Shown piece by piece: positions 1-21,990 of a stretch of DNA of 21,990 nt; positions within the stretch are counted from its first letter, which is position 1, and every line of letters starts with the position of its first letter. Below the pieces are notes generated by a model. The model had not been told where the DNA came from. It did no database searches and was given only the letters and a program-made list of their open reading frames with translations. The translations under genes and the position numbers were made by a program. Source of the DNA: an uncultured Nitrososphaerota archaeon (GTDB lineage: Archaea; Asgardarchaeota; Njordarchaeia; Njordarchaeales; Panguiarchaeaceae); assembly GCA_964636085.1 (NCBI GenBank), contig CAZWPQ010000034.1, positions 1 through 21,990 on the forward strand, read 5' to 3'.

Positions 1-162
1 CAAGAGGGAGAGTACCTATATACAGATCTCCCCGAGTATGTCGCAAAGAAGCTTCATAGAGATACAAAACTAAGAAAAATTCTATCGGCCGATATATTGG
101 ACACATTCAAGGAGATCGTGGAGATAAAGCGGAGAATTCATGGTTTTACATGGGGGCTCTGA
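1..162 (+). CDS. 3' end of a hypothetical protein (partial)
   Basis: Frame 1 is open from base 1 (QEGEYLYTDLPEYVAKKLHRD...RRIHGFTWGL) to TGA at 160-162; no family recognised. Confidence 0.55.
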   Translation, partial: QEGEYLYTDLPEYVAKKLHRDTKLRKILSADILDTFKEIVEIKRRIHGFTWGL

Positions 163-185
163 TAGCGTTAGCATTCCAACGTGTA

Positions 186-193
186 TTTATAAA
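186..193 (+). promoter_or_regulatory. Candidate TATA box for the UPF0147/ribosomal protein run
   Basis: TTTATAAA about 45-55 nt upstream of the UPF0147 start, in an AT-rich gap. Confidence 0.4.
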
Positions 194-238
194 CCATAAT
201 AAAGCGATAATAAAGTAGTTTTTGTAGAAGTTTCTGAG

Positions 239-523
239 GTGATGTCTATGATGTCGGAATCCGAGTCGACACTCGAGCAGGCTATGAATATATTGAAATC
301 TGTGGCCAACAACCCAGGAATACCTCGCAATATAAGACGCGTAGCAAGGGAGGCATTCTCAGAATTGAGAAAACAAGAATATAATATAGCATTGAGGGCA
401 GCAAATGCTATCGAGAAACTCACGTCCATACTAGATGAACCACAAATTCCGTTGTTTGCTCGTACTTCATTGTTGCAAGCAATAGAACTATTAGATAAGC
501 TAACAAGGACGGAGGTAGAATAA
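239..523 (+). CDS. UPF0147 family protein
   Basis: Motifs 'NPGIPRNIRRVA', 'RAANAIEKL..I..EPQIPLFART' typical of archaeal UPF0147. Confidence 0.85.
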   Translation: MMSMMSESESTLEQAMNILKSVANNPGIPRNIRRVAREAFSELRKQEYNIALRAANAIEKLTSILDEPQIPLFARTSLLQAIELLDKLTRTEVE

Positions 524-525
524 GT

Positions 526-816
526 ATGTCAAATATATCCATAAGGAAAGTAAAAGCTCTAGAAAATCCACTCCTTTTCAGAAAGGAGTACATCTTTGCT
601 GTTATTCATGATGCTCAATCAACACCTTCGAGGGTCAAGCTGAGGGAGGAAATATCTAAGCAACTTGGCGTGGACAAGGACTTAATAGTGGTAAGAAAAA
701 TAAAAACAGAATTTGGTACAAATGTTGCTAGGGTAGAGGTACATATATATGATAACAAAGAAAAACTGATGGAGATAGAGCCCGAATACATATTAAAGAG
801 AAATAACATCATATGA
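526..816 (+). CDS. rps24e: 30S ribosomal protein S24e (eS24)
   Basis: 'ENPLLFRKE', 'H...STPSR', 'IKTEFG', 'EPEYILKRN'; GGAGG upstream; directly before rps27ae as usual in archaea. Confidence 0.95.
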
Positions 817-835
817 TCTTGGAAGTGATGTTGGA

Positions 836-1036
836 ATGTCCTCAAAAGGCAAAAAAGCACAGAAGAATACCCTTAAAACGCGGATATACAAATATTACAA
901 AATAACGGGAGACAAAGTGGATAGACTAAGAAAGTTTTGTCCGGTCTGCGGGCCGGGTGTGTTCATGGCGAAACATAAGGATCGATGGTCATGTGGAAAG
1001 TGCGGATATACCGAGTGGATCAAGAAGGAGAAATAG
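836..1036 (+). CDS. rps27ae: 30S ribosomal protein S27ae (eS31)
   Basis: Zn ribbon '[26 protein letters not shown]'. Confidence 0.97.
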
Positions 1037-1045
1037 GGGTTTGCT

Positions 1046-1498
1046 ATGAGGATAAGGTACAAAAAGAAGAAGAGAAAAACCCGAAAGCTATACGGACAGA
1101 AGTATAGAGGATACGGCCAGGTTGGTAGGCACAGACATCACCCCGGTGGAAGAGGAATGGCTGGTTCAAAGGATCATATGAAAATGCATTTGCTTAAAAA
1201 GGGCCATGTTTTCGGGGCAGGCCGTGGCTTTACACGTCATGGGGTAAAGCATGAGTGTATTGAGGTTAATATTGGCCGAATAGAAGATTTTGCTAGAAAA
1301 ATAGGGGCCGAATGCTATGAGGAGAATGAGAAATTAGTGGTGGATCTATCCAAGGTACCATATCTTAAGGTGTTGGGGTCTGGAAAAATTGATAGGCCAA
1401 TGAGATTAATCGTCAACAAGAACTTTAGGATCAGCGAAAAAGCCAAGACTAAAATTGAGGAAATTGGGGGAGAAATAGTATATCCATCTAGTTCATAA
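1046..1498 (+). CDS. rpl15: 50S ribosomal protein uL15 (L15/L27a type)
   Basis: 'GYGQVGRHRHHPGGRGMAG', 'G.RGF', 'KVLGSG', 'SEKAKTKIEEIGG'. Confidence 0.92.
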   Translation: MRIRYKKKKRKTRKLYGQKYRGYGQVGRHRHHPGGRGMAGSKDHMKMHLLKKGHVFGAGRGFTRHGVKHECIEVNIGRIEDFARKIGAECYEENEKLVVDLSKVPYLKVLGSGKIDRPMRLIVNKNFRISEKAKTKIEEIGGEIVYPSSS

Positions 1499-4076
1499 TT
1501 AACCCAACTTTTCTAGCCGCCGCATCCTTTAACCTCCTAGCTAAAACGTCTCCGATTCCAGCAACAGTTTTTAACGATTCGATGCTGGCTCGTGCGATTG
1601 TCTCAAATGAATCAAATCCAGCTCTTTTAAGAGCCAGAGCACGTGTTCTACCAATACCCTCAACCTCTTCAACAATCTCTAGGAGATACTTTGGTACGCC
1701 ATGTCTTACCATTCTAGACAAGATCCTAAGATTTTCTACAGTGGAGATGGATAATTTTAGACTGTTGGCGAGTTCGGCAGAGCAATGAAGCAACCAGTCG
1801 GATATTCTAATGAATTCGGAGAGATCTCCTGGCCCAAAATTAGGGAGGAATCTATCCAGTATTCTATGGGTAGGTTTTCCCTCAATCCAATCCTTTAAAA
1901 TACATATCCCTCCAGCAATTGCTATGATTTCTTCTTCGTCAGCGGTAAAAAATTCTCTACTTGTGGAGCCCTCGATGATGAAGCCTAGTATATTATGCTC
2001 TTTTGCCAAATCCCTAACTATAGTCTCGTGCTCATAGATGTAATCGATGAGAGCATCAAATTTAGATAGCAATTTCCTTATGATAGTCCAGTTCTCCGGA
2101 GATGATACGACGGCGAATAATATTTGCATTACTTTTCTTGAATCCCAAGACTCTTTAGAATTTCTCCAAGACTTCAGGGTATCAAGTATTGTCTTAGCTG
2201 AGGTAGGCTTAAGGTAAAGTCTTACCAAAACTCTTCCGATCTCCGTTGCTTGATAATAAATCCTTCGCCCCTTTCTGACCCTTAGGATAAGGCCATTATC
2301 CACCAGAAATCTCAATCCGTCCCTTATGTTAGACTCCAGCACGTTAAGTCCATGGATATCCCCCATGCGTCTAGAGTAATTATAAAAGAATGTATCCTCG
2401 AAAAAGTTATAGATTCTTCTCTTATCGATCATGCTTTCCATCACTACTAATGCTAGTATTTGAGAATATACTATTGGCGGTATATGGCCAGAAATCGGTT
2501 TAATAGCCTCTGGTTGCCCCAGCACATACTTCTCAATGAATTTATTCATTTCTTTCCTATTTTTGGCGATCAAAATTGCCTCTCCTACTTTATCGTAGTT
2601 AGGTCTTCCTGCCCTACCTCCTCGTTGCTTATAATCTGCTGTGGAAAGATCGACAACACCGCCATATTCTGGTTCATAATACTTGTGCTCAATAATAACT
2701 CTCCTCGCGGGCAAATTAACTCCTGCGGCTAGGGTAGGTGTAGCGACGAGTACAGCTAAGTGCCCAGCCCTAAATGCTTCCTCGATTATCTGCCTTTCCA
2801 ATCTTGATAATCCTGCATGGTGAAAGCCTACCCCGTAGGATGTTGTATCAATTAATTCCATTGTGAGTAGCGTTGGTTCTTGTATCTCGTTTTTGAGTCG
2901 ATCCGCAACGTTCTTACATCCTTGGTAAAGGATATAATACTGGCGGGTTTTCATGAATTCTGCTATTTTTTTCGCTGTTTTTTGAGCTAGGCTTCTAGAC
3001 CTACGAAATACCAATAGTTGCCATTTTTGCCCATATTTTTGCATCTCATGTATCATATCCTCTAAAATGTCGAGTATTGCTACCATGAATGATGTACTTC
3101 TTATGTTTCCATGGGCAGTTCTCACACGCTTAACATAAAATCCGCCAGACCCAATCATACTAGCATATTTTTTTTCTAGGTATTGACATAAACGTGTTCT
3201 TTTGAAGCGTCGAGCGACTAGGCGTCCAATCCCCTCGCTTACAGATATGATCTTATAGTTCTCCCCTAAGAGGTTATCCAGCGGTATTTTATTAGTTTTC
3301 TCTCTTTTGGCCAGGAATTCATCTAATGTTTTTTCCTTTTTTATGGGTTCTATAAGATCATTGTTAGTTACAAAATATTGCTCCGCTTCATTAGGCCGGG
3401 GATCATAGATTATCATTTTGGATTCGGGGGGAATATAGATACATTCTAAAAGCTTCACTGGTCTAAAATCACTCACCACGAGCTCTGCATTTAGCCACTC
3501 GCTGATGTCTTCAGGATTAAGTATTGTTGCTGAGAGTCCAATTATCTGAATACCATGATCCTTCATATAGGTGAGCACTATATCGAGTAATGGGCCTCTT
3601 TTTGGATCTCCTAACAAGTGGATCTCATCAACAATAGCTAGCTTTACTGATTCTAACCAGCTAGGTTTTTCCCTGAATATGTGATCAGTTTTTTCATAGG
3701 TTAATACGATCAAATCGTGCATTCCAAGAGCTCTCAGCGGGACATCCCTATAATCCCCTGTAGCCACCCCTACATTGATTGGATATCTTAATCTGAATGT
3801 AGACGCTATTTCTTCAGCAAGGGCTTTGTACGGGGTCAGATAAAATACTTTCCATCCGTCTTTAAGAATCATGTTAACTGCAAGAACCTCCCCAATTAGT
3901 GTTTTTCCACTCCCTGTGGGCGCAACAACGATTAATGACTTGCCTTTCAATCCCTTGCGAATAGCCTCATATTGAAATTTTCGCAGATTTTTAATGTTTA
4001 TTCCATATAGTGCATTGATAATATTTTTGTCTACTCCTAACCTGACAAGTATTTCTGTAGGTATATCACTCAACAT
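1488..4076 (-). CDS. hel308: Ski2-like SF2 DNA helicase (Hel308/Hjm type)
   Basis: APTGSGKT, PYKALA, TGD, DEIH, LSAT, FHHAGL, ATPTLAAGVNLPA, QRGGRAGRP; C-terminal HhH repeats (EGIGRTRA, AGIG). Confidence 0.88.
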   Translation of the reverse strand: MLSDIPTEILVRLGVDKNIINALYGINIKNLRKFQYEAIRKGLKGKSLIVVAPTGSGKTLIGEVLAVNMILKDGWKVFYLTPYKALAEEIASTFRLRYPINVGVATGDYRDVPLRALGMHDLIVLTYEKTDHIFREKPSWLESVKLAIVDEIHLLGDPKRGPLLDIVLTYMKDHGIQIIGLSATILNPEDISEWLNAELVVSDFRPVKLLECIYIPPESKMIIYDPRPNEAEQYFVTNNDLIEPIKKEKTLDEFLAKREKTNKIPLDNLLGENYKIISVSEGIGRLVARRFKRTRLCQYLEKKYASMIGSGGFYVKRVRTAHGNIRSTSFMVAILDILEDMIHEMQKYGQKWQLLVFRRSRSLAQKTAKKIAEFMKTRQYYILYQGCKNVADRLKNEIQEPTLLTMELIDTTSYGVGFHHAGLSRLERQIIEEAFRAGHLAVLVATPTLAAGVNLPARRVIIEHKYYEPEYGGVVDLSTADYKQRGGRAGRPNYDKVGEAILIAKNRKEMNKFIEKYVLGQPEAIKPISGHIPPIVYSQILALVVMESMIDKRRIYNFFEDTFFYNYSRRMGDIHGLNVLESNIRDGLRFLVDNGLILRVRKGRRIYYQATEIGRVLVRLYLKPTSAKTILDTLKSWRNSKESWDSRKVMQILFAVVSSPENWTIIRKLLSKFDALIDYIYEHETIVRDLAKEHNILGFIIEGSTSREFFTADEEEIIAIAGGICILKDWIEGKPTHRILDRFLPNFGPGDLSEFIRISDWLLHCSAELANSLKLSISTVENLRILSRMVRHGVPKYLLEIVEEVEGIGRTRALALKRAGFDSFETIARASIESLKTVAGIGDVLARRLKDAAARKVGLIMN

Positions 4077-4254
4077 GATTACCAGGGGAATTGTGTATTA
4101 TCAGGACATTATACTAGTATAAGACTCTACCACTATAATAGTTGACTATACTTATTGATTAATTAAATTGTAATCAACGTTCACGACAATATAAAATAAT
4201 TTAAGCACACTAACCCATATAACCTAATTGATGATGAAGCTGGGTTGATATATT

Positions 4255-7200
4255 GTGTTTTTGAAGGAAGTGGAGCTCGTAGACTTTATGTGCCACAGGA
4301 AATTTATAATGAAGCCGAGCAGACTAACGTTAATATATGGCCGGAATGGTAGCGGGAAGTCAGCAATATTAGAGGCAATACATTTAGCATTTGGGGGCTT
4401 AGGTAGGGAGAGACAGGAGTTGCTGAGGGATTTTATAAGGTATGGTAAAACGAGGTCGCTAATTAGACTAAAACTCAATAATTCTGTAGCCCTTCCTGGA
4501 ATAGGTGTTATTTATCTAGACCCTAAATTGAGGCAGAATTCAGAGGTAATCATCGAACGAATCATTAAGCCAGAGCTAACTATATATAAAATCAATGGGC
4601 AAAAAGCGACTAAGGAGGAAGTGGTTACTTTACTTTCAAAGGTTAATATTTCTCCAAAGAATCCATTCTTCTTTGTTCCGCAAGAGAAGATAACGAAATT
4701 ATTAGAAATGAAGCCAGAAGAAAGATTAGACGCCATTATGGCGGGGTTAGGTCTATTAGAACTCAAACGAGCACTGTCAAAATTAAAAGATGAGATAAGG
4801 GGATATGAAAAAAGGAAGAGCGAGATTAAGAGAGAAATCGAAGAGCTTCAAAAAAATCTAGAAGAGCAAAAAAAAGTATTAGCCTCGGTAGAATCAGCAA
4901 TTCAAACACTCAAGAATTACTACGTTTACAAGTTGGCTCTGTTGTATAAGAAAAGACTTAGATATCTTGAGGAAGAAGAAGAGCTCCTCAAGAAAATAGA
5001 TGAATTGGAGAAGCGGATTAAGGATCATGAAAATTTCATCAATACTCTTCCCGACAAGTTAGCTAATATTAGTAAAGAAATAGGACAAATGCAGGAGGAA
5101 AAGGCGAAAATTATTGCTGAAGACCCAGAATTAGATAGAAAAATACGGGAATTAGAAGAGCGTGAGAAAGAATTATCATTAAAGATAAAGAATCTGGATA
5201 GTAAGCGTGCAAATATTCTAGAGAAAATGGAGACGATCCTTAAAAAATGGAGGGTCTCCACACTAGAGGACATGGAATCTCTTCTAAAGAGCAATGAGGA
5301 GAGGTTAGTTAAGTTGGAGGAATTGATAGAGAAAGCTGACGAAACAAGACAAATCAGGGAGCTTGAAAAGACGTTAAACATCAAAAAAAAGGAACTTAAA
5401 GAATTGGAGCGGATCCGAGTAGAGTATATAAAAAAGTTCGAAGAAATCATGAATCTGCTCGACCCAAGTGGGAATGTGCTCAAAGTTTACAACTTTGTGG
5501 TTAAAGAGGGGCTTACGGATGAAGTACAGGGTCCGCTGATATTGGAGATAGCGTTTAATATTGATAACACTAAACTAAAACAATATGCATATGCTATCGA
5601 AAGGGCGTTGGATAGAAAAATATTAAAATCGTTCGTGGCGCTGAGCTGGAGAGCTTTACGGAAGCTAATGGTGATTATAAAGAGGCTAGGTAGGGATCCC
5701 CCTACTGTATTTTTCTTTGGACATGGACGAGGTATGTGGAGTGGGGAGCATCAATTTGCGCATTTTCTATATGCGGTACCTGAAGAAATCTTTGATAAAT
5801 TTGAGGAGAGGAGGATAAAAATCATGGAAAAACTATCTAGCTTATCTTCATATGAAAGATCGGCCTTTATATGTTTATTGCCACAACTTATAGATGCCCC
5901 CCAAGCTACAAAAGCGATAATAGAATATTTTGCAGGGAGTACAGCTCTTGTGAGTAATTTGGATGCTGGAATCAGTCTTATGAGGAATATAGAGTTGGAT
6001 CGAATTGTTACTATCGATGGTGAAGTAGTTCAGCGATACCCGGTGGGAGAAGGAGCAATTTATTCTATGTTGCCTAAAATAGAGAATCCAACTGAAAATC
6101 CTGAAGAATCATTGATTTATAGGGCGCGAGAATTTAAGATGCAGGAATTTAGGAGAAAGAAGAGAGATCTTGATGATGCGATAAGCAACCTTAGAGATGA
6201 AATTAGAAACCTAGAAAGGCAAATAAGTATTCTCGAAAATAATCTCCCAACGAAAATAAGAAATCTATGGCTAGAGCGTTCTAAATTAAAAGATGCGATA
6301 TCGGAACTACGCCATGATATCCTGTACTTAGTAACTGCATACAAAGAAAGAAATCGTTTGCCTGAGCAGATTAGGAAGTTGGAATCTCAACTGGATAAAA
6401 TTGAGAAGCAGATCGTCGACTTGTGTAAGAAAAAAGATCTTTATGCCAAAAGACTAGTTGAGATAGACAGTAAAATAGGACAATTTGAGAAATATAAAGA
6501 AACACTAATTAGTCAGAAAGGAAAAATAATGGCCGAACTTGAAAAAATGAGGGAAGATGTTACGATTCTTAAAAGCAAAGTTGAGACTATTAGGAGATTT
6601 AAAAATAGTATTGAAGGCGAAATAGATAGTCTTAAAAGAGAAATACGGGCATTGACGTTAGTAGTATGGTCGACATTGAGTAGTAACAGAGAACATAATG
6701 TCAATGACGTGTTGGAAAAAGAGATAGTCGAGCCTGCAGCACTAATTATAAAGGAAATGAGTGAAAGTGAGTTAGAGGAAATAATCAAAAACTTCGATGA
6801 GAAGGGTATTGCGGATCTCCGCTTTGATATAATTTCGAGAGAAGAAAAAATACGAGCAATTGAACAAATTAGGAGTAAATTAGAGAAACATAAGGCCGAA
6901 CTTAATACTATCGAAAGAAGTATAGAATCTGCTAGGAGATTAGCAGAGAAGACATTAAATAGGCTGTTAGCTAGGTTAAGGGAGAAAATACGTGAGTTAT
7001 CGGAGAATTACAAATACGTCCTATCAAAAATAGGCGCAAAGGGCGACGTACAGCTAGTTGGTGATAAAATCGATCAAATGTGTCTTAAAATAACCATAGA
7101 TCTTCATAGGAACAAGCCTGTCGATATAAGCGAGGGAGCTTTCTCGTCAGGCGAAAAAACATTGGCTATTTTTGCCTTTATTATTGCCTTATTTTTAACG

Positions 7201-7479
7201 TCGCCAACCCCTATATTGATACTAGACGAATTTGATGTATATTTGGACGATTTAATGGTAGCATTGGCGGCAAAAATATTAAAGGAAGTGCTTTTAGATC
7301 TAAAATATGTTCAGTGCATATTGACAACAACGCATAGGGTAGAGCTTATGCGCGTCGCCGACGTCATAATTAACCTTGTGTACGATGAATCCGCCAAAAG
7401 TACAACTAGTTATGTTGTCCCGAAGAGGAGAATCGAAAAAATTGTTTCACGAGGATCTATCGCATCCATACAACCCTAA
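4255..7479 (+). CDS. SMC-family ATPase, Smc5/6-like
   Basis: N-head 'DFMCH...GRNGSGKSAILEAIHLAFGG', Q-loop 'FFVPQEK', two long coiled coils around a hinge-like region ('VQGPL...AIERAL..ILKSFV'), C-head 'FSSGEK...ILILDEFDVYLD...LTTTH'. GTG start. Confidence 0.9.
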   Translation: MFLKEVELVDFMCHRKFIMKPSRLTLIYGRNGSGKSAILEAIHLAFGGLGRERQELLRDFIRYGKTRSLIRLKLNNSVALPGIGVIYLDPKLRQNSEVIIERIIKPELTIYKINGQKATKEEVVTLLSKVNISPKNPFFFVPQEKITKLLEMKPEERLDAIMAGLGLLELKRALSKLKDEIRGYEKRKSEIKREIEELQKNLEEQKKVLASVESAIQTLKNYYVYKLALLYKKRLRYLEEEEELLKKIDELEKRIKDHENFINTLPDKLANISKEIGQMQEEKAKIIAEDPELDRKIRELEEREKELSLKIKNLDSKRANILEKMETILKKWRVSTLEDMESLLKSNEERLVKLEELIEKADETRQIRELEKTLNIKKKELKELERIRVEYIKKFEEIMNLLDPSGNVLKVYNFVVKEGLTDEVQGPLILEIAFNIDNTKLKQYAYAIERALDRKILKSFVALSWRALRKLMVIIKRLGRDPPTVFFFGHGRGMWSGEHQFAHFLYAVPEEIFDKFEERRIKIMEKLSSLSSYERSAFICLLPQLIDAPQATKAIIEYFAGSTALVSNLDAGISLMRNIELDRIVTIDGEVVQRYPVGEGAIYSMLPKIENPTENPEESLIYRAREFKMQEFRRKKRDLDDAISNLRDEIRNLERQISILENNLPTKIRNLWLERSKLKDAISELRHDILYLVTAYKERNRLPEQIRKLESQLDKIEKQIVDLCKKKDLYAKRLVEIDSKIGQFEKYKETLISQKGKIMAELEKMREDVTILKSKVETIRRFKNSIEGEIDSLKREIRALTLVVWSTLSSNREHNVNDVLEKEIVEPAALIIKEMSESELEEIIKNFDEKGIADLRFDIISREEKIRAIEQIRSKLEKHKAELNTIERSIESARRLAEKTLNRLLARLREKIRELSENYKYVLSKIGAKGDVQLVGDKIDQMCLKITIDLHRNKPVDISEGAFSSGEKTLAIFAFIIALFLTSPTPILILDEFDVYLDDLMVALAAKILKEVLLDLKYVQCILTTTHRVELMRVADVIINLVYDESAKSTTSYVVPKRRIEKIVSRGSIASIQP

Positions 7480-7484
7480 TTGAG

Positions 7485-8156
7485 GTGGTTGTCGTGTATG
7501 AAAAAGGTGAATACTATAAGACTATGCGGGGAATTGCCGAATTGATACGCCTTTTGAATTCATATATCTCAAGAAAGAGGGGTCATATTAATACAAGAGA
7601 AATATCAAACACATTGGAATCTCTGGTCAGAAAAGATGAGACACCTGACGTATTGATAAATAATGTCGACATGGGGATAAAATTTTTCAATACGCTCTGT
7701 AAATATTTTCCCGTGCGACTATCCGTCATACAGAAATTTATTTCTAGTCTAGAGAATATAACATACTTTCCATCGGTAATAGCGAAAATTGTTCTGAATC
7801 TCTCATTATCTGGCAAAATTAGAATGTATGGTGAGGTTAAAGTCCGGGGCATTACACTAGGGATCATAAAGAAAGGTATTAGAAGGCTTAGGGAAGTATG
7901 TGTTTCTTGCTCTAAACTAGAGCCCAGTTTTTATCCGCGACAAAGCATTGGAAAATTTGTTAGACTGTGTAACTTAGTTAATGATATAAAGACAGCGGTT
8001 GTGGAAAGGGATATAAAATCCTTAATTTATGGTGCCTCTCATCAGGAGCCTTTTCAAGTAGATCCATACATATTGGTTCATTCTCGAAAAGAAATTGTTT
8101 TAAAAATTCTGGCCGTACTGAAATATATGGGCGAAAAGGAGCTGGCGGGGGAATAA
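7485..8156 (+). CDS. Hypothetical protein, candidate non-SMC subunit
   Basis: 223-aa ORF 5 nt after smc; no family motif recognised. Confidence 0.6.
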   Translation: MVVVYEKGEYYKTMRGIAELIRLLNSYISRKRGHINTREISNTLESLVRKDETPDVLINNVDMGIKFFNTLCKYFPVRLSVIQKFISSLENITYFPSVIAKIVLNLSLSGKIRMYGEVKVRGITLGIIKKGIRRLREVCVSCSKLEPSFYPRQSIGKFVRLCNLVNDIKTAVVERDIKSLIYGASHQEPFQVDPYILVHSRKEIVLKILAVLKYMGEKELAGE

Positions 8157-8159
8157 AAG

Positions 8160-8720
8160 TTGGATAGTTCTAGATATGATAAGAATGATGTCATAAGGAG
8201 AATAGCCGCATTACTACTATTGGAGACACAAAGACACCATTATGTGTCAAGATCTAAAGTAGAATCCATTGCGAGGAAGTACAATATTTCTTTTGAGTCG
8301 ATTAAAGAGGAACTTGTCAAGAGATTTCACAGTGTAGGTATTGTGTTGAGGGAGGTGGAGGTAGAGAGAAGGAACAAGCGAAAGCGCATGCTTATATGTG
8401 TACTAGACCCAGAATTAGACCTAGATGCTAGTTTTATTGATCCAATAATGGCCGCAGTTTTGGCGATTATTTATGTTAGGACCAAGAGGGGGGAGATATT
8501 GATAGATGAGCTATATGATGAGATATCAAAATTGTTCGGTTCTGAAGAAATAAAGGCTAAAATATCGGAAATCCTAAGGGTGTTAGAAAAAAAGAAGTTG
8601 ATCAGTATAGACACTAAGGAGAGAATTATTAGATTGAAACCATTGGCAATAGCTATGATGCCTCCTAAAGATAAAATCGATAAGCTCCTATTGGATGTGT
8701 TAACGAGGCGTGAGGGGTAG
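8160..8720 (+). CDS. Tandem winged-helix (KITE; MAGE/Nse3- or ScpB-like) protein
   Basis: 'RRIAALLLL...VSRSKV...FESIKEELVKRFHSVGIVLREVE...LICVLD' then 'AAVLAIIYV...ILIDELYDEI...ILRVLEKKKLI' follows the WH-A/WH-B pattern of MAGE/Nse3; located in the smc operon. Confidence 0.6.
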   Translation: MDSSRYDKNDVIRRIAALLLLETQRHHYVSRSKVESIARKYNISFESIKEELVKRFHSVGIVLREVEVERRNKRKRMLICVLDPELDLDASFIDPIMAAVLAIIYVRTKRGEILIDELYDEISKLFGSEEIKAKISEILRVLEKKKLISIDTKERIIRLKPLAIAMMPPKDKIDKLLLDVLTRREG

Positions 8721-10029
8721 AAGCTTGGAAATATCCAAAATAAGGCCGCCCAGTTGGTATCCACTACAGCAGGTCAAGGGGGAGCTAAGTTTAGGAGAAT
8801 TGCTTGAGATTGCAAAAAAAAGAATTGATTTCCTAGTGAGTTGGAAGGCTGGAGAGATCCCAGATGATAGTTTAGATTATCTAAAAAATAATGCCCTCGG
8901 AAATCTTGCGTTGTGTATCGCGTCGGCAGTTACGGATGATGCATATTTTCGTAATTGGTTGCTAGAGACCGAAGCAGATTTTTTTGCTACGATGTTTAAA
9001 AAAGCATCTCCTTCTGCTAAGTTGGGTATATTGAATAAGGTTTTTGGCGGAATAATCGTAGGTCTGTCAGGAGTATCCGAATACCTAAATGTGTCGAGTG
9101 ATTTTATTCTAAATGAGCTTGCTACGATTCGTAGGGTGAAGAAGGAGTCATTTAATCAACTCGTTGGGACATTCGAGGGCTTCTCAGTGGCTGCAGCAAG
9201 ATTTGAGAAGGCATATAAGATAATAAGAAAGGAGAGTGGGCTTCTACTAGGGGGCTGGGTTGTAGCGCCCTTAATAGAGTTCTTTAGGATTGTAAAAGCA
9301 TGTTTTCAGAGTATAATGGAGCAGAGAATAAGAGAAATTAGAAAAAGAATTATGGGGGGTAATAAAAAGGAGGTATACGAAGGATATGCCCAAGAAGTTA
9401 TAGCATATTGGAGGGGTAAAAGAGCTAAGTTCGTAACGGCAAAATCTTATGTAAGCAGTGGTAGTAAGCTTTGGCAACGTCCGCATTTATTCCCGCCTTG
9501 CTCGAGAATATTATATGATAAATTTATGGCGACAGGATATATACCACATGGTGAGAGAGTACAATTAGCATTATTTTTGAAGGGCTTAGGTATGCCGCTT
9601 GAAGAGCAATTAAAGTTTTGGTACAAAGCTGTTGACAATATGGGTATTAGTTGGGATAATTATCTGAGGAAGGGGGGGTATTATATTCGTCATATATACG
9701 GTTTGGAAGGATCTAGGAAAGACTATAGTCCTCCTAAATGTGAAACAATAATATCAAGATACTTCTGCCCCTTTAGTAAATTAGATAGTTCTAGTCTGAG
9801 AGAAGTGTTGAAAAAGATTAATCCAAAAATAACTTCTGGTGCCTTGGACAGAATAATTGATGCGTGTATTATACATGAATTTACACGAGCGTGTACAATG
9901 TTTTTGGAGTCTATTACTGGTAAAACGCTAAGAAGGGGGTTTATAAGTCATCCCCTCCAATTCGTTAGGATCTTAAGTATCTATGAAAAAAAGAAGGGTG
10001 GTGGAAATAAACGGGCGAAAGTACCCTAG
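8710..10029 (+). CDS. priL: DNA primase large subunit (PriL/PRIM2-like, Fe-S domain)
   Basis: 'FPPC', 'HGERVQLALFLKGLG', 'YYIRHIYGLEGSRKDYSPPKC', 'CPF', 'AC', 'SHPLQF'. Confidence 0.92.
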   Translation: MRGRSLEISKIRPPSWYPLQQVKGELSLGELLEIAKKRIDFLVSWKAGEIPDDSLDYLKNNALGNLALCIASAVTDDAYFRNWLLETEADFFATMFKKASPSAKLGILNKVFGGIIVGLSGVSEYLNVSSDFILNELATIRRVKKESFNQLVGTFEGFSVAAARFEKAYKIIRKESGLLLGGWVVAPLIEFFRIVKACFQSIMEQRIREIRKRIMGGNKKEVYEGYAQEVIAYWRGKRAKFVTAKSYVSSGSKLWQRPHLFPPCSRILYDKFMATGYIPHGERVQLALFLKGLGMPLEEQLKFWYKAVDNMGISWDNYLRKGGYYIRHIYGLEGSRKDYSPPKCETIISRYFCPFSKLDSSSLREVLKKINPKITSGALDRIIDACIIHEFTRACTMFLESITGKTLRRGFISHPLQFVRILSIYEKKKGGGNKRAKVP

Positions 10030-10771
10030 AATGTTTTCTAGGGTATATCTGAGCGGATTTGATCCAGATAGACTAAAACAAAAAACTGTGGCTGTATTCG
10101 GAGTCGGGGGAATAGGAGCTTTAGTCGCCGAAATGCTCGCTAGGATGGGCGTTGGAAAAATAATAATAGTTGATAAGGATATAGTTGAGGAAGAAAATTT
10201 GAATAGGTTGGGGTATTATGTGTGTGATCTAGGGAAACCGAAGGTTGAGGTTCTAAAAAGGAGACTTGATGAGTTAAATAACATCCGTGGAAAAAATTTT
10301 CCATTGAAGGTAGAGGCGTATTATGTTAATATATTCGATTTTCCTGAGATTGGGGATATCGTGAAAAATAGTGATTGCATTATAGTGGCTTTTGACGATA
10401 TAGATGCTAGGCTTGAGGTAAACTCTGCGGCTCTAAAGTATAATAAAGTGTTGATAGATGGAGGGGCGTCCACAAATGGTTTAAGGGGTCGGGTAACTGT
10501 TGTAAAGCCTTATGTGTGGCCATGTCTAGGATGTCTATATTCGCCTGATGTATTGGTAAAGGAGGGTGAAGTAGACACGCTAACATGTAATGTTAGTCTG
10601 CCAACAACCATGGCGGTAATAGCTAGCATTCAGGTGGATCAATGTTTAAGATATCTCCTCAATAAGGGTGGATTAAGCCCGTTGACCTTGATATCTTTTG
10701 AGGATGGTATTATTATTACTAAATTTAATAGTCTGTCCAGAAGGGGCGACTGTCCATACTGCTCTAGGTGA
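9983..10771 (+). CDS. ThiF/MoeB/E1-family activating enzyme (UBA5-like)
   Basis: GVGGIG, 'DKDIVEEENLNR', 'GKPKV', 'FDDIDAR', CLGC and CPYC Zn pairs, 'TCNVSLPTTM'. True start may be a slightly later GTG. Confidence 0.9.
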   Translation: MKKRRVVEINGRKYPRMFSRVYLSGFDPDRLKQKTVAVFGVGGIGALVAEMLARMGVGKIIIVDKDIVEEENLNRLGYYVCDLGKPKVEVLKRRLDELNNIRGKNFPLKVEAYYVNIFDFPEIGDIVKNSDCIIVAFDDIDARLEVNSAALKYNKVLIDGGASTNGLRGRVTVVKPYVWPCLGCLYSPDVLVKEGEVDTLTCNVSLPTTMAVIASIQVDQCLRYLLNKGGLSPLTLISFEDGIIITKFNSLSRRGDCPYCSR

Positions 10772-10777
10772 ACAAAT

Positions 10778-11164
10778 TTGGGAAAAGACGCCAAGGAGGC
10801 TAAGAGCTTGGTGGATAGTAAAATTGTGCTAAAGATCGATGCAATAGAGACGCCGCGAGGGTTGGTTCCTACGATATCGAGCATAGAGAGCCTTGTTAAT
10901 GCAATTAACAAAATTCTAAGTGAACTCTTTAACAGAATAGAACGCATAATGACCCTACTTGAAAATAACTCTAAGTGTATAAAAGACATAACGTTAGTTC
11001 TAAATGGCTTGAAGTTGAGGATGGAATTCATAGAGAATCTTCTATCTGAAATAAAAGTTTATATTAGCGAACCTAGGAGGGAAGATAGTGTAAGGGATGT
11101 TGGTCAGCGTAAAAAAGATATTAAAAAGGAATTATTAGATATGATTGGTTCTAATGCCCCATGA
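10778..11164 (+). CDS. Hypothetical coiled-coil protein
   Basis: 128-aa ORF 6 nt after the E1 gene; 'IETPRGLVPT' hairpin-like motif then heptad-rich helix. Confidence 0.65.
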   Translation: MGKDAKEAKSLVDSKIVLKIDAIETPRGLVPTISSIESLVNAINKILSELFNRIERIMTLLENNSKCIKDITLVLNGLKLRMEFIENLLSEIKVYISEPRREDSVRDVGQRKKDIKKELLDMIGSNAP

Positions 11165-11792
11165 GGGCATATATAGAAAAGAAACTGGTAATGAGTGATA
11201 TGACGAAGAGTATAATGGGCCTTCTTATGTTCTGTTTTTCTACATAAGCATTCCCAACAAAAAGATTTAAAGTGAAGAATATTTTTGTGAGCGCTAAGAT
11301 TATGCATGCACTTGTAATAGTCAGTATTAAGAACATGTCTGTTGGTTTGTTTTTGTATCCAAATGTAGTGGCAATAGACGTAAAAAAGAACGTCGCTAAT
11401 AGTGCCCCGAGTGATAATCCCATTATGAATGATAATAGGTTTATTTTCATGAGTGTTCTTTGGACTAATTCCTCTTGCCTAAGCTGAATCGTTATTTCCT
11501 TCTGCGCTACCAGCACTAAATTTTTGCATAATTTTACTATATATCGGGGGTTTTTGCTATAATACCTTAGCAGTAACACGATGCTTCTCATAAGCTGACT
11601 GCTATGATACATGGAATATATTTTCGTCCATGTTCCTTCTGGATCGGCGATAAAATCTAGGGTTCTAATGTTTTTGATATAATCTATGAAGGATCTCTCA
11701 ATGCATTTATACTCTGTTGCTCTATTGATTACCTTAAGAAGGGTAGACAATAATACTTCTTTTTCATTAGGTGAAATATCTTGTGTTTGCAT
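11151..11792 (-). CDS. Membrane protein, possibly T2SS-F/TadC-like platform protein
   Basis: Helical soluble N-terminal half then three hydrophobic segments (LLSFIMGLSLGALLATFFF; MFLILTITSACIILAL; IILFVISLITSFFSIYALM). Family inferred from architecture only. Confidence 0.5.
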   Translation of the reverse strand: MQTQDISPNEKEVLLSTLLKVINRATEYKCIERSFIDYIKNIRTLDFIADPEGTWTKIYSMYHSSQLMRSIVLLLRYYSKNPRYIVKLCKNLVLVAQKEITIQLRQEELVQRTLMKINLLSFIMGLSLGALLATFFFTSIATTFGYKNKPTDMFLILTITSACIILALTKIFFTLNLFVGNAYVEKQNIRRPIILFVISLITSFFSIYALMGH

Positions 11793-11932
11793 GAAGTAAG
11801 ACCAATTTACCCAAAAATAGAGTTGCAGAAGCCAAATTAGGTGTCAATACATGTTTTTAAATATGATTGAATTTGATAAAAATAAGGCATGTTACGAATA
11901 AATCTAAGTACTTATAGGGAGGTGGAAAAATC

Positions 11933-14185
11933 ATGGTAAAGATCAAAGGAGCGGAAGAAATTCGTGGGTTAGTAAAAAAACTACCTCTAGAACAACGGAG
12001 AATATTTAGCATCACAGCTCATATAGATCATGGAAAAAGCACAATGTGTGATTTTTTGCTGGCGAGGGCTGGTCTTATGTCCCAAGAATTGGCTGGCGAG
12101 AAAAGGATGACAGACTACGATGAAGAGGAACAAAAGAGAATAATTACAATATTCACCACAGTAGTTAATCTACTCTATAAATATGGGGGGAAGGACTACC
12201 TAATACAGCTCAACGATACACCAGGCCACATATCATTCACAGGCGAAGTTTCAAGGGCAATACGTGCAAGTGATGGTATTATCTTATTGGTGGATGCTGT
12301 GGAAGGAGTAATGACACAGACAGTTACAAATTTAAGATTAGCCCTGCAAGAAGGATGTAAGCCCGTGCTATACATAAATAAGGTAGATAGGCTTATATCA
12401 GAATTAAGGTTAAGTCCCCAAGAAGTCGTAACACGTATCGACGCAATAATCAGAGAGGTAAATAAACTAATAGAAATGTATGCGCCAGAACCTTTCAAGA
12501 AGGAATGGAAAGTTAATTTTATGGAGGGCACTGTCGCTATTGGATCGGCGAAGGACGGGTGGGGTTTCACATCAGATATCCTTAAAAAGAAATTTGAAGA
12601 CCCCCGTGAGGGCTACATTAAGATCTTCAAAAAATATGAAGAAGGCGACATAAACTGGTTAAGAGAAAATCTACCCCTAGATGAGGCGATACTAGAGATG
12701 GTAATCAAGCACCTTCCAAGCCCCAAGGAGGCGCAAAAATACAAGATAGAGGCAATATGGCGGGGTAAGACGGATATAGACGTTTATGACGCACTAATTA
12801 ATGTGGATGCTAATGGCCCTCTCGTAGGTATGATTACGAAGATTTTCGTTCATCCTAGAACATTTCAAACTGTTCTAATTGGTAGAGTATGGTCTGGGAC
12901 ACTTACAAATGATGTAGAGTTATATCTTTTGAGCAAGGGAACCACAGCAAGGCCTCATCGACTTGGGGTTATGGAGATAACGGATATATTAGATGTCGAT
13001 GCGATACCAGCAGGAAACCTATTTGCCATGACGGGCTTTTTAGTTCCCGCGGGCGAAAGTTTTGTGACGGCAGAACTCTATAATGAATACAAGGACATAA
13101 TAGAGGCAGGAGAATTCGGTTTCGAACCCATCCCATATGCTAGCGAACCAGTTGTTTCTAGAGCAATTAGGCCAAAAGACCCTAATGAGCTAGATACGTT
13201 AGCTAGAGTTGCAGAAATGTGGGTGGCTGCTGATCCAACAGCAAAATTTTATCTGGATAGGGAATCCAATCAATACATCCTAGCGGGCGTGGATCCATTG
13301 CAACTAGAGATCCTTATAAAGAGGATAGGCATGAAGGTCCCTGTCGAGGTGGACGAACCAATAATAGTATATAGAGAGCGTGTCGAAAAAAGCGGGATTG
13401 AGGTCACTACGAAATCTCCAAATGCACTTAATCGTCTAACACTATATGTCGAACCACTGAGCAATGATGTTGCTGATGCTATAAGGAAAGGCCTGATAAA
13501 GGAGGAGCAAGACCCCAAGGCCAGAGCTAGGATACTCAGGGAGAACTTTGGATGGGAAACGCATTTGGCGCGCAATATAATTGCTATAGAGGAGACAAAC
13601 ATACTTATTAATGCGACGGTTGGTGTCCAAAGATTTGATAGGATCAAGGACTATATAATAGCAACATTTAGGGACTTTTGTAGAGGTGGACCTCTCGCTA
13701 AGGAACCAATACAGCATATGAAGGTAGTGATAACCGATGCTGTTGTTCACGAAGACCCGGTGCATACTCAGATGGGACAAATATTTCCAATGACTTTCTC
13801 TGCGTTAGCTGTGTCATTCTTAACAGGGAATCCAGCAATATTTGAACCAGTGCTAAGAGTAGATGTTAAGGCACCACAAAGATTCATGGGACCGCTAATA
13901 ACTCTGCTATCACAAAGAAGGGGCAGGATATATGAATCAACAATAGAGGGCGAAGATGTACATATAATAGCTCATGTACCCGTACCCGAAACACTTGATT
14001 TAGCCGAAAGATTAAGGTCTATAACAAGTGGAAGGGCGTTCTTTGGATACCAATTCGAGACATGGTGGCGTGTGCCTGATTCAATGCAGGCTGATTTGAT
14101 ACGTAATATAAGGAGAAGGAAGAAACTAAAGGAAGAACCTCCAACAGTGAAAGATTTCGAAAGATTTATCTACCAACGAACATGA
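11933..14185 (+). CDS. fusA: Translation elongation factor aEF-2 (divergent)
   Basis: AHIDHGKST, DTPGH, NKVD, 'KSPN..NRL', 'HEDPVH', 'LRSITSGRA'; GGAGGTGG Shine-Dalgarno upstream. Confidence 0.95.
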   Translation: MVKIKGAEEIRGLVKKLPLEQRRIFSITAHIDHGKSTMCDFLLARAGLMSQELAGEKRMTDYDEEEQKRIITIFTTVVNLLYKYGGKDYLIQLNDTPGHISFTGEVSRAIRASDGIILLVDAVEGVMTQTVTNLRLALQEGCKPVLYINKVDRLISELRLSPQEVVTRIDAIIREVNKLIEMYAPEPFKKEWKVNFMEGTVAIGSAKDGWGFTSDILKKKFEDPREGYIKIFKKYEEGDINWLRENLPLDEAILEMVIKHLPSPKEAQKYKIEAIWRGKTDIDVYDALINVDANGPLVGMITKIFVHPRTFQTVLIGRVWSGTLTNDVELYLLSKGTTARPHRLGVMEITDILDVDAIPAGNLFAMTGFLVPAGESFVTAELYNEYKDIIEAGEFGFEPIPYASEPVVSRAIRPKDPNELDTLARVAEMWVAADPTAKFYLDRESNQYILAGVDPLQLEILIKRIGMKVPVEVDEPIIVYRERVEKSGIEVTTKSPNALNRLTLYVEPLSNDVADAIRKGLIKEEQDPKARARILRENFGWETHLARNIIAIEETNILINATVGVQRFDRIKDYIIATFRDFCRGGPLAKEPIQHMKVVITDAVVHEDPVHTQMGQIFPMTFSALAVSFLTGNPAIFEPVLRVDVKAPQRFMGPLITLLSQRRGRIYESTIEGEDVHIIAHVPVPETLDLAERLRSITSGRAFFGYQFETWWRVPDSMQADLIRNIRRRKKLKEEPPTVKDFERFIYQRT

Positions 14186-14218
14186 AACCATGGAAGCTAA
14201 AACCATTTTTTCTAAAAA

Positions 14219-14226
14219 TTTATATA
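14219..14226 (+). promoter_or_regulatory. Candidate TATA box for the tRNA-Ser/sRNA/tRNA-Lys unit
   Basis: TTTATATA preceded by an A-rich BRE-like run, about 40 nt before the tRNA. Confidence 0.5.
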
Positions 14227-14265
14227 GGGTTTTTTGTTAAGTAATATTGTTATGATAGGCCAAGT

Positions 14266-14368
14266 GCCGGGGTTGCCGAGCTGGTACGGCGTCGGCCTGC
14301 TAGACGAGCGGCCATTGTAGAAAGCCGATGGCGTTTTCGCCTCGCGGGTTCGAGTCCCGCCCCCGGCA
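14266..14368 (+). tRNA. tRNA-Ser(GCT) with 20-nt intron at 37/38 (14303-14322)
   Basis: Acceptor GCCGGGG/CCCCGGC; anticodon stem TCGGC/GCCGA; loop CT-GCT-A|A; long variable arm GGCG-TTTT-CGCC; T arm GCGGG-TTCGAGT-CCCGC; splice helix CTGC/GTAG with AAA bulge. Confidence 0.9.
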
Positions 14369-14429
14369 TTTTGAATGATGAAGGTTCAACCAACTGAGCA
14401 CTGTGATGAATGCATGTCTTGCTGAAAAA
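14369..14429 (+). ncRNA. Box C/D guide sRNA
   Basis: C ATGATGA (14375-81), 12-nt guide, D' CTGA (14394-97), C' GTGATGA (14403-09), 12-nt guide, D CTGA (14422-25); TTTT/AAAA terminal stem. Confidence 0.92.
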
Positions 14430-14448
14430 CGGACTTGCCCCAGAGTTT

Positions 14449-14523
14449 GGGCCGGTAGCTCAGCCTGGGTAGAGCGTCCGGCTCTTAACCGGACGGTCGC
14501 GGGTTCAAATCCCGCCCGGCCCA
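14449..14523 (+). tRNA. tRNA-Lys(CTT)
   Basis: GGGCCGG/CCGGCCC acceptor; TCCGG-CT CTT AA-CCGGA anticodon arm; GGTTCAAATCC T loop. Confidence 0.96.
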
Positions 14524-14610
14524 TTTGTGTAGTTATTTTCCTTTACTCGTGTAGGTAACGCTCATATATATCTTTTTATTAAGGTCTCATTAAAGTTAGT
14601 TTGAACTTAG

Positions 14611-16098
14611 GTGATGCCTTTTGGAATGTCTATCAGGGTAAAAATTTCTGATACACTCCGTGGTGAAAAAATAGAGTTGACTAATAGGTTTGTAAGGGCA
14701 TATTTCTGTGGTCCTACAGTATATGATGTGCCCCATCTGGGTCATGCGAGAGCGTATGTTATATTCGATGTTTTGATAAGACTGCTGAAGTATCTAGGAT
14801 ATAATGTAAAGTATGTAAGAAATATTACGGATGTAGATGACAAGATAATTAGAAGGGCTAATAGCGAGGGTGTATCGCCTTTTGAGATAGCGGAAAGATA
14901 TTCCTATGAATTTCATGATGCTATGAGAGAGCTAGATGTAACTCCGCCAAATATCGAACCTCGTGCATCCGCTCATATACCCGAGATAATTGAGTTTGTT
15001 AAGGGTCTCGTTGAGAAAGGCTATGCATATGAGACTCCTGATGGTGTATATTTCAGAGTGAGGAAATTTAGGGATTATGGTAAATTATCGAAAAGAAGTC
15101 TCGATGAGATGCGTGCTGGAGCGAGAGTAGAGCCTAGTCCATATAAAGAGCATCCACTTGATTTTGCTTTATGGAAAAAGTCAAAACCGGGGGAGCCGTA
15201 TTGGGATAGCCCGTGGGGTAAAGGGAGGCCCGGTTGGCACATAGAATGCTCGGCGATGGTTTTAAAACATCTAGGAGAGACAATAGATATTCATGGCGGA
15301 GGAGAAGATTTAATATTCCCTCATCATGAAAACGAAATAGCACAAAGTGAGGCCCTCACAGGGAAAACATTTTCTAGGATATGGTTTCATGTAGGCTTGC
15401 TAACAATCGGAGAAGAAAAAATGGCTAAAAGTCTCGGTAATATAGTATCGGTTAAGCAGGCTCTTGAGAAATATGATGGTGAGACAATAAGGGTGTTTCT
15501 AATTAGTGTCCACTATAGAAAACAACTAGCGTTTAGCTGGTCGAAGCTTGATGAAGCTGAGAAAATGTTAGACGAAATATATAGAGGCCTCTTCTTAGCT
15601 GAATATTTAGGAGGCACAGCGTATGAAGGCGATATACGCGAGGATATAAAATCATATATAGATGAAACCAAGAGAAAATTCTTAGAGGCGCTCTCTGATA
15701 ATCTAAACACAGTAGAGGCATTAAGGATTCTTAGAGATATAGCAAGAAAGGTTATAGCAACGCATAATGAAATGGAGCGAGGAGAGCTAGTGGCGATTGC
15801 AGGTCTCATGCGTGAACTTGGCAATATACTGGGCATACTAAAACAGACAATTGAGGATAGGATCAAGGAAAAAAAGAAGCGTAAGAAACCAATAGGATTG
15901 ATTCTCCCTCCAGGCTACACACCGCCGGGGATGGGAATAGAGAAAGATCTCATAGAAATTATAATAAAGGTGCGTGAGGAGCTTAGGAGAAGAAAAATCT
16001 ATGACCTAGCAGATGAGATAAGATCAAGACTTAAAGATGTGGGCATAATTCTCGAGGATACACTCGAAGGAACCAGATATGTAATTTCGCGAGTATAG
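14611..16098 (+). CDS. cysS: Cysteine--tRNA ligase
   Basis: CGPTVYD, HLGHAR, NITDVDDKII, DFALWK, GRPGWHIECSAM, HGGGEDLIFPHHENE, KMAKSLGN, ADEIRSRL. Confidence 0.97.
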   Translation: MMPFGMSIRVKISDTLRGEKIELTNRFVRAYFCGPTVYDVPHLGHARAYVIFDVLIRLLKYLGYNVKYVRNITDVDDKIIRRANSEGVSPFEIAERYSYEFHDAMRELDVTPPNIEPRASAHIPEIIEFVKGLVEKGYAYETPDGVYFRVRKFRDYGKLSKRSLDEMRAGARVEPSPYKEHPLDFALWKKSKPGEPYWDSPWGKGRPGWHIECSAMVLKHLGETIDIHGGGEDLIFPHHENEIAQSEALTGKTFSRIWFHVGLLTIGEEKMAKSLGNIVSVKQALEKYDGETIRVFLISVHYRKQLAFSWSKLDEAEKMLDEIYRGLFLAEYLGGTAYEGDIREDIKSYIDETKRKFLEALSDNLNTVEALRILRDIARKVIATHNEMERGELVAIAGLMRELGNILGILKQTIEDRIKEKKKRKKPIGLILPPGYTPPGMGIEKDLIEIIIKVREELRRRKIYDLADEIRSRLKDVGIILEDTLEGTRYVISRV

Positions 16099-16105
16099 TC
16101 CCTTT

Positions 16106-16420
16106 TTATCTTTGCATTCTAGCTCTTTTAAGTTTTTGCCTCCAAATGTACTTACTGTGAATCTGCCTGCATTTTGTAGAATTTTTGGATCTAAGCAATA
16201 CTTGATTGAAAAGCTCAACGCTAGTAGTTTTTATTAGGTCCAGTATCTCACCAATGTTGTCTTCTGGAAAATTAGATTCTATCATATGATCGACTATTCC
16301 AGCGAGCCTACTTATAGATGTTTCATCCCTCGCATGTTGGGATGGATGGCGTTTCTTAACGATTTCTAGAATCGTGATTACGCGGTGTTTTATTTGGTTA
16401 AACGTCATAGACATTTCCAA
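16106..16420 (-). CDS. Hypothetical protein
   Basis: 104-aa ORF filling the gap, with GGTG upstream of the ATG; no family recognised. Confidence 0.55.
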   Translation of the reverse strand: MEMSMTFNQIKHRVITILEIVKKRHPSQHARDETSISRLAGIVDHMIESNFPEDNIGEILDLIKTTSVELFNQVLLRSKNSTKCRQIHSKYIWRQKLKRARMQR

Positions 16421-16551
16421 ACACCGTTACTTCTAGTAAATCACTATTTTTTGGTCTTATTAAGTAATTTTTATGTAACTTATAATGACAGTAGGTAGTA
16501 TCATATATGTAGCAATTGAACTATAGACACGCTATTAGTTGGTGTGGCATC

Positions 16552-17394
16552 ATGGTTATTAGGGCCGTAGCCTTATTTGATGCCTATGGTAATGAAATAT
16601 TCTATAACACTTATGCCAATTTTACCCCGAACTTTCCTCTCCTTAATAGGATATTGCTAGGTATGAAGGAACACTTCATAAAGGAGGTTGATTCGCTGGA
16701 AATGGGCCAGTATAGAATTTCGCTTATGATAACATCTAACTTTATGTTGTCGATATTGGCTGATAGGGTAAATAGTGCGGAGGAACTGGAAAAAGTATTA
16801 AGAAGACTCATGGAGGATGCAGTGGATATTTTTGGTGACGCCACTAAAGAAAGTGTGTCTAATGAGAGTGTTGAAAAATTTGAACAATGCGTGGAAGATG
16901 CAATAAAGATGATTCCAGTTAAGTGTACCTTGACTGGGTACGGGGGGGTAGGTAAGACGACAATAGTTAAGCTTGTTGCGAAGGGAATCACAGTTAGTAA
17001 GCATATTCCTACGATACTAGCCGACGTGGAGGAGCTTCATATAGAGGGCATTGAACCGTTTAAAGTAACCCTATTCACTGTTGCTGGCCAGCCAGAATAC
17101 TGGCGAACTTGGATGGTTACCACAGAAGGGTCGGACTTTGTGGTTCTCGTCACCGATTCGAGTGAAGAGGACGTTATTAGGCTTCAGAAGGAAATATTGC
17201 CATATCTGATGAAGATAACTCCGTATTCAAGATTTACGTTGATAGCTAATAAACAGGATCTTCCTGATAGATTGCCCCCTTCAGCGATAGAGGAGTTGAC
17301 GGGATTTCCATCGTATCCACTTGTGGCTATATCTCCTGACGCCAAGGAAAGATTTATTGAAATTCTTAATTCGATGATAAGGGAGTTGCCTTAG
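16552..17394 (+). CDS. Longin-like domain fused to an Arf/MglA-like small GTPase
   Basis: N-term 'MVIRAVALFDAYGNEIFYNTY' longin-like; G1 GYGGVGKTT, G2 IPTI, G3 TVAGQ, G4 ANKQDLP. ATG 16552 with GGTG upstream preferred over TTG 16516. Confidence 0.82.
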   Translation: MVIRAVALFDAYGNEIFYNTYANFTPNFPLLNRILLGMKEHFIKEVDSLEMGQYRISLMITSNFMLSILADRVNSAEELEKVLRRLMEDAVDIFGDATKESVSNESVEKFEQCVEDAIKMIPVKCTLTGYGGVGKTTIVKLVAKGITVSKHIPTILADVEELHIEGIEPFKVTLFTVAGQPEYWRTWMVTTEGSDFVVLVTDSSEEDVIRLQKEILPYLMKITPYSRFTLIANKQDLPDRLPPSAIEELTGFPSYPLVAISPDAKERFIEILNSMIRELP

Positions 17395-17459
17395 TTTTTC
17401 GATCTTTTAACATATGTTTGTGTTTAGCTTTTTTCATTAAGGCTACGTCGTGTAGAGTT

Positions 17460-18146
17460 ATGGTGATATCGGAGAGAATTAGGCAGATAGTCTCAGAGTT
17501 AATAAAATTGGGTGCACATGCTGTATATGTCTCTGATAAAGATGGTCTAGAGATATGTTATATTGGGGATACTAACCTTAAAAGTTTCCTCCAATTGTTA
17601 CCGTCTGTGAGAACATGGATACAATATCAGCTAGATATGAACTTCTTAATGTCTCTTCAAGCAAGATATAATCTAAACATAGCGTGCGATGATATACCTA
17701 TAATTCAGCTAAAATTCAAGATGGGGGCAATGAATAGCATATTAATGAGTTACCATGGATTATCGATAGGCTGCATTTATCCAAATAGCGTGGATATTGA
17801 TCCAAGAAGTCTTTTAAAGATACTTAGAGAAATCTTTGATACTATGGCAGGTAGTGCTGGTGCGAGGGAGGATATAATCGATAAAGTAAGGCATTATATT
17901 TTAGAAGCCCGAAAAAACATAAGTGCTGGCGATAGGGAAGGACTTGTTGAAAACTTGGAGCACATAAAAACATATTTACTGGGATCCTCAAATCCCAATG
18001 TTAACAGGTATATTACACACATAGAGAGACTTCTAGATGTGCTAAGGGTTGCAGATTTGGGTGGAGAGGTAGAAAGAAAGGCTAAACGAAGTCTTTTATT
18101 GTTATTTAGGAATATAATAAAATCGCTGGAAACGGCAAAATCTTAG
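17460..18146 (+). CDS. Roadblock/LAMTOR-like domain plus helical C-terminal domain
   Basis: 'IRQIVSELIKLGAHAVYVSDKDGLEI' roadblock-type helix-strand-DG-strand; next to the GTPase. ATG 17460 preferred over TTG 17418. Confidence 0.6.
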   Translation: MVISERIRQIVSELIKLGAHAVYVSDKDGLEICYIGDTNLKSFLQLLPSVRTWIQYQLDMNFLMSLQARYNLNIACDDIPIIQLKFKMGAMNSILMSYHGLSIGCIYPNSVDIDPRSLLKILREIFDTMAGSAGAREDIIDKVRHYILEARKNISAGDREGLVENLEHIKTYLLGSSNPNVNRYITHIERLLDVLRVADLGGEVERKAKRSLLLLFRNIIKSLETAKS

Positions 18147-18161
18147 GCATCTGAGTGACAC

Positions 18162-18749
18162 ATGGAGATGCAAATGTTAACGGCGGGGAATAAGGAGGGC
18201 ATCGATAAGAAGAGCATAGCAGTTGTGGTTAATGTAGATGAAGATCGCATTGGTGCTGTAATAGGAACAAAACATTCAGTGATTAGAAGGATTGAGTCTG
18301 CGTTGAAAGTAAGGGTTAAAGTTAAACGGGGGAAGGGAGAAGTTTTGATATTGTCCAGTAGGGAAAACATAGATAATGTTTTAAAAGCCAAGATGATAAT
18401 AGAGGCGATTGCCAACGGGATACCATCCACATATGCGCTAGATGCTCTAGAAAAAGCGGATTATATACTGGAAATAATAAATATAGATGATTATGCTAGG
18501 GGAAAGAAGGATCTAAGAAGGATTAAGTCAAGGATAATAGGTAGGGGGGGAAGGATTAAAAGAATTATCGAAGATGAACTTAATGTCAATATTTCAATTA
18601 GAGGTAAAAAAGTCGCGATACTCGGCAAATATACGAATGTTCAAGCTGCCAAAGATGCCATAATATCCATATGCAGGGGCAGTAAGCATGGCCGTGTGCT
18701 AAAGAAGATAGAAGAATTTAAGATGATTCAACAGTTGAGGGGGCTATAG
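18162..18749 (+). CDS. KH-domain pre-rRNA processing protein (Dim2/Pno1 family)
   Basis: 'RIGAVIGTK', 'KAKMIIEAIANG', 'RIKSRIIGRGG', 'GSKHGRV'. Confidence 0.88.
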   Translation: MEMQMLTAGNKEGIDKKSIAVVVNVDEDRIGAVIGTKHSVIRRIESALKVRVKVKRGKGEVLILSSRENIDNVLKAKMIIEAIANGIPSTYALDALEKADYILEIINIDDYARGKKDLRRIKSRIIGRGGRIKRIIEDELNVNISIRGKKVAILGKYTNVQAAKDAIISICRGSKHGRVLKKIEEFKMIQQLRGL

Positions 18750-18771
18750 CTGAGGGTACTATAATAACAGC

Positions 18772-18960
18772 TCATAATCTTCGTCTACGAGGAGGTTGAC
18801 CGATTCTATATCCTTTCACAAATCTCTTCCAATAAGCTTCGCGTTTAGCTAGTCTTGGTATGGGAGTGTGTCTCTCCTTGGGCGTAATTCCTAGCATTCT
18901 TAATGCTTCTAGAGTAGCACGCCTAACTTTTCCTGCTTTGTCCAGGGAGCCATGAGTCAT
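18772..18960 (-). CDS. rps30e: 30S ribosomal protein S30e (eS30)
   Basis: 'HGSLDKAGKVR..T', 'PR...R..Y.KRFV'. Confidence 0.93.
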   Translation of the reverse strand: MTHGSLDKAGKVRRATLEALRMLGITPKERHTPIPRLAKREAYWKRFVKGYRIGQPPRRRRL

Positions 18961-19068
18961 CTAAACCACCATGAAGCATACTCATTAAACGTTAGATAAT
19001 AAAAAAATATTAAAATTTTTTGATACTATAGAAATGGCAAAAAATGAGGTATCATGTAAAATTATACT

Positions 19069-19141
19069 GGGCCGGTGGCCTAGTGGCTATGGCGTCCCGC
19101 TTACGACGGGGAGGTCGGCGGTTCAAATCCGCCCCGGCCCA
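19069..19141 (+). tRNA. tRNA-Val(TAC)
   Basis: GGGCCGG/CCGGCCC; TCCCG-CT TAC GA-CGGGG; GGCGG-TTCAAAT-CCGCC. Confidence 0.95.
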
Positions 19142-19165
19142 CTTTTGCCTAGGTGTACAATACTT

Positions 19166-19239
19166 GCGCCGGTGGTCTAGAGGTAGGATGCCAGCCTCCC
19201 AAGCTGGTGACGCGGGTTCGAATCCCGCCCGGCGCACCA
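19166..19239 (+). tRNA. tRNA-Gly(CCC), CCA encoded
   Basis: GCGCCGG/CCGGCGC-A-CCA; CCAGC-CT CCC AA-GCTGG; GCGGG-TTCGAAT-CCCGC. Confidence 0.96.
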
Positions 19240-19286
19240 AAAACATATAGAAGTTCATTGGTTCATAATTTCCTATTGGCAAAATC

Positions 19287-19294
19287 TTTTTATA
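19287..19294 (+). promoter_or_regulatory. Candidate TATA box for the 5S precursor
   Basis: TTTTTATA with GGCAAAAT upstream; would start transcription near 19320, just before the processing stem. Confidence 0.5.
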
Positions 19295-19327
19295 GGCATT
19301 AGGATATAGTATTATTTTGGACATAGC

Positions 19328-19488
19328 AATGGCACGGGGGCCGAAAGCTAAGCCGCGCCACGCCGATCCGAGTAGTCTGGTGGGAGACCCCAGGCGAAAG
19401 GACGGTGCTGTCCGCCCTTTGGGGTGGACGGCCATAGGGCGCGGGCTACGCCCGAACCCATTCCGAACTCGGAAACTCCCGTGCCATT
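19328..19488 (+). rRNA. rrf: 5S rRNA gene, circularly permuted (3' part 19347-19413, linker hairpin, 5' part 19426-19474), within a processing stem
   Basis: 5' hallmarks GGACGGCCATAG...CCCGAACCCATTCCGAACTCGGAA lie downstream of 3' hallmarks GCTAAGCC...AGTA...TGGGAGACC...GCGAAA...GGTGCTGTCC; helices I-V all pair. Confidence 0.92.
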
Positions 19489-19491
19489 TTT
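19487..19491 (+). terminator. Oligo-T terminator candidate after the 5S precursor
   Basis: T5 run at the end of the terminal stem. Confidence 0.4.
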
Positions 19492-19629
19492 ATATCGTGA
19501 GGTTATGATTGTCTTTTTAGGGCGTCTCGCTTTTGTAAGAATATAACCCAGTGGAAATAGATGATATCTAATAGATGTTGATCTATCCTGTATGTTATCA
19601 ACTTAGCCTTTTTTAATAAAATCTTCGTC

Positions 19630-20541
19630 TTAGCGAAGAGATTGTAGGTACGATTGGTTAGATTTTATGGATACAATTGCCTTCAGTATCTCTATTTTTA
19701 GTGTTCTTATATTGGGTCTTATTAGCGATCTTTCTTGATCAATTTTCTCTATTGCAGACATGATGCTCTTTGTGTCGGTTCTTAGCATTCTTTTAATTTT
19801 TTTTAGGATTTGAGCTCCATTCTTTTCGTTGGTAGGTAATTTAATTTTTAATCCATCTCTTAATTGCATAATTAGGCCTCGAAATAGGAGAGATTTGCAT
19901 GATTTTATACTCGCTATATCGCTCCTATAATAAAAGATAAAGTTGGCACTATTTTTATGACGGATAAAGAGCCGTATTGTTGTGACTATTATCTCGAATT
20001 TTGGTGTCTTGATTATTCCAAGTATGAATTCGCCGTTCTCAAGTGCATCAAGGATTCCACAAGAAGATACATAATTATAATTTTTTCTAAGTTCTAGAAT
20101 CCTTCGCTTTATGCTTTCTATTCGCTTTTCAACATTGTTTAGGAGAAGTATTGTTCTATCATTGGGGGCCTTATCAATGAGAATAGTTCCTCTTTGGTCT
20201 TCTGAATGGGCAATTTGATGGTTGTCGCAATAGCTTAGTCTAGCTATTACAAATGCATTGGCAATATTTTCATAGACATTAATTATAATCTCATATAGCC
20301 TAGATAGTAATTCATCTAATTTCCAGTAGATGGCCAGATGATTGCTTCTAAAGAATTTTAAATTGTAGTATATTGAGTCCATTTCTGATATAAGATATTC
20401 CATGTAGAAGACTGTATCTATAGTGCTTCTATAAATGTCGGCTAAAACCATGTCTCTGCGCCTTGGCCATTTTTTATACTGTCGGTACTTTTTATTACAT
20501 GGAGAGAATATAAAGGTACAAATTACTATGATGTTATCCAC
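19630..20541 (-). CDS. Hypothetical protein: helical/coiled-coil N-terminus and PH-like domain
   Basis: 'LENGEFIL...IIVTTIRLFI...YRSDIASIK..KSLL...LIMQLRDG.KIKL...AQILKKI' resembles bacterial-type PH domains; the true start may be the later Met (MVLAD). Confidence 0.55.
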   Translation of the reverse strand: MDNIIVICTFIFSPCNKKYRQYKKWPRRRDMVLADIYRSTIDTVFYMEYLISEMDSIYYNLKFFRSNHLAIYWKLDELLSRLYEIIINVYENIANAFVIARLSYCDNHQIAHSEDQRGTILIDKAPNDRTILLLNNVEKRIESIKRRILELRKNYNYVSSCGILDALENGEFILGIIKTPKFEIIVTTIRLFIRHKNSANFIFYYRSDIASIKSCKSLLFRGLIMQLRDGLKIKLPTNEKNGAQILKKIKRMLRTDTKSIMSAIEKIDQERSLIRPNIRTLKIEILKAIVSIKSNQSYLQSLR

Positions 20542-20652
20542 ATATACATATTAGTAGTTCTGTGTGGTTTTTTCTGGCATTTAAAATTTTTATGTTTCCT
20601 TAAATACTACTATAAAACGAATAGTATAGGAAAAATAAAAAGTGATCTGGTT

Positions 20653-21441
20653 ATGAGTCAAAAAAACGAAAAAACGAAGATTGAGTCAACATCTAAAGGA
20701 GATGAATATAGTCTGATGGTATATGAAAAACCACCTCTGATTCGTCTATGGTCACATAGAATTAGAAAGTTCCTTTACAAGCTTATTAGGTATATTGATG
20801 AGACGCTAGTAATTCCCGATGATATCCAACATGATGTAGTGAAGACAACAATAGATTGCGTTCTCTACATAATGGATGCTAAGAGTAAACTAAGAGTTCG
20901 TTTATATGATTTATCCTTAGCCTGTTTTTGGCTTAAACTCCAAGAATATGGAATAACAGAGATTTCATTACTCAAATTGATAAAGGTAGCAAGGAAAACA
21001 TTGAATCACAGAATAACTCATGGAAAAGTGCTTAGAGTGGTATCGTATCTTAGGGAGAATGCGTTCAAATCAAATGACTCATTAGGTGAGATAAAAAGAA
21101 ATATCGTGATGATTTTAGAGAGAATGTTCAGTGATAAAAAATTTATCAAAAAAAAGTTTGGTGTTAGTTCCTCAATTTCCTACAACATAATAGACCTGAA
21201 GCTAAAAATAATTGACAGCCTCTCAGAATGTCTATCGAAGATACCCGCCGATTATCTCATAGGGCCACCAAGAAAAGTGTTGGCCGCCGCATTACTATAT
21301 GCGTTTCTCCGAAAGTATCGTGAGAAGGGAGGACCCAAAATCTCGGCCAGTGATATCGAACGATATTCAGGTGTATGCAAATTTACCATCCTTAGGAAAT
21401 ACAAGAGACTCCAAAGGTATGCGGACTTACATATATTTTGA
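20653..21441 (+). CDS. TFIIB/TFB-like cyclin-fold protein lacking the Zn ribbon
   Basis: 'G.PRKVLAAALLY...ISASDIERYSGVCKFTILRKYKRL' matches the TFB second cyclin repeat and HTH; degenerate first repeat 'LSLACFWL...ISLLKLIKVA'. Confidence 0.7.
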   Translation: MSQKNEKTKIESTSKGDEYSLMVYEKPPLIRLWSHRIRKFLYKLIRYIDETLVIPDDIQHDVVKTTIDCVLYIMDAKSKLRVRLYDLSLACFWLKLQEYGITEISLLKLIKVARKTLNHRITHGKVLRVVSYLRENAFKSNDSLGEIKRNIVMILERMFSDKKFIKKKFGVSSSISYNIIDLKLKIIDSLSECLSKIPADYLIGPPRKVLAAALLYAFLRKYREKGGPKISASDIERYSGVCKFTILRKYKRLQRYADLHIF

Positions 21442-21990
21442 TGATAATGATCAATTCTTCAGTATCATCTTTATGTCTTCACACACATAGAGTGACCGTT
21501 ATGAGGAAATCATATGTGTATTCTTTCAAACCATTCGTATATGAGGTACATCGAGGGGTATATAAATATAAGGTTGATGAAAACTTTAAGGACGCTATTA
21601 ATGCATTATTTCCTCAAGTTGTTAAATCTTTATCAAAGTATGAGAACAGCCGAATATTGAGGTTCAGCATATTATTAAAAGAAGCGACGGAGATTATAGA
21701 AGGGAGTGTTGTTCTTAAGAGATTATTAAACCCTATAGTTACAAAGTTTACGCATGATGTGTACGAGCTTATATCTATGTTTCTCCTGTTTAAGTTATTC
21801 AGATTGGAGAAGATATTTCCATTAATGTGTGATGGAATGGTAAATGAAATTTATATAGACGGTCCAGGAAAAAAGGTATATATAGATCATGCTCTTTTTG
21901 GAAGACTTGAAACTAATATAGAAGTAACAACTAGGGATATAGAATCATTAATTTTTTTCATTAAAATCTACGGGGATTCATTACTATTTG
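21441..21990 (+). CDS. Type II/IV secretion or pilus ATPase (VirB11/CpaF/FlaI family), 5' partial
   Basis: Open frame from ATG 21441 to the window end, with 'LEKIFPLMCDGMVNEIYIDGPGKKVYIDHALFGRLETNI'; not in the ORF track because it lacks a stop here. Walker motifs lie beyond the window. Confidence 0.75.
   Translation, partial: MIMINSSVSSLCLHTHRVTVMRKSYVYSFKPFVYEVHRGVYKYKVDENFKDAINALFPQVVKSLSKYENSRILRFSILLKEATEIIEGSVVLKRLLNPIVTKFTHDVYELISMFLLFKLFRLEKIFPLMCDGMVNEIYIDGPGKKVYIDHALFGRLETNIEVTTRDIESLIFFIKIYGDSLLF

Follow-up and report, generated by a model that had tools for sequence, protein, structure and literature searches.

A box C/D sRNA gene between two tRNA genes

The window, by which we mean the whole stretch of 21,990 nucleotides that was analysed, is a contig (C34) of a 2.41-Mb metagenome-assembled genome (MAG) of the Njordarchaeales that is 83% complete. 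Its EF-2 gene shows 86-88% identity to proteins from MAGs labelled Ca. Njordarchaeota, compared to 57-58% for Baldrarchaeota. At positions 14375-14425 it contains a canonical archaeal double-guide C/D sRNA gene, which is located between an intron-containing tRNA-Ser(GCT) and a tRNA-Lys(CTT). The boxes C, D', C' and D follow each other in this order, as had been described in the original prediction, fit the motifs RUGAUGA and CUGA and enclose two guides of 12 nt. Box C begins 6 nt past the tRNA-Ser discriminator and box D ends 23 nt before tRNA-Lys; the 19 nt given earlier were counted from the end point chosen then, and the spacing is the same. The distance from box C to box D is 51 nt and the whole RNA amounts to approximately 60 nt, with four A directly 3' of box D which could pair weakly with the 5' U run. 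The features of the locus are as follows:

14212-14226, forward strand: probable archaeal promoter of a purine-rich BRE and a TATA box (TTTATATA at 14219-14226), putative in function
14266-14368, forward strand: tRNA-Ser(GCT) (Rfam RF00005, 48.7 bits), discriminator A at 14368, CCA not encoded
14369-14374, forward strand: 6-nt spacer, predicted 5' end of the sRNA after putative tRNase Z cleavage
14375-14381, forward strand: box C
14382-14393, forward strand: D' guide, 12 nt; D'+5 base A14389, predicted target 16S U8 (E. coli U13) in the helix 1/central pseudoknot strand
14394-14397, forward strand: box D'
14403-14409, forward strand: box C'
14410-14421, forward strand: D guide, 12 nt; D+5 base T14417, predicted target 16S A49 (E. 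coli A53)
14422-14425, forward strand: box D
14426-14448, forward strand: 23-nt spacer, comprising the sRNA tail and the tRNA-Lys leader
14449-14523, forward strand: tRNA-Lys(CTT) (Rfam)
14533-14544, forward strand: U-rich tract, possible archaeal terminator

A search of the genome for a strict C-D'-C'-D pattern gave nine matches, compared to 0, 0, 0, 0 and 1 in five shuffled versions, and the gene at 14375-14425 was the only one located near a tRNA, with which a relaxed scan agreed. When the sRNA stretch was searched against Rfam, no family reached its gathering score, but the best matches below threshold were archaeal C/D families (E ~1e-5). The family sR14 (RF01145; gathering threshold 38 bits) was absent among the matches for this stretch and exceeded its cut-off in none of 101 genomes. 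Thermodynamic folding was uninformative (z ~ +0.6), as expected because C/D RNAs are folded by proteins. The proteins L7Ae, Nop5 and fibrillarin are encoded in the genome, all scoring over cut-off.

For comparison, four congeneric genomes (G001-G004) and nine more genomes of the order were used. Each of the five genomes of the genus has the order tRNA-Ser, sRNA, tRNA-Lys, with identical boxes and guide cores and differing spacers. Among 121 genomes, only those of this genus contained the D-guide pattern, and a search of 400 Asgard genomes with the pattern of box C and guide revealed no true match outside the genus except a variant in two genomes of a sister family. Nine further matches in Asgard genomes outside the genus had neither the second half of the sRNA nor a neighbouring tRNA and were treated as chance matches.

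About ten more unannotated C/D sRNAs with plausible 16S, 23S or tRNA targets were seen on the G000 contigs C1, C3, C4, C5, C6, C7, C10, C15 and C31, one aiming at the wobble base of tRNA-Lys(TTT) and one at tRNA-Trp. Four C/D sRNA genes within ~500 nt are located at L231 (G005 contig C271). Elsewhere in the window (4255-10771 and 11933-14185), an SMC-like, two unknown, a PriL-like and a ThiF/E1-like gene lie in a row, and an EF-2 in these stretches scores below the aEF-2 cut-off. The 5S rRNA gene at 19319-19517 of the forward strand was found as two partial Rfam matches, with the 3' half ahead of the 5' half; the same swapped order was observed in G001 and G004, ~100-130 nt past the tRNA-Gly of the run tRNA-Ser, sRNA, tRNA-Lys, tRNA-Gly.

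Proposed transcription and maturation within the tRNA run

The BRE/TATA-like element is located 40 nt upstream of tRNA-Ser. TATA-like motifs were found about 45 nt upstream of tRNA-Ser in three of the four congeners and further upstream in G004, and a scan for promoters and terminators of the bacterial type gave nothing useful. The spacer between the discriminator and box C measures 5-9 nt in the five genomes, and the distance from box D to tRNA-Lys is 6 nt in G002 and G003 (in G003 read from the alignment), 23 nt in G004 and the present genome, and 36 nt in G001. Since an upstream spacer of 5-9 nt and a downstream spacer of 6 nt, as seen in two genomes, leave no room for separate promoters, a single precursor is likely. 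The arrangement is that of a tRNA-sRNA polycistron, in which the sRNA immediately follows a tRNA in the same orientation and no space for a promoter is left between them. In G001 and G004, tRNA-Gly directly follows tRNA-Lys.

We propose that the one upstream TATA promoter would give rise to a tRNA-Ser-sRNA-tRNA-Lys transcript, which would continue into tRNA-Gly in G001 and G004. Cleavage by tRNase Z after the tRNA-Ser discriminator would generate the 5' end of the sRNA, and cleavage by RNase P before tRNA-Lys would leave a nearly mature 3' end where the spacer is 6 nt; the 23-nt tail in the present genome would be trimmed. In this way, tRNA maturation would free a piece of 80 nt; its 5' end would probably be final, and its 3' end would here need further trimming. 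A release by tRNase Z and RNase P would fit the layout, as the original prediction had assumed. RNase P RNA is encoded in all five genomes of the genus, and so is a near-full-length RNase Z-like gene (E ~1e-74 to 1e-81), albeit with 248 bits against the TIGR02651 cut-off of 293 bits.

The guide could also be made but freed by trimming up to the protected boxes, without tRNase Z and RNase P setting its ends; its place between tRNAs would then provide only a strong promoter. We regard this as unlikely but worth serious consideration. In Sulfolobus, the flanks of such RNAs can be changed without effect on maturation (PMC7994747), the downstream spacer ranges from 6 to 36 nt, and the guide of the sister family as well as the other strict C/D genes of this genome stand alone. 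On the other hand, tRNA maturation must cut both ends of the 80-nt interval anyway and the 5' spacer is held within a few nucleotides in five genomes, and the two routes differ only in which step sets the final ends.

The tRNA-Ser gene contains an intron of 20 nt after position 37 (about 14303-14322). ARAGORN gave the anticodon as AGA; GCT was read from the orthologues, which carry other introns. The length of the tRNA-Ser(GCT) intron differs among the congeners (L027, L028, L029, L030) and in G003 the intron is located in the D-loop; a D-loop insertion in tRNA-Lys is present in G001 only. The discriminator of tRNA-Ser is usually G; the type II tRNA-Ser genes of this genome (window position 14368 and contigs C1, C6 and C24) carry A, like the tRNA-Leu genes.

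Predicted target sites of the two guides in 16S rRNA

In the MAG, 16S and 23S rRNA are unassembled except for ~260 nt from the 3' end of 23S, which lie at the terminus of contig C1 and are 88% identical to G001. The 16S of G001 is the only assembled 16S of the genus and was used as stand-in for the target; it shares its 410-kb contig with the genes for 23S and RNase P RNA. Because most of the other strict C/D genes find 9-11 pairs in the rRNA of G001, this genome is a fair stand-in, and the species' own 16S presumably matches it. At this locus (L206, L211, L010; G001 contig C11 390761-396110), 23S and tRNA-Ala are convergent with the 16S on the opposite strand and do not form one operon with it; the 16S has its own long leader-trailer stem.

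The 16S of G001 starts with GGTTGAACCT and reads AAGACATGC 40 nt further on. Thus, both variants of the 16S consensus that had been predicted from the guides are indeed present in the congener. The guides were then scanned in D+5 register against the 16S and 23S of G001 and the tRNAs of this genome, and the best sites were those of the original prediction: the D' guide formed 10 Watson-Crick pairs at 16S U8 (next best 7 plus one G-U) and the D guide 10 Watson-Crick pairs plus one G-U at 16S A49 (next best 7 plus one). Both guides directly abut their D' or D box, and the base at +5 forms a Watson-Crick pair in each case. Sites in 23S or tRNAs were rejected as alternative targets because of their pairing length. 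A better perfect target elsewhere, which would have spoken against the prediction, was seen neither in 16S, 23S and tRNAs nor as a 12-mer in the genome; for 5S and mRNAs, the comparison covered 12-mer matches allowing up to one mismatch. With shuffled guides, 10 pairs were obtained in 6 and 20 of 1500 trials, and no trial yielded both within 100 nt.

Pairing in register thus held for both guides, but extended over 10-11 pairs per guide with the 16S of the congener and not over the full 12. The two bases of the D' guide adjoining box D' mismatch the G001 16S, so that the duplex between the guide of this genome and the 16S of its congener has two pairs only on the box side of the target, and the base adjoining box D forms a G-U pair. 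The guide of G001 itself forms 11 Watson-Crick pairs with its own 16S. The calculated energy of the D' duplex was -17.0 kcal/mol with the 16S of G001 compared to -13.1 kcal/mol with a standard Asgard 16S, and that of the D duplex -15.3 compared to -9.2 kcal/mol. The predicted targets are 41 nt apart in the 16S 5' domain and correspond in a published alignment to U13 and A53 of E. coli (Dennis et al., PMC4644070). A limited search of the open-access literature gave no report of a measured Um8 or Am49 in archaea.

Apparent covariation of the D' guide with a changed central pseudoknot

Position 12 of the 16S (E. coli U17), which lies within the segment paired by the D' guide, is A in G001. A U occupies this position in the 13 other Asgard 16S starts that were parsed, and likewise in the seven archaea aligned by Dennis et al. 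(PMC4644070). In G001, the pseudoknot partner strand of position 12 reads GGTTTAGG in place of GGAATTGG, and an A in the strand opposite the changed helix-28 base is replaced by U. Altogether, the G001 16S (L010, minus strand) carries compensated changes at positions 12, 877-880 and 1358, at the normally conserved junction of the central pseudoknot and helix 28; we take the changed sites of the partner strands to be equivalent to E. coli 918, 919, 921 and 1396. Such compensated changes were found in no other Asgard 16S fetched. Since A12 is structurally compensated, it is not an assembly error. The pseudoknot strands of G001 can form 8 pairs instead of 4. A49, the predicted target of the D guide, is not rare; six further Asgard loci have it as well.

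Every one of the five genomes of the genus carries the guide base that forms the pair with A12. The two sister-family genomes (G009 and G012) encode a C/D sRNA that stands alone; its D' guide is the same one in standard form and its D guide differs, and the one 16S of that family has the standard pseudoknot partner strand, its 5' end being missing from the assembly. Guide and rRNA therefore appear to co-vary, as judged from one 16S per family, that of the sister family lacking the 5' end. No guide to the 3' pseudoknot strand was found in this genome that could serve as a second, independent indicator of its own 16S. When metagenomes were scanned for the variant 16S start, chance matches dominated, and none of the 80 loci checked was a 16S. 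The sister-family sRNA (L240:1490-1550, minus strand, and L241:1488-1544, plus strand) has a non-canonical D box, and its D guide has no good target in the rRNAs of G001.

The guide proved right in predicting a rare change of the central pseudoknot that turned out to be compensated. This indicates that guides can report on rRNA that is unassembled in MAGs.

Probable function of the sRNA

Taken together, the sequence comparisons indicate that the RNA is very probably a conventional double-guide C/D sRNA that is cotranscribed with tRNAs, bound by L7Ae, Nop5 and fibrillarin, and methylates 16S U8 and A49. L7Ae, Nop5 and fibrillarin would assemble on both box pairs, and the guides would direct 2'-O-methylation of U8 and A49 on the nascent rRNA. 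Transient pairing across helices 1-3 may, in addition, aid local folding.

The original prediction had offered a chaperone of rRNA folding as an alternative. U3 pairs with the 5' strand of the small subunit (SSU) central pseudoknot; it comprises at least 200 nt, pairs via a 5' domain and via hinges to the spacer, and guides no methylation. The D' guide covers 16S nt 6-15 and, therefore, also pairs with this strand, and it could in a U3-like manner mainly serve to keep the 5' strand off its pseudoknot partner during small-subunit assembly, with methylation being secondary or absent. Pairing by the D' guide extends over the 5' strands of helices 1 and 2 and is, with -17 kcal/mol, more stable than the helix 1 hairpin (-7.5 kcal/mol) or the pseudoknot strands (-8.2 kcal/mol), the pseudoknot of this lineage can form twice the usual number of pairs, and the guide matches the 16S variant. 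Moreover, chaperone roles have been proposed for double-guide sRNAs in general (Dennis et al., PMC4644070).

We nevertheless consider this function improbable. A guide to U8 cannot avoid covering this segment, and the U3 site is therefore overlapped as a consequence of the target. Similar guides also occur in a ciliate and other archaea (Ignicoccus sR155, Methanopyrus sR31, Pyrobaculum sR19 and Tetrahymena TtnuCD24). The two guides of the sRNA run right up to the D and D' boxes and form a Watson-Crick pair at +5, the 3' strand of the pseudoknot is contacted by neither, and the 51 nt from box C to box D include no 5' domain and no room for hinges. Furthermore, the near confinement of the pattern to one genus among 400 Asgard genomes is unlike what is expected for an essential factor. 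An identity with U3 itself was rejected: with 80 nt between the tRNAs and box C only 6 nt in, there is no long 5' domain with boxes A'/A and hinges, both guides are in D+5 register, and no Rfam match to the U3 family was found in the sRNA stretch. It is likewise improbable that the sRNA is needed to hold open the 5' strand of the rewritten pseudoknot and to time pseudoknot formation, as a minimal archaeal U3-like RNA whose supply is tied to tRNA processing. The missing archaeal U3 is not supplied by this RNA.

That the D guide alone works in this genome, or that the true targets belong to another RNA, is also very unlikely: the two bases adjoining box D' do vary among the congeners and mismatch the G001 16S here, but the nine-base core of the D' guide is invariant in all five genomes, including the base for the rare 16S variant, no rival site in 16S, 23S or tRNAs exceeds 7-8 pairs, and the genome contains no perfect 12-mer target elsewhere.

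Comparison with known systems

The sRNA shares with the archaeal double-guide box C/D sRNAs (Dennis et al. 2015, PMC4644070; Lui et al. 2018, PMC6009581) its size, the four consensus boxes, guides of 12 nt, a Watson-Crick pair at D+5 and two targets less than 100 nt apart. In Pyrobaculum, 72% of the rRNA-targeting sRNAs have both targets within 100 nt (PMC6009581). The same 16S segment is targeted by Mka sR31 (C4/C28), Pca sR19 (U15/G42) and Pca sR116 (G19/U39), and U52 of this segment by Sac sR1 and Pca sR18 (PMC4644070; PMC6009581). The parts of the published sRNA target tables that were searched contain no entry for 16S U8 or 16S C49 (PMC4644070, PMC6009581), and in these parts the pair of U8 and A49 was not found. 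The match of its guide to the lineage-specific A12 also sets the sRNA of the window apart from the published double-guide sRNAs. A match of a guide to a flipped pseudoknot pair was not found described in a limited search of the open-access literature.

By reading of their sequences, sR155 of I. hospitalis and TtnuCD24 of Tetrahymena (consensus of Rfam RF02300) also have a guide to the SSU 5' segment at the D or D' box, in the register of U8. sR14 (RF01145) is possibly another SSU U8 guide; its consensus resembles the D' guide of the sRNA, and the sister-family sRNA matches this family with 24.5 bits. Unlike the sRNA of the window, sR155, TtnuCD24 and sR14 have the standard base opposite position 12 and unrelated second guides. 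IHOsR155 is listed in additional file 1 of PMC4644070 as lacking a predicted target; by our own reading, its D guide is nonetheless complementary to the 16S 5' end in U8 register.

The eukaryotic U3 snoRNA is an RNA of the box C/D class that acts on the SSU central pseudoknot, and U3-type RNPs are not known in archaea (PMC8339473). In contrast to U3, the RNA described here has only ~60 nt and pairs via its D-box guides in methylation register.

tRNA-sRNA dicistrons have been described for tRNA-Val-sR8 of N. equitans (PMC3491384), tRNA-Ser-sRNA of I. hospitalis and tRNA-Pro-sRNA of T. tenax (PMC7994747) and tRNA-Met-sR44 of Pyrobaculum (PMC6009581). As in these and in the tRNA-snoRNA genes of plants, the sRNA starts a few bases past the tRNA, so tRNase Z can make its 5' end, and in the dicistron of I. 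hospitalis the upstream tRNA is likewise tRNA-Ser. In contrast to the known dicistrons, a second tRNA follows, so RNase P can also cut on the 3' side, and the guides are unrelated. A limited search of the open-access literature revealed no published archaeal tRNA-sRNA-tRNA case, and a study of C/D sRNAs in the Asgard group was not found in the literature search. The sRNA described here adds a well-supported C/D guide of the Asgard group with predicted marks at 16S U8 and A49, and it extends the archaeal tRNA-sRNA dicistrons to a conserved tRNA-sRNA-tRNA unit. The guide is of a known kind, to which this arrangement and the apparent covariation with a changed ribosomal core add modestly.

What the first reader, a model, noticed from the sequence alone, without database searches (positions are those of the whole stretch)
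19328..19488. Circularly permuted 5S rRNA gene with a built-in splicing motif, predicting a circular 5S rRNA
Seen: the 3' part of 5S (19347-19413) precedes the 5' part (19426-19474). The normal termini are joined: helix I GCTGTCC/GGACGGC is extended by GCCC-TTTG-GGGT. Flanks form a 13-bp stem (19328-40/19476-88), an AAA bulge (19473-75), a 4-bp helix CCGA/TCGG (19341-44/19469-72) and an opposite AAG (19345-47). Established: the archaeal splicing endonuclease EndA cuts after the second nucleotide of each bulge and RtcB ligates; permuted tRNA genes (Thermofilum) and a permuted SRP RNA (Thermoproteus) mature this way. Applying that rule cuts at 19346/47 and 19474/75, and ligation gives CCGAACTCGGAA|GCTAAGCC, the conserved helix III/loop B segment, including pairs G19450-C19348 and C19451-G19347 across the junction. 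Inference: a 128-nt covalently closed 5S rRNA (or circular intermediate), possibly aiding thermostability. I know of no described permuted 5S gene but cannot confirm novelty. Linear 5S models would likely miss or fragment it.
Basis: partly seen in the sequence, partly recalled or inferred. Interest (0 to 1): 0.97.

Follow-up and report, generated by a model that had tools for sequence, protein, structure and literature searches.

The report
Permuted 5S rRNA gene, probably circularised
This heat-vent Asgard archaeon (Njordarchaeales) encodes its only detectable 5S ribosomal RNA with the back part before the front part, between cut signals of the tRNA-splicing type. A normal 5S sequence can therefore form only if the transcript is cut and rejoined, most likely into a 128-base ring, and standard tools miss the gene.

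Summary
Bases 19347-19413 are the 3' part of 5S rRNA and 19426-19474 the 5' part. The native ends are joined by a hairpin. A 13-bp leader/trailer stem, a 4-bp helix (CCGA/UCGG) and two 3-nt bulges bracket the gene.

Rfam's 5S model gives only two split hits below its cut-off, and the genome (83% complete) has no other 5S. The same layout occurs in 12 of 14 genomes of the class, with part of it at a contig end in a thirteenth, and in 14 JGI metagenome contigs. The linear order was found in none. Pairing is 98.9% with heavy covariation, and all 8 tested stem pairs covary.

Applying the canonical cut rule joins ...CGGAA to GCUAAGC.... This matches conventional 5S of related archaea without any indel. 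A tRNA-Ser intron in the same window has the same geometry. The genome encodes a two-subunit EndA and RtcB.

A model I built of the permuted form finds it full-length in 83 of 151 genomes of the phylum. These are the families that lack a conventional 5S.

No RNA data could be examined, so ligation and the ring as the mature form remain inferred. No paper in the library describes this. The scan has found the same feature before on other DNA (about 160 notes, at least 110 genomes).

The parts
19287..19294 (+). TATA-like box (UUUUUAUA), putative promoter of a separate short transcription unit
   Evidence: Read from the sequence. It lies about 34 nt upstream of the stem. TATA-like boxes sit at various distances, mostly 35-70 nt upstream of the model start, in related loci. 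Function is inferred and the transcription start is not mapped.
19328..19340 (+). Leader strand of the outer (leader/trailer) helix of the BHB
   Evidence: 13 bp with 19476-19488. In the 17-sequence alignment all 13 pairs show compensatory change. In the 20 distinct Njord sequences all 8 modelled pairs covary and 100% are paired. The contiguous stem is 10-16 bp in all 26 Njord-class loci.
19341..19344 (+). H1 (CCGA), 5' strand of the central 4-bp helix. It copies the 5' strand of 5S helix III (19452-55).
   Evidence: Pairs with UCGG 19469-72. H is 4/4 in the genus and 3/4 (R x A at one end) in family f3. The BHB conformer and the helix III conformer have equal energy, -77.7 vs -77.9 kcal/mol.
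19345..19347 (+). 5' bulge AAG. The predicted cut is between 19346 and 19347, so G19347 is the first base of the excised RNA.
   Evidence: Geometry as in the tRNA-Ser intron of the same window. The variant AGG in G002 still gives the conserved product only if the cut is after the 2nd bulge base.
19347..19413 (+). 3' part of 5S rRNA (Rfam positions ~52-119): loop B, helix II 3' strand, helix V, loop E, helix IV, helix I 3' strand
   Evidence: cmscan alignment, nhmmer, and covariation of helices II, IV, V and I.
19414..19425 (+). Hairpin GCCC-UUUG-GGGU that extends helix I and joins the native 3' and 5' ends
   Evidence: The extension pairs covary, and its length varies from 2 to 6 bp in the class. 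In other families helix I is capped directly by UUCG.
19426..19474 (+). 5' part of 5S rRNA (Rfam positions ~3-51): helix I 5' strand, loop A (CAUA), helix II 5' strand, helix III with loop C, A50 A51
   Evidence: cmscan alignment, nhmmer HMM 3-50, covariation.
19469..19472 (+). H2 (UCGG). It is the 3' strand of the central BHB helix in the precursor and the 3' strand of helix III in the mature RNA.
19473..19475 (+). 3' bulge AAA. The predicted cut is between 19474 and 19475, so A19474 is the last base of the excised RNA.
   Evidence: The variant AAU in G008 excludes a cut after the 3rd bulge base if the junction is conserved. The excised length is 128 nt.
19476..19488 (+). Trailer strand of the outer helix
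   Evidence: Pairs with 19328-19340.
19487..19491 (+). Run of five T, putative archaeal terminator directly at the end of the stem
   Evidence: T-runs follow the stem in many related loci. Function is inferred.

Best explanation
This is the organism's functional 5S rRNA gene, and the only one detected. It is encoded in circularly permuted order: Rfam positions ~52-119 first, then a hairpin that joins the native ends, then positions ~3-51.

The short transcript folds so that leader and trailer form a 13-bp helix. The helix continues into a 4-bp helix (CCGA/UCGG) flanked by two 3-nt bulges, which is a relaxed bulge-helix-bulge motif.

The two-subunit (alpha2beta2-type) splicing endonuclease EndA cuts after the second base of each bulge, at 19346/47 and 19474/75. 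RtcB then joins A19474 to G19347. UCGG swaps from the leader's CCGA to the internal CCGA and so forms helix III.

The product is a 128-nt covalently closed RNA with the complete conventional 5S fold. This ring is most likely the form built into the ribosome.

Shown here: the permuted order, its conservation, the covarying structure, the exact restoration of the conserved junction, and the presence of the enzymes. Inferred: cleavage, ligation, and the ring as the final form.

My odds are about 0.97 for a functional permuted gene, about 0.85 for maturation by EndA and RtcB with ligation of the new ends, and about 0.6 for the ring as the mature ribosomal form.
For: - Split 5S hits in permuted order, and no other 5S in the genome.
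- None of the 14 genomes of the class has a conventional 5S above the Rfam cut-off, and 12 have the same split hits.
- The element is colinear in 12 genomes and in 14 JGI metagenome contigs of up to 212 kb. The linear-order junction pattern has 0 hits in the same collection.
- Five single-contig genomes of the phylum have only the permuted gene.
- Structure: 98.9% of cells paired, 31 of 47 pairs compensatory, 0 of 500 shuffles reach this, and slid controls give 36-54%.
- The BHB geometry is present in 26 of 26 Njord-class loci. Other families use a register shifted by 1 nt on both strands (CGUG-AAA / CACG-GAA) that gives the same product.
- The joined sequence aligns with conventional 5S of the phylum without an indel at the junction. 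It scores as one full-length hit of 38.2 bits, E 6e-12.
- In-window control: the tRNA-Ser intron at 37/38 has the same layout of stem, 4-bp helix and 3-nt bulge, with cuts after the 2nd bulge base.
- EndA catalytic and structural paralogues are present. Their best solved relatives are subunits of the Aeropyrum pernix and Pyrobaculum heterotetramers and NEQ261. RtcB scores 563 bits.
- Precedent: the permuted SRP RNA of Thermoproteus is cut at a BHB by a heterotetrameric EndA and exists as a circle (PMC4731332).
Against: - Cleavage, ligation and circularity are therefore untested for this organism.
- The motif is not a strict hBHBh'. The inner helix is only 2 bp and is followed by a 17-nt loop. 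In family f3 the fourth pair of H is a purine x A mismatch.
- The minimum-free-energy fold shows the outer stem and helices I, IV and V, but not the BHB or the canonical helices II and III.
- The genome is 83% complete, so a second 5S gene cannot be strictly excluded for this MAG.
- The pair counts were made on an alignment fitted to the model, which leans towards the structure. The MAFFT-based counts give 90.8%.
Confidence: 0.62

Rival explanations
1. The ring is only an intermediate. After EndA and RtcB restore the loop B/helix III junction, a nuclease opens or removes the hairpin that extends helix I (19414-19425). The mature 5S is then linear with conventional ends, as in permuted tRNA genes.
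For: Permuted tRNA genes mature this way (Soma 2007, as cited in PMC4267664). In Njordarchaeales helix I carries an extra 2-6 bp plus a loop beyond the normal end, and its length varies. This could be a disposable linker.
Against: The extension pairs covary and end in stable tetraloops such as UUCG and GUAA. In other families helix I of normal length is capped directly by UUCG, which leaves nothing to remove. No conserved processing signal is seen. No archaeal enzyme for such a cut is known to me (own knowledge).
Confidence: 0.15
2. EndA cuts but the ends are not joined. The ribosome would carry a linear, permuted 5S with a nick between A19474 and G19347, held together by helix II and the two cross-junction pairs.
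For: Linear permuted 5S rRNAs exist in brown-algal mitochondria (PMC4267664). The pairs G19347-C19451 and C19348-G19450 and helix II would hold the ends in place.
Against: EndA products carry 2',3'-cyclic phosphate and 5'-OH ends, which are the substrates of RtcB. RtcB is present. Known EndA products (tRNA exons and introns, pre-rRNAs, SRP RNA) are ligated (PMC4731332, PMC12918454). In Thermoproteus the open form of the SRP RNA bound its proteins less well.
Confidence: 0.1
3. There is no splicing. The leader/trailer stem is kept as a new terminal helix of a linear permuted 5S, and the bulges are incidental.
For: The stem is long (10-16 bp), fully covarying and not conserved in sequence, like a structural helix.
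Against: The 4-bp helix with 3-nt bulges is kept in 26 of 26 loci. It is also kept in a second register in other families, and that register preserves the same ligation product. Pairing UCGG with the leader would destroy the conserved, covarying helix III (UA 11, AU 9 at one pair). The layout equals a true intron BHB in the same window.
Confidence: 0.06
4. It is an assembly artefact or a decaying pseudogene, and the real 5S lies in the unassembled part of the genome.
For: The MAG is 83% complete in 102 contigs. rRNA genes are often missing from MAGs.
Against: The order is the same in 12 genomes from different studies, in 14 metagenome contigs and in closed genomes of related families. Loops A, C and E are invariant and all helices show compensatory changes, which indicates purifying selection. 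No conventional 5S was found in any of the 14 genomes of the class.
Confidence: 0.02

Closest known systems
Permuted, circular SRP RNA of Thermoproteus tenax and T. uzoniensis (Plagens et al. 2015, eLife, PMC4731332)
   Same: An essential structured RNA has its gene halves swapped, and no conventional gene is present. Leader and trailer fold into a BHB at the new termini. The organism has a heterotetrameric EndA with relaxed specificity. Ligation restores a functionally important element. There is a TATA box and a short leader.
   Different: The RNA here is 5S rRNA, a ribosome component, not SRP RNA. The layout is shared by a whole class and by many families of a phylum rather than two species. 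Circularity and EndA cleavage were shown by experiment for the SRP RNA but are only inferred here.
Circularly permuted tRNA genes (Cyanidioschyzon merolae, Soma et al. 2007, cited in PMC4267664; Thermofilum pendens, Chan et al. 2011, from my own knowledge)
   Same: The 3' half is encoded before the 5' half. A BHB forms between the flanks, and a circular intermediate is made by the splicing machinery.
   Different: In tRNAs the circle is re-opened by RNase P and tRNase Z at the linker between the native ends. Here the native ends are joined by a stable covarying hairpin with no recognisable processing site.
Circular pre-16S/23S rRNAs, circular 23S in archaeal ribosomes (PMC12918454), and the permuted 23S of Pyrococcus furiosus (PMC7758197)
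   Same: An rRNA is excised at a BHB in a leader/trailer processing stem and circularised by RtcB. A ring can be the form present in the ribosome.
   Different: Those genes are colinear with the rRNA, and any permutation arises after transcription. PMC12918454 states that processing by circularisation applies to 16S and 23S but not to 5S rRNAs. Here the gene itself is permuted, and ligation is needed to create the 5S sequence.
Permuted mitochondrial 5S rRNA of brown algae (Valach et al. 2014, PMC4267664; Rfam mtPerm-5S)
   Same: Helix I is replaced by or closed as a hairpin, so the molecule's ends lie elsewhere. The standard 5S model performs poorly.
   Different: The algal RNA stays linear, with its ends at the junction of the alpha and gamma domains. 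No BHB and no ligation are involved. Here the break is in the beta domain, between helix III and loop B, and is built for splicing.

Membership tests
5S rRNA (Rfam RF00001) | Reaches the Rfam gathering score (38 bits) as one colinear match | tested here: not met
   In genomic order there are two hits of 27.3 and 26.5 bits. The failure is due to the permuted order, not to divergence.
5S rRNA (Rfam RF00001) | Full-length colinear similarity to conventional 5S once the two parts are put in native order | tested here: met
   nhmmer with an HMM of 19 conventional 5S genes of the phylum gives one hit, HMM 5-114, 38.2 bits, E 6e-12, with no indel at the junction. A covariance-model score of the reordered sequence could not be computed with the tools.
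5S rRNA (Rfam RF00001) | Three-way junction with helices I-V supported by covariation | tested here: met
   90.8% paired on the MAFFT alignment and 98.9% on the model-fitted alignment. Helices I, II, IV and V show many compensatory changes, and 0 of 500 shuffles reach the observed values.
5S rRNA (Rfam RF00001) | Conserved loop motifs: loop A CAUAG, loop C CCCAUUCCGAAC, loop E AGUA/GAA | tested here: met
   These columns are invariant or nearly invariant in alignments A2 and A3.
5S rRNA (Rfam RF00001) | Present in the large ribosomal subunit | not testable with these tools
   Needs ribosome purification or cryo-EM.
Bulge-helix-bulge substrate of the archaeal splicing endonuclease | Central 4-bp helix flanked by at least one 3-nt bulge (definition as in PMC4731332) | tested here: met
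   CCGA/UCGG with bulges AAG and AAA. H is 4/4 or 3/4 and both bulges are 3 nt in 26 of 26 class loci.
Bulge-helix-bulge substrate of the archaeal splicing endonuclease | Bulges on opposite strands, each 3' of its strand of the central helix, as in tRNA introns at 37/38 | tested here: met
   The layout matches the tRNA-Ser intron at 14266-14368: UCGGC-CUGC-UA|G ... GUAG-AA|A-GCCGA.
Bulge-helix-bulge substrate of the archaeal splicing endonuclease | Both flanking helices present (strict hBHBh') | tested here: not met
   The outer helix is 13 bp. The inner helix is only 2 bp, and 17 unpaired bases lie between it and H2. This makes it a relaxed motif (bulge-helix-loop on one side), of the kind cut by heterotetrameric EndA (PMC4731332).
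Bulge-helix-bulge substrate of the archaeal splicing endonuclease | Endonuclease of relaxed specificity and the ligase RtcB encoded in the genome | tested here: met
   There are two PF01974 genes. The 209-aa product is closest to the catalytic subunits 3p1z_B and 3ajv_B. The 188-aa product is divergent and matches the structural subunits NEQ261 and PAE0789. RtcB scores 563.6 bits.
Bulge-helix-bulge substrate of the archaeal splicing endonuclease | Cleavage at the bulges shown in vitro or in vivo | not testable with these tools
   No RNA data could be reached.
Permuted RNA genes matured by circularisation (Thermoproteus SRP RNA type) | Gene halves swapped, native ends joined, no conventional copy | tested here: met
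Permuted RNA genes matured by circularisation (Thermoproteus SRP RNA type) | Reads spanning the ligated new termini | not testable with these tools
The junction pattern has 0 hits in the JGI contigs. Those contigs appear to be DNA assemblies, so this says nothing about RNA.
Brown-algal mitochondrial permuted 5S (mtPerm-5S) | Ends at the junction of the alpha and gamma domains, linear product, no splicing motif | tested here: not met
   The break here lies between helix III and loop B in the beta domain and sits inside a BHB.

The most novel reading that the evidence does not exclude
The mature 5S rRNA in the ribosomes of Njordarchaeales, and of most other Asgard lineages, is a covalently closed ring made by the tRNA-splicing machinery from a permuted gene. 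The permutation arose once, early in the phylum, because the break point is the same to within 1 nt in about 20 families. 5S biogenesis in many of the closest archaeal relatives of eukaryotes would then depend on EndA and RtcB.
Probability: 0.5. Interest if true: 0.93.

Novelty: new variant of a known kind. Interest (0 to 1): 0.88.

Why it matters
5S rRNA is a universal ribosome component and is usually among the easiest genes to find. A permuted gene that needs cutting and rejoining would matter in several ways.

- It would be the first 5S rRNA made by the splicing machinery, and probably the first circular 5S. PMC12918454 states that circularisation applies to 16S and 23S but not to 5S.
- It explains why 5S genes look missing from Njordarchaeales and, by my survey, from more than half of the sampled genomes of the phylum, including closed genomes. 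This affects MAG quality scoring, which counts 5S, and it affects annotation pipelines.
- It makes EndA and RtcB essential for ribosome assembly in these organisms.
- It gives a discrete, rare genomic character for Asgard phylogeny. Families have either the permuted or the conventional form, never both in those sampled.
- It raises the question of which form the archaeal ancestor of eukaryotes had.

A dedicated covariance model, such as the one built here, would fix the annotation at once.

Tried and rejected
I did not try another route.
I replaced it with nhmmer and a profile of 19 conventional 5S genes.
- A search of JGI metagenome contigs for the ligated junction found nothing. This is useful as a DNA control when set. 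It is no evidence about RNA.
- The first alignment (A1) was wrong, because loci from minus-strand matches are not re-oriented. I redid it.
- Single-sequence folding recovers the outer stem and helices I, IV and V but not helices II and III or the BHB. I treat it as uninformative about the conformer choice, apart from the equal energies of the two drawn conformers.
- ORFs overlapping the locus (19052-19435 minus strand, 127 aa; 19317-19508 plus strand, 63 aa) were set aside as spurious. They run through two tRNA genes and the covarying RNA. I did not test them by homology.
- The non-Njord hits of the first pattern scan (Sanguibacter, Gammaproteobacteria, Chthoniobacter, Saccharibacteria, Nitrososphaeraceae) are conventional 5S genes next to 23S or in tandem, not permuted genes.
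- Eight counted literature searches (one search failed on term length) found no description of a permuted or circular archaeal 5S.
- Family handles of the phylum could not be named. My guesses from genome size (Odinarchaeum, Heimdallarchaeum, Atabeyarchaeia, Freyrarchaeia) are not used as evidence.

Full report
**What is in the sequence.**
- The leader strand 19328-19340 pairs with the trailer strand 19476-19488 over 13 bp: 12 Watson-Crick pairs and one G.U.
- Inside this stem, CCGA (19341-44) pairs with UCGG (19469-72).
- AAG (19345-47) and AAA (19473-75) are left unpaired on opposite strands.
- GCUGUCC (19407-13) pairs with GGACGGC (19426-32), which is helix I of 5S. This helix is prolonged by GCCC-UUUG-GGGU (19414-25), so the native 3' and 5' ends are joined by a hairpin.

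**It is a permuted 5S gene.** Rfam finds only four tRNAs in the window at gathering scores.
- In E-value mode RF00001 gives two hits below its 38-bit cut-off. In 19319-19416 (27.3 bits) the truly aligned part is model positions ~52-120. In 19424-19517 (26.5 bits) it is model positions 1-51. The 3' part therefore precedes the 5' part.
- These are the only RF00001 signals in the whole genome, a MAG of 2.41 Mb in 102 contigs that is 83% complete.
- I could not run the Rfam model on a reordered sequence, so I built a profile HMM from 19 conventional 5S genes of the same phylum. The reordered sequence (19426-19474 followed by 19347-19413) gives one hit covering HMM 5-114 (38.2 bits, E 6e-12). The genomic order gives split hits (HMM 3-50 at 23.5 bits, HMM 48-115 at 4.7 bits). 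The reordered sequence aligns with conventional 5S without any gap at the junction.

**It is not an assembly artefact, and no conventional copy exists.**
- A blastn search finds the same colinear element in all four other genomes of the genus and in eight genomes of two further families of the order. One of these is a partial match at a contig end.
- Record titles identify the group as Candidatus Njordarchaeota/Njordarchaeales. NCBI places it in the kingdom Promethearchaeati, the Asgard archaea.
- In all 14 genomes of the class (which equals the order in the collection), none has a 5S above the Rfam cut-off, and 12 show the same split hits.
- In 241 million JGI metagenome records, a pattern for the permuted order hits 14 contigs of up to 212 kb. 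A pattern for the same sequence in linear order hits none.

**Structure and selection.** On a MAFFT alignment of 17 sequences, the conventional 5S helices written in permuted order plus the outer stem are 90.8% paired.
- 37 of 53 pairs show compensatory changes, and 0 of 500 shuffles reach these values. Versions with the 3' partner slid by 1-3 columns give 36-52%.
- On 20 distinct Njord-class sequences aligned to my covariance model, 98.9% of cells are paired. All 8 modelled pairs of the outer stem covary. This alignment is fitted to the model and so leans towards the structure.
- The pair that crosses the predicted ligation site, C19348 with G19450, is CG in 12 sequences and UA in 5.
- Loops A, C and E are invariant or nearly so. 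This is a gene under purifying selection.

**The splicing motif and the cut rule.** I first checked the geometry against an independent case in the same window.
- The tRNA-Ser gene at 14266-14368 has an intron at the canonical 37/38 position. It reads anticodon stem UCGGC, then 4-nt CUGC, then bulge UA|G; and on the other strand 4-nt GUAG, then bulge AA|A, then stem GCCGA.
- Read 5' to 3', each strand there has its helix-H strand followed directly by the 3-nt bulge. The cut falls after the second bulge base. The 5S locus has this layout.
- Applying the rule cuts at 19346/47 and 19474/75, releases 128 nt, and joins ...CUCGGAA to GCUAAGCC....
- All 26 Njord-class loci (12 genomes and 14 metagenome contigs) have a contiguous outer stem of 10-16 bp, a helix H of 4/4 or 3/4, and two 3-nt bulges. 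All give the product C(U/A)CGGAA|GCUAAGC.
- Because the bulges are A-rich, several symmetric cut pairs would give the same product in this window. Two natural variants resolve this. G002 has bulge AGG and G008 has bulge AAU. Only a cut after the second base gives the conserved junction in both.
- Other families of the phylum use a motif shifted by one base on both strands (CGUG-AAA and CACG-GAA) that yields the same joined sequence. This is hard to explain unless both the geometry and the product are under selection.

**Departures from the textbook motif.**
- There is no inner helix abutting the 5' bulge, only two pairs followed by a 17-nt loop.
- In family f3 the fourth pair of H is a purine opposite A.
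- The leader's CCGA duplicates the 5' strand of helix III, so UCGG can pair with either. The two conformers I drew have equal computed energy, -77.7 and -77.9 kcal/mol.
- The helix III pair at that position covaries (UA 11, AU 9), whereas the leader base does not follow it.
- The motif is therefore a relaxed BHB. Plagens et al. define a BHB as a 4-bp helix flanked by at least one 3-nt bulge, and they report that heterotetrameric endonucleases have the most relaxed recognition (PMC4731332).

**Enzymes.** The genome has two EndA-family genes.
- The 209-aa product is closest to the catalytic subunits of the Aeropyrum pernix and Pyrobaculum heterotetramers (3p1z_B, 3ajv_B, 2zyz_B).
- The 188-aa product is divergent. 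Its matches include the structural subunits NEQ261 and PAE0789.
- This fits an alpha2beta2 enzyme. RtcB is present at 563.6 bits.

**Transcription unit.** UUUUUAUA lies at 19287-94, about 34 nt upstream of the stem. A run of five T starts inside the last two pairs of the stem (19487-91). Related loci show TATA-like boxes at varying distances upstream and, in many cases, T-runs after the stem. I infer a separate short transcript. Its ends are not mapped.

**Beyond the window.** I built a covariance model of the permuted form (R1, 149 positions, 47 pairs).
- R1 finds full-length matches of about 43-163 bits in 83 of 151 sampled genomes of the phylum, in about 20 families.
- The families without such matches (f9, f13, f14, f18) are the ones in which RF00001 finds conventional 5S genes of 49-85 bits.
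- Six single-contig genomes carry the permuted gene. In the five I re-searched leniently with RF00001, the only signals lie at the permuted loci.
- In most families helix I of normal length is capped directly by UUCG.
- Some of these 5S genes have only 37-43% GC. Heat stability is therefore unlikely to be the general reason for the layout.

**What remains inferred.** No RNA data could be examined. Cleavage, ligation and the final form are inferred from the motif, the enzymes and the Thermoproteus precedent.
- I put about 0.97 on a functional permuted gene, about 0.85 on EndA/RtcB maturation with ligation, and about 0.6 on the ring as the ribosomal form.
- The rivals are re-opening in the helix I hairpin (0.15), an unligated nicked form (0.10), a retained terminal stem without splicing (0.06), and an artefact or pseudogene (0.02).

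**Comparison with what is known.**
- The closest system is the permuted, circular SRP RNA of Thermoproteus (PMC4731332).
- Permuted tRNA genes use the same route but re-open the circle.
- Archaeal 16S and 23S rRNAs are circularised from colinear genes. A 2026 paper that reports circular 23S in ribosomes states that 5S is not processed this way (PMC12918454).
- Brown-algal mitochondria have a linear 5S permuted at another site, without splicing (PMC4267664).
- Eight counted full-text searches found no description of a permuted or circular archaeal 5S.
- I rate it a new variant of a known kind.

**Earlier notes of this scan.** The scan has noted the same feature before on other DNA, including Njord-type, Odin-type, Heimdall-type and Loki-type genomes. 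Some of those notes claim junction reads in environmental RNA. I could not check that claim and do not count it as evidence.

Noticed in passing
Phylum-wide: loci L089-L126, for example L091:1501-1647 (minus strand): The permuted 5S with a BHB is not special to Njordarchaeales. My model R1 finds it full-length in 83 of 151 sampled genomes of the phylum, in about 20 families. It is mutually exclusive with conventional 5S, which occurs in families f9, f13, f14 and f18. The break point is the same to within 1 nt, which suggests a single early origin.
   Followed up: partly
L124 (G102), L120 (G031), L121 (G041): inside loop C of the permuted 5S: Three permuted 5S genes of families f22 and f12 carry an extra insertion of about 30 nt in loop C of helix III. 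The predicted rings are 149-150 nt against about 120 nt in relatives. It looks like an intron inside the permuted gene. I did not parse it for a BHB.
   Followed up: no
L076:1531-1697 (G037, one of two copies in a single-contig genome): In this copy the leader strand of the outer stem is separated from H1 by an inserted hairpin of about 30 nt. The 3' end of the hairpin (UUCCAGAAACUCGGGAAAG) resembles the 3' strand of helix III plus loop B. It may be a relic of a tandem duplication from which the permuted gene arose.
   Followed up: no
window 19341-19344 versus 19452-19455: The leader's CCGA is a copy of the 5' strand of helix III, so UCGG 19469-72 must swap partners between precursor and product. 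The two conformers have equal computed energy. Another first-stage note on this window (e1-5613348) points to the same switch.
   Followed up: partly
window 14266-14368: A tRNA-Ser (anticodon GCU) has a 20-nt intron at 37/38 with a clean BHB. ARAGORN does not report this gene, whereas Rfam does. I used it as an in-genome control for the cut rule.
   Followed up: yes
G000:C10:12357-12608, G000:C1:165730-165990, G000:C18:11661-12959: The genome has two EndA paralogues, one of catalytic type and one divergent of structural type, plus one RtcB. This suggests an alpha2beta2 splicing endonuclease in an Asgard archaeon.
   Followed up: partly
window 19069-19239: tRNA-Val (UAC) and tRNA-Gly (CCC) lie on the same strand just upstream of the 5S gene. 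The gap from tRNA-Gly to the 5S stem is about 90 nt and contains the TATA-like box.
   Followed up: no
record titles: Several genomes carrying this Njord-type 5S are deposited under other labels ('Crenarchaeota archaeon', 'uncultured Nitrososphaerota archaeon', 'uncultured archaeon'). The permuted 5S could serve as a simple marker for reassigning them.
   Followed up: no
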